Assembly: GCA_010093705.1 (NCBI GenBank)
Contig: MU006089.1
Location: forward strand, 1,785,561-1,849,560
Direction: 5' to 3'
DNA from: Patellaria atrata CBS 101060
Lineage: Eukaryota
Length of the DNA: 64,000 bases
The first letter of the stretch is position 1. Each line of letters starts with the position of its first letter. The notes under the pieces are model-generated. The model ran no database searches. It was not told the origin of the DNA and worked only from the letters and a program-made list of their open reading frames with translations. Below, piece by piece: positions 1 to 64,000 of the stretch. A program made the translations under genes and the position numbers.

Positions 1-571
1 GATCATGGTAGGAAAAACAACCAACGCAGTAATTTATAACTGTATCTATTAGCTCTCTGTTCTTCGATAGATGCTTGTACAGGTACGCGATAGTCTCGCA
101 AATATCGGCTGGGGGGGTAGGTTGGCTACAAGCCAGTTCGGTCTCGCGGGTCATGTTTGCCCTCGCCGAGACTTGCAACTCGGGAAGGTCAAACAGTACA
201 CCCATACGGAAGAGTTGGGCGTGAATGAGAAGTGAGTAGTAGGCTTGGTCCTGAATCGTGATATCGTCGGGGGAGGCAGCAGGGGCTTCGGTATTCTGAG
301 ATCGACAAAGGCAATGGATATCCTCAAGCAGGTAGTCTCCCATGAACAAGAATCGTAGGAAACAGATGACGGCAGTACGGGAGTCAGCTTCAATAATTCC
401 CCTCATGTTGAAGGATTCATCGAACTCGAATGTGTAACCTAGCAATGGACATTTGGGGCCCAGAACGCGAACGTCCAAGTTTTCGATTTTTGAAACAGAT
501 CCGTCAGGTGTGCGAATTGTAAGTGAATCGTTTCCAACTGCGAAGGGACCTAAGAAGCAAAGACCTTCCAT
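1..571 (-). CDS. BTB/POZ-like fungal protein, 5' part (runs off the left edge; absent from the ORF track)
   Basis: Open frame from ATG at 571 to the window edge: MEGLCFLGPF...AVICFLRFLFMGDYL...YSLLIHAQLFRMGVLFDLPELQVSA...DICETIAYLY; the FLRFLxxGDY and LLxHAQ...FDLPEL segments resemble fungal BTB-domain proteins. Confidence 0.7.
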   Translation of the reverse strand, partial: MEGLCFLGPFAVGNDSLTIRTPDGSVSKIENLDVRVLGPKCPLLGYTFEFDESFNMRGIIEADSRTAVICFLRFLFMGDYLLEDIHCLCRSQNTEAPAASPDDITIQDQAYYSLLIHAQLFRMGVLFDLPELQVSARANMTRETELACSQPTPPADICETIAYLYKHLSKNRELIDTVINYCVGCFSYHD

Positions 572-3224
572 GGCTAGTATGAATTGCGCTGAATTATCTT
601 GTAGAGGTAAGTAGAATTACGGCTCTGGTGAGTGATTTCAAGAGCGGATAGGTGAAACGCGATGAGAGCGGAATGGTGGTAATGGTTCCCGAACCGGAAG
701 ATGTTCAAAAATGCAGTATGGTATATGTCTGTCGTGGTTGCGTTCTGGCTTACCAGTGAGAAAGCTATGGCGAGAGATGGTGGGTGAAATGCGGCTTCAG
801 TCGTGATTGCGAAGTTTCTGACTAGTGGTGGTGTTGTTTCAAAACGAACCAAAAAGAGTAAGTGGAGGTAGAGAAGAAGTTTAGAAGATTCAGGTCGTTC
901 AACTCAGGTGGTCAAGGCTGAAGAGATAGATTGGGCTACTTGTTCCAAAACTAGGCAACGATGACTACCTTAGAGCTCGATGTGAGGTAGTAAGGTAAGA
1001 GAAAATGAGAGAAAACAAAACCAATAGAACTCAATCTTACTCACCTTACGTCATTCAATAATTTCCACTGGGCGGACCTTCTCCCGGGCCTTGTCCTACT
1101 GTCTTGCAATAGCTATACAAAACCCGTGACTTTGACGAGTCCATGTAGTCTATAAGACCAGCAGAACGGTTTGTAGTCAGCAACCTTGAGGCCGCGGCAT
1201 AGAACCCGGCTCCCGGACCGAATGTGAAGCATGAGAGGTCTCAACGAATGACAGTCAATTGAAAAGAGGAAGAAAAATTCCTAACCGTTCACCTGTTGGG
1301 GGCCATTTGTTCTGAGATCTCATAAGGTATTAAAATACTGCAGTAAGGTAAAACAACTAGATCCTTTTTAAGTTAGACTCGACCGGGATTCAGCTGCAAC
1401 CTTAAATCGCCAAGCAGTATCTCAGAGTAGCTGTTAGTAGGTATGCTGAGGTGCAGACCGGCTGAGTGATTATAATTTGGAGTAGATTCGGGAGATTTTC
1501 TTTCAGCTAGGGTATTGAGGTGAGGTGTGAGATATGCCGAATAAGATTTCTTGTTTGGTCGACTGGAGTCTTTCCCTTCTCAAGAAGACCTTAAAGTATC
1601 TGAAATGACACGGAACGGAATGGAGCTTTGCTTATAGTGGAGGTTCGGTAGACTGTCTCCAGAGGTAGACAAGTGGAATTGAGTACTGAGATAAACAGAA
1701 GCCTCGAAAACCGAAGAGTCCAAGGTAAGTTTCGAGAATTGCCGGTATTTTTGAACCTTACGTGTGGAACCAGATATTAGCCCAGTTTACGTCACTGAAG
1801 AATGCCTCATACCCATTCCCCATCACGCTATTTCTCGCCTACTGTACACTCACCCTTAAAGGTGTCCTCGACTGTACTGTAGAGAGGAGAATATACTGGG
1901 CGTCCGTAACTGTGCGAACATGCTCAAGATATCGATCTCCTTGCATACTTCCCCTACTCAAGAGGTCTCTAACTCTTGTGTACAATAAAGTCGAAATATA
2001 CACGATAACACATCCATATGGAAGGGCTAACTGTATAGACGACTGGGATCGGAGAGGTTGCAGGATTGAAAGCCTTCCTGTAGCATCCTCTATAAGCGTA
2101 CAGAACTTCAGGATTGCGAACCACAATTAGGAAGGGGACATGACTCGCATAAGGATATAGCACTGCACAACAGAATAGAACTTGAGCAGTCTCGAACTTT
2201 ATGTGATTCTTGACTTTCAAGCCGGTTACGAGGGAGCGTTACGATGGAGGATGCGGAAAGAGATATCGGAGATTGGATCAGATAGAAAAGGGTGAGATTA
2301 ATTATTTAAGTGGTATGACTAGGGTCATGACAAACAAAATAGACAACCTTTATCACTTACAACACGAACCTGGAAACCTAGTAATGATGGCCATCAATAG
2401 AAAGGCCACCATATGGAGTATGTTGACGTATTGAAAGGCGATGTCATAAGATAGGATTTGCTGGGAAGTAGTCCCTATAGGTCTTGTAGGGAAACGTCAC
2501 TGTGGTGCTTGGTCTCATACAGATCAATATGGACGACAGTACCATCGCTTCGAACGTATAGCTGACGAGATATGACTTGACGCAAAGACACAAGGACCCA
2601 AGATAATATACATTCTCGTACATACAGTACGGAGACCTGAACCACCAGTGCTCATAGATCCGGGTGTTCCTGAGCTGGTCTGCTAGATAGAAGCCGTCAC
2701 GAACACTCACCAGCAGCAATATAAAATTGGAAAGAATGAATGCATGGAGAAATTGTGAAAAGGCGGGGCGAAGAAAGAGAGGAGCCACCAAAGTATGGAA
2801 TAGGGGATAAAAAGAGAGTAAGTGTAACAGAGCACTCAAAAGAAGATAAAAATCTAGTATGTTTTAGCGCAGGATAAAATGGTTTCAAAAATCTAGAACT
2901 AGATACGTTACTGATCAATTGTACAGTGTAATTGCACGTAGAACAAAATACAATAGTGGGAAAGCTCTTTGTACAGTTTATGAAACTAAAGTCGAGACTG
3001 CGAGCTACTTCTATATGCCCCTTTTCAATTAAGGTTGCGTCCGAGCTTTATGAGCCTTTGGTGGCTTCCCGTCCCACCTTCGGTTTAGGCGGCGATCGTA
3101 ACGTCAATCGTCCCCAGTGTGACCGAATCAGCCCAAGTACCTGGCTCTCACGGCTCTTTATAGTAAACCTGGCAAGTTGATTATTTCATTTAACAACTAT
3201 TTCCTACTCAGCCCAAAGAGACAC

Positions 3225-3656
3225 ATGGGTTCCTTCTCTATTCTCCCTGATTCATACAGTGGTCTTGAGACTTGGCTTGTCCGGATATTCGTACGTCTAT
3301 GTCTATAAGCATCAATCTGACCATCGTCCACGACTGAGACTTGCTAATGTGTCTGACAGTTCATATGCGGCTTGATAACCATTGGACCATGGGCGGCATT
3401 GCTCATCTACGACGTTCTTTTGTACTGTTTCCGATGGATTGCCTATGAGATACCTATATTGGGTGGCAGAGCAAGAGGAAGACAACGACCACGAGCTCCT
3501 AGTCTTACGGAAAGGCCTAGCGGCCATCGTCGACGCTTCAGTCTTGCGAGACCCGGCGTAGAGGATGGCTTAGCAATATCAACTGGAAGAACTGGGAGAC
3601 GCCGGTCAAACCTCGAAGAGAGACATAGAGACCCCACCATACCGGAAGATGAATAG
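3225..3656 (+). CDS. Small fungal membrane protein, hypothetical (2 exons: 3225-3290, 3360-3656)
   Basis: ATG 3225; GTACGT...GCTAAT...ACAG intron 3291-3359 joins MGSFSILPDSYSGLETWLVRIF in frame to FICGLITIGPWAALLIYDVLLY...GGRARGRQRPRAPSLTERPSG; hydrophobic segment followed by a basic tail. Confidence 0.8.
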
Positions 3657-4672
3657 ATTCAGAAAATAAACCAGAATAGAATCACATACTTCGTAGTGAT
3701 AGACACATATTCATCCACGTCTTTGGTTGCTTTCCTAGTTTATCTGGCTCTCTTCCAACATCTCGCAAAGACTGATCATGATTCTATTACCTCACTTTTG
3801 GAATGCTTTCCCCTGGACAGTGGTGTTCTTAGTTTAATAAGAACGTCGGAATCTACTCCGGAAGGTGTTTTATTATGAATGGCGATCAATTTCTCGAGCT
3901 CTATGAAACCGTTGACCGCACCAATAGATCGGAACCCTGACTGGTTTCCGTCTTTTCACACGTACTTTTTTCTGTGAGTTTACTGTGAACGGGAACGTTA
4001 TCCTAGGGATTGGTAGTACATTATGTATAGATCTCGTGGGGGTGGAACGCGTTAATCGCTCACAAACGTGTCTGTCGTCAGCAATGCCTCTTTCAGGGCC
4101 GTACCCTTGCTTGCGAAACGGTCGGAGAGATAGAGCAAGGCAAAGATGTTGCGGTATGCACACCAGATACCGTATTATTTGCAGATTTGTCAATGGATCA
4201 CGCCCTATAGTTTTGTTGGGGCGAGGCAAGATGTTTGCTTCTCCTCACTCAGTTACACACGATTTGGCCTGCTGGTATTTTAGCAAATACTCTGTCAAGG
4301 CGTAAGCTAATGACCAATGAGCACATAGATACTTTCACAGAAGTTCTAAGGCTTTCCGAGTAAGGACTTACCTGCAGCTAATGTTTGGTCCTATGACACC
4401 ACATCCAGCAAAGAATTGACGTCTATTCAGCTCAGCCCGGTCGAAAACACTTATCAGTCAATATTCCACGCCTTTCTAATAACCAGGAAGTCGCTTGGAA
4501 TTGTTTGAGTGTACTTGAGATGCTTGTAACATCGCATATCAGCGGTGAGAAATTCTCTTGGGGATTCCGTTCATCTCATCTTATAAATGCACATGTCTAT
4601 CATCGAATCTCCGGATTGATGATCTTCCTGAATTACCATATTTCTTTCTATAATTGAAAACTTCTGGATAAT

Positions 4673-5381
4673 ATGACGGCTTATCCCTCTTCTGCAAGAT
4701 TTGATGATCATATTCGCATGCCTTCCAGTCCGTATGGGATGGACCCTCGAAGTCCCCATATTATACCAGGTCAAATGGATCCTTCGTACGATCCTGGTCG
4801 ACGAGGGATGGAGAGTGACTACTTTGCTGGACCAGGAGGTCAGCATCGAGATAGTTACATTCCCCGGACACCGTTTCCCCTTGGATTCGAACCGGAACTT
4901 ATCAATCTCGACTCTCCCCATAGGGTAGATGAACTTGTACGAAGGTAGAAATCGAATACTAGGAGTGTTAAGCAGGTCTAACTTGTATAGAACCAACCTC
5001 AATGTCCAAATGGTCAACGGTCACATCACAAGGGAATCCCGATACGCTCAAATACAACCTAAAATGTGTTCAGATGGAAAGTTTCCGCAAGATTTTCGAA
5101 CCGCAAGGACCGTGGAGGAATTCAGATTACTAGATTGTAGGTCTCTTTCCATCTGTTTCAAGCGAGATCTAACGGAGGAGTTAGCAACGGCTCTCGAACG
5201 TATCCTTCAAGCGTATCATCTTCCCCCTTTACCTATGGATAATAGAGCTGTCCGTCTCCATAGGGAGAGTAGATCGCCTGTTCAACATTACCGACTAATT
5301 ACTCTCTACGACTATCTTGGGGCCACCTCTCTCGCAGAAAGTGAGAGACACAAAGTTGGTTTACGCCATACAATACTCTAA
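4673..5381 (+). CDS. Hypothetical protein (3 exons: 4673-4944, 4991-5136, 5185-5381)
   Basis: Two track ORFs (4673..4948, 4929..5381) are joined in frame by a GTAGAA..CTAAC..TAG intron (4945-4990); a second GTAGGT..CTAAC..TAG intron is likely at 5137-5184. Confidence 0.65.
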
Positions 5382-5806
5382 ACTTCTTGTAAACGTACTT
5401 TTCGTCCCATAACAGCAAACAGGTCTCATGCGCAAAGTACTAAAAGTATTGCCCTGTGAATGATCCATGATGTCTTGGTTGCGAGCTCCTGGTTCTTTTT
5501 TTATTACTATTACTTATCGTTACCGTTTCATAAATTCTTTGGTTTGCGGATCAACTTTGCGAGTTTCAGGAATAGCAGTTTCTAAAGGATGTTAGTCATT
5601 CTAATGCCGCTTTACTCAATGAGGAATTGTTTTCCTGTTCTGAAGAGGGGAGCTCATTAGCTTCCCTGCTAAGCTAAACATTATGATAGATATATATGTA
5701 TAAAGAATACATACCTTAAATACCTCAGATCTTTACCTAGTTGAACTTGTGAAGCTGCAGATTCCTTAGTTCCCCTTTCCCACGAGATTCCCACTGCAGT
5801 CAGGTT

Positions 5807-7088
5807 ATGACTATGTGGGCGATAATACAGCCTTCAAAACCCACTTCATGTGTAGTCGCTTGCTTTCTTCTCTTATCATGGGTCATATATAAGCTTTCAA
5901 AGACGAGAAGATCCAATGTAAGACAATGTTTCGAATGTACTATACGTATTTCTCAGAACTCTACTTAGCTATTCGTTTGATTCTTCTATATCATTTCATA
6001 CAACTAATGATATCCTCAAGGAGCTCAAGACCAATCTAGTCAAACCTTCTCCAAACACCGAGAAGAACATATACGAAGATATCCAACCCCTTCCCAACTT
6101 CAACTGGAAAGAAACAGAACCACTTCAACTCCGCCCCTTCAAACCCAAATATCACCTCACCATGGGCAAGTTCCCCCTCTCCAAGAACCTAACCCCCCTA
6201 ATCCCCGCAGCGCTAGAAAACATATCGATATCCGAACTTCTTGAAATAGACAACACCTACCTCACCCGCCTCCACCTCCGGCGCTCCCTCATATCCCAAC
6301 ACAGCTTCCACACCATCGCCGCCAACCCCCGCATCGCCCCCGCCATCACGGAATTCTACACCTGGATCTTCGGCACCTATCTCCCGCGGCGTTTTCCCAC
6401 AATCTACGTCCTGCACCCTTCCACGCTGCTCAACACAGCCACAAACGAATATATCCCCCTCGTCCCCGCTAACGCCATCGCAGCCCTCGAAATCCTCGCC
6501 GCACACGTGGATACCGATTTCCTCTTCCTGCTCCCCGATGAGGAGGGGAAATATAAACTCGAGGGCTTCGCGACGTGCTTTCCCTCCGGCTTCGACACGC
6601 GGCGGAAACTCGGCCTCTCGCTCGCGGACATCCATGCCCCGGTGCCCGGCTACAAAGCCCGTCTCGAGAAATCCATGGATCGGTTTTTCGCCTCGTTGGC
6701 GGTGGGAAGGGTGGTGAGGAGGGGAAATTGGAGTGTGGCTACGCGGACGGAGTTATTTAGGTTGGAGGGGAGTCATTTGTATGAGGATGATGTCGGGGGG
6801 GAAGGAGGGGAAGGGGAAGCGGGGAATGGGGAGATGGAGGAAATTGACTTCGAGCAGACGATTGTGAGGTGTGAGCGTCAGACGCTGCATAGACTCCCGC
6901 GGACGGGCGCGCTGGTGTTCGCGTTTAAGACGTATGCATATCCGATTAGGAAGATTAGGGAGGAGGGCAGTGGGAAGGTGCTTGCGATGGCTATTGATGG
7001 GTTGGGGGAGGGGAATGTACCCGGCATGAAGGTGTATAAGAGGGGTGTTGTTTGGGGGGAGAGGGTGAAGGAGTTCTTGCTAAGTTGA
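5807..7088 (+). CDS. DUF3445 / heme-dependent oxidative N-demethylase alpha-subunit-like (HRQ-family) protein (exons 5807-5917, 6021-6165, 6211-7088)
   Basis: Family-type motifs PFKPKYHLTMAL, CFPSGF, GLSLADIHAPVPGY, RGNWSV, RCERQTLHRLPRTGALVFAFKTY; exon 1 encodes an N-terminal hydrophobic helix; splice phases are consistent. Confidence 0.85.
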
Positions 7089-8111
7089 TTATAGATGGAT
7101 TGTTTGTGGTGTGGTGGATTTTGGGAGGGCGAGGAGTATGGGAGTATGGGAGTATGGTGGTATGGTAAGGAGATTGGTGAATGCGCACGAGAGTGCTCAT
7201 ATGTAGAAAGAGTACTAGAAAAATAGTCGTAATGCACTCCCACCCTACCTCCAGGTGGACCCCCCCCCCCCGGGGGGGGGGCCCCAATTACCCACCCCAA
7301 CCCCAACTAACCCCCCGCAGAGCAGTCTAATCACGACCTCCTCTGTCGCCTCCTCATCCCCCTTTCCCCAAACGCAAACACCTTTGGTTCAATCCCTCCG
7401 TGTGTCTTTATCAGCAAACCTCAGGCCAAAGGATCGCAGCGGCAGCAAAGAGTCCTTCGTGGGGTTCAAGGAGCTCCTAGGGGGTTATTGTTTTGTCGAC
7501 CTTTTTCTGACTGTTTTGATTTGAGTTTTGCTTTGGCTTATGATTGTTCTATGGGTTTAGCTTATTATTTTCTTCTGGACGGGTTGGGGTTATGGTGGTT
7601 TGGGGGGATGAGGTTTGAACGTGATGAGGATTTTTATGGGAACTGTAATCGTGGTTTTGGAAGCCATACTTGACGAGGAGGTAAGTGTGAGATGTGGTAA
7701 TATTAGGCCTTTTTAAGGTAGAACCAGTGGATTTCGGGACTAAAATACTGGACGGTTCAAACACAAATATAAGTAAGTGTCTTTTGAGACTGCGATATGA
7801 GAAAAAGAAGGGGTTGAAACCACGACACCATAGAAAGCGAAAGTACGAAACACCAAGATATGAAGAAAAATATTCTGAGATAAGTCTACGCTATTGTAGA
7901 CATGAAAATATTCCTCACCGGAGCACCAACGAGGCACGCTCATACCAAATATAATACCAGGAGAGACCGAAAGCTCCATTATGACCATACCGACACGACA
8001 ACTTTTGAAGCACCCTGCGCCAGTCGTGATAAACGCCGATCCCACTGCAATAATCGCCTCCTTACGCCATACCGTTCAAAGACTACCATCTGACCATTCC
8101 TCCTCTTTAGC

Positions 8112-9195
8112 TTACCTGGGCGTACTCTCCCCAGCAATCCTTCCCCTAGCTTCATTCCCACTGACACTCCTTCCACCCTCACTCGCCGCCACACTCACAC
8201 TCCTGCGACTCTCCACCGAGCTTGTCCTCCTCCGTCCCGCAAGCATAGCCTCCAGTTCCCTAACCCTCCGTCTCAAGACTTCATTCTCCCTCTTCGCCTC
8301 CTCAAGCTCCATCCTTTGCCCTTGCACCTCCTCATACCTGGGCGAGCTGAGCGGTACCGCCCCAAGCGACGATACCGATCCGCCTGTTCTCTCCCGCTGT
8401 GCAGGTCCGTTCGCTATATCGCGCGCGCCGTCGTATACGTGGGAAGCGGTGATGGAAACGCGGTGAGGAAATACGGTGTTGGCGATTCCGGAGGGTGTGT
8501 GTGCGGTCGTGCTGGTGCGACTTAGAGACGAAGAACTACGGTGTCGACGCGCTGTTGTAGGGTGAGTGAGCCCGACCAAGGGATTTGTGGCGGGGTGTTC
8601 GACGTCTGTGACGAGGGTGGGGTCGCGGGTGGAGGTGGAGGATGCGGTAGAGGCGACGGAGGCGGAGTGAGCGCGAAGGGCGGAGAGTTCTCTGGTTAAG
8701 CGGTTGACCTGAGGAGGAGTGGGGTCAGCTCGGGGGAGAGGGGGGGAGAAGTGAGGAAAGTGGTGTTGTTTAGGGCGCGCCCCCCGTTACGAAGCGGAGA
8801 GAATTCGAGGGGCGGGGAAGATAAGGATCTTTTGTGATCTTGGACTTTTGAGAGGAGGTACGTACCACAGCTTCTTGTTCTTTCTCAAGCTCCAAGTGTA
8901 GCTCTGCCGCGGTGAGTGGACGTGGGTGCCTCATTGGAACGCCGGAAGAATCAACGCTCTGTGGAGGATTGGCTCCTGGGGTTATCGGGCTGAGAGGAGG
9001 GAAAGGATGAGTAGCTTGGTGGTGTGTGACTGGTGGTAAGGTTCCTCCTGGTGATGCTAGAGGAAGAGGTGGAGGGCTCATAGGATAGATCTGTGATGCG
9101 CGTCTAGAGGTTGGTAGCGAGGGAACGCTGGTAGTTGTAGTAGAGGGATTCGGAGGGCGAGGAGACGGGGGGACTGAGTTAAGATCTGGAGCCAT
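8112..9195 (-). CDS. Conserved fungal coiled-coil, low-complexity hypothetical protein (exons 9195-8866, 8708-8112)
   Basis: MAPDLNS...MRHPRPLTAAELHLELEKEQEAV|VNRLTRELSALRAHSASVAST joined by a GTACGT..CTGAC..CAG intron; C-terminal coiled coil LEEAKRENEVLRRRVRELE. Confidence 0.8.
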
Positions 9196-9698
9196 GATGT
9201 GGATTTCGAAAGGCTGATCTCGGGCGATACGCCGTGAAACTTAGAATGTGATGTTGGAGCCTATGATGTAGCATGCAGGTGAGAAGAGCTGAGGACTTGG
9301 TGGGGCAGTCTGTCAACAACTTTACCGGTGTGAACGTTGAAGTTATAGCTGCTTGGGAAGAGTTGAGTAACTGTGATTGCTTTGAAGAACTGCAGGTACA
9401 GGACAAGGATGCCAGGAGCTCCTCTCACCCCATTCTTGCGTTCCTGTCGCGTTGTTGCGATGTGTTGGCGATGTCGTCGGATCAAGGAGGGAAGCTCCTC
9501 CGCAAGAACTCCCTCGTTCATTCGAGCTCCAAAATCATTTACAGCGTCATAAACATTTTCAAATTCAATGATGCCATATTCTTCTAAACTTAGTACATGT
9601 CATCCTCTAGCGTACGATAATTGACGAAAGTCAATATTCGGAAGTGATAAAAGAAAAGGAGTCATATTTACAAGTCTATGCTACACTACAGGATGCTA

Positions 9699-11332
9699 CT
9701 ACAAAAATTCCATACCAACACCGAATGATAGTCCCTTTCTACCTTCTTCACCCCTTCTTAACACCAATGGTAAAGAGAAATTAATTTCAAACCGCGCAAT
9801 TGGGTGCGCATATACCAGCCCAATGCCCGCAGCACAACTGGGGAGCCCGTTCTTGAGCTCCGCGAGAGTCCTCTTCATGCTGTCCGCAACAGCCTCACTA
9901 TCCATCTGGCCATCCTTTCTTCTTCCCTTTAGCGCTAATAGACGGCCTCCGTTGATAAATGCCTGAAACCGAACTGGCGTATCCTTACCAGCCCGAGGAA
10001 GAGGCAAAAGGAGACTGGCACCACCCGCAGCATACACATCTCCCCCGACCGCATCGGGCCCATCCCGAGGCCCTAATCCCGAAAGACGGAAACCCCGGAC
10101 ATCGGTCGGCCCACCGAGTTGAAAGCGGTCGTTGATGCGGGATTGAACGGGGATATCCCCTCCACCGACGGTAAGGGGATACAGCATACCTCCTCGGAGA
10201 CCAGCAGTGAATGAGGCGCCAGTAGCTCCAAATGGTAGAGCGGCCTGAGTCTCGAGCTCTATCTTTCCGAAACCTACATCCCCACGTAGAGCGCCGAACC
10301 CAGCAACTTCCGTGACTGTTTTCATGAGGTAACCTCGGGTTGGCAATAGGGGAAAATCCCGCTTGTCGTTAACCCATGTATGAGTTAGGCTGGACTTGAA
10401 CGAATCCCCTGCATCATTTCTAACCGTAGGGGAGGCCTTTTCTGCAAGACCGGTTACTTGCCGCCATGCGCCAGAATACCCAAGTTCATGTCTGTGACCG
10501 TCCCCTGTCATCCACTTAAGTTTCGTACTTCCTCCTCTTAGCACCTCTTCATGACTTGCCCAGTCCTTCAATGTCGAGCTGGCTAGCCCGCCCAATTCTA
10601 ATCTTACATCTGGGTTGCTAAATAGTGGAGTGCTGAAAGCAGCAGAGTAAGCGGAACGTGTCCTGGTTCCTAAAGAGGCACTTGCATTGAAGAATTCGGC
10701 ACCACCAAAGATATTACGTAGAAGCACGCTGAGATAAGCTGATCCTTCCGCAGTGCCGGCTTCTGTTCCTGTCTGAATCTTATACCATGGTCTTTCCTTT
10801 ACAGATATATACGCAGCTATATCCGTCGGGGTAGTTGAAGGATCGCTAGGGTCAGGCTTGTCAATGAAAATAGAGATCGGAGGTTCAAAGATGTCGAATC
10901 TTTGAAGTTTCCCAGCCGCTATCGATATCTCCTTGATCGCCTCGTTGAGGTTATATGACTGGTCTTGATTTGCGCTAAGAATTGGTCTGAATAATCTTTC
11001 TAGGAAACCCCTTCTCGTATGCTTTGCATTCAGAACGCGTATTGATGAGATAGTAACCGGCAGAGTATTGTTTTGACCGAGCTACACTTTTCGTCAATTC
11101 CTAAGCAACGATTGAAACCTAAAGGTACCCACAAGCTCAGCTAATCTCTGCTGGGACTTTTCATATTGCTCGTGAACCCGCGCATTGAATTCCTTCTCCC
11201 GCTTTTCCTGCTCTTTCGGGTCCACTTTCTGCCTCAGCTTGTCGAAGATCTAGACAACCGCTATTAGTATCATTGATTTGCAGATAACCTGGGAACGCCT
11301 ATACTCACATCATCTTCCAGCGGCGAAGCCAT
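9699..11332 (-). CDS. SAM50: Mitochondrial outer-membrane SAM complex beta-barrel subunit Sam50/Tob55 (Omp85 family; exons 11332-11309, 11249-11133, 11081-9699)
   Basis: Omp85 motif DRFQLGGPTDVRGF, C-terminal beta-signal GLSFGVGMEFL, N-terminal POTRA-like region; two short GT-AG introns keep the frame. Confidence 0.95.
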
Positions 11333-11658
11333 TGAGGCTCCTCTGTAATAGTTATTGCGTCGTCTGGTCGATCACGAGCAAGCTTCCCGAAACTCAACCT
11401 CATCGGCCGGCTGTTTTCCGGCTGCCAAGCGATGTCTCTCAACTGACTCAACTGGTCAAACAGTTCGACCGCAACCCTTCCGTCCACTTCCTAAGCCAAA
11501 CAATTTATATTCTGACAACAAACACCTCCGAACCCTATAAACAACCCTTCTCATCTACCAACATTCCTTGATGACCCACACACTCTCTCAAAACTAACAA
11601 ATCTCACTCTCGTCACCGCCAGAACCACATCCTCACACCCACCTCTCCCTCACCCAAA

Positions 11659-12507
11659 ATGGCCACGACAGCCGCAACAAAGCGCCTAACCAAAGAATAC
11701 GCCAGCATATCCAAAAACCCCCCTCCCTACATAACCGCGCACCCCTCCGACCACAACATCCTCGAATGGCACTACATCCTCACCGGCCCCCCCGCAACCC
11801 CCTACACAGGCGGCCAATACTGGGGCACTCTCATCTTCCCGCCTACCTACCCCTTCGCGCCACCCGCGATCCGCATGCACACGCCCTCGGGTCGCTTCCA
11901 GCCCTCGACCCGCCTCTGCCTCTCCATCTCCGACTTCCACCCCAAGAGCTTCAATCCGGCCTGGGAAGTCAGCACGATCCTGCTGGGCCTGCAGAGCTTC
12001 ATGACGTCGGAGGAGATGACAACAGGGAGCATGCGGGCCTCGGAGTCCGAGCGAAAGATGTACGCCGCACAGTCGCGCTGGTGGAACTCCACCGGCGGCG
12101 GCTCCACCCAAAAGCGTGTGCAAACCCAACCCTCCGCGGCGCAAAGCCAGAACCCGAATTCAAACACCCGCGGTATCGGCGCTATTAAGGCCGGTGATGG
12201 TGGCGCCAAGTTCGCGGCTGAGTGGCCGGATCTCGATGCTGAGAATTGGGCCTGGATGAAGGAGCAGCGGGTCGATCCGGCGACGGGACGGGCGGCTGCG
12301 CTGGCGTGTTCGCCCGAGGCGGCGGCGTTGAGGAGGCGCCCGGATGGGAGCCATATCGGTGTTGCGGGGGTCGTGGAGGGGGGACAGCAGGTTGCGAGGG
12401 AGGGACAGGGGTGGTGGGGTCGTCATAGGTGGAGTGTAGTCGTGTGCGTGCTGTTTGGGTATGTGATATTGGCGAGGGTGTTGAGGGATGAGAATGCTGG
12501 GGGATGA
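11659..12507 (+). CDS. UBC6: ER tail-anchored ubiquitin-conjugating enzyme E2 (Ubc6/UBE2J)
   Basis: ATKRLTKEY, NILEWHYILTGPPATPYTGGQYWG, TPSGRF, RLCLSISDFHP (catalytic Cys), C-terminal TM helix; single exon. Confidence 0.96.
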   Translation: MATTAATKRLTKEYASISKNPPPYITAHPSDHNILEWHYILTGPPATPYTGGQYWGTLIFPPTYPFAPPAIRMHTPSGRFQPSTRLCLSISDFHPKSFNPAWEVSTILLGLQSFMTSEEMTTGSMRASESERKMYAAQSRWWNSTGGGSTQKRVQTQPSAAQSQNPNSNTRGIGAIKAGDGGAKFAAEWPDLDAENWAWMKEQRVDPATGRAAALACSPEAAALRRRPDGSHIGVAGVVEGGQQVAREGQGWWGRHRWSVVVCVLFGYVILARVLRDENAGG

Positions 12508-12835
12508 TGACTTGAGGGATGGGAATGCTGGGAGATGATAGCCTGAGAATACGACGGGGATTTAGAAAAGTGAAGTTCGGTACTGTGGCATTTTGTGGAA
12601 GGATGGGTTTATGGCGCTGGTGCATGTGATGGGAAAGGCGTCATGCTTGCGATTCGGGGTGATTGCTCAAATGACTTGCTTAACGATAATCTGACAGATG
12701 GATACAAGAAGCACCTGGATAGCTAATAAAACCAAACTCTATAACCCAACCATCAATCCTCTATCCCCCCCATGTTTTCTCGAAGCACCGTAGACACAAT
12801 GAATCATACCTCCCCTCCCACTTACCCGGGTGAAC

Positions 12836-14281
12836 TCACCTCGCAACCAACTCCACACACCTCCTCCCTTCCCTCAAAATCTCAACCCAACCGCCCCTCT
12901 CAACCCTAACAATCTTCCCATCAACACAAACCCTCCTCCACCTCCCGTTCTCTCCATCCTCCTCGAAATCAACCCTGACCCCCTCACACTCCTGATACCC
13001 GACCCTCTCGTCTTCAACATGTTTCCCCCCCTGATAAGCGAGCCCCATAACCCTCATAACCTCCTCCCCATCCATGGGTCCAAAATGCACCAGTCTCAAC
13101 GCTCCCTCCAACGGTTTCGAAGCGGGGGAAACGGTAAACGTCTTTTCGAGCTTCGCCACCAGCGTCGCGAGCACATACGCGTGTTCCGTCCGCTCCATCT
13201 CTTTCCACGTTCCCGCGCTATCGAGGACAGACACCCGGCCGCGATAGACGTGAGGCGGGCTGCCGTCGGACGGGAACAGGGCCGCCTTTGCCGCGATACC
13301 GAAGCGCTCGACGCCGTGTTTGCGATAAGCGGCGGTGTCGGAGTCGGCGACGAGGGTGGCGTGGAAGCCCCAGCTCGCGACCACGGCGCCAAATAGAATC
13401 GGGGTGCCGTCGGCGTCGGGGGATAGTTCTTCTTCGCGGGTGGCTTCGTCGACGAGGAGGCGGGCGCCGGGGGAGAAGCGGGTTTTGATGAGGGGGAGGG
13501 GACGGGGGTTTCCTTGGGCTAGAGTGGAGAGGCCGAGGGTATGGTCTGTGGTTTGGGTGGAGGAGTGCGCGAGGGCGTTGCCGGTGCCCATTGGGAGGAG
13601 AACGATCACGGGAGGGTTGTAGGAGGAGCTGTGAGGGGCGGAGAGGAGGCTGTTGATTGTGTCGAGCATGCCGCCGTCTCCGGAGAGGAGGATGATTTTC
13701 TGTGCCACGCCGGCGTTGGCACGGGGAAGCCATGTCTCGGTCGCGAGCTCGGTGACGGTCTTTGCCGATTTGGTGAAGTGGGTTAAAAAGTCGGTTCCTT
13801 CGGTTAGGTTTGCGGCGGTGAGGATGTGTTTGATGATTTCGCGGTAGAAGGGGGCTGCGAGGCCGATGCCTGAGAGGGTGGAGATGACGATGTGGATGTT
13901 TGGTTCTTTGGCATCCTTGCTGGCATTTTGTTTATGCTCTTTCTGCAATGATTCAAGGAAGTTTGCTTTGCTGAAATCGACGAATTCTTTTGGTAGACCA
14001 GTCGCGGTTATGGATTTGTAGTGCGGAACGACGACGCTCTTCTTCTTGCTATCCGCCTCCTCCGGACGATCTACATATAGGATAATATGGGAATTCGCAT
14101 TATTGGCCTTCGAAGAGATGGTTCCTATAAGACAATCTTTCTCTATTGTATCTTTAACTCCAGTGTCTTTAAGTTTATACTTCAGACGTGGACCATCTGG
14201 AGTAGTGGTAAATGTGAACTCTGCCGACTTGCCATCAACAGTGCCTTTCATGGCTTTTCCCTTGGAGTGAGAGGTCCCCAT
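12836..14281 (-). CDS. Diacylglycerol-kinase catalytic-domain protein (sphingoid-base-kinase-like)
   Basis: DAGKc motifs LLSGDGG, LPMGTGNALA and C-terminal VCVDGK; 481-aa single ORF. Confidence 0.88.
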   Translation of the reverse strand: MGTSHSKGKAMKGTVDGKSAEFTFTTTPDGPRLKYKLKDTGVKDTIEKDCLIGTISSKANNANSHIILYVDRPEEADSKKKSVVVPHYKSITATGLPKEFVDFSKANFLESLQKEHKQNASKDAKEPNIHIVISTLSGIGLAAPFYREIIKHILTAANLTEGTDFLTHFTKSAKTVTELATETWLPRANAGVAQKIILLSGDGGMLDTINSLLSAPHSSSYNPPVIVLLPMGTGNALAHSSTQTTDHTLGLSTLAQGNPRPLPLIKTRFSPGARLLVDEATREEELSPDADGTPILFGAVVASWGFHATLVADSDTAAYRKHGVERFGIAAKAALFPSDGSPPHVYRGRVSVLDSAGTWKEMERTEHAYVLATLVAKLEKTFTVSPASKPLEGALRLVHFGPMDGEEVMRVMGLAYQGGKHVEDERVGYQECEGVRVDFEEDGENGRWRRVCVDGKIVRVERGGWVEILREGRRCVELVAR

Positions 14282-15112
14282 AATTGACTTTTGTACTTGT
14301 ACTTAGAGTTGGACTTAAGAGATGAAAGAAGATGTTTGCTCAACATGGTGAAATCCATAATTGTCATTGCGCGATTACACATGTCCTTTCGTAGTTATGA
14401 TGAGAGCTACAGTGAAGTTTTGAGGACAGGCGACCAAGGGACCCCATGAAGGCAGGAATGAGGATCTTTTTCGCCGTACGGAGATGAAAGACTTACCTTG
14501 GGTAAATCATGATACGAAAACATATAACGAACTTACATTGAGCATCTGCGAATGGATAGAGAACATAAAGAAAGATAAAGTTGATACACAATTGAAAGTC
14601 GGAGAACTGATAGACCGGAATATTTTACAGGCCGAGGGGTTTTAACGGCGTGGTTGGCATCACATTGGAGAGCTTTCCAACTTGTCAAATCATCTCCTTG
14701 ATAGAAACTCATCCTCAAGAAGAAAAAAACCTCCATCGAAGCTTCATAGCAATTTCTCGAGTACACAAACTCATAGAAGGAGAATATCTCGTACCTCGTA
14801 TCGCAACGGTACCCGAAGACGGGAAAAGCCTCCACCAGTTTCGCCGCCAACTTCCTGTTTTACCTCAGCTCACGAACCTCCGCTGCAACCACAACGAACT
14901 AAAATCAGCTCCAGCTGACAAAGAACCTAACGTCGCAAACCCCTATCAAAATAACCTCAAACCCAACTCCGCAAAACCACTCACCAATCCACCTCAACAC
15001 CACCACCAAAGTCTCCATCACAATCAACAAACAAACCGCATCACCCGATCAATGCCCTCCTAACCACCACAACCCACACACTTCATCACCGCAGCCACCC
15101 TACAAAGATACG

Positions 15113-15835
15113 ATGGCCTCCGCCCTCGGCATCACCCTCGGAATCCTAGCCCTCCTCCTCCTCCTCACCTTCGCCTCCTGGGTAACATACACCCGCCTCC
15201 GTGCCCGGCGTCTTGGCCTCCCCCCACCCTCCTTAAACCCCTTCCATTCCTCCACCACCACCTCCTCCTCCTTCACGATCCCAGCCCCGGCCCCCGGCGG
15301 CATCGTCGGCTGGATAAACGACCGCGTCCGCGGATTTCGCAACCGACGCACCGCGCGGGGCGCTTATGAGAGCACGTCGGGGTACGACCTGAACGTGGGC
15401 GGGGGCCAAACAGGAACAGGAAGGGGGGGAACGGGAAGGGGAAGAGCAACACTGGACCCAGACGAGGCGTGGGATTCGCGCGTCGGGACCGAGGCGGACG
15501 CTTATGGCGAAGATGTCGAAACGGGGGGATACGGTGGCGCAGGGTCGTATGCGCAGGGGTATACGGGGTATAGCAATGCGATTCCGGTGGGCGGGGAAGA
15601 GAGGGGGAGGAGTAGGAGTAGGGAGATTGATAGGCGGTATGATGAGGTTGTGACACAGGGACCGGGACAGGGGGTCGGGAATCCGTTTGCGGATGCGGCG
15701 GAGAGGAGTGATTTGAGTTTGAGGGGCGTGAGCCCGAGACCGATTGAGACGGGGGTGGGGGCTGGGGCGAAGGGAGGGCAGGGGAAGGATGATAGTCCGA
15801 CGGAGAGGAGGAGTATGTTTAGGGAGAACGTGTGA
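15113..15835 (+). CDS. Single-pass membrane protein, conserved fungal hypothetical
   Basis: N-terminal TM helix, then RARRLGLPPPSLNPF, LDPDEAWDSRVG and C-terminal SPTERRSMFRENV; 240 aa. Confidence 0.8.
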   Translation: MASALGITLGILALLLLLTFASWVTYTRLRARRLGLPPPSLNPFHSSTTTSSSFTIPAPAPGGIVGWINDRVRGFRNRRTARGAYESTSGYDLNVGGGQTGTGRGGTGRGRATLDPDEAWDSRVGTEADAYGEDVETGGYGGAGSYAQGYTGYSNAIPVGGEERGRSRSREIDRRYDEVVTQGPGQGVGNPFADAAERSDLSLRGVSPRPIETGVGAGAKGGQGKDDSPTERRSMFRENV

Positions 15836-15987
15836 GGTGGAGAGTTGGGTTGGAGGGGACTGGGTATAGGATCAGGCTTTCTCCTTTCGAGTCTCAGGAC
15901 CTCATGAAAATTATTTGTGTGCGATATGGGTGTATGCGGTTTTTGTTTCAAGTTTTACTTACGGGGTTGATTATATGATCTGCTACT

Positions 15988-17829
15988 CTACGATTTGTCC
16001 AGCGAGAGGAGATTGTACATGTTTGTCGAAGAGGGAGATGGCGTAGACTCCACTTCTCCCTCCTTCTTAAGACCTTTCCTTCCTTTCTTCTTCTTACCCT
16101 TATGCCCTGTAAATCCCTGTTCCGAAGGTTCCTGCAATCCAAGCGCTTCAAACATTTTCGACACTCTCACACCACATTCACCTTCCCCCGACTTCCGCGT
16201 CAACTCCGGGAACAGGGTTGCCAGTTCAGGCATGTCCCCGAGTTGAGTTTGAAGGGGTTTCAAGGCGCTGATCAGCCGTTCATCGAGGCTGTTTTGAGCT
16301 GTGATGAAGACATCAACAGATTGCCGCAGCATCCGAAGAGAATACAAATACGCCTGAACCCGCGCATACAGATGAAGTACACTCCAGCCTACACCGACAG
16401 CCCTTCCTGACAAAACGGCCTCGATATCACACACCGGCGGCAGTGATTTATTCTCTTCCAGCAAAGAGCGCAGGACCTCCAACAACCCGAGAGCCCGCCA
16501 CGCGACTGGAGTTGCGTAGTCTTTGAAATCGCCTAGAGTGGTGGCGATGGTTTCGGAAAGGGCTGAACAGCTTGATACTGTTTCTTCGAGTGTGAAAGGG
16601 ACGTATTCGGTCCTAGATATGCGCTGGCCTTTTCTGAAGTGTTCGTGGACGCGAGACGCGGGGTTTGGGGTTAGTGAGTATAGGAGGTGACGGATTGGAG
16701 TGCCCATAGCCCATGCAGCAGCTTTGTCTGGGTCTTCGATGAGGAAGGGGAGGTAGATGTCATACTCGGCGAAGGAGACATGAGCGTCTGCCTTGTGAGG
16801 GGGGGATCTCGTGTGAGGCAGGATTTGTAGTATATATTCTGAAATCCTGGGATCAAGTCTTTTGAGCAATGGTTCTATATCTGGTTGTAACCCATTAGGT
16901 ATATCAATCAGATAATTTTGCTCAAAGTTTGAAAAGGATGCTTCAGCTTCATCTACAGATCTCGATGCGTTAATAAGACTAACGAAACTCTTCCCTGGGT
17001 CTTCGGAAAGAGTAAAAGCCAGTGGAAGGAGTCGTTTTAATCCAAGACGGCTGGCGATGCTACTTGTCTGATATGCTACACCTTTAAGTATAGATGCAGT
17101 GGAGTGGTTTGTTGATGTAAGATCATCAAAGAAGATTACAGATCCTCGACCTCGTAAGTCATATACAAGAAGATCCGAGTCACTGGTTAGGATAATGCCG
17201 CCATCCTGAAAGACAGTAGCAGCGCAGAAGTTATCTGCCTCTCCAGATACCACTTCTGTGACGGCGGAAAAGCTGCTATTTGAAAGACATTCGATGACAG
17301 CAGGTACCAGAAAAGGTGGTGCCGGTAGATCATTCGATTTTCGAAGCAGTAGGTCTGACAACTGTACAGGATTCATCAATGAATATGCACTACGATCACT
17401 ATTTAAAGTCTTGATTTTAACCAATTTAGATCTATAATCTTCTAAACGAGAGATTCTTGTAGGCTTCTTGCTCTCCGGTAAGAAGCCGTCGAAGAAAATG
17501 TGTGCACTTCAAGAGTTCGGTGAGCAGTGAGCAGTGAGCAGGGCCATGACGATGGGAACAACGCCAACTCACATTTCTAGGTCGAACGATTGCAATGATT
17601 CAAGCCATAATATCACTGCCGTGCCGAGCTCCTGATAAGACGGGGCCGCCTCGGAGCGGTTCTCCGATCTCGACTTAGATGATCTAAGCTGATGGTAAAT
17701 AAAATAGGCCAGTCCAGGACCATCTACGATGACTCTTCTCGAGTATGAGTTCTCACTGGTTTGACCGGAGATGAACTGTACAGGAGAAGCATACGGTTCT
17801 AAGTGGGAGCGCAATTTAGGAACGCCCAT
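15988..17829 (-). CDS. Asteroid-like XPG/PIN-domain nuclease-family protein (exons 17829-17573, 17506-15988)
   Basis: MGVPKL start, VIVDGPGLAY, IFFDGFLP, GEADNFCA and ILTSDSDLLVYD acidic motifs of the FEN1/XPG fold; basic NLS-like tail KKKKGRK; intron 17507-17572. Confidence 0.88.
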
Positions 17830-18409
17830 GGTGGTCAACTCTACCTGTCGCTCCAGATTACTATAATGTTGTAGGCTTAAGTTTTTCAAGGAGCGATTGA
17901 AGTTTTAAAGCGACCAAGCTCTTGCCAGTTCGTCCTGTTAACCATAAAAGAGTCGATTCTTAAAACAAAGATAGTACCGAGATTTCCGCTCGAAGCTAGT
18001 AAGGTGTTGCATTCGGCATTCCGGTATATAGCGTACCTCTAAACTATACAGTTCTTTTACATATGAGAGAGTCAACGGCCGTATTTTGTTGTCATCACTT
18101 ATGAGACCGCATTTTCAAGAGAGGATAGGGTTGCTCGTATTGTAGCGACTACGAATTCTCTATTCATCCACAATACACCGCGCTGAAATTCCAGGACGGG
18201 GAGGGTTTTGGGTATTTGACTATGATTCTGTGATACTGCAAACTTTGCATGAATGCTGATTCTTTGACCGTAAATTGACGTCGTTTGGGGATCGGATTGA
18301 TTTCCAGCCGGGGGGTAAGTCGAACAAACGGAAGATAATCCGAACGGTACACAGGGCATACTAAGCTACGTTTGAAAATGGTTAGCTTCGTCTTTAGGCG
18401 AATGGTACC

Positions 18410-18518
18410 TTTTTTTTTGACTTGACTTTTTGACTTTTGACTTTTTGACTTTTTGACTTTTTGACTTTTTGACTTTTTGACTTTTTGACTTTTGACTCTT
18501 GACTTATGACTCTTGACT
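18410..18518. repeat. Degenerate 7-8-bp tandem repeat (TTTTTGAC)n, about 14 TGAC cores
   Basis: Directly visible: ttttgactttttgactttttgac... Confidence 0.95.
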
Positions 18519-19235
18519 GTTGAGATATTTTGACAGACAGCTGCCTGAAACCACATCAGTTGCAAGTCATCTTCCGGAATCCGTTGTATTTGTACGATAG
18601 TGTCATTTATAGTTAGTGACGGGAAATGTTTAAGGAGTAAAATGCAGGAAAGAAGGCTTGGCAGCTCTTAAAGGCGGGCGAGTTGAGCGCGTGGCTTGAT
18701 GCTTTACCCTGTTGACATCTTGGTGCTAATTCTGGCATGAATAATGTCGTTCCTCCTTGTTGCGGAGATGAGAGATGTTCCTTCCCTGTCCATCAACATC
18801 AAACGCGTGCCTGCCTTGACCATCGCCATCCCATTTTGGAACCCTATGGTAATTTCATCTTCAGCTTTCCCGTTTCCTGCTTTTTCAACAGCACAACAAA
18901 ATAATATTCAGCTGTATTCTTCACCCAACCTCAAACCTGTTGTTGTTTTCGCTCCTTTCCCTTCCCTTTTGAACCCCACCCAATCCCACGTCTGACCACA
19001 CACTTCTGAAACCTAATTGGCCCTCAACAAACTTATTCTTGGACCCGGACAATTAGGACATTCGATCTAAGATTCCGAACTTCAATAACCAGGAATGTGG
19101 ATAGAGCCTTGCGGAAGGGATACAATTAATAACCAGGGACACAGCCAAAAGAGCAGCAAGCCTTGCACGCGGTAATAGCCACGTCCTCCCTCGGTTAAAC
19201 AAACGTCGAAAAAACACGCTCATGGTTGATCGGGC

Positions 19236-21773
19236 ATGTTAAGAAAAGGTTCGCGCGACGGGGGAGGATCCGGAGAGAATGTATACGAGACGCAAAGCCC
19301 TACATCTCAATTACAGCCTTGGGAGTCTATCGGTTCACTTAAAACGCGAAAGGAGACAAATGGAATCACGTCTATTCCTTCGGAGCAATACGAAACTAAG
19401 CTGAACCCATCCACCTACCATAATATCCCTCTGTCGTATGCACCTATCGACCCACCAGAATTCGATACACCTCACTCATCACCTACATTGCACCGAAAAT
19501 TAGGCCTTCGTGATAACAGCGATAACGACAGCATCACCATCCCCGGACACGTTGAGAGATTGCCAACCCCACCGCCACACATACCACTAAGGAAAGAGTC
19601 CTCAAAACGTTTAAGGTTGAATAACGTACCTCCAAGCTCTCCCTTGAACGAGAATAGCCGACCCAGAGCGGAACAATCACCGAGGCCGTCAATTCAACAT
19701 AATCATTCGCAACATCACAGTCCTTCGCCTCGCCAGGATACGGATCTCAGTTATTCCCCACATCCGTCGCCTGTAGGATTGAGGAGTCACAAAGAGCGGT
19801 CGATCTCCCCTTCCCCGTCCAGGAGGCATAGGGGACTGACTGCGGCGTCAGATGCACCCTCACCGCGTATCCTTCCAGTAAGACCACTTAGGACAACGAC
19901 ATCTATACCAAGTTTAGTCTCCTATGGCAACATGAGTCCTGTAGGAGGGTCTTATAGGTCACAATCAGTTCGAGATAGCTATCAAGCGTCTCTTCGCCGT
20001 GAGCCTGGACCGAGGCGGGACGGCCATTTTGAAGAGGTGCGCACAAGCTACCGCTCTGCTTTTACAACAACCACAGCTTCTTCCGCTTATCTTGATGGAA
20101 CGAACACGGAGCGTAGTAGTATCGCTACCAAAGCTACCTCGACAAGTGACTTTGTCACAGCAACACCGATCTATTCCGAAGCTGAGGATGATAGTATGAG
20201 CCTTGATGATGTCCTAGGCATGTATGAAGATGGATTCGTCGACGAAGAGGTGGTCAGGCATAGTGATATGACAGTTGATGAGGGATACGCGTCACAATCT
20301 ACACAAAGCACAAAAGAAGAGCTTCCCTGTCGGCCACTCACCCGGAGATACTCAGCTAGTATTCTGGAAACGCGGCTCTCTAGCTATAATAATCCCCCAG
20401 AAGTTCCACCAAAATTACCTCCAAAGCCCGGTTTAATAAAAGCAGAGCCTGTGGTCCGTTCTTCTACACAGATCATGGCCGGCCGTGGGATGACTCCGGA
20501 CGCATCGTTACCAATTCCCAGAGACCGTTATGGATTCAAGAAGCGTAGTCAAAACATCACCGTAGAGGAGTATGACAAGTGGAACGGACCTTACACGGAA
20601 TATCTGGAAAGGCGTAAGGTAAAGTGGGTTGCATTGATGAAGCAGTACGGGCTGTCAACGGAAAACCCGATCAGATTTCCTCCAAAATCTGATAAGGTCA
20701 AGCGATTCATCCGGAAAGGTGTCCCACCGGAATGGAGGGGAAATGCATGGTTTTGGTATGCAGGAGGTCCAGCTCTGCTCGCCCGTCATCATGGTCTATA
20801 TTGGGACCTGATTGAACGAGTCCATAACGGGGAAGTCAGCGATACGGATAGAGATGCCATCGAACGGGATCTTAACCGGACGTTCCCCGATAACATCAAA
20901 TTCAAACCAGATCTACCCATGTCAAGTCGCCAAAGCTCAGGTTTTCCAGCGGATCTGAAAGCTGATTCGGAAACACCGATTTTGCGCGCCCTTCGTCGAG
21001 TTCTCCAGGCCTTTGCTATCCATAATCCACATATCGGATATTGTCAATCGCTCAACTTCCTGGCTGGATTTCTCCTTCTATTCTTAGACGAAGATGAAGA
21101 GAAAGCATTTATAATGCTCAACAAAATGACAAATATTTACCTACCAGGTACTCACGGACGTGTCCTCGAAGCCAACATCGACATCGGAGTGCTCATGAGT
21201 TGCGTCCGGGAGTCAATGCCAGCAATTTGGGCCAAGATCGATGATACTGAGGACATTGCCGCATCAACCGGAAGCTCACGCTCTTCAGGCCCTGCGCGAC
21301 TCCCCACTGTGTCCCTCTCGACGACAGCATGGTTCATGTCATGTTTCCTGGGCAGTTTACCGATTGAGACTGTCGTCAGGGTCTGGGATACACTGTTCTA
21401 CGAAGGCTCCAGAACACTTTTCCGCATCGCACTGGCTATCTTCAAACTCGGCGAGCCCGAAATTCGTGCCGTCCACGATAACTCTGAGGTATTCCAGATT
21501 GTTCAGACGATACCGCGCAAACTTATCGACGCAAATATATTGATGCAGACGTGTTTCAGGCGCAGAAATGGATTTGGTCATATTAGCCAAGAGACCATTG
21601 AGGCTAAGAGGGCTCAACGAAGGAAGATGTTCGCGGAAGATGCAAACAAAACAGTTGCGAAGCATAGTCCAAAGAGGTCCCGCGATGCGAGGACTGTGGA
21701 CGTTCAAAAGGATCCTGCTCCAAAATCTAGATTTAAGAGATCGATATCAAGAAAACGGGGAAAACTGGTCTAA
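19236..21773 (+). CDS. TBC-domain Rab GTPase-activating protein (Msb3/Gyp3-like)
   Basis: RDRYGF, KRFIRKGVPPEWRGNAW, Arg finger IERDLNRTFP, Gln finger GYCQSLNF, VVRVWDTLFYEG; long Ser/Pro-rich N-terminus. Confidence 0.92.
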   Translation: MLRKGSRDGGGSGENVYETQSPTSQLQPWESIGSLKTRKETNGITSIPSEQYETKLNPSTYHNIPLSYAPIDPPEFDTPHSSPTLHRKLGLRDNSDNDSITIPGHVERLPTPPPHIPLRKESSKRLRLNNVPPSSPLNENSRPRAEQSPRPSIQHNHSQHHSPSPRQDTDLSYSPHPSPVGLRSHKERSISPSPSRRHRGLTAASDAPSPRILPVRPLRTTTSIPSLVSYGNMSPVGGSYRSQSVRDSYQASLRREPGPRRDGHFEEVRTSYRSAFTTTTASSAYLDGTNTERSSIATKATSTSDFVTATPIYSEAEDDSMSLDDVLGMYEDGFVDEEVVRHSDMTVDEGYASQSTQSTKEELPCRPLTRRYSASILETRLSSYNNPPEVPPKLPPKPGLIKAEPVVRSSTQIMAGRGMTPDASLPIPRDRYGFKKRSQNITVEEYDKWNGPYTEYLERRKVKWVALMKQYGLSTENPIRFPPKSDKVKRFIRKGVPPEWRGNAWFWYAGGPALLARHHGLYWDLIERVHNGEVSDTDRDAIERDLNRTFPDNIKFKPDLPMSSRQSSGFPADLKADSETPILRALRRVLQAFAIHNPHIGYCQSLNFLAGFLLLFLDEDEEKAFIMLNKMTNIYLPGTHGRVLEANIDIGVLMSCVRESMPAIWAKIDDTEDIAASTGSSRSSGPARLPTVSLSTTAWFMSCFLGSLPIETVVRVWDTLFYEGSRTLFRIALAIFKLGEPEIRAVHDNSEVFQIVQTIPRKLIDANILMQTCFRRRNGFGHISQETIEAKRAQRRKMFAEDANKTVAKHSPKRSRDARTVDVQKDPAPKSRFKRSISRKRGKLV

Positions 21774-22604
21774 GTGCAGAGCTAGACATTAGATGGTTGT
21801 AAGAATATTACCTACATAACTCTGCATGGGCTCGGCGTTAAAAGGCGGCATATATCTGGGTAGCCTACAAAGCATCAGGTGATGGGATTATGTATTATAC
21901 TAGCATACGAAAAATAACAATGACATGAGCTTTTTGAGCAAGCCATTTTTTTTTTTTTTTCTCTTGTGCTTCTTGTTAGCGATAAGCTTGGTGTTGGGAT
22001 ACCAGTGCAGTGTGCAAAACAAGCACCACCGTTGACCCCTGCATACCTAAGTAAGTACTTTAGGGTTATTTCTAGATTTATTCTCCGGAGGTGTAAAGTA
22101 GTACTTTAAGAGTATGCGATTATACCTTAAATGCATGCCGCGTGATGCCATTGACGCGAGCCAAGCGTGCTGCTTGTCGTTGTGCGGCATACTTTTCTTT
22201 CCGCAACAGGGGATATGTATGGCCCTGTTGTACTCCGTTGAAGACTATCTTCTATACCTGCGGACTCGTATATCAGAGGAGCATATCACAAGACGGGTTG
22301 TACTACAACTCTACAGCATATCCTCTCCCCTTTATATATCGTGGCCGTTCCTGAACGCGTAGTAAGAGCTGCAGCATGCAAAATCTACTGTTCCTCAAAC
22401 GTCATCCTTCAGAACAACCTAAACACCGCCGGATCTATTAGCTTCCATACTCCGCTTTCAGTGTCTCTTTGAATGTTGTTAACACCGCGAACTTTCGACC
22501 TCGCTCGTACACCTGATAAGGGTAAAATACTTCCAGGATCGCCCTTTTTACGCAGTGCTCTTACATGGGATGAGCAACTCGCTAAGCAACAACACCGCGA
22601 GAAG

Positions 22605-25600
22605 ATGTTGTTGATACATCAAGTTGGAAGCGTCAAGGTGGGGGAACTAGTAAGGTAAGAAGAGATTTATGACAGAATAACGCGAGTTTCATGGATCCTA
22701 AACTAATCATAAACAAATAGGTACACTTTAACATACACGCCATCCGCAGACCGCATACTCCCTTCTCCATCCTACCTCCATGTGAAGATCAAGAATACTT
22801 CCGCTATCCCTCTTCGTGCAGCCTACCTCCATGGCCCATATACTGTACATGTCGCCGCATACCCATCCACCTTCACCCCTAATCGGAAGGTCGAGAATCC
22901 ACGCCGCGAGGGTGTCCCACATTTTGAGCCCAATCTCAAAGCGGGCGGATCATGGACGTGCCGGCTCGTTGTTCCAGAGGACATGAGAGAAAGTGGAGCG
23001 AGGGAGGCGATTCAGAATGGTGAGGAAGAGCCGAAGTCCGTCACCTGGATCATAGAAGTAACATCCCAAATCATATTCTCGAGTTCTGCATCCGTGCACT
23101 TCGAACTTTTGGTGGGACGAGACGAAAAGTCTTTGGATATGGGATTTGCTGCAATAACTGGTCAAGGACATGGAGCTCCGGGACAGCTTAGAGATCATCA
23201 ACAATCTGGGCATGGTATCGACAGACACCATCCCTCAAATTCAAAGGGGGTGTTTTCAAAGGCGATACGCTTAGTGGTGGATGATACGACAAGCCTCTGG
23301 AATACACCCGAGCTCCCGAAATGTGAGCATGACAGTGAAAACGAGACGCAAAGACATAACAGCGCGCAACGGGTTCCGTCTAGCAATCCTGAGGCACCGG
23401 GAAAGCGTAAACGTGTCCATCTAGTAGTATTAACGCATGGGTTACACAGTAATCTTGGAGCGGATATGCTTTACCTAAAGGAAAGCATAGATGCTACTGC
23501 AAAACAAGCTCGTCAAGCTCCCAGAGAAAGACGAAAAACGGAAACGAAAAACGGAAAGAAAGAAGCTAGTGTCGGGGATCGATACGGATCAGACACGCCT
23601 CAAGGAACATCAACTGCTCCTCTATCCGGTGGCCAAGAGGACGTCGATGAAGATGTTGACGGGAATAATGACGATGAAGAAGTCGTTGTTAGAGGTTTCA
23701 CCGGTAATGCCATCAAGACGGAGCGAGGTATTCAGTATCTGGGGAAGAGATTAGCAAGATTCGTTCTCGAATTAACGTATCCTGATCAATCATTCTTACC
23801 GGTCAAGACTTCAATGTCCAAGAAGCTTTCTAACTCTTTATCCACTTCAACAAGGGAAAAGACTAAACCTGAGGGCATTCCCGCACACGCCGGGAGTACA
23901 ATACATAAGCACGACCACAAAATCGAGAGATGTGGATACACATACACAAGCATTAGCTTCATTGGCCATAGTCTTGGGGGGCTCGTACAAACATATGCGA
24001 TAGCTTACATCTACAAGCACTCTCCGGAATTCTTTGAGAAGATCAAACCAATCAACTTCATCGCTCTTGCCACCCCATTCCTAGGTCTCAGCAATGAGAA
24101 CCCCATGTATGTCAAGTTCGCCCTAGATTTTGGACTTGTTGGACGTACTGGTCAAGACCTTGGATTAACCTGGAGAGGACCTGCTATTGCAAGGAGCGGC
24201 TGGAGCGCGATGGTAAGCGGATTGGGCACTAAATCAAAAGAACAGAGACAGCCGGATCCAAGATCGAAACCCTTACTCCGTATTCTCCCTACTGGACCGG
24301 CACATCAGGTATTGAGAATGTTTCGAAATCGTACATTGTATTCAAACGTTGTCAATGATGGCATTGTACCTTTACGTACCAGCTGCCTTCTCTTCTTAGA
24401 TTGGCGCGGCTTAGAGAAAGTGGAAAAGGCTAGGAGAGAGAACGGTTTGATTGGCACCATGATGGGATGGGGTTGGGCTGAAATGATGGGTCAAAACTCG
24501 TCGCCAAACCCATCTAGATTAAGTCTAAGTGTTGCGGACAATGAAAGTAGAGTTAGTAGTGATGGCACTACAACACCTACGTTAACAGAACACGATACAA
24601 CCGTCCCTCAGCCATCCGATGACGCTTCGATTGCTGATGATGAGTCACAGATCGCCGCAGGACCTTCGGAGCATCAATTTCTCAGACAACAAGGTGATGG
24701 TACCCTACTTTCTCAGAAGACTGAAAGCACAAGTACACTAGACGGCTTCTTCAATTTCTTCAGGCCTGGGAGTGCTATCTCCAGTAAGGACAGTAAAATG
24801 TATAGGAGGAGTCAAACTATAAAATCTTCCACAGATGACGCTACCTCTAATGACAGCCAGTCACCACACCTATCTTCGCCCGACTCAGCGAAACGCCCAC
24901 GAGCCACGCGAGGGGATTCTGTTCTAGGGGACCCTTCGAATCCTCATGCTCCCCCCAGGACAAATTTCTTCGAATCAGCCGCAGATTTACTCAACCCTCC
25001 AATTCCTGACATGAACTTCATCATCGATCCCTCAAAACGTCCACGAACCATTTTCCACGACAGGGTATATCATCCTGAAGATATTCCCCCGCCGCCAGCT
25101 AAGCGACCATCTCGACTTGGTCGGTCTTTCTCCAGTGACGTGAGTACTTCTACGAGTTCAGCACATTCGGAAGACTCTGTTGGAAATGGCGACAGTGGAG
25201 GTATGAGAGTAGAGGAAAAAATCGCTCGTGCTTACCACAAAGATCTCTCATGGCGCAAGGTCCTTGTCCGTCTGGAACCGGATGCACATAATAATTTGAT
25301 CGTCAGACGTATGTTTGCCAATGCATATGGATGGCCGGTCGTCAAACATCTTTGTGATACGCATTTTGCGGACACTTACGCTGCTCGGACACGAGATGAA
25401 CTGGAACCGTCCATGGATAGGGTCAAAGGAGTCGAAGCAGGTGTCGGGAAGGGTGGTGAGAAGGTCGAAGGTCAAACCGAGCGCAATTCACCCAAGCGGA
25501 CAGATAGCGAGATGCGGGAGTTGGCAGACGAACTCGCCCCATTGCGAAATTCTAGGGAAGAGACAGGTAGTGGTTCGGCGCGACACAGTTTACGCAGGGA

Positions 25601-26105
25601 GGACAGCTCAGTTTGGGATGATGATTACTTTGAAGGAACTAGTGATGAGGATACTGAGGAGGATGACCGAGGCCCTCTTTCTAAATACCTTCCCATTCCC
25701 CCGAAGATAGGCAAATGGCCTGCACAAAATAGCGACGAAGGGCATAAAGGGACATCGGAAGCGGAGATTGCAGATTTTCTCACTGCTTCACCCACCCGAG
25801 TTGACGGCCATCGTGGGCTAAGCCCTTCTATCGAGCAAATATCCCAACCAACGATTAGTACCAAACAGACGAAAGACGAGGTTGACCAAGATGCCGATGA
25901 GATTGAACCCATCACAAGTACGCGGCCAGAAATATCACCATCTACAGGTGGTCTTTCGGAAATGGGTATTACCAGTGAACTTGGGTTGAAGAAATCCATC
26001 GAAGAACAGATCGGATCACCCACCGGTAGTTCGCCTTCAGGGCGACAAAGGAGTGGCAGCACTGGAGTTTCAGAACAAATCGCACGCTTAAGCACTTCAT
26101 CTTAA
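22605..26105 (+). CDS. ROG1: DUF676 alpha/beta-hydrolase putative lipase, Rog1-like (exons 22605-22654, 22721-26105)
   Basis: MLLIHQVGSVKVGELVR|YTLTY, VLTHGLHSN, nucleophile SFIGHSLGG, NDGIVPLRTS, DAHNNLIVRRMFANAYGWPVV; an in-frame upstream ATG at 22473 is an alternative start. Confidence 0.85.
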
Positions 26106-26427
26106 AGAAATCACGTTACATCACGTAAATACGGTAGATAGGGAACAACATCACATGATACCCTTTTTCAACATCAAAGTGATTCACATCTTCATTTGAA
26201 CGCGACAAATGACGTGTTTCCCACCTCCAATCACTTTTTGTGAAGAAACTATGTCGATTGCCTTGTAACAACTCATCGCCTTCCATAGACAGGCACGCCA
26301 CGTTCAACAACGTTTTGTGAGTAAACAAAACAGTCACCGCTTATGACTGCTTTCAAACATCTTTTCTTCGAATAAATTTCTGTCCACAAACCAAACTTGC
26401 AAACTACACATCCATCTGGTACATCGC

Positions 26428-28087
26428 ATGACCAACAACACCATGAATTCGGAATTTCCTTGGGGATTGTTTACACCACCAGGTCCGATAACATCATCAA
26501 CCGTTGCTAAATTGCAAATTGACCACATCGACTCCCTTCGAGGTATGGGGCTGTATCTGGATGAGCATCCTGACGAGAGGAATGACTTACCATCTCTGTT
26601 ACTTTCGGCGATTGACTTGCAGCGCCTTGTCGATGACGCGCCTAAAACACCAAGATCTCCTATCGATGCGAATCGATGGTTGGAGGAAGCTTTAGCCATA
26701 GATGCGAAACTAGATGCAGAGTCCAAACAAGAACCCGTAGATGACGGTACGTACAAGTTTATTCCACCTACTGGATATGTCATCCCTAATACATTAAATA
26801 GACCCTGCTCTCCGTTCAAGCGCTGTGGACGGCGATGATCATCTTATGTCTGGCATGGATGAATCCCCTCCGCAGTTGAAACGCGAACCTACCGAAGACC
26901 GTGCGCTGAGTGGTCTTCAAGATAGCGCGCCGGAGGTCTATCGATCCATCTTTGGTCCATTCAGAGATCCTTTCCTTCCTGAAACCCCGAAGCTAAAGCA
27001 CGCGACAGGAGTGGCTTACGATGATCATCCTATGGCTGACGTCCAGAAACCGACTTTCGAACTTGCGGAACGTAAGAATAACCTGCCGCCCAGTTTTCAA
27101 GACATGGTGCAGATGCTCCACCAAGATAAGCTGATGGTGGAGAGACACCGTGTGACTCCCCCGTTGACCAGGCTCCAAAATGCGTTCCTGAATAACATTA
27201 GAGTTGCTCCTGTAACACCACAGGAGCAAGTCATCATTCCGGAACGTCAAAACACAGGACGCTTCCAGAACGAGGCCTCTATCCATAGGCGCGCTCATTC
27301 ATCAGTAACGGACGAGTCCTCTTCCACCTTGGACAATGACGGAAGTGGACGCCCTGATATTCTTTCCGCTGCTGATGGTAGTCAAGTAAGTGAGACAACA
27401 TTTTTTACAACCCATTTTACAGACGCCGCTTACGTCTTCAACCAGGTAATCAACAGCGCTCGCATCTCAGAAGCCCAGAACGCCCAACTCTCCCATGTTC
27501 TCATCTCTAACCCTCCGACCGGTCCGGCTATTCCAACTTGCCCTGTTACCCCGGTTTTCACTACCATCCCAACTGGCCCTGTTACCCTTGGTTTCACCGG
27601 CACCCCAAGCCGCACAGCAACCCCGAGCGACACGGCAATGCTTTCCACCACCCCAAGTCTCACCGCCACCCCAAGCCATGCTGTCATCCCAAATCTCACC
27701 ACCACCCCCAACGTCCCAGCACCAACCACCTCCTACACACCTTACCTCCCACCCCCGCGCTCGAGCTTCAAGGCTCACCGCACCTGGGACAGCGCCACCT
27801 TCCACTACCGGCTCCTGTACGTCCTCGCGCGCCGCGTCACCGTCGACAAACGCATGCACTGGGCCCAGGCCATGGAGCTCTTCAAGGAAGTCTGTCCTGC
27901 GGATGAGCTGGCGGGTGTCAAGGATAGCGCGTTCTCGTGCCGTGGCAGGGATATGGTTAGGAGGTGGGGCGATGTGGGTGGGGAGGTTGTTAGGGCCTAT
28001 TTTGAGACTATGAGGGCGAAGGGGGGTGAGGAGGTTAGGGCTTGGGAGGAGGTGCTTTTTGCTGGTCAGATGGGGGAGAGTGAGTAG
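26428..28087 (+). CDS. Lineage-specific hypothetical protein with Thr/Pro-rich repeats (exons 26428-26746, 26802-28087)
   Basis: Track ORFs 26428..26838 and 26825..28087 are joined in frame by a GTACGT..CTAAT..TAG intron (26747-26801). Confidence 0.7.
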
Positions 28088-28860
28088 TGGGGTGGTCAGA
28101 GGCGTTTTGGACCTGCTGGTAATGCGGACCTATCGGGGGGGTTTGTGTCTCTTTGATGGTGTTGCGCGGGTGGATATTTGTCTCTTTGCCGGTGTTACTG
28201 GCGTGGAGCTGTCTATTCGGCACTATCACTTCATCGGTCGATATCTATCTATTCGGCTGTCACTCATCGGTGGAAATATGTTCTATCCCTTTCTCGCCTC
28301 GGCGGTATTATCTGTCTTTTGAGACACTACATTGTGGAGTTCCATTCGAGGTATTTGGACGGCGGGAATTGAAGGTCAAAAAAAAAAAAAAAGATAAAAA
28401 CCGAAAATTATGGATGGATGATGGATGGAGGAGTTGCGGTCTGTGTATGTAATGTAGCGGAAGCTTTGAATAGGAACAATAGTATGAGAAATGAATGGTT
28501 TGAGTTGGTGGGTGTCAGTGATTGGTTGATGTGAGTTTGTATACTGCTGGTTCTATGGTAGAAATGAGATGGGATGGGATTGAGCGGTATGATACTCGGG
28601 TGTATCTACCAGCGTCCAGTGTATCGCTATTGGTGAGTAAATCGTTAAGATTCTTTTCAGGTTCATCTCTAGCTTCCAGGCGCCAGGTATCTATTGAAAT
28701 ATATAAAGAAGATAGAACAAGTAGATCGGAGACTACCGTATAGCTATCAACAGACCAAACTCGGTATTTAATCACACCATAAGAAAAGGGAGGGTCTATT
28801 GTATTATACTCCTTAACTTAAACCTTCACTCTCTCCACTGTCCAACTATTAACCGTAGCC

Positions 28861-29460
28861 NNNNNNNNNNNNNNNNNNNNNNNNNNNNNNNNNNNNNNNN
28901 NNNNNNNNNNNNNNNNNNNNNNNNNNNNNNNNNNNNNNNNNNNNNNNNNNNNNNNNNNNNNNNNNNNNNNNNNNNNNNNNNNNNNNNNNNNNNNNNNNNN
29001 NNNNNNNNNNNNNNNNNNNNNNNNNNNNNNNNNNNNNNNNNNNNNNNNNNNNNNNNNNNNNNNNNNNNNNNNNNNNNNNNNNNNNNNNNNNNNNNNNNNN
29101 NNNNNNNNNNNNNNNNNNNNNNNNNNNNNNNNNNNNNNNNNNNNNNNNNNNNNNNNNNNNNNNNNNNNNNNNNNNNNNNNNNNNNNNNNNNNNNNNNNNN
29201 NNNNNNNNNNNNNNNNNNNNNNNNNNNNNNNNNNNNNNNNNNNNNNNNNNNNNNNNNNNNNNNNNNNNNNNNNNNNNNNNNNNNNNNNNNNNNNNNNNNN
29301 NNNNNNNNNNNNNNNNNNNNNNNNNNNNNNNNNNNNNNNNNNNNNNNNNNNNNNNNNNNNNNNNNNNNNNNNNNNNNNNNNNNNNNNNNNNNNNNNNNNN
29401 NNNNNNNNNNNNNNNNNNNNNNNNNNNNNNNNNNNNNNNNNNNNNNNNNNNNNNNNNNNN
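28861..29460. other. Assembly gap (600 N)
   Basis: Run of n characters. Confidence 1.
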
Positions 29461-29502
29461 AAAGAGAAAAAGTCCCCTCAAAATCCAAAAAAAAAGATTT
29501 GC

Positions 29503-29595
29503 TCTGTCCTCCCAGAATCGAACTGGGGACCTTCCGGTAACCGGAGCGACTTTCCTTTACAGCCGGACGCCATGAACCAACTAGACTAAGGACAG
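29503..29595 (-). tRNA. tRNA-Tyr(GTA) with an 18-nt intron
   Basis: Acceptor stem CTGTCCT/AGGACAG with A73 and C1-G72; anticodon stem TCCGG/CCGGA, loop CT-GTA-A; intron AGGAAAGTCGCTCCGGTT after position 37; T arm CCCAG-TTCGATT-CTGGG; T9 terminator just downstream. Confidence 0.93.
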
Positions 29596-31198
29596 GAACA
29601 AGAAATCAGGTTACAATGATCAAATTATTAAGTTTCAAAGATTTTGTGTTATGCTGCTAGCGTCGCAGAAAATCATTGCCTAGGGGGGTTTAGGGACACA
29701 AGCCCGAATGCGTGGCGCCGCACGTGCTGGACACGAGCATAGGTACAGATACTGTGCACGTTTATAGGAACTATATTTCTACTTTGCTACTGTAGCTGTA
29801 CTGTACGACTGTGAAGATTCTGACTTCGTACAGTACAGTACAATACAACCAAACTACAAGTTGAAATCGCGCACATCGCCCGTCGCGTACGTACGCACGC
29901 TCCGAATCCATATAACGAATGATGCCGTAACTGCTTAAGGAACCGCATAGCTGTGAAAATATAATATATGTATAGAGAACAATCGGATACCATTCTTAAC
30001 CCCATGTAAACTCCATCAAAGAAAAGTCATCAGTTAGCGGACATAAAGGTCTAGAGTCCAGACTGGTGTATAGGACATGAGAAGATGGATTTCCCTTTCT
30101 GGTAATTGGGAATAAGCGGGACTGCAAAATATGGCAATCGCGTTCGTTAGAATCACATGAAGTCGAGAATATGGCAGGGAGGATGCGAGTTGGAAGGGTG
30201 AGTCATCTGCATGTAAGCATCATGGTGGACGGTGGACCAGCTAAAGTGTTAACGAGAGTCGGCGATAACCAGAGGTTGGAGTAATGGACTCATGCGGAAT
30301 GAGCAGCCTTTAAGTAGAATTACGTGTGGTATTCCCAAACGCGGTACGTATTCCGGTCTGGAGATTCTGCATTCATCTCTGAAAATGACAGACTGGCAAG
30401 GTATCGGGTTTCACGGTTTTCTTGTCAAAGTGATTAAATAGGAACGCTGGCGTTGATATTGAACATGTATAACGCAAGGGACAACCCATAGCAACACGCA
30501 GTACGAGATGTTCATACTATTTTCTTTTGAAGCAAATTCTTACCATGCACTTGATATACCTCCTATACTTCACGGCATGGTAAGATTGAATAACAAAACG
30601 GTTGAATATCTATCCGTATGGATAAAGCTAAACACCGCGCCGCCGCCCCTTCCATTGTCATCGAAGGATGCTGGGGATTCTTAAGCGTGTTAAGATATGC
30701 TTAAACGTGCAAGCTTTCCTCAAAGCGGGAAAGGGTGGTCCCAGCAGAGTATCGGTGATTTCAGAGTGCGAAGGCCGAGGAGCTGGTCGGCCTTAAGTTG
30801 CGCCCTTACGCGCGAACAACAGCAAAGATCTTGCAATATCACCTTTTATCCTGGTTCGCATCTTTGAATTTTTAGCTGTTGAGAGGCTCGGTTTCGGTTT
30901 GCGAGTTCTTTTTGGATTACGCCTTTGAGTCATCGGTGTTATCAGATTAGATAGCAGTATTTTAAGGAGTGCCATTGTCTTTTCTTCGAGGCCTCATCAA
31001 TCTCTTCACATCTCATAATTTCTCTCCATCCCTTGTCTTCCTACTTTATCATTAGCATCTGCATCCTTTAATGTCAACCTCTTGATACCATTATCCTTAT
31101 TCTCTGTGATAGACCTATTCGAGACAACAAAATACTCCCGTAAAACCCCGTGTTTTCATTTTCTTTCATTAATAGCTCTATCCTAATACCACAATACC

Positions 31199-32775
31199 AT
31201 GGCACTATCCGAGTCATCACCCTCCCAGCGGAAGGAGAACGACTTACCTCCCAATTCCGAGAGAACATTAGGTGTGGGAACAGACACCCCAAGAACATCC
31301 ATCAGCGAAAATAGCGCGGATAAAATCCCAGAAAAATCCACAGCAGTATCACAAGACCAGTTAGGATCAATCAAGGAGCAGTCACTAAGCGGCAATGGCC
31401 ACGATCCAGAGAAAGCGATTGCACCACCGGCCCTCAACTTCATGGATCCCAGTTCATTCCCAGACGGCGGAAGACAAGCGTGGACAGCAGTTGCGGGCAG
31501 TTCTGCTCTCCTCTTTGTCTCTTTCGGGTGGATAAATTGTGTCGGTCTCTTTCAGGAATACTATCAAACACATCAATTGAAAGAATACACCGAGTCTCAA
31601 ATTGCGTGGATCCCGTCTCTACAAGGTAAGATACTCCAGATATCGATGATAGCATATGGAGATCCGGTGCTAACATGTTGTAGTATTCTTCATGCTATTT
31701 GGCGGACCATTCGTAGGCAAGATATTCGACGATTATGGACCTCGTTACATCCTCATTGTTGGAAGTTTTCTCCACGTTTTCGGATTAATGATGACCAGTA
31801 TCTGCAAAGAGTACTACCAATTCCTCCTTGCTCAAGCAGTATGCTCCGCTATTGGCGCCTCGATGGCCTTCTATCCAGGATTCGCATGTGTGGGGACCTG
31901 GTTCTTCCATAAGCGAGGTGCTGCTATGGGTCTCGTTGCTGCTGGCTCCTCACTCGGAGGCGTTATATTTCCTATTATGGTTATCAACCTCTTGCCAAAA
32001 GTTGGCTTCGGATGGACGATGCGTATATGCGCTTTTCTTATCCTAGGCATGCTCATATTCGCCAATTTCACCGTGACATCTCGAATTCCACCTACAAGAA
32101 GACCGTTTTCCGTGATGGCCTTTCTCCGTCCTCTTAGAGAACCTGTTTTCTTGACATTGACTCTCGCCGTTTTCTTCTTCTTTTGTAAGTTTCCCAGAAA
32201 GAATGAACCCAAAGCGAAAATGTGTCAGTATGCTAACTCTCACAGGGGGTATGTTTACACCTCTCACCTTCATCGTCGTCCACGCGCGCAAACACGGTAT
32301 GTCCACGTCAATGGCACAATACCTAGTCACAATCCTCAACGGTGCAAGTATCATCGGCCGAACTGTACCTAACGTCATTGCCGACAAAGTCGGCCGCTTC
32401 AACACTATGATTGTCATGGCCTTCTTTACTAGCGTCCTCATTCTCGGTCTCTGGCTCCCAGCAACGGGCAACGTCCCTATCATCCTCTTCGCCGTCTTTT
32501 TCGGCATTGGCTCGGGTGCTGGTATTGGACTCACTCCCGTGCTATGTGCTCAGATATCCCCCGTCAAGGATATTGGTGTGCGTTCGGGTGCCATTTTTGC
32601 CCTTGCATCCTTCGCCGCGCTTAGCGGATCCCCCATCAGTGGTGAAATCATCAGCGATAGCAATGGCTCGCTTAAGTGGGCCATAGTGTATGCTGGCGTG
32701 AGTTGTGCGATTGGGTCAGCATTCTTCGTCCTCGCAAGGGTGCTGACTGCTGGGTTTAAATGGACGAAGGCTTGA
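31199..32775 (+). CDS. MFS monocarboxylate-permease-family transporter, Mch4/Mch5-like (exons 31199-31625, 31684-32184, 32246-32775)
   Basis: FPDGGRQAW, GKIFDDYGPR, TWFFHKRGAAMG, GFGWTMR, ADKVGRFN; two GT-AG introns restore the frame across three track ORFs. Confidence 0.92.
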
Positions 32776-34669
32776 TCGAATAGAGAAATTAGAAGAGTTA
32801 TATCTGCTTGAAAGCAGAATGCTTCGCAGTTGTCATACATTGTGGTTTATTTGAGGCGCAACCTGGCGTCATACGATACTCCACTTTCAGGAGTCAAGCT
32901 TGGGAGGTCAAGTTTGTTTGGTCCATACTAGACGGGAGACGAAAAGTAAACGGTCTTGGACTTTGAAATTTTGGACTTGCCGTTAGAGTCGACGAAGTTC
33001 ATCTTCGAACAAATAGAAGAAAGTCTCTACAACGGGTTTGATAGAGCAAATGAATAGGTAGTTGATATGATAAAATTCATACAGACTTCATGAGAATGAC
33101 TTGCACGTTGTAAAACCGAGCAAGGATTCAAAATTGACCTTTTTATTATCGGGCTATTATAGCTTACTATGCACTATTTCTTCGGCATATGTAGGATAAT
33201 GAAATCTCACAAACCAGCCGCATATGATAGGATACCAGTATGTGTTAAAAAAAAGTATTATTTCCGCTGTCGAGGCACCCTTTGGGTACTGTAAATCTGT
33301 TCTTAGAAGGACTGACTCTGGTGGATATAACGATTAAATTGTAAGAAAATCGAAAAGTTGTATGAAGGCTCTAAAGCATGCATTTTGAAAGGGCAATAGA
33401 GACTCCAATTCAGGGTTGCGCTGGAAATGTATAGCAAGTGTATATAAAAGAGAAGTGTAAAGAGTTGTCAAGAGAGGAGATAATGGCTGAAAAAGATCCA
33501 GGTGATAGAGGAGGAATCGTGTTTTATACTACTCCACATCTTAAGTCTACTGAGCTTTTACTAAATGGCGATGTCATGATCTGTTGGAACGTCTGGGGAA
33601 GTGTGGAGATAGCAAACCTAGGTACAGTATCATTTTGCATTAAAGCAGGGACAGACGCCATTATCCATTAGTTGATGTGTTGTTCGATCAGAAATAACCT
33701 AAGGGCCTCATGTGGTATCCCTTCCGCTGTGCATCAAAGCTTGTAGTTTCCTCTATAGACTTAGTTTTGAAGCAGGCGCCATGTGAGAATTTACTTTTTT
33801 AGCTTTTGCATTCTTCCTCACCAGTCGAGAGTTGTCGTGGCAAGTTATCCATACGGCGGTGAGGGGGGGGGGGGGTTTACGCATAACGTGCAGCTAGCCT
33901 TGCGAGTTCTAGATGCTAGATGCATATGATTATGGTAGATGCAGAGACAGACAAATCATCCACCATTAGCCCTGATGTCCAATCTTGTGATTTTCGAAGT
34001 CATCGTGTGATTGTTGAAACAATTGCTTTTGATGCGGGAAGAAAATGCGGGACGGCCGCGCTTGGTTAAGTTTCTTTCACTCCCGAACCCGCGCATATAC
34101 GAGTCGGAATGGGAGAGTCATCTGACTGTTTGAAGCGGTACCTGCATCAGAGAAGAATTTTTCAATGAGAAAAGGTAAACATTGGGATTTTCCTGAGGAG
34201 GATCGTCGTTGTTGAGGTCTGGACAAGAGTGAGGTTACTGATGGCATAAGAGTTATCGGAGCTAAACCCAATTCGTATGCTAAGTGGGAGAGAAAAAGTA
34301 CAGTGACAAAGGCCCAGAGTACCCCTCCATCATTCATTCATGGCAGGAATCTGCCACCCACGTTGGCTAGAGGGTTGGCTGTCCCGCATTCCTTCTGCAG
34401 CTATAAATCTTTGTTCCTCCAGAAAATTTCCTTCTTCTTCATTCTGCCTCTTGCATTCGCTTCAGGCCTCGAGATCAATTACCCTACTGTGCTTTTAATA
34501 CCTCACCAGCGTCTTAATTGATTGCTTTCTGCACCATTTCTGCCCAATTGCCGTTGACAAGATACCCCACCTCTTACTACCTTCCGGAGAGGTCCTCTCT
34601 AAAAGCCCGTCAGATCCGTCAATTCTACAACCCATTTTTCACCCTAATTGAAGCTTTCAAACCGCTAAA

Positions 34670-35468
34670 ATGACCGTCGTACGTAGTGGAGTTACCTATC
34701 TTACTGTTGGCTCTCTGCTGACCCCGTCTCATTCAGATTAAGGAGATCCTCTTCGACTGTGATAACACCCTTGTCCTCTCCGAAAAGCTTGCCTTCGAGG
34801 CATGTGCGGAACTTTCAAATGAGATCCTTGAGAAGCAAGGCATCTCTGACCGCTACACCGGTCCCTCCCTCCTCAAGGACTTTGTCGGCCAGAACTTCCG
34901 TGGCATGATGGTCTCCCTAACGAAGAAGTACAACTTCACCCTCTCAGATGAGGAGTTCGACAGCTACGTTAACCGTGAGTTGGGCAAGGTCATCGAGACC
35001 CTCGAGAAGAAGGCAGAGCCTTGCGAGGGTGTCATTGAGGAGCTCGAGAAGCTCAAGGCCTCCGGCGAGTACGGACTGGCCGTTGTCAGCTCCTCTGCTC
35101 TATCCCGTGTCAAGGCCTCCATCGAGAAGGTCCGGATCGATCACTACTTCCCCAGAGACCACATCTACAGCGCTGCCTCATCCCTCCCCAAGCCCACATC
35201 CAAACCCGATCCCGCCGTCTACTTCTATGCTTGTGAGCAGATCGGTGTCAAGCCTGAGGAGTGCGTTGCCGTCGAGGACAGCAAGTCTGGTGCTACTGCC
35301 GCGAAGAACGCTGGCATTCCATTGATCGGATATGTTGGCCCTTACGACGAGGATGAGAAGGAGCACATGAGGAAGGTTCTCAAGGATGAGTGCGGTGCTA
35401 TCGTAGTTATGGAGCACTGGTCCGAGTTCCAGGATTGCTTGAAGAAGGTTAAGGAGGCTGTTGCCTAG
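34670..35468 (+). CDS. HAD-superfamily hydrolase, subfamily IA (exons 34670-34678, 34737-35468)
   Basis: Motif I LFDCDNTL, motif II VVSSS, motif III SKPDP, motif IV VEDSKSG; 9-nt first coding exon; strong C/G-ending codon bias; TATAAA at ~34402. Confidence 0.92.
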
Positions 35469-38400
35469 ATCAGGACACTTTCACGACTTCATGATGAGAG
35501 ATAGAACGGATGAAAAGAAGGTGCATAAACGATAGAATGGTATCACTAGATTTGTGTAGACTTTCTGTCACGACCTCTAAAATGTCTATTCTTTTGAACT
35601 TTCTTGTTAAGGTACCCTCATACATTGTTTAATGACTGAAACTCCGAGGAAGATCCTAGGCCTCTGTCTTGTTTAGGATTTGAAACATTTGACGAATAAC
35701 GGTGTCTTTCACGGCCGATGGACGCCTATAAGGACGTCGTAGATATCAAATGATCAGTCAATTCCGTTATTTTGTGTAATAAGGATGTCTGTTTCCTTAA
35801 GACTGGAAGGGTGACAGGAGGTTTGAATAGAGAAGCTCTCATGGTCTGTGCCCCTCTGTCTTCACCAAGCCCGTAAAACAAGCCACTCGCTTAGCGGTCT
35901 CACCTCAGTTCTGACTTCACACGAGGCTGAAGACCTATCATGATGGACATACGTATAGTAAGGCTGAACAGAAGAATTCTCAAAGGTGACATTACCGTCG
36001 AGAGATCATAGCGCAATTGCTGCACCAGTATGGAGTATCTGTGGTGAGCCATTACGGGATTCTGTCCACTTACAAAAGTCCAAATCCCGAGGCATCAGAA
36101 AGGACAACAGCCGTGTCGTCGGCATCACCGTCTCAACATATGGCAGTTTGGGAAGGGCAAAGGGCAAGAGGCGGAAAGGGGGCGTAGCTAAGCCTTTGCT
36201 CTTCCAGCTCCTCCGCCCTTCTCATTTCCACTCCACTGGCCTATAAGGCCTTACATCTCCCCTCTATTTCACCCGAGGCTGTTTAATCGGCCGTAAGTCG
36301 TACTTTGAGAAATCTTTATAGCGCTGACTCTTTATTTCCTTTCAGCCTCAGGGATGTCTCATCCCTGCCTCAGCCCTTTTGAACATGAGGGTAGTTGCTA
36401 TGGTCCTCCCGGCCGAGGTCCAGATGGAATCACCGCCTCACGTATCACGTCTGAGTATTTACGAAGGGAAAGGGCGAGAGATATGAAAGAAGGGTAAGAT
36501 GTAGGACTAATAGGGCGTAAAAAGACAAGAGGGAGACAAGGGGCTGTAACTAATCTAAGCTTTTGCCCTTCCCGCTCCTCCGCCCTCCCCTTTCCCACTC
36601 CACTGGTCTGTCAGATCTTGCATCTCACCGTTAGCATTAGTCGAGGTGGTGAGATGTATGTAAGTTCTGAATAAGATTGGATGAGATGGCTGTGTCGGTC
36701 TAGACGATAACTTGCGCAAGTTTCGCGCTGTGTTTGTCTTTTTATTCGTTAATACTTTATTGGGATGCCTTATCTCTACGTTGTGCCTATGAGTGACCTC
36801 CCCGGTCGTCATGGCCAGGATTGCGGGAAGGGCTGAGCTATACTAACAGCGGTGGTATGTATGATAGCAGAAAGTTGGCGGGTTAGCAGTGGTTGGGAAT
36901 TCAGAATGCGATTAGAGGACCCGTGATCGCAAAGATATGCGGTGAGACGGGAGCATGATGAGGTATAAGCATCGTAATCTTGCAAGATGCATGCTGTAGT
37001 ATAGAGGTTATGAAAGGGTATATGAAATTCACGCGTGCGTTGGCAGAGTCACGGTATGCATGGTGATGAGAGAGTGGGTTTACGAGCCGGAGTCATGGAT
37101 CATGGTTACAAGGCATGCGGTACAAGGTGTAAGGTATTGGTTATGTAGCATCAGGTGCAAGATGTGAAGATGTAGGATATCAGCCATGTAGTACAGTACG
37201 TGCTGGGATAGTGTACCAAATGTAAGATATATAATGCTTTTAATATGAGCGTAAGACATATGATGCAGGAGTGAAGCATTTCGGGATTATATATCGATCT
37301 CGGGATCCCGGTAACAAGCGTAAAGCAGTAGCGTCACAGGCATTGCAGTGTGCAAATGCAAGGTTAAGCAAATGTCGTGATGTGTATCGGGGTCAGCTGC
37401 CGACTTTCAGTATGCCGGACGCCGGACGGTACACCGAATATGTTAAGGTTGTAATTCAACGCGCACAGTTCAATGTGGGGTTTGTATGTACCAAAGCTTG
37501 ACAGTTGAAAGTGGAGGGATGGTCTGAAAAAGCGTGATGTTGAATCTCGACTGAGCGAAGGATAATATTTGTTGTATGTATCTACTTAAGCAAGAAAGGG
37601 AAGAGCAGGCTCGCGGACGCGACAGCCGTTACACATCAAGAGTGAGGCTGAAACTTCAGCAATGACGGTGATTGGAATAGGTGTCGGCCGTGTGTTTGTA
37701 GAGCTCTGGTTCGGCTGCTACCCATGCATTGCACATTTTTCCAGAGTCTAGAAGCATGGGTCTTTGTTGAACGCAACGGTGAGGTGGAGATTAAGGTATA
37801 ACGTAAGGTTGGGATGGGGCTGAAATGGTGGGGGAATTAATATAACATATCGAATACTTGGACAAGATATTCTATGCTCCAGATACATGTGATGCCGAAG
37901 CGGAAGGCCTGGAGCAGTTTATTATCTATTTTCCTAATTCAAGCCATACTGGGGCCGAGATTTCGGGTAATAATTCCATTGTCGGGAATCATTCGCCATT
38001 GGAAGGGCTGGAGAAAGCTGCAAAATGAAGGTTTGTTTATAGATATGACGTTTATTTGTACATCCGGCTCAAGTTATGTTTTAGGACGAATGCGGTCCAA
38101 AAGGTTTACCGACAGGTAGCGGAAGCCCAGAGTGAAGGGTATGCATGTGCAGTGTGAAAAGATAAGGGTCCCCTCTATTCGGGTACCTAGCAGTATGGGA
38201 GGATATGTATGTGATACTAGAGTTGAATATGAGGAGGGTGCTCTGAAAGATTGGTTAACAGGACTTGTAACCTGAAAATGAGTAGTGGTTAGAGAGGCAG
38301 AAATTCATATATTCAGCCCTCAAGGAGGCGGCCATTGGGTAGAGGGTCGGTTAGGGTTTTTCAATTAACGAATAGGGGTATAAGTTTTAAATTATAATTG

Positions 38401-38819
38401 CGTGGGATTATCAAAATAAGAGAGAAAGTACATCGTGAGATCTCACAAGGGTCAATGGCCGTGCCAGTGTCGAAAGGTAGAGGTAGGGGCTGAAAGGAAT
38501 AAACAGAAATCAATACAAGATTTAACAGGTTTCAGGACCAGCCTCGCACGAAAGAAAATGTCAACTTTGTGTGTAGTGAAAGAGTTTTCAACAGCTCCTA
38601 TCCAGCGTGTCGTCTCCACATCACCCGTAGTAACTTAGTATACATGTCTCCGAAGTTGCTGAGCGTCAAATTCATGAAGACCGTCAATATGAATCATGAT
38701 TCGGCTTGGTGTGGATAGGTGGATGAAATTTCGTGACGGGATACTCTGAATCACCCGTCAGTAAAAAGACTTTCCGGAAGATGTAGAATAGAAACTTACG
38801 CTCAACAATAAGTCATTCT

Positions 38820-39329
38820 CTATGTGACTATTGCAATCTTGCAACGCTCGCAGGGCGGCTTATGGCAAGTTAAACACGCTGGAGTTGTTGCAAGTAATGC
38901 TCCAGCTGAGTCCATACCCCCACAGCAGCAATACCAGATATAATTCACTTCCCCTTCTATTGGAGTTGGGGCTACGGGTGAGCCGTAGGGGGGAGTAATG
39001 GCGGGTGCAGCATAAACCAGTATCTTTGCTGTTTGTAGAGTGTAATCCTCGTGCGATTGACGAAGAAACATAGTGTCGGCAAGTCCAACTTCATTTTGAA
39101 ATTTACACCCCTGACAAGCTATGTGATTATGGCAATAAGAACATGCTTTGTGTAACTCATAGCTCTGCGGACCACCATTGCACTGGCAACAATACCACTT
39201 AACGGGACCCTGTTGTTGTTCGATACCGTCCAATTTATAGTCGGAAGGAGCTATGTGCTTAGTCGAGCCGTTGGATGTTGTCACAGCCGACGTATGCTGT
39301 ACAATTGAGCGATCGTTGGAGAAGCACAT
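38820..39329 (-). CDS. Small Cys-rich protein with two WYCC...CxxCxHxxCxxC zinc-ribbon-like modules
   Basis: WYCCQC...CSYCHNHIACQGC and WYCCCG...CLTCHKPPCERC; TATATAAA about 240 nt upstream on the minus strand. Confidence 0.65.
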   Translation of the reverse strand: MCFSNDRSIVQHTSAVTTSNGSTKHIAPSDYKLDGIEQQQGPVKWYCCQCNGGPQSYELHKACSYCHNHIACQGCKFQNEVGLADTMFLRQSHEDYTLQTAKILVYAAPAITPPYGSPVAPTPIEGEVNYIWYCCCGGMDSAGALLATTPACLTCHKPPCERCKIAIVT

Positions 39330-42300
39330 AATTGCTTTGGAACGACTTGTTGAATTTTTTCTGGGAAAGGTTGAAGAGTATGACTATCAACACGTGAGGT
39401 AGTTATATCTAGCGACTTAGAGCGAAAGAGGTTCGGGTGGTGAGGAAGGAGCTTCGGACGCGAGGAGCGAATTTTCAACAATCGTGAACAATTGATATAT
39501 CACGAGAAGATAGATAACAGTATCTAGACAAAGAAAAGTTGCGGGAGACAATCAGTATGGTTGAGGAAGGTTTATATATGTGAAGGATAGTAATCTGAGG
39601 AAAGAATGGGTGGCTAAATGAGACCTAGAATCCGAGTTGGTGGCCCTGATGCCCAAGGAAAGTGATGTATTCCGTAATCAACGAAACTCCCAATGAATTA
39701 CTATAGAGACGGGATTAGACAATGATTCTCAGGCAACTAAGGACTTCAGGGAGGGTTTGCGATCGTATAATGTGTCGAGATCCCTTTCAGAAGAGGAAGG
39801 GTTTGAATCCTTACGGCTTCGACGGTAAGACCATGATAAAGGCGCCTACTAATCCGGAATTCTTTATTGAGCCAGTCTATTCGTTGAAGAAGTGATAGAA
39901 ACCGCCATTAGTTGTACAACTGTGATGAACGGTAAGGTATTTAAGGGGATGGACCACAGGCAGGGTGAGTCCTTTTCGCATGGCCTCAAGGCTGAGCTAT
40001 AAAATAGGTATGACAGGCATGCTCAGTCAAGCGAAAAATCATTACAATGAAAAAGGAGAAATCGTTAATCTAAAGTGCCATGTTCAAAAGATCGGAATCT
40101 ATGAACTTACGGGGTATGGACTCTAGTAATCATTTGGGTGCTGTCAATGAGGAGCACTCGGATAGGCGCGTAAGTAACCCGTGAGTCCAAACCGTAGAAA
40201 GTCGGTTCTCCTTGATTCCTCGGTCTTTACGCGTGTACATCACTTTAGCTATTTCTGATAGTCCAGCCCTACTGTTCCTCCTTCATCACATCGCACTATC
40301 GTCGTGACATCCAAATATGGTGGTGTTCCCGGTTTCAGCAACCATTCTCATGGATCCAAATGCACACTCTTGGTAGTTTTTTAGCGTAATGGTTGGATAC
40401 CAATATGGACTTCATTTGAGCGTAAGATGACGCTCTAAACGGAGGACTGCTTGGCTCTACCATCCTACGTACATCTTGACTAGATATGGAATGTGGTACG
40501 GATGACAGTAGTGGACAGCGGGTGTGCTTGAAGCGGTCAGCTGTACAGCTTTCAAGTTAAGATAATATCCGTATGATCCTACGGGAAATGAAAGTTTGAA
40601 GTCGTCTTTTACATAAAGTGTCTACAAATGACTATGCGATAGGGTTTGAGAATAAGAGATTAAGGACAATCATACTTTTCCTCTCGAGCCTGATTGATTG
40701 CTAGAAAGGTAGAGGTGTCGAAAGCATATTGTCAGTCACCTATGATGCTGAAACGTAAAACATAAAGACCAAACGCGAATTTCTAATGAAGTTACCTGAG
40801 ACCACAAGGCCAAAGGCTACGAAATTCCTTCCCTAAGTCTCCAAGGGCCATATCTACAACATGTTTCTCATGCGAAAAAGGGCACCAGATCCATCATTAC
40901 AATGAGAGAGTCTGGTGAGCCGATTGACCCGACGGGAAACTTGGAGTTCTCCGGGTCTGGGAAGCAGCCAGACGAGAAGTGAGCCTTAGGGGTAACGCGC
41001 AAGGTCCTTCGTCCTGGCCTAGTTGATGCGACTCAAGCAAGCGAACGTCCTGAACATGGCCTTGAAAGTCCCTAAGATATGAAGTACTACAGCCATACGC
41101 CACTCCGATTCTCATTAAGGCTTGGTAATTTGGATATGATTTTCAGCTATTTTACTCACAATAACATTCACTTCAAAGATTGTCAATGAATACCTACAAC
41201 AGGATGCGCTTCGTATCGTCTAACGCTAATAATTTGGTACGAAAGTGAGACATGACACTTTCGCCTTGAATTAGCCTGCTTGCTGTGAGGTACATTGTTG
41301 TTGTCATTTGGTCAATGAGTTATGAATGGAAGAACCAGTTGATATGGACCAAATGCTCATTGAATGTGTAACAAATTGCATCTTCCAAAGAAAATAGCGG
41401 ATGAAACCGAAACGATAGCCACCCTTGTGTCGGTGTGGGAGTTTGAGGGTATCCGCTGGCCATGGAGCGGCCGACGAACATCTTAAAGCTCTTTTATTTT
41501 GTCGACAAAATTCCAAACTGAAAAGGCTGAGCCTTTAGAAACGTGCAGTTACCATCTCTCGTCGGAATGCACACCCTTTTAGAGCGAAGGAGGGCGTGGT
41601 AGGAACAGTTTCTCTCAAGAAAACACAACCAGAAGGACGGAACAAGGGATGGGAATGTCAATTGCCGATGAAGGAAGCCTGTGGGCAACTGGCCGGAAGC
41701 GCAGTAAGGATGCTGCGTCAGACCGGTGAAAGCATCATGGCGCGTATGAATTTGATTGCCTTTTTGCCTTTTTGCCTTCTGCGAGGATAAGTCTATACGG
41801 TCTTATGCGTTGCCAGATGTTCGTCCCTCCCAGGTCATTATTCAGCTGAGGGACACTCCACGTAAGTATCCGGACGAAATATATCTGAGTGAGAATCGAG
41901 CAGGGAACTGCGGTCGGGAGATGCACTATGGAAGGTGGTGAGGCTTGCAGGAATCGAAGTTATCCTTAACTTTGTCTCCACGGTCTGATGTTTGGAGTGA
42001 CGTGATGCGGCTTAAAATTTTATTTTCAGTAATCAGCCTCCGAGCCCGAGCCTGAGCCGATCGCAATCGGCCCGTCTCGGAACCAAATCGTTCCTTCATG
42101 CTTCACCTCACTTTCACGTCTATCATGTTGAAGTCGCGGATAAGCACGTATGAGAACGCATTGTCACTTCATTTAATTTTGCCAACAGGAAAGTTTGAGA
42201 GCCTATTTTCAACGTTAGCGATTGTTCTTTCTGAAAATTATTTCACCGTCTGCAACATGCAGTCTCTACAGTCACCTCAACACTGCAAAACATCTATGGC

Positions 42301-42336
42301 AACTTAACTAGCTTGTGTGGAAAGTTCCAAAAATCT

Positions 42337-44209
42337 ATGATGGCGGATCAGAGTATGCGTCGAAAGATCAACAGGAATACTGCACTAGCTGTGCCGTTGG
42401 TGTTGTTTGGACTCATTGGCTACGTAACTTATGTCGTTGTGGACGGTCTTTGTGGTAGGTGAAAACTCAGCAGAATCAAGAATTTTGGCGTCAAGCAGAC
42501 CTCTAACAGATCATAGTGGACTACCTACTCAAACCAGCCTTAGAACTGGAGCTCACGCGCAGACCACGAACGGCGACCGTAATCCTCGTCTTATACTTCG
42601 TCCTTCTCCTGCTTTGGCTCACACCGTATGTCAGGATTATTCAGGTAATACACTCAAACCCAGGATACATCCCTAAGGCGAAAAGACCGGCGTTTGGGGG
42701 CAACCAGGTTGGCGGGGACGCACAGTCATTTTCGAGGTCTTGCGCTCCTCAGCAGGTTGGAGAAAACCTTCAGGAGGAAACGCGCCCAAATGGTAGTGTT
42801 GGATACGATGGACTGAAGTCACATGAAGACATTGATAGGAATGCAATTCTGAACGGACAGGAAGCTCCTCCGCCGGGATTAGACTATTTCTACACCAAAG
42901 ACGCCTTCGTATGCGACTATAGAGGTTTACCAATATTCTGCACTCAGTGTTGGAATTGGAAGTTTGATCGAACACATCATTGCAGTGAGGTCGGCCGTTG
43001 CGTCAGAAGAATGGATCATTTTTGTCCCTGGTAAGTCTCGATAGAACTCTAATTTCAGTAAGGGAGGAAATTTTACGGCTGCAAAGATGAAGAATTTTCA
43101 TAAAGACGCGTGATAACTAATTAATCTTAACGCAGGGTCGGTGGAATCGTGTCCGAGACAAATATGAAATTCTTCCTCCAACTTCTTTTCTACGGAGCTT
43201 TCCTTAATGCATATATTTTGATAGTCTTTGCGTACTTCCTCAAGGAACGTCAAGACAAGGTATGTTTTCAATCTTGTTTAATTCACTGGATCATTGCCTT
43301 CGCGAATAAAGTTCTTCCTTCGTCTATGGCTATTCTAGCGTCCGGAGAACAATGGCGTAGCATACTTTTCTTGGTCGGATAGCAGTAACACTCGATTTTT
43401 GGACTGCTCAATCCTTTCAATTGGACATTTGAAACTCTTGTCTACAGCGGCTAATTATATCATATACAGACCGATACCGTAGATACACATTGGGCTGTTG
43501 CATGTGGACTGTGAGATTACTCCAACTGAATCGCGTCCTTGGCTAATGCTCTTCCAGTGCCGGCATTTTCTTTTTCTTTGCAAGCGGCATGTTCGGAAGT
43601 ACTATTCAAATGCTTCGGCATAATCTAACCACTGTGGAGAACCTAACAAAATCCTCCAAAATCCACTACGTTGCGGTGTTCTTGCATAACCAGCGCCTGA
43701 CAACCTCTGGTGAGACTCCTCACGTCTTTAATTACCAAACTATCACATATCCTCTTGTCTCGGAAACGACTTCACATTCCAAAGGTCCATCACCTAACCT
43801 TCGCACGTTCGCTATTCTCGAAACCGATCCAGGTGCCAACCTTTGGGACTTAGGACCAACCGCAAACCTCCAGAGTATATTCGGTTACACGATCTGGGAT
43901 TGGCTTCTTCCGTATAGATACAGCCCTTGCTGTAGCCACGATCCCGCCCGCAGCGAGTTCCAGTTCGGTCCGAAGTTTGAGGAATTGAAGAAAGCGTATG
44001 GGATTCTGCCGCCAGGCAAGAACCGCTGCAGGCACTCACGTAATAGGTCCACCCAGGTTGAACATTCAAACACCTCGAATAACAAAACAACAGACTCCTA
44101 TGAAATGGGTGTTCTGGCCGACGAAATGAGGAGAAAATCCACTGATGATAGGACCAAGAAGAAGGAACGCAGGGATCTCAGGCGTCGTAGTTACAGTGAT
44201 CAGGTATAA
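42337..44209 (+). CDS. PFA5: DHHC-family palmitoyltransferase, Pfa5-like (exons 42337-42454, 42517-43030, 43136-43259, 43470-43510, 43558-44209)
   Basis: [37 protein letters not shown] (DHFC variant), TTVE motif, NLWDLG; all four introns are phase-consistent. Confidence 0.88.
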
Positions 44210-44687
44210 TCTCTTGGATACATTGTGATGTAGGTCTGGTTGTACGAGTCAGCCAAAGATATGTTGTTGGCATCTCTCATGATGTTTGACATGATCCGGT
44301 CCACAGTCTATCCCCTCCCCCTCTTAGGCATTCCGAGGATACTGTTCGCTTTGACGATCTACTCGAGATATAACACCATATTAAGTTAATATATACTTCA
44401 AATCATGTAGAATAAGAATCTACTTATGGATCTTACAAATTATCTCTAAGTACCGTTAAATGCAACTCTATCACGCCTGTAATTCATATTATAATCTTTA
44501 TAAGATGCTTACGACCCTAGTCACGATTCTGGCTTCGGAAGTTTCATCCCATTCAGTCAAACCCCGTCTTAGAACATAAGAACTTGGAATTCCGGTTGAA
44601 TTGAATCCAATCCAGGAGCTAACAAACACCTCAGGTATCTAACTTCACAGCCATACTCTTCTCCCAACCTCTGAGATATAACACACG

Positions 44688-46416
44688 TTACAACACATAT
44701 CTAAACGTAACTGCCCTATCTCCCTTCTCACTCAACTCTTCTGGCGTATACCCGTTGTGCATCCCTTCCGCCATCTGTCTTTCCCTGTTCTGATTGATGC
44801 GCGTATAGTTAAGTATCAAGGTCGCCGCCGCGATCAAGCCAGCAACGATGAAACCGATTTCCAGCGCATGGCCGAGAATATACCTCGGCGAGTCTTCCGC
44901 GCGGTAGAAATTAGAAGCCATAGCTACAATGAAAAGAATGATTAGCACAAGTGCGTAAAGTTTGTATGACAGTGAACTCACCACCAGCCAGATTTCCCAC
45001 GCTGATCTGGATCGCCATGCCAACGGCTCTCTTGGAGCTTCCGGCCAGGTTATTGCTCAACCACGTGATATTACCCGGAAAGGCGGGATAGATGCCCAAG
45101 ACGGCTATGAAGACGCCCGCGTACACGACGCCCGGAGTGCCGGTTGAGATGCACATGATGAAGCCGACGAGCTGGACGCAGAGGAATCCCACGATGAAGG
45201 GCGAGCGCTTGCCCTTCCTGTCGCTCCAGAACGCCGTTGCGATGGCCAGGATGGCGGCTGAGATGTAGATCGGCACGGTGAGTAACTGCGCCGTCGAAGA
45301 CGTGTACCCTAGGCCCCGGATGATGGTGGGGAGGAAGAGTGCGATGCCGTATAAGGGACACACGATACCCCAGTAGACCCAGATATTGACCCAAATCTGC
45401 CAATCGAGAAACGCATCTCTGACAAACTTCCACCTGAACTCGTCCGTCTGGGCCGTGGGCGCAACACCGTCCGCTCCCGCCACCTGTCCCTGATACTTCA
45501 GGCGATAAACCACGAAGGCTCTCTCGAACGGGGACAGAAAGGTCGCGGTCTCCGGGAAGTCGAAGAGGATCCAGTAGGCGATTACAGCGATGAGGACGGT
45601 GAGGAGGCCCTCGAGGATGAAGATCCAGCGCCAGCCTTCGTATCCGCCGACGCCGTCCATGTGCGCGATTCCGAAGGCGAGAAGGCCGGAGAAGGCCCCC
45701 GCGACGGAGGCGGCAGAGAAGAAGAGGGCTTGTCGCCATTGGCCTTCTTGCCGGCAATACCACATCGTAATGTAATATGCGACTCCGGGGAAGAGACCAG
45801 CCTCTATGAGTAAAATGAGCGTTTATGTTGGGTGGAAAAAGAAAAAAAGGGGGAACTGCGGGAATAGAGAAAGCTAACCAGTGACACCTAAGAATAACCG
45901 CGCGATCAACAATCCCTTAAAATCCTGCACGATTCCCATGAGCGTCATGACGATTCCCCACGCCACCATGATACTGGGCAGCCAGATACTCGGTCGCAGC
46001 CTCTTCAGCAGCAGATTAGACGGCACCTCGAACGCGGAGTAGGTGAAGAAGAACACCGTGAGCGTCCAGTTGTACTGCGGGCCCGTCATGTTAAGATCCT
46101 CGGCTAGCCCCTCGATCTTCGCGTTGCCGATGTTTCCACGGTCGAGGAAGGAGAGGAGGTAGAGGAGTGCGAGCATGGGGATAAGCCGGAGGTCCATTTT
46201 TCGCAGGATTGCTTTCTCGTCCATGTGTGCGAAGGTATCGCGGGTTGTGCTGGGGTGCGTGGCGAAGGCGCGGATGGTGGTTATCATCTCCGCGCGTGTG
46301 GTACCGTGAGGGAAGTTGTGCTCGGGGAGCGTGGGAGCGGGGGTTCCTTTGGTGTTCTCATGATGGGAGTGGGTGGGGGATGAAGAAGGGGAGGGCTTCT
46401 CGATAGGCTCGTCCAT
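44688..46416 (-). CDS. MFS transporter, allantoate permease (Dal5/Tna1) family (exons 46416-45879, 45803-44982, 44923-44688)
   Basis: RKMDLRLIP, FLDRGNIGNAK, EVPSNLLLKR, EAGLFPG, GWRWIFILEG, WLSNN...KRA, C-terminal GDRAVTFRYVL. Confidence 0.93.
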
Positions 46417-46424
46417 GGTGGATA

Positions 46425-46532
46425 GTTCTCCGAGATGTTCTCCGAGATGTTCTCCGAGATGTTCTCCGAGATGTTCTCCGAGATGTTCTCCGAGATGTTC
46501 TCCGAGATGTTCTCCGAGATGTTCTCCGAGAT
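46425..46532. repeat. Perfect 12-bp tandem repeat (GTTCTCCGAGAT)x9
   Basis: Nine contiguous identical units, no spacers. Confidence 0.97.
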
Positions 46533-47623
46533 TGTCTCCTTGCTCTTTTGGTTACACTGTACCGTACGTATTGTACTTCACAAGATACTCCGAGTTCTGG
46601 GTAGAACAATATGTCTTCCCGATCACAACCTTTATACAGCACAGCTACCGTGACTTGAGAGTCCAGACTCCAGAAAATCCTCAGACGCCGAGCCCGTTCT
46701 CTACCGTAGTTCTATCCCAACAACAGCTTATTACCGAAATCTCTCTCGACAGGTGTCAGATCCTCGCCTGCTCACCGCGGAGTACAATTACAAATAGGGT
46801 AAGAATAGTAGAAGAACAAGGACGGAAACTCAAGCTTTAGAACTACAGTACAAAGTCACAAAAGTATATACAATCTCTCAAAAAACGGCTCACTCCAGAC
46901 CCTTTATCCCTCCCTCTCCCCATCTCCCCTCATCCCCAGCCGTGCGTCAAGCCAAGCTTTCGCCATCCTAGGCGCTCGTAGGTGGCTTCTCCAAACCATG
47001 TGGGGGCACACAACCACAAACCCCACGTGCAACAGCTGTAACTGGTTGCGTTTTGAACCGAAGGCAAACCGCAGAACGTAACTGGCAGCTCCTGAACTTC
47101 GGTCCGTTGAGGTGGGGATAAGCTCATGCACAAGCTTCGCGTGCGAGGTCCGGGAACGGCAGATATAAGAGAGATGCGGCAGATCTTAGCGGGACTGGGA
47201 TGATGTTCCTCGGCTCTGGGAATGTGGGTGGTTGACCTATCGGTGGAGAGGGGGGGTGGGATTTTACAGAACAAGTCATGGTATTAAGGTATTGTGGGGA
47301 GGCTTTTAGGTTGTGGGTCTCTCCTAAGCTCCTCCCTTTGATACGACTACTGAGCGATGAACACTCTGAAAATCAAAGTATAATTAGCTCGTTCACGTGT
47401 GTACGCATTACCCCTTCACATAAAGGTGAGATACCTATATAATTGGGTCCATCGCGGACGTATTCGGTGAGGATTTGATGCTGTAAATTGTGATTCTCCT
47501 TTAGATCCCGATACATCCAGGTATAGCGCATATATACCAACAATCACCACTGTGTAAATGCTCCAAAACTGACGTCGATCCAAGAACGCCATATAAACAA
47601 ACCTTGGGGTATAATGCTCCACA

Positions 47624-49893
47624 TTACCGCCCAATACCTATTTCGTATCCAAGAAGAACCTCAGTAGATGAACCTTCCCACCCTCTATTTCCCGCTGTGG
47701 ATATCATAAAGGTACAAGTTGAATCTATATACAATTGCGAAATGACACCCGTACGATGACCGGGGACAATCAAAAACGGGACGGTGGAATGCCTTGTGTT
47801 TTCCTCTTCTTTGAGATCGTAGAGCCGTAAAATATCGTACGAAGCACTGTCATATTTTCAGTAAACGGGTTGGGTATTTGTGATGCGGCTGTACTCACCA
47901 TACGAGATGTTTGCCATTCGGCATGGCTCTAACTGCGCTCACAGGACCACTGACTGCTGGAAACTTGAACGTCCGTCGAGGTTCGCGTAGTCCTTTATGG
48001 AGACTGTACTCATCAACAGTGCCATTACGGCGTCCAGCAAATATAGAATTCCCATCAGGAGACCAACACGCGTTCATGCACCAAGGTGGTGTTGCGCGTC
48101 CCGGGACAATGCGTGCAATCGGATTCTGCTGTCTCCTATCCCATATTCTAAGCGTCCCATCTATAGACGCATCTAAGAATGTATTTTCCGAGGATTGCGG
48201 CGTGCTGGGTGATTCTTCGTCGATTTGATCTTCGGTCGCGTCAGGGAGCTCCTCAGATTTGGGGATATCATCCGCAATGGTGTCTTGACTGATAGTATCA
48301 GTGCTGTTAGTTGTAACCGTGTCTTGAATGGAAGTTATTTGCGTTTCAGGAGCTTCCGAGGTAATAGTTTTAGGTGGTTGTACTGGTCCACCCGTACTAG
48401 TCATATCGATATCTCCATCGGGATCTTCTTCCTGCTGTTGAAGCCCACTTGCAATAGCTCTAGTAAACTCGTCATCTTCGTCATCTTCATTTCCGAACGA
48501 AACTGCTGGTGCTCCTCCCCCATTATCGTCATCGTCACCGAATAGAGAACCCAAATCATCTGGGGAACCGGTGGGATATTCAGCATTGATCCCGTTTGGC
48601 AATTGGGAATTCTCGCCACCGGAATCTCCTGTAAGTGTTTCGCTTTGAGGCACAGTTCCATTTGGTAAGACGCCATTGGTCAAAGGTTTAGAGACATTGT
48701 TCGAAGAGAACGTGGTGCTCGTGGAAACTACGGTTTGAGTATCCCTTGGTACTAGAACTGAGGAAAATGGTCGAGGCTCAATAGCTGAAATTTGACTACC
48801 ACTACCCTCAAAGCTTCGCTTCACTTGACCTGTGTTCAAGTCCCAATCATGAATGGCTTTATCCCAGCTACCTGACAAGACGGATCGCTCATCCGGTGCC
48901 AGACAAAGGACTGATACAGCCGAAGTATGTTTTCGAAGGCAGGTTATTCGTCTTCCTTCATCATGTCTAACGGACTGTAGATTGATTCCACCAGATTCAA
49001 GACCGGAAAGCAACCATAAACCTTGACACTGCGTAGCCAACGAATAGACGGGAGAAAGTGTCGGGGCGTCCAGAACCAAACGTCGATTCGTCACCACGTC
49101 TGCGAATCGTTATGCACTGGTCATGGGAAGGATCTAATAGTCATGATATAACATACCTTGTGCATCTTCATTTTCCCAGTAGCTAAGTAGCACACCGGCT
49201 TTTGTAACACTATCAACGAAAGGATGTCTTTGAGCAACAGTCAAAGGGAGCTTTCCGTTTGCCGTATCAATCCAATTGAATTTCCTAATATAGCCATCAG
49301 AGCCACCGCTAAATACCCATCTCATATCGGGAGTCGCGGTGACTGCGTTAATAGACGTACTGTGGGGTGCAGCGATGGTTGGGACAATGTCATAAACCAG
49401 CGCTGTAAGGGCTTCGGGACGAACACTCGGCCTGAATGGCAGGACAATATTTGCATTCGAGGACCGGGGTCTTGGGGAAGGGGATGTCAGAAGAAGTCGA
49501 GGGTTCGCGCCAGTATCATCGCCGTTCGTTAAGGTACCGTTGGATAATCTAGGGGTGTGTATGGAAGTGTTTCGAGCTGTAAGGATTTGGGCTAAGTCTC
49601 CATCTTGCTGTTCATCCCCTTCTTCGTCCTCGTCGTTTTCCCCCTCTTCCTCGTCATTGTCCCCTTCAGGATCACCGTCCTCATCCCCGTCCCCATCTTC
49701 ATCTTGATCTGCGTCGCCGTCTGCATCGCCATATCCGTCACCATCGTCCGCATCATCCATAGTTTCGTCAATATCATTATCTGAGCTGTTGTCCGGGGAA
49801 GCTATGCAAGGTTAGTAGGCGTCGCATAGGTTGAGGGGGGAAAAGGAATGGGAACGAACCACCGCCATTATCATCGTCGTCGTCAAAGCTCAT
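47624..49893 (-). CDS. SPT8: SAGA complex WD40 subunit Spt8 (exons 49893-49860, 49801-49157, 49099-47899, 47846-47624)
   Basis: Acidic N-terminus, YDIVPTIAAPHSTSINA, GKLPLTVAQRHPFVDSV, LLSYWEN, PPWCMNACWS, PFLIVPGH, C-terminal GNRGWEGSSTEVLLGYEI. Confidence 0.93.
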
Positions 49894-51405
49894 CTTGGAC
49901 CATTATCTAGAACTAGAGACTTCTTTTCCTCCCAAGCACAAGCGCTGTTAGAAACGATTCCGCCTCCGCGGGCAAGGGTCATTCACAAGGTCGCCAAGAA
50001 TAGCTAAATTCTAACATCCGGCGTTCTGCCGTGAATTCTAAAGACGACCTCCCGTCTGGTCACTTTGCACATTTGTACTGTACTGTACACTACAACAACT
50101 ATAGCACGTATGTGCGGCCTGACCTGAGTTCAAAAATGTTCTTTGTAATACATCAAGTGAGTTTCACTGGGTAATTTCAACTGGGAGGACCCTTCCAACA
50201 AAAATTATTTGCTTACCCAGTTGATGGTTTGCTTGACCTTATGCTAGCTGCTCCTAAGAATCCCATTAGCAAGCATTCATGATGAGAGCAAACAGTTGAT
50301 AAGAGCATGTTCAATATTAGGGCGTGGGCGTAGGTTATGAGCATGCATTAGAACTTTCTCCTCTACGGCTAGATAATAGAAGTAGGAGGTTTTGAGGGCA
50401 GAAAGTACAGATAACTTTTATCCTCTTGGTACCTTCTTCAATCAGAAGTACGGCAAAAGCTGCATGTACAGGCTGAGTAGGTATTTCTTTATAATCAATT
50501 TGCTAGCTTATGGTCATGTCAAAGTTTTGCGGTACCGGTCACCTGTCACAGCGTATGAGGTGTCTGCTTTTCCATATTCCGCTTTCGCACCCCTTAAGCT
50601 GGGATAGGATCTTGGGCCTCTCTATACTGAGGTAGCTTGTTTTTGTCCGTTTGTCCGTTTGTCTGTCGCTCAACCTTTCATCACGTAAATAATTCTCATC
50701 ACGGAGACGCCTAGGTGAGCATCGTTGAACAGCCGTTGGGTGCAATATCAACCTTTGTTACCAAAAGTCCAGAGCTTTCTTTATCATCCCTATTCCTAAG
50801 TAAAGTTGATAGTATAGGTAAGGTATTTTGCTTGTCCTGGCGGCTGCAGGGTTGTAGTTTCCGGATTGGGTGTTAACCAAAAAGGAAAGTACGGCGGTTT
50901 CTACCTTAAATCACGGCCTCCACTGGATGTCCACCCTAAAAACAACCATTCTATAACTATTAATATCAACATCTCACTTACGCGAATTCCTTACCCTAAA
51001 TATCCATACTGTGCCCAGCGGACTCGACTATATCGTTTCTAGCATTAGGTCCCTCGAGTTAAGTGAAGGCTGCTGGTGTCTGTTTCCATGTGACTTCGCT
51101 GCTTCACTTAACGAGTCTTCATTCACTGGCTCAGGCCGCGTTTGAAGGTAAGCAGAAAGTGCCAAAAGGTGCATCGCCTGGCTTGTTTACTCTCAAGCAG
51201 AGTTTTGTTTCCATCACCTTCTCTCCACCAACACACTCAAATCTCTTCCAAGAAAGCAACATTGCGTTAAAGCCCCACAACCGGTATGTCGTATTTCAGC
51301 ACCTTCATTGGTAGAGCTCTGGCCGTTTCTTCGCGTGCTAGTTGTTATGCTCGTAGGAAGAAATGCGCTGATATTTTAGACATAGTTGGTAATTACCGCG
51401 TAACG

Positions 51406-54400
51406 ATGGGTAAAAAGTATCGGAAGAAGGGTTTGAGCAACCCCCGTTACTCTAAGCTTCCGAAGGATAAATATAGTAACACGGGTAAGTTCTTATTCTG
51501 GATTTTCATCTCACACCTTCCCGTCTTCAGATCATAGGGTCCATACTGCATCCCGCTTCTGCGTCAGATACCACTTCTGCCTCAAACACCATCTCATCAC
51601 CTGTAATATCTCCATGATTCTTCTTTCTCTCAATCCTTCCTCTTCATCAATCAGCCTTCTAACCTAGACTTCTGACTATCTGATCAAACTAACTGAGAAT
51701 TCCGGCATTCCTTAGAAATGAATGCCGGATTCCAAGAAAGGTTTAAAGGAGGACCATTCCACAAACCCTCTCAACCTAGCACAATTTTCCACCCTTCTAA
51801 ACGATTCTCAGCTGAGCTGGAGATTCGACGATACGTGTATGGACAGAACGAGCCGAAAGGAAATTCCAGGCCTGAATGGGAATCCCGACCCGAAATTCCC
51901 ACAGGAACCGAGATCCTCGATTCAGGACCTATTGAAGTTCCAACAAATATTATCAACACACCATGGGACTCAAACGAGGACTACCTCCGAACTCATTACG
52001 AACTGTTGCGGGAAGACGCAATCCGACCGTTACGAGAAGCAGTAAGCCGAATTCGCACTCTGCCTACTTCCACAGAAGCCGACATGGGCAACTCCATTGG
52101 TATTTACGACGATGTACAGATCAAAGCAATAGTACTGGCTAGTCGTGGCCTCGCAGTTCGAGTTTCATTTTCACTTGAGAGAGTGGGAAAGCGAATCCGT
52201 TGGCAACAGTCCAACCGACTAATGACCGGTTCACTAGTAGCCCTAACGCCTGTGGATGACATGTTCCAGACAGTTTGCATCACCGCCATTGTTGCTGCGA
52301 GGCCTCTCCCCGCTCTAGAGCAGAATCCGCCTCAGATCGACCTCTTTTTTGCCCGTCCGGAAGACATGGAATTTGACCCGGGTCAGCAGTGGGTCATGAT
52401 GGAAGAGAGATCAGCCTATTTTGAAGCAGATCGCCATACCCTAACTGGATTACAGAAGATTGCGAAAGAACCATTTCCATTTTCGGAACACATCGTAGGA
52501 CTGGAACCTATCATCCTCCCTCCTGCATATCTTCAGCATCAACCTATGGCGAACATGACTAGGGTGTTTCCCGATATACCATCTCATGAGTTTGCGCGCC
52601 TTGATATTCTAGGGGACTGGCCATCCAATCCATGGAAACAGTTGACGCCAGATGAACGAGACGAAGTCCGTCACATTACGCCCCCTCTCGACGATTCGCA
52701 GCTAGAAGCTCTTCAACGGATTTTAACAAAACGCTTCGCTATTGTTCAGGGCCCACCCGGAACGGGTAAAACATTCATTTCGGTCGCTGCCTTGAAGATT
52801 CTTCTCAACAATATTTCTAAGGATGATCCACCCATCATTGTAGCCTGCCAGACGAATCACGCACTTGATCAATTGCTCCGGCATGTTGCCGAATTCGAAC
52901 CTGATTTTATTCGGCTTGGCGGTCGGACCAAGGATGTCGATGTAATCAAGAAGAGAACACTGTTCGAAGTTAAGCAAGCTGACGACACCGGTGTACAAGT
53001 TTCCGGAAGCATGCTAAGCGATGCGTTCAAAGGGTTAGAAGCTATAGGTAAAAATATTCGCCAGCTGCTTTCCCCTTTCGAGCCCGGGAACGGTCCCTTA
53101 GAAGAGAAGTTCCTGCAAGGTCTGGAACTCCTTACCGAGAAACAATATGCTTCCTTGCGGCACAACTCAAATTGGGCTGTCAATTGGGATGATGGAAATA
53201 ACTGCGGAATTGAGTTTTGGCTTGGGAAGGCGCTGAAACCTGTTCGGCCCCAGAGTTTTCCAGATTATTTTGGCGTAGAGTTCGAAGAAGCAGATCTCGA
53301 GTATGAGCAACTTCTAGAACTTGAGGCAGAAAACATTGGACGCAAAGAGGATGATGACTTTGAAGCTCTTGGTGGAACAGCCGTTCTCGTTGCTGATAAC
53401 TACATAGGTAAATCATCCACGTCCGAAAAGGCCGACCCAGAGAAGCTCCTGGAAGATGATGACCTTTACGAGATACCATCAAAGTTACGAGGGAGAGTAT
53501 ATTCATACCTCCAACATAAGGCGAAAATGATAATCCGGGACCGTCTTCGAGAGTATGCACAGTCTTATGCTCAATCGGTGGTAAAGCGAAAAATCGGTGG
53601 TTGGGAGCGAGATTTCGTCTGGCTAAGCCAACAGAAGGTTATCGGGATGACCACAACAGGGCTCAGTAAATATCGTGCTCTGATATCGAGCCTCAAACCA
53701 AGAATTATCCTCATTGAGGAAGCTGCTGAGACCCTAGAAGCACCAATCGCTGTTGGATGTTTGCCCTCCGTGGAGCATCTGGTACTTGTCGGTGATCATC
53801 AACAATTACGGCCACACACACATGTTCGTCAGCATGAAGGCGAACCGTACTTCCTTAACGTATCCCTCTTTGAGCGCCTAGTCAAGAACGAAATTGAATT
53901 CAGCACCCTAAACAGACAACGTCGCATGATTCCAGAGATAAGGCGAATCCTCAAGCCGATCTATGGGAACTTAATTTCTGATCATCCATGGGTGAAGAGG
54001 CTTGAGAATCGACCCCCAGTCCCTGGAATGGGAGGAGTCAATTCCTTCTTTTTCACGCACGAATGGGTTGAAACCACAGACAGTCTCATGTCAACATGCA
54101 ACTATTACGAATCCGACATGATTGTTGGCTTCTTCAACTACCTTTGTCTGAATGGCGTACGACCCTACGAAATCACAATATTGACATTCTACAATGGGCA
54201 GCGAAAGGCAATTTTAGGGGCACTTCTCGCTCACCCTAATTTACAGAACAAATTCTTCAAGGTTGTCACGGTAGATTCATACCAGGGCGAAGAAAATGAT
54301 ATCGTTCTGCTTTCATTAGTACGGAGCAACAACAAGGGCAAGATTGGCTTTTTAAGTGTAGACAACCGCGTCTGCGTGGCTTTGTCTCGTGCGAAACGAG

Positions 54401-55576
54401 GATTCTATATCTTCGGTAATGGAGAGCTCTTATCCAATGAGAGTAGAACCTGGTCAGAAGTTGTCAATATCATGATGGGACGTAGCAAACAGGAAGATCC
54501 CCGGATGCGTATTGGTTATCACCTCCCTTTACACTGCTCCAATCACGGTAGAAAGACATTCATTGAATGTGAGTTAGCTCCTCTTCGGAAATTTCATTCG
54601 CTAACTCGCAACTTAGCTGCCTCTGATTGGCAATACGTCGAAGGGGGTTGTCTCCGAAAGTGTAGAGAAAAGCTAATTTGTGGACACAACTGTCTATACC
54701 CATGCCATCCGTAAGTTAGCTTGCCTCCAGTTTAAACTGACGGTACATGCGCTCACAACAGCATAGCTTCACACATGAAAAGATAACATGCGAACGAAGG
54801 TGTGCCCGAGCGCTCCCTTGCGGACATCAGTGCACTTCTAGCTGCTCTGAAGACTGTCGATGCACATGTTCTAAGGTTGTCGAAACGCATAGGCATAACT
54901 TTGGGGACGTTCGCCAAGATGGTCAATCACAATCTTTCCTCGGGTCCCCTGCGGCCTGGAATGCTTTCTCCGTGGGTGGTTTCCTTCTTCATGATGCTGA
55001 ACTGGATGCTAGACGGACTAATTATTTCAAGAATCCGAATGCGAATTTTCCCAATAGGTTCAACACGCGCAAGTCTACCCCGAATACTTCGCCTTTTATT
55101 TCCTCCAGTCCATCAAAGTCGACCAAGGAGTCGGGACCTTCTCATGTCCTCAAACTGATCGACGTAGACACAGAATCTGAGAGTCCAAAGTTGGCCAGTG
55201 TCGAGGAACTGATCAACCCTTTGAAGTCTACGGTCATCAACCCAGAGGCCAAGAATATCGGAAACGAGAACCCCCAAGCGTTTCAGTCGAAAGCGAAAAA
55301 GGGCCTGAACCATAAATCACCTCGTGCTAATGAGATGACCGTTATCCAGCCAAAAGGCAATTCCCAACAATCTGGTAAGTCATAAAGGGTCTTTGAGCGT
55401 GTTCTAACTCTCCGTCTTCACTCTTCCTTTTACCGGCGTTAGTCACAGTAACTTACACAGATCTAGGAATGTTTAGTTCCCTCCTTAGCAAGCAGGCCAA
55501 TGGAGCCCCGCAATCGACGGACACGCAGAGCTGGGATGATGTTGCGAAGGAAGGAAAACTCATCGATTTCGACTAG
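51406..55576 (+). CDS. ZNFX1-type SF1 (Upf1-like) RNA helicase, Hrr1/SAD-3-like (exons 51406-51484, 51716-54568, 54617-54710, 54767-55374, 55461-55576)
   Basis: YLRTHYELLREDAIRPLRE, Walker A QGPPGTGKT, TNHALDQ, LIEEAAE, LVGDHQQL, TVDSYQGEENDI, RVCVALSRAK, then NF-X1-like Cys/His fingers; introns are phase-consistent. Confidence 0.9.
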
Positions 55577-56195
55577 TTTCGATTTGAGACAGAATGTCCT
55601 CTCTGAAATGCTACGGTATGGTTATTATCACAAGAGTGATGCCTGGTAGTGCAAAGAGTAAACAGTATTCTCTTTATCCCCAGGAAGGAGCTTGTTGTTG
55701 GCTGGTATGGAAAAGGTTTCTCCTAAACTCATATCACGACTGTCCTCACTCTGCGGAGCGATCTTGCAGTTTGAACATGTCGGATATCTGAGAGGAATTG
55801 AAATGATTGTAATCGTAGGAACAGTTGAGAGGTCTGATTTTAAGTAGTCCACTGAAAAAGAAATTATAGCTCAAATTTGAGATGGCCTGTTTCATGAACA
55901 TAGTCCCTAGCTACCTTAATCGCGAATTATTGTAAGCAATTGCAGAGTATACAGAGTAAAGGACTCCGTGGAATAAGCTCCCTGAGGTGAAATTCTTGAC
56001 TTGGTATTTACATACATTTACACACCACGTCCTATTCCATAACCCGCATGGCTCACCAACTTTATGAGGTATAGCTGCCATAACACTCGTGCGAATCTTT
56101 AGTAGATCCTGTCCTAGTTTCTAACTGGGTCCGTGATGCTTAAGAGCCATCCATCAACAGAGTAGTAATCCCAAGCCTCTTGTACTAGTAATCTT

Positions 56196-56543
56196 CTATT
56201 CATCATCATATCCCTCCAAGACCTTCCGGGGTCCTTTTGGTACTACACAATAGAGTTGTTAGCCAAATTCTGTCACAGAACCAACACTATAGGTTCCCAA
56301 TCTCCGATAAAGCAACCCGTACTTCCACGTAGCATTGTTTGATACGAAGGGCGACTCACTCGGATATGTCAATGGAATCTTCTCCCTTGGGTGATCCCCA
56401 AAGTATCGTCTGATTGGAGGTACCGCAATCAGAAATACCGGACCCATCGAGCCAACGACCATAGAGTAGAATATGGCGGGTTTATTGTGGGATGCCCATC
56501 GCAGGTATGAGAAAGGAGTGCCCCAGAAGCGTGGTTGTGACAT
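56196..56543 (-). CDS. NADH:ubiquinone oxidoreductase 9.5-kDa accessory subunit (NI9M/NDUFA3-like; exons 56543-56360, 56242-56196)
   Basis: FWGTPFSYLRWASHNKPAIFYS...IPLTYP|IPKGPRKVLEGYDDE; GTGAGT..CTAAC..TAG intron. Confidence 0.9.
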
Positions 56544-56814
56544 CGTTGTGGTAGTAAAGTTAGATGAGGGTGTGGTGTATTCTCACCGCGGGAACTGTCT
56601 TGATCGGTGACGACGGTGAAGGGCGGTTTCTCAAGCTCGTTCGGGGTCAATTGATGTTGGTTGGACGTTGACAGGGTGTTCGAGCTATGGGAAGTGAAGA
56701 TGAGAGGTCCCCGCAGATCCGAAGTTTTACCGGCTGTGCTAGCTTTCAATTGGAAATAATACGTATCCACAACAGCTTGGAGATGGGTGGAGAGCTTTCA
56801 ACCATTTTTTAAGA

Positions 56815-58359
56815 ATGCGCTGGTTATTTTCGTTTTTACTACTTTCGCTGATGAGCGCCGTACGGGCGTTGAGTGTTACAGGCCAAAGAGTCCTTGTAGT
56901 TCTGGAAGATCTATCGGAGGAGAAGCAATATAATCAGTTTTGGGCGGATCTTGAAGGTATACATTTTTTTATTTGGGACTATGGGACTGCAATTTCTACT
57001 TCGTTGAACGCACAGCTGACATATTTTCTTTGTAGAAAGGGGCTTCAATCTCAATTTCCAATCGCCCAAAAATGACACACTCTCCCTCTTCAAACACGGC
57101 GAACGAGCCTTTGACCACCTAATCCTCTTTCCTCCTAAATCTAAAGCATACGGACCCTCTCTTGCTCCCAAGATCCTCCTAGACTTCCTAAACAAGGCGG
57201 GAAATATCCTGCTGACTCTCTCCGCAAATACTCCCATTCCGACAGCAATCCAGTCTCTACTCCTAGAGCTAGACATCCACCTTCCATCTGATCGCAATGC
57301 TCTAGTAGTCGACCATTTCAACTACGACTCCGCTTCCGCGGCAGACAAACATGATGTTATCCTCACCACGTCACCCTCATCTCTTAGATCAGATGTGAAG
57401 AATTACTTTTCTGTGAACGGCCACATCGCGGTTCCACGAGCCGTTGGCCAAGTGCTAGGCAATGCCTCACCACTACTTACACCGATCCTCCGGGCACCAT
57501 CCACAGCATACAGCTATAATCCCAAAGATGACTCTGAAAGCATAGAAGACCTCTTTGCTGCAGGCCAACAATTGTCCCTCGTCTCAGCCCTGCAGGCGAG
57601 GAATTCTGGTCGCTTCACAGTGTTAGGGAGTAGTGAAATACTGTTAGATACCTGGTTCGCGGCTAAGCTGAAGGATAAGGAGGGAAAAGCAGTAAGAAAT
57701 GCGAATCGCGATTTCATTGAAGCTCTGACCGCGTGGACGTTCCACGAAATCGGTGTGCTGCAAGTTGGACGATTAGAACATCAGCTCACCCTACCGGGCT
57801 CATTGAGGAATTCAACTAGCGTTCAGTCTAACACAGAACTGAGCCCTAAGATCTATCGCGTTAAGAATGATGTCGTAAGTTTCAGTAGATAGCTCCCTCT
57901 CCGAACTCCATTATGCTAACGAACGAGCCCCAGACCTTTACAATCGAGCTCTCAGAATACTCCCTGAACCGCTTTATCCCTTTCTACCTCCCCGATTCTG
58001 ACGCCCTCCAGCTCGAATTTACCATGCTCTCCCCCTACCATCGACTCTCCCTCGTCCCCATCGCACATACCCCCAACAGCACCATTTTCCGCACCCATTT
58101 CACGCTACCGGACCAACACGGCATCTTCAACTTCCGCGTTAATTATAAGAGGCCATTCTTGTCAAATATTGACGAGAAGAGACAAGTTACTGTTAGGCAC
58201 TTTGCCCACGACGAGTGGCCGCGTAGTTGGGCGATTAGCGCGGCGTGGGTGTGGATGGCGGGGATTGCGGCGGTCGTGGTGGGTTGGGTTGGGTTCGTGG
58301 GTTTGTGGTTGTGGAGTGAGCCGACGGATAGGGTGGCGAGAGGGAAGAAGACGCAATAG
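56815..58359 (+). CDS. WBP1: Oligosaccharyltransferase 48-kDa subunit Wbp1/OST48 (exons 56815-56956, 57036-57874, 57934-58359)
   Basis: Signal peptide, QARNSGRF, LEFTMLSPY, LPDQHGIFNFRVNYKRP, VRHFAHDEWPRS, C-terminal TM helix plus KKxx ER-retrieval signal (KKTQ). Confidence 0.95.
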
Positions 58360-58851
58360 GGGTTGAGAGGATGATGGGGGGCTTCGTCTTAAACTGGACA
58401 AGTGGTAAATCATCCCTTGTGTAACACTGAATTTTCTATTATGAATAGGTCTGGTAAAAACGATTTAGAGGGGAAATACGAAAATTTCAAATTCAATATG
58501 AAATCAATTGATTATAGCATATCGGGTACTATAGGACCATAGCTAAGCTACAGTTAGTGTTCTAAACTATTCTATGTCAATAGAGAAGTGTGTTAGATAC
58601 AATTAACGAGTCCTGTGCACGGGTTTCGATGGGGAAGTATGCATTCCTATCTAATGATCTTTGATTTCCCAATGTAAGATAACAAGCTACAGATACAGTA
58701 AGCCTCCTAAGGCAACAGTCTGCACTCAAAACCTCGCCCTCAGCACTCTCCGTATCAATCCTCATCTGCATCCGCAAATACATCAGCCTCAGTATCAGTA
58801 TCAGTATCCGAATCCAAGTCCTCAACATCCCTCTTCCTCTTCCCTCCAACC

Positions 58852-59370
58852 TCACTCTCCGCCAATTTCCCCTCCACCTCTCCCACTCCCCGTTCTCGAC
58901 ACGCTTCCCATCCTGCTCACCCATCCGTGCGTTCTTCTCCCTCCCATCCCTCTCCTCTTTCTTACTACCCTCCCTCGCCCCTCCCTCCGTGCAACCACCT
59001 TTCCCTTCCGCTCCTCCCGCTTCCCCCCTTTCCTTGCAGACGAAGACGAAGATGACCGCGCCTTAGATCCCTCACGCCCCTTACGAGTCCGCCGACGCTT
59101 CTTGCTGGGATACCAGAGCGTCGATTTCGGCGGCAGCGTCGAGCGTCTGTAGATCAGGTAGATGGTTGCAAGTGGGATGAGGGGGTGTGGGATAACGTCG
59201 GGGAAGTGGACTACTTTGAGGGGTTTGGGGATCTTGGTAGGGTTGGATTGGGGTTGTTGGGGAGGTAGTGGTGGTAGATAACGAGGAGGGGGAGGAGGAG
59301 GCGGAGGTTGGGAAGGACGAGGGGGAGAGGGGGAGGTGTCGGGGGGGTTGGTGATGGAGGTACGGGGCAT
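58852..59370 (-). CDS. Orphan Pro-rich/basic protein, diverged paralog of 59921..60595
   Basis: 172-aa ORF; shares KVVHF...RSTLPPKSTLWY with KTVHW...RSTLSRNELWY of the neighbouring gene; true 3' end uncertain. Confidence 0.5.
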   Translation of the reverse strand: MPRTSITNPPDTSPSPPRPSQPPPPPPPPRYLPPLPPQQPQSNPTKIPKPLKVVHFPDVIPHPLIPLATIYLIYRRSTLPPKSTLWYPSKKRRRTRKGREGSKARSSSSSSARKGGKREERKGKVVARREGRGRVVRKRRGMGGRRTHGWVSRMGSVSRTGSGRGGGEIGGE

Positions 59371-59920
59371 GGTGGTGTTGGGGGTGGTGTGGGAAAGGGA
59401 TCAGATGGTGGGTTATCTCCATTGGTGGAGTGGGGGTTTACCAGGCTGATGCAACGACTGAGTGGTGGTTGGGTTGCTGGTAGTGTTGTATGCTCCAGTA
59501 GGGTGGGTCCAGGAAGGATTTTGGAGATTGGGGGAGGGGTTGTAGTGGTAAGAAGCTTAGGTGTCTTAAATAGGGGTATGGGAGTTGGAGCTGGAACAGT
59601 GAAGCAGGTTTGGGGGATGTGTGCTTATAAAATATGCGTTCTATTCTAAGGGGTGTTTAATTGCACTGTACTGTTCAATGTACCTCTGAACCAAGGAAGA
59701 AGTTTTCAACTTGTGTATTGACCTTACTTTGTGATGACATAAAACTCTGTTGAGTAAATAAAATGACTAAGTCACATTTAGGGGTTTTGACGATTCTGTG
59801 TAATAGGGAAGGTGAGTTAAGTAACCCATAGTAATTAGTTTCCTGTGAAATGGTTCCAATGGGTAAGAACGTGTTTCTGTCTTCTCATGTTGCATTGATC
59901 GTCGTAACTATGGCAACAAA

Positions 59921-60595
59921 CTACAGTAAGCCTCCCACGATAGCTGTCTGCAACTCACAACTCACCTCCATATTCTTCATCTCCCCCAATATAATACTAG
60001 CCCTGCTCTCTACCCATCTCGGCCCCTCAACCGTCATCGCAATACTATGCCCCCACCCCTCCACCTCCTCGCGGCCAGTAGCTAGCTCCTTCATCATAGC
60101 AAGTCGCTGCTCTTTAGGCATGACGTAACGCAGTTGCGCTACTTGCTCAGTAGGTGTGAGGTTCTCCTCTGCAATGGTCTCTTTAACAGACGGATGGCTC
60201 GTCGTGCCTTCGTACCAGAGCTCGTTCCTTGACAGGGTGGAGCGCAAGGGAATATAGCGCGCGGTGCTGAGAAGCATCTCCCAATGGACAGTCTTCTTTT
60301 CTGGAAGCTCTGATGGACTGAGGGGGTAATCAGACACCGGCTTCTTGAGGATTGATTTGAGTGCTAGAGGGGACTTACCATTTAGGTTTGGGAAAGTGGG
60401 TAGAGGGTAAAATCCTGTGGGGGATGATTTGGACGGGACATCGAGACGTGGAAGTTTGAAAGGAGGAAACGAGCGAAGAGGGTATGATGGCGGAATAGAC
60501 TCATCTTCTGAGCTCCAAGGAGGCTCTGAACTAGACTTCGAACTAGACTCCTCGTAGAATCCTCTACGACGCTTGATCCCGCGTGTTTCTACCAT
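59921..60595 (-). CDS. Orphan protein with SILK and RVxF-type motifs
   Basis: 224-aa ORF with ATG; KSILKK and KKTVHW; TATA-like TATATAAA upstream (~60710-60717); a terminal intron (GTGAGT at ~59965) may change the C-terminus. Confidence 0.65.
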   Translation of the reverse strand: MVETRGIKRRRGFYEESSSKSSSEPPWSSEDESIPPSYPLRSFPPFKLPRLDVPSKSSPTGFYPLPTFPNLNGKSPLALKSILKKPVSDYPLSPSELPEKKTVHWEMLLSTARYIPLRSTLSRNELWYEGTTSHPSVKETIAEENLTPTEQVAQLRYVMPKEQRLAMMKELATGREEVEGWGHSIAMTVEGPRWVESRASIILGEMKNMEVSCELQTAIVGGLL

Positions 60596-60942
60596 GTTAG
60601 GTTCGAATTGGGTAGGAGTGAGCAGATGTTGTTGTTGCCTCCTATGTTATGGTGATTGGTTTGGAAAAGGATTTTGAAAAAAGAAATTGGAGTAGAGATT
60701 CTACACATCTTTATATACGCTATTAGATGAATTGAATAGTAACACTGAAGCTGTTTTGAGGGGTGTGTATCGGTACAATGTTCCCCTACAGTAATTTGAG
60801 AAAAGAAAGAAGATTTCTGGCTTTCATAAATGCCTTCACATCCATTCATTATATGTAAGACGTCTTGTCCCCTGTGATCAAATTCACTAAATCCTCTTCG
60901 AACCTTAAATACAACTCCGGTACGGACTATTTTTATAACCCA

Positions 60943-61091
60943 GGGCTTGTGGTCTAGTGGTGGAATTCCCCCACCACACCGATCAGGCCGTGTCACTAAC
61001 ACGTCCTAGGTTCGATTCTAGGCCTCGTCGGCCGGCAGATGTACCGCGCTCCCACTATATAGGGGGGGTAGCAGAACTGTTTTGCTTTTTT
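60943..61091 (+). ncRNA. Putative Pol III-transcribed, tRNA-related structured ncRNA or SINE-like element (not a canonical tRNA)
   Basis: A box TGGTCTAGTGG (60950-60960), B box GGTTCGATTC (61009-61018), T4/T6/T5 runs at 61080-61098; several complementary stems; no acceptor stem or anticodon arm. Confidence 0.6.
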
Positions 61092-61919
61092 ACTTTTTCT
61101 CATTTTTAACAAAGTAGGTATATTTCTCATGAGTATTTCTGCAGGGAAGATGTGGTAGAGCATTTATTTTAGTGTTGGTGTTCGTTTTAGTGGTAGTGGG
61201 ATGTGGTATTGGATTTTATGACCGAGGGAGAACTGAAAGGCTCCTTATAGTGACCCTGGTTCAGTTTAATTTATCAACTTTATATATACTATAGCATGAT
61301 AATGCTTTAAGAAAACATGGGGAACAACTAAGTTTATCACCTCTCCAGATTTGGAATAGAAGAGATATAGAATACTAGATTGATGAGTAACAGATTAAGG
61401 GAGAAACCTAGTACAAGTACTGGAGTATAAAGGTCAAACACTTTGTTAAGCAACAAGTCGAGTGTAAGCAGACTTCTCCTCATCCTGGTAGGATAATGTA
61501 TCTACTTGCAAGAGATAGATACCCCTTGGTAAATTCGGTGATTTCAGTCATGCTGATGAACTTGTCAAGGTGAGGTTGAAGAATGACCCTTACGCTAACC
61601 ATAAGAGGTCATATGTAGCGCTGTGTGGTCATAGCTTCGAGTTATATTCCCAGTCGAAGTGACAAAGTGGGAAACGAACAACTGACTCATTATTCGGTCT
61701 GAACCTTTGCCATAAAATATGGCAAAGATACCCTCGTGGAGGAGGCATATAAAGCAGGGTTCCGCCACTGAAAAGATTATATTTTTCCGTAAAAGATATC
61801 TTTTCCGTTTTGAACCTCATTTGCTGCCCCTTGTGCGAGCGCTGTCCTAGAAATAAGTCATAAAAAGGAAGAACCATCCATCTCAACCTCCCTCACCAAC
61901 TACCTAAAGTATACGGGCT

Positions 61920-62279
61920 ATGATTCCCCTAAGGGCGTTGTCGACAAGGGAACTATCACACGCGACTTCAATAGCCCCGCATCCTCGCGTCTCTAGTTTC
62001 ATAAACCCTCTTAGCACATTCCGTCGAGCTGCATATAGCAGTGTTAAGGACAGTGGTCCCGTGAAACGGTCCGCACGGAAAGAGGAACAAACCTCGGGAA
62101 ATCCGGAACTCCCATCCTTTAGCTTCAAAGATCTAGGTGCCACCAAGACGGTCAGATATGTTGTCATTGTAGCAATAGCTATTGGTGCTACGATTGAATC
62201 GATATTCTGGGTTAAGGTCGGTTGGAGATGGTTATATCCTGCTCAGGAAGATATAACAGAGTCGGAGAGTGCATCATAG
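61920..62279 (+). CDS. Small putative mitochondrial membrane protein, hypothetical
   Basis: Arg/Ser-rich, acid-poor presequence-like N-terminus; FSFKDLGATKTVRYVVIVAIAIGATIESIFW TM segment. Confidence 0.75.
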   Translation: MIPLRALSTRELSHATSIAPHPRVSSFINPLSTFRRAAYSSVKDSGPVKRSARKEEQTSGNPELPSFSFKDLGATKTVRYVVIVAIAIGATIESIFWVKVGWRWLYPAQEDITESESAS

Positions 62280-63897
62280 ACTGAGTGAGGTGTAATATAG
62301 GGAATGATTCAAGAGGGGGGAAGGGAGTGATAAGAAGCCGTCGTTCAACGATGGTAGAAATTGTTAGCATGGACGGATACCCAGGAGGTGCTTGGACCCA
62401 GGAGGATGTCATTCGTTTGTTTGCTCATAGTCACAGTCGACTGTCTCATTCCGCTCCTGAACTTACACGTACAATGTATCTTCCAGCTTGCTGGAGCGAG
62501 TTAAACATTATTTTCTTTTAGCTATTCGATCTCTTCTCTTAGCACCCTCTCTTCTTCTTCAAATATAGAGGTAAATCTCTACTCTAGAACAGGACAAAAT
62601 GTGTTTTCTTTCAAGGATAATTTTGTAACATATCCTTGGAGCTTTATGTTAATGATCTCATCGTCTACCTCGTTTCTTGTGCGAAGCGAATCAAGATACG
62701 CTTAAATATCTAATACAAACAAACTATCTAATTTGTTATATGAGATAAGAGATAGTTTCACCGTGGAATCCAATATACCGAAACACCTTGGGTGTCTGTT
62801 CATGCCGACGGAAATCTGAAAGACCATGTCAAGTTGTAAATCCGTTGGTGTCCACAATGATTCTCTACTCCATCTAGACTAGTTGAACTATGAATTCCAG
62901 ATACTCCGTATCTGCAATCCCCGAACTTGCCGCAGAAATTCTATTGAATTCGCCTTAAAATAGCGACATGGCGTCTAAGTTACCCAAAGCAGCGCCCATT
63001 GCGTTAAGTCAAGGGCGATCTATTGGCGAGTAAACAAAACCTTTCCGCGAGTATAGCTGAGGTATTCTCCTCAAATAGATACAATCAAGGGTTGCACGAG
63101 CGCCACTATTAGACTGCGCCGCCTAATACTGCAGCTCGGATTTTGATTGCTCTCGAACTTACCTTACAGAAGCAAACTTTAGGCGAATGCACGCTAAGTC
63201 AGTATCTCTTCGGACGTCGGAACTACAGTCTACTATCTACTTATTATCTGCTGAAATAATCTGCGTAGTTGAAGCAGAGTCACTTGTTCAAGTACATGTA
63301 CAGCCGATTTATGTTACTTTCGAAACACAGCTGTATTTGATACCACTAATTTTATCTCTTAAACGTAGGTTTTCATACAACACTTAATTTTTCGAATTAA
63401 TTACCCGTTTATCTTAAGAGATGTTTAGCTTTGTTGATGTTATAACTTAACGGCTGATATTCCGTACTTGGCATTGCGGCGCATGTGAATTCCTTTTCGG
63501 ATCCAACTGGTTGCCCAACTCAGCCTCACCCTAGAGAGACCACCAAGAACAAAAACCAACTGCGGCTCTGTCCGTAGCATTATCTTTTTCTCCATCGCGC
63601 AATTGGTTCCACAGCGCTACCAAAATACCATCTCAAGCTTGCCTGCTTCGCCATGTGTTTGTCCACCTATTTTGGGAACTTAGGAAATGATATAAAGGTA
63701 AGTGACTTTCTTTCACTATGAAGGTATCATTCTCATACAGCATCAATTCCTAACAATCAAATCACTTACCTTGAGCCACTTCGATTTCTACTGTCGCTTT
63801 TACCTCTTTCTTTTTCCTTGACACAATTGCTCTTCCGTTTTGAACCTTTCGAACATCTATCGTTTTCTTTATTCTTCAACGGATCTTATCGATTGTT

Positions 63898-64000
63898 TCA
63901 AATCAATACAATGCGTTCCATCTCTTTCTCCAACGTACTCGTCTTCGGCGCCTCTTTCATCTCTTTCATCAGTGCCGCACCATTGACCGTCTCGGAGCGA
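63898..64000 (-). CDS. Possible C-terminal fragment of a gene entering from the right edge
   Basis: Open frame RSETVNGAALMKEMKEAPKTSTLEKEMERIVLI* ending at TGA 63898; too short to assign. Confidence 0.3.
   Translation of the reverse strand, partial: RSETVNGAALMKEMKEAPKTSTLEKEMERIVLI

Follow-up and report, generated by a model that had tools for sequence, protein, structure and literature searches.

A tRNA-headed element with Pol III-type motifs in an ascomycete genome, possibly one of a low-copy family of decaying dispersed repeats

The segment at about 60943-61098 of the window (the whole stretch of 64,000 nucleotides analysed here) opens like a tRNA gene and closes on oligo-T runs, which raises the question of whether it is a tRNA gene, a gene for a singular functional RNA with newly gained stems, as the initial annotation had proposed, or a copy of a dispersed repeat. 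The window is eukaryotic and its genes are intron-bearing; a conserved exon of the OST48 gene at 57020-57892 has its top matches in Dothideomycetes at 69% identity, with Lecanoromycetes next (Pfam, atlas), which places the host in the Pezizomycotina, the named matches including no close relative. The element occupies an intergenic space of ~1.3 kb between a minus-strand ORF of 241 aa (59921-60646), the 5' part of which ends near 60646, and a plus-strand ORF of 123 aa beginning at ~61908, the two flanking ORFs being divergently oriented. Elsewhere in the window, a plus-strand ORF of 998 aa (51718-54714) with ZNFX1 and superfamily-1 helicase domains (AAA_11/AAA_12) represents an NFX1-type helicase gene, unrelated to the element.

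Pol III-type motifs and the absence of a tRNA

Inspection of the locus revealed the following Pol III-type features:

60905 to 60942, plus strand: upstream stretch with a TATA-like sequence TTTTTATAAC (60930-60939) and CCCAG abutting the head; a weaker, indel-bearing likeness to it occurs in other copies
60943 to 60961, plus strand: tRNA-like head GGGCTTGTGGTCTAGTGGT, comprising the acceptor 5' strand and the D arm
60950 to 60960, plus strand: A box TGGTCTAGTGG, one mismatch to the consensus
61009 to 61019, plus strand: B box GGTTCGATTCT, one mismatch to the consensus GGTTCGANNCC
61080 to 61098, plus strand: T-runs, T4 (61080-83), T6 (61086-91) and T5 (61094-98), candidate Pol III terminators

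The boxes were scored against the A-box consensus TRGCNNAGTGG and the B-box consensus given above. All the promoter and terminator motifs reported in the initial annotation were recovered, namely the A box, a B box about 50 nt after it (59 nt start-to-start, with 48 nt between the boxes), the oligo-T terminators and the AT-rich upstream sequence, whose A+T content amounts by manual count to ~63% over the 43 nt of 60900-60942 vs ~53% as the window average. The composite of an A box with at most one mismatch, a B box with at most one mismatch 30-90 nt further on and a T4 within 110 nt was found once in the window vs six times across 100 first-order Markov simulated windows, both strands being counted. 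As judged from its motifs, the element possesses the A box, B box and T-run by which a type-2 Pol III unit is defined. TFIIIC would probably still be able to bind the two boxes, TFIIIB would be placed upstream of ~60930-60942, and transcription by Pol III from ~60935-60943 to the T6 run would yield a U-tailed RNA of ~145-155 nt.

The same boxes may also be considered at the DNA level. Extra-TFIIIC sites act as boundaries in yeasts, and a TFIIIC-bound site between two divergent genes could have such a function here. The quality of the B box and its position in the space between the minus-strand and plus-strand ORFs agree with a boundary role, but such a position is equally typical of ordinary tRNA genes and neutral insertions, and we consider this role highly improbable.

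Several other short matches and repeats were noted around the element. The 8-mer TCGAACCT at 60898-60905, ~100 nt upstream, is the exact reverse complement of the B-box core AGGTTCGA, and could be either a chance match or what remains of a tRNA-like piece in inverted orientation. Directly 3' of the T-runs, positions 61140-61215 contain an imperfect G/T-rich direct repeat (TTTTAGTGTTGGTG / TTTTAGTGGTAGTG) together with GTGGTAG-like words, partly complementary to portions of the element. Finally, T-rich tandem repeats of an 8-nt unit, located at 18428-18486, produced staggered BLAST matches to the T-run region of the element.

A working tRNA gene of non-canonical type, with an odd intron position or a split structure, would account for the head, the T-arm-like hairpin with its TTCGA loop and the T-run, all of which resemble those of a tRNA gene. 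However, ARAGORN at default thresholds, with and without intron mode, detected no tRNA at the element, its sole call in the window being a tRNA-Tyr, and none of 1764 single-deletion variants, in which a putative intron of 4-59 nt was cut in silico from 60950-61012, was called as a tRNA (0/1764). The Rfam search that the initial annotation had suggested (Rfam 15) gave no match at gathering scores across the 64-kb window, and the tRNA model was silent even at E<=10 on fragments of 451 nt and 99 nt; below the thresholds, two chance matches appeared on the minus strand, one to a Mycobacterium sRNA (14 bits vs 45) and the other to a bacterial L31 leader (10.9 vs 33.2). In structural terms, the acceptor strand has no 3' partner beside a T arm, since CCTCGTC does not pair with GGGCTTG, as had been stated initially and as the pairing check confirmed, and the T stem is out of register, with 5 bp closing an 8-nt loop. 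Because both the acceptor and the anticodon stems have been lost from the tRNA part and ~15-17 bases are extra, the element is unable to make a tRNA, and the predicted RNA, missing the acceptor stem, would not be a substrate for tRNA end processing. The initial view of the element as something other than a tRNA is thus borne out; the tRNA-gene reading is close to refuted, and a working non-canonical gene is barely credible. Class-II tRNA, snoRNA (C/D or H/ACA boxes), the SRP Alu domain and U6 were also considered and rejected, with no box matches by eye and Rfam silent.

The tRNA-Tyr(GTA) gene of the window is located at 29503-29595 on the minus strand and contains an 18-nt intron in the ARAGORN intron mode, while the no-intron mode reads it as tRNA-Thr(TGT). 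It is followed by a 7-nt spacer and a T9 run, adjoins a gap of 600 N (28861-29460), and was left unlisted by Rfam at gathering scores.

Regarding the parent gene, the initial annotation had recognized a tRNA-Pro head, of which the tRNA-like character stands and the Pro specificity does not. In particular, the 13-mer GTGGTCTAGTGGT, a string that occurs in 71 papers, is found unchanged in 5' fragments of human tRNA-Glu-CTC, and the head plus D arm agree by eye with such a fragment at 20 of 26 columns, among them the GGA.TTC that follows the D loop (both comparisons being with fragments given in excerpts of their source), so that the Pro label is non-specific. On this sequence comparison, Glu appears at least as good a parent as Pro. 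Presumably the head and the CTAACAC loop also resemble yeast tRNA-Pro and tRNA-Val.

Predicted fold of this copy

The predicted secondary structure of the element includes the following parts:

60957 to 60977, plus strand: hairpin S1, GTGGTGG/CCACCAC, 7 bp (7/7 pairs), loop AATTCCC
60979 to 61031, plus strand: three-way junction, in which stem S2 (60979-88 / 61022-31, 9/10 pairs) encloses S3 and S4
60989 to 61003, plus strand: hairpin S3 GTGTCACTAACACG, 5/5 pairs
61005 to 61022, plus strand: T-arm-like hairpin S4, 4/4 pairs
61048 to 61069, plus strand: 3' hairpin around CCCACTATATAGGGGG, a palindrome, with -9.3 kcal/mol for 61048-61072

All six stems named in the initial annotation are present pair by pair, among them the 4+5 pairs of a stem between the 5' and 3' ends of the element. 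The 82-nt core (60952-61033) folds with -32.6 kcal/mol and a z-score of -4.26, none of 200 shuffled sequences being as good, and its MFE structure, identical to the centroid, consists of exactly hairpin S1 and the three-way junction (S2 around S3 and S4) that had been proposed. The comparison with shuffled sequence, which the initial annotation had also advised, is therefore clear for the core, but only marginal for the whole 142-147 nt (z -1.81, 7/200 shuffles; z -1.45, 29/300 in a second run). The proposed pairing of the 5' end with 61043-51 fared less well: the 4+5 pairs can form, but the end-to-end stem is absent from the MFE structure of the full-length RNA, the global fold with paired ends reaching -39.3 kcal/mol (-42.1 kcal/mol when enforced) vs -53.0 kcal/mol for the MFE. 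Moreover, all segments tested fold as stably on the minus strand as on the plus strand (core z -3.56 vs -3.82), which means that the stems are DNA palindromes, with no G-U asymmetry marking one transcribed strand.

A family of diverged copies in the same genome

Contigs of two sequencing runs, X1 and X2, which derive from the same sample and study (probably DNA), were compared with positions 60500-61500 at >=80% likeness; these are the only two runs listed as carrying the stretch, with no RNA run among them, and probably the window's own source. One contig per run spans 60500-61500 without any difference. In addition, five further X1 contigs are 84-92% identical to portions of the element:

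60935 to 61031: X1 copy, 15 mismatches in 97 positions
60941 to 60989: X1 copy, 7 mismatches in 49 positions
60954 to 60989: X1 copy, 4 mismatches in 36 positions
60954 to 60989: another X1 copy, 3 mismatches in 36 positions
60970 to 61024: X1 copy, 9 mismatches in 55 positions

The word depth of these five copies (313.9-332) is that of the source-like contig (323.4), which identifies them as single-copy loci of the same genome. Run X2 contains the same set of copies and at least one more variant of the head. The summed depth rises ~4.5-fold over 60942-61009, whereas 60500-60907 and 61112-61500 show single depth in both runs; in X1 single depth is reached already from 61044, while X2 retains slight extra depth at 61044-61111. 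No second copy was detected by BLAST within the 64-kb window.

The other copies are visible as aligned blocks with 30-nt loose ends, and their comparison with the window was made by eye, without statistics. Read in this way, they continue past the aligned blocks on both sides with a recognisable, indel-rich likeness of ~60-75% flank identity. Upstream, the likeness between copies reaches 20-40 nt before the head in three loose ends (by eye), which display ACT.CTTTCC.ATAT.CCCAG-like sequence in common with the window's ACTATTTTTATAACCCAG; directly upstream of the head, 14 of 19 columns are identical by eye in rec4/5, and rec2 shares GACTA-TTT and ACAAC blocks with the window back to ~60905. Variation among the copies is greatest in the first 10, acceptor-like nucleotides (GGGCTTGTGG; GGATTTATGG; GATACCCATGG; AGACCCGCGG), and the best-conserved family segment is 60954-60989, which contains hairpin S1 (3-4 mismatches per 36 positions in two copies). 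All five other copies overlap at 60970-60989. The uneven conservation, with a core at 84-92% and flanks at ~60-75%, could reflect constraint, and the picture is biased because the aligner reports only the best-matching segments.

The copies differ in how much of the predicted structure they keep. Every copy in which the 5' strand of S1 falls within the loose end retains that strand, and the changes observed in S1 are either in its loop (T>A at position 60966, four contigs) or extend its stem (rec6, GTGGTGGG...CCCACCAC); the 3' strand is readable in few copies, its mismatches in the shorter aligned pieces being unlisted. Hairpin S3 is not kept: in the loose ends behind 60989, rec3-type copies read AAAACCAACCGG or AAAACCAATTGG vs GTGTCACTAACACG in the window. 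The B box reads GGTCGAATC or, in degenerate form, GGGCGAACC. The S2 3' strand of rec6 carries three differences by eye and could still pair, while the end stem, GTGGT/ACCGC in the window, is reduced by eye to 3/5 pairs (ATGGC/ACCAC) in rec6, the only copy in which it is readable. Beyond S2, two other copies share a further module with the window, preceded by 5-6 extra bases:

61032 to 61053, plus strand: 3' module CCGGCAGATGTACCGCGCTCCC, read as CCGGCAGACTACCACG... or CAGCAGACTACCACGTTCCCC in two other copies (loose ends behind 61024 and 61031)

On these sequence comparisons, consistent retention among the copies is apparent only for hairpin S1 and the A-box region.

The likeness beyond both interval ends, which can still be made out by eye where the 30-nt loose ends stop, raises the alternative that the tRNA-like piece lies inside a longer and older repeat (such as a segmental duplication, a MITE or another transposon that is not a SINE), the outer parts of which have fallen below 80% identity and the boxes of which are relics without a role. 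An upstream likeness is, indeed, unexpected for a Pol III retroposon. Nevertheless, X1 shows no repetition beyond 60935-61031 at >=80% and X2 a little extra depth at 61044-61111, no second copy exists in the 64-kb window, and no terminal inverted repeats bracket the element, the only arm pair being the 8-nt one of 60898-60905 / 61008-61015, which is the B box itself. An origin within a longer repeat thus seems quite unlikely.

A second alternative is that the copies form a small multigene family of functional, structured Pol III ncRNAs of ~150 nt, exapted from a tRNA gene and comparable in origin to RNAs of the BC1/4.5SI type. The near-consensus A and B boxes and the T-runs, the strongly non-random core fold (no shuffle in 200 as good), the A-box/S1/ACCGATCAGGCC segment common to all five other copies and the confinement of S1 changes to its loop or to a lengthening of its stem would all fit such genes, as would the lack of an A-tail and of a target-site duplication; an upstream likeness that includes the TATA-like sequence is expected of gene copies with an upstream promoter and not of retroposed copies. 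In its most explicit form, this alternative envisages ~6-7 genes for an undescribed ~150-nt Pol III RNA in a poorly sampled Pezizomycotina lineage, derived from an exapted Glu/Pro-type tRNA, with conserved upstream promoter, A-box/S1/ACCGATCAGGCC core and 3' module and with a three-way junction containing a T-arm-like hairpin. If true, it would add a rare fungal tRNA-derived Pol III RNA gene family to tRNA, 5S, U6, 7SL and RNase P. Against it, S3 is lost in rec3-type copies, the end stem of rec6 retains 3/5 pairs, some B boxes are degenerate, 5-6 nt indels separate S2 from the 3' module, the fold of the minus strand is no less stable, that of the whole length is marginal, and Rfam contains no matching family. 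We regard a functional family as possible though unlikely, and its explicit gene-by-gene version as doubtful.

Searches outside this genome bear on the functional alternative to a small extent. A metagenome scan with the pattern TAGTGGTG-N6-9-CCACCACACCGA, which is too loose at its 3' end, yielded no homologue among 47 loci, none of which continues like the element: 44 came from an unrelated MITE-like repeat sharing the words by accident and three were chance matches in coding-like sequence. The element core had no match in the collections of prokaryote genome contigs or of viral contigs. Since these are not fungal genome sets, the lack of an outside homologue counts for little. A full-text literature search with four core strings of the element likewise gave no match. 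The repeat behind 44 of the 47 metagenome loci (L001-L047; e.g. L007:1501-1731) is one element of ~150-190 nt in two size variants, with an internal palindrome, short duplicated flanks and terminal inverted repeats of ~21 nt (GAATGGCACTTAGTTAAGAGC ... GCTCTTAACTAAGTGCCATTC); its appearance is that of a MITE dispersed among a set of related metagenomes, and it is unrelated to the tRNA-headed element.

We favour, with a rough probability of 0.58, the reading of the element as a member of a low-copy, decaying family of tRNA-derived dispersed repeats, possibly still transcribed by Pol III. The family consists of this copy and at least five other diverged loci in this ascomycete genome, and probably descends from a tRNA gene whose D arm was of the Glu/Pro type. 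It would have spread by SINE-like retroposition or by DNA-level duplication and would now undergo mostly neutral decay; of the dense stems in this copy, S1 and the T-arm would be inherited, while S3 and the end stem would be private to it. Judged from the aligned sequences, the copies look like members of a repeat family in which the promoter-proximal core is conserved and everything else drifts freely, and not like versions of an RNA maintained by selection on its entire fold. This is the best explanation for the combination of a missing tRNA, a rare composite of A box, B box and T-run, the existence of a family, the failure to keep S3 and the end stem and the lack of strand asymmetry in the fold, and it has a precedent in AfuSINE2. 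Counted against it are the missing SINE hallmarks, the upstream likeness, the uneven conservation, the strongly non-random core fold and the S2 of rec6, which can still pair. The two central proposals of the initial annotation are not supported in this light: the element is not singular, having at least five further diverged copies, with S3 lost, the end stem at 3/5 pairs and no strand preference of the fold, and the replacement of S3, the weakened end stem of rec6 and the equal folding of the minus strand speak against stems gained under selection. On the favoured reading, many stems in a single copy are weak evidence for a functional RNA when some of them are private and the reverse strand folds equally.

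Comparison with SINEs and other tRNA-derived elements

Two properties of SINEs were observed, namely a tRNA-related 5' region with an internal promoter and dispersed copies, the latter at low copy number (at least five other contigs). Target-site duplications were sought at 60800-61200, where only weak matches of 8-17 nt flank the element, a weak negative since old duplications may have decayed. At the 3' end, no A-rich, simple-repeat or recognisable LINE-like tail was found, the sequence reading GGGGGGGTAGCAGAACTG and then the T-runs on the transcribed strand. The initial annotation had held that many dispersed copies with target-site duplications would mark an ordinary SINE; at least five diverged copies are indeed present, but the duplications were not found. 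As the element shows no target-site duplication and no tail, and as its copies look alike by eye upstream of the head, it is called a SINE-like dispersed repeat and not a SINE. In particular, the upstream likeness seen by eye extends over ~40 nt, further back than a Pol III transcript started 10-20 nt before the A box would reach, so that simple retroposition would not explain the family.

Vault RNA has internal promoter elements of the A/B type, and vault and Y RNAs have a stem joining their 5' and 3' ends. The element resembles them in its A/B-type internal elements (as in vault RNA) and in a possible 5'-3' end stem, but differs in lacking an Rfam match and in an end stem that lies outside the MFE structure and is reduced to 3/5 pairs in one other copy. 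Rodent BC1 and 4.5SI RNAs are tRNA-derived Pol III ncRNAs that are expressed and conserved within their clades. The element shares with them a tRNA derivation, internal A/B boxes, a possible contribution of an upstream TATA-like sequence, a predicted short structured RNA and a T-run; unlike them, it is known here from sequence alone and loses part of its predicted structure between copies. For 4.5SI genes, the excerpted source gives A/B boxes together with a TATA-like box at -31/-24 (PMC10137851).

Ordinary tRNA pseudogenes also combine a D arm, a T arm and Pol III boxes with disrupted acceptor and anticodon stems and are followed by a T-run. Unlike such pseudogenes, the copies described here have in common both their non-tRNA insertions and a 3' module (CCGGCAGA..ACC.CG), which indicates that the non-tRNA form itself was propagated and argues against an independent decay of several tRNA genes.

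Among described elements, those that come closest in our comparison are the low-copy AfuSINE2 of Aspergillus fumigatus. According to the excerpts of their description, they measure 140-493 bp, have degenerate A/B boxes, do not form a cloverleaf and number from one to at least four or five copies, five of eight families being transcribed; target-site duplications of 4-14 bp and tails that are A/T-rich or made of simple repeats are also reported for them (PMC5063351). The comparison was by description and not by sequence, and on that basis this copy differs from AfuSINE2 in showing neither target-site duplication nor tail (PMC5063351, in excerpt); the copies here, moreover, seem by eye to share sequence over ~40 nt upstream of the tRNA-like head. 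If the favoured reading as a decaying repeat family is true, this would be one more low-copy tRNA-derived repeat family among the few described in filamentous ascomycetes. As far as the excerpted description goes, the element has in common with AfuSINE2 a Pezizomycotina host, a similar size class, a tRNA-related 5' part with A/B boxes and without a cloverleaf, a very low copy number and gene-rich surroundings (PMC5063351).
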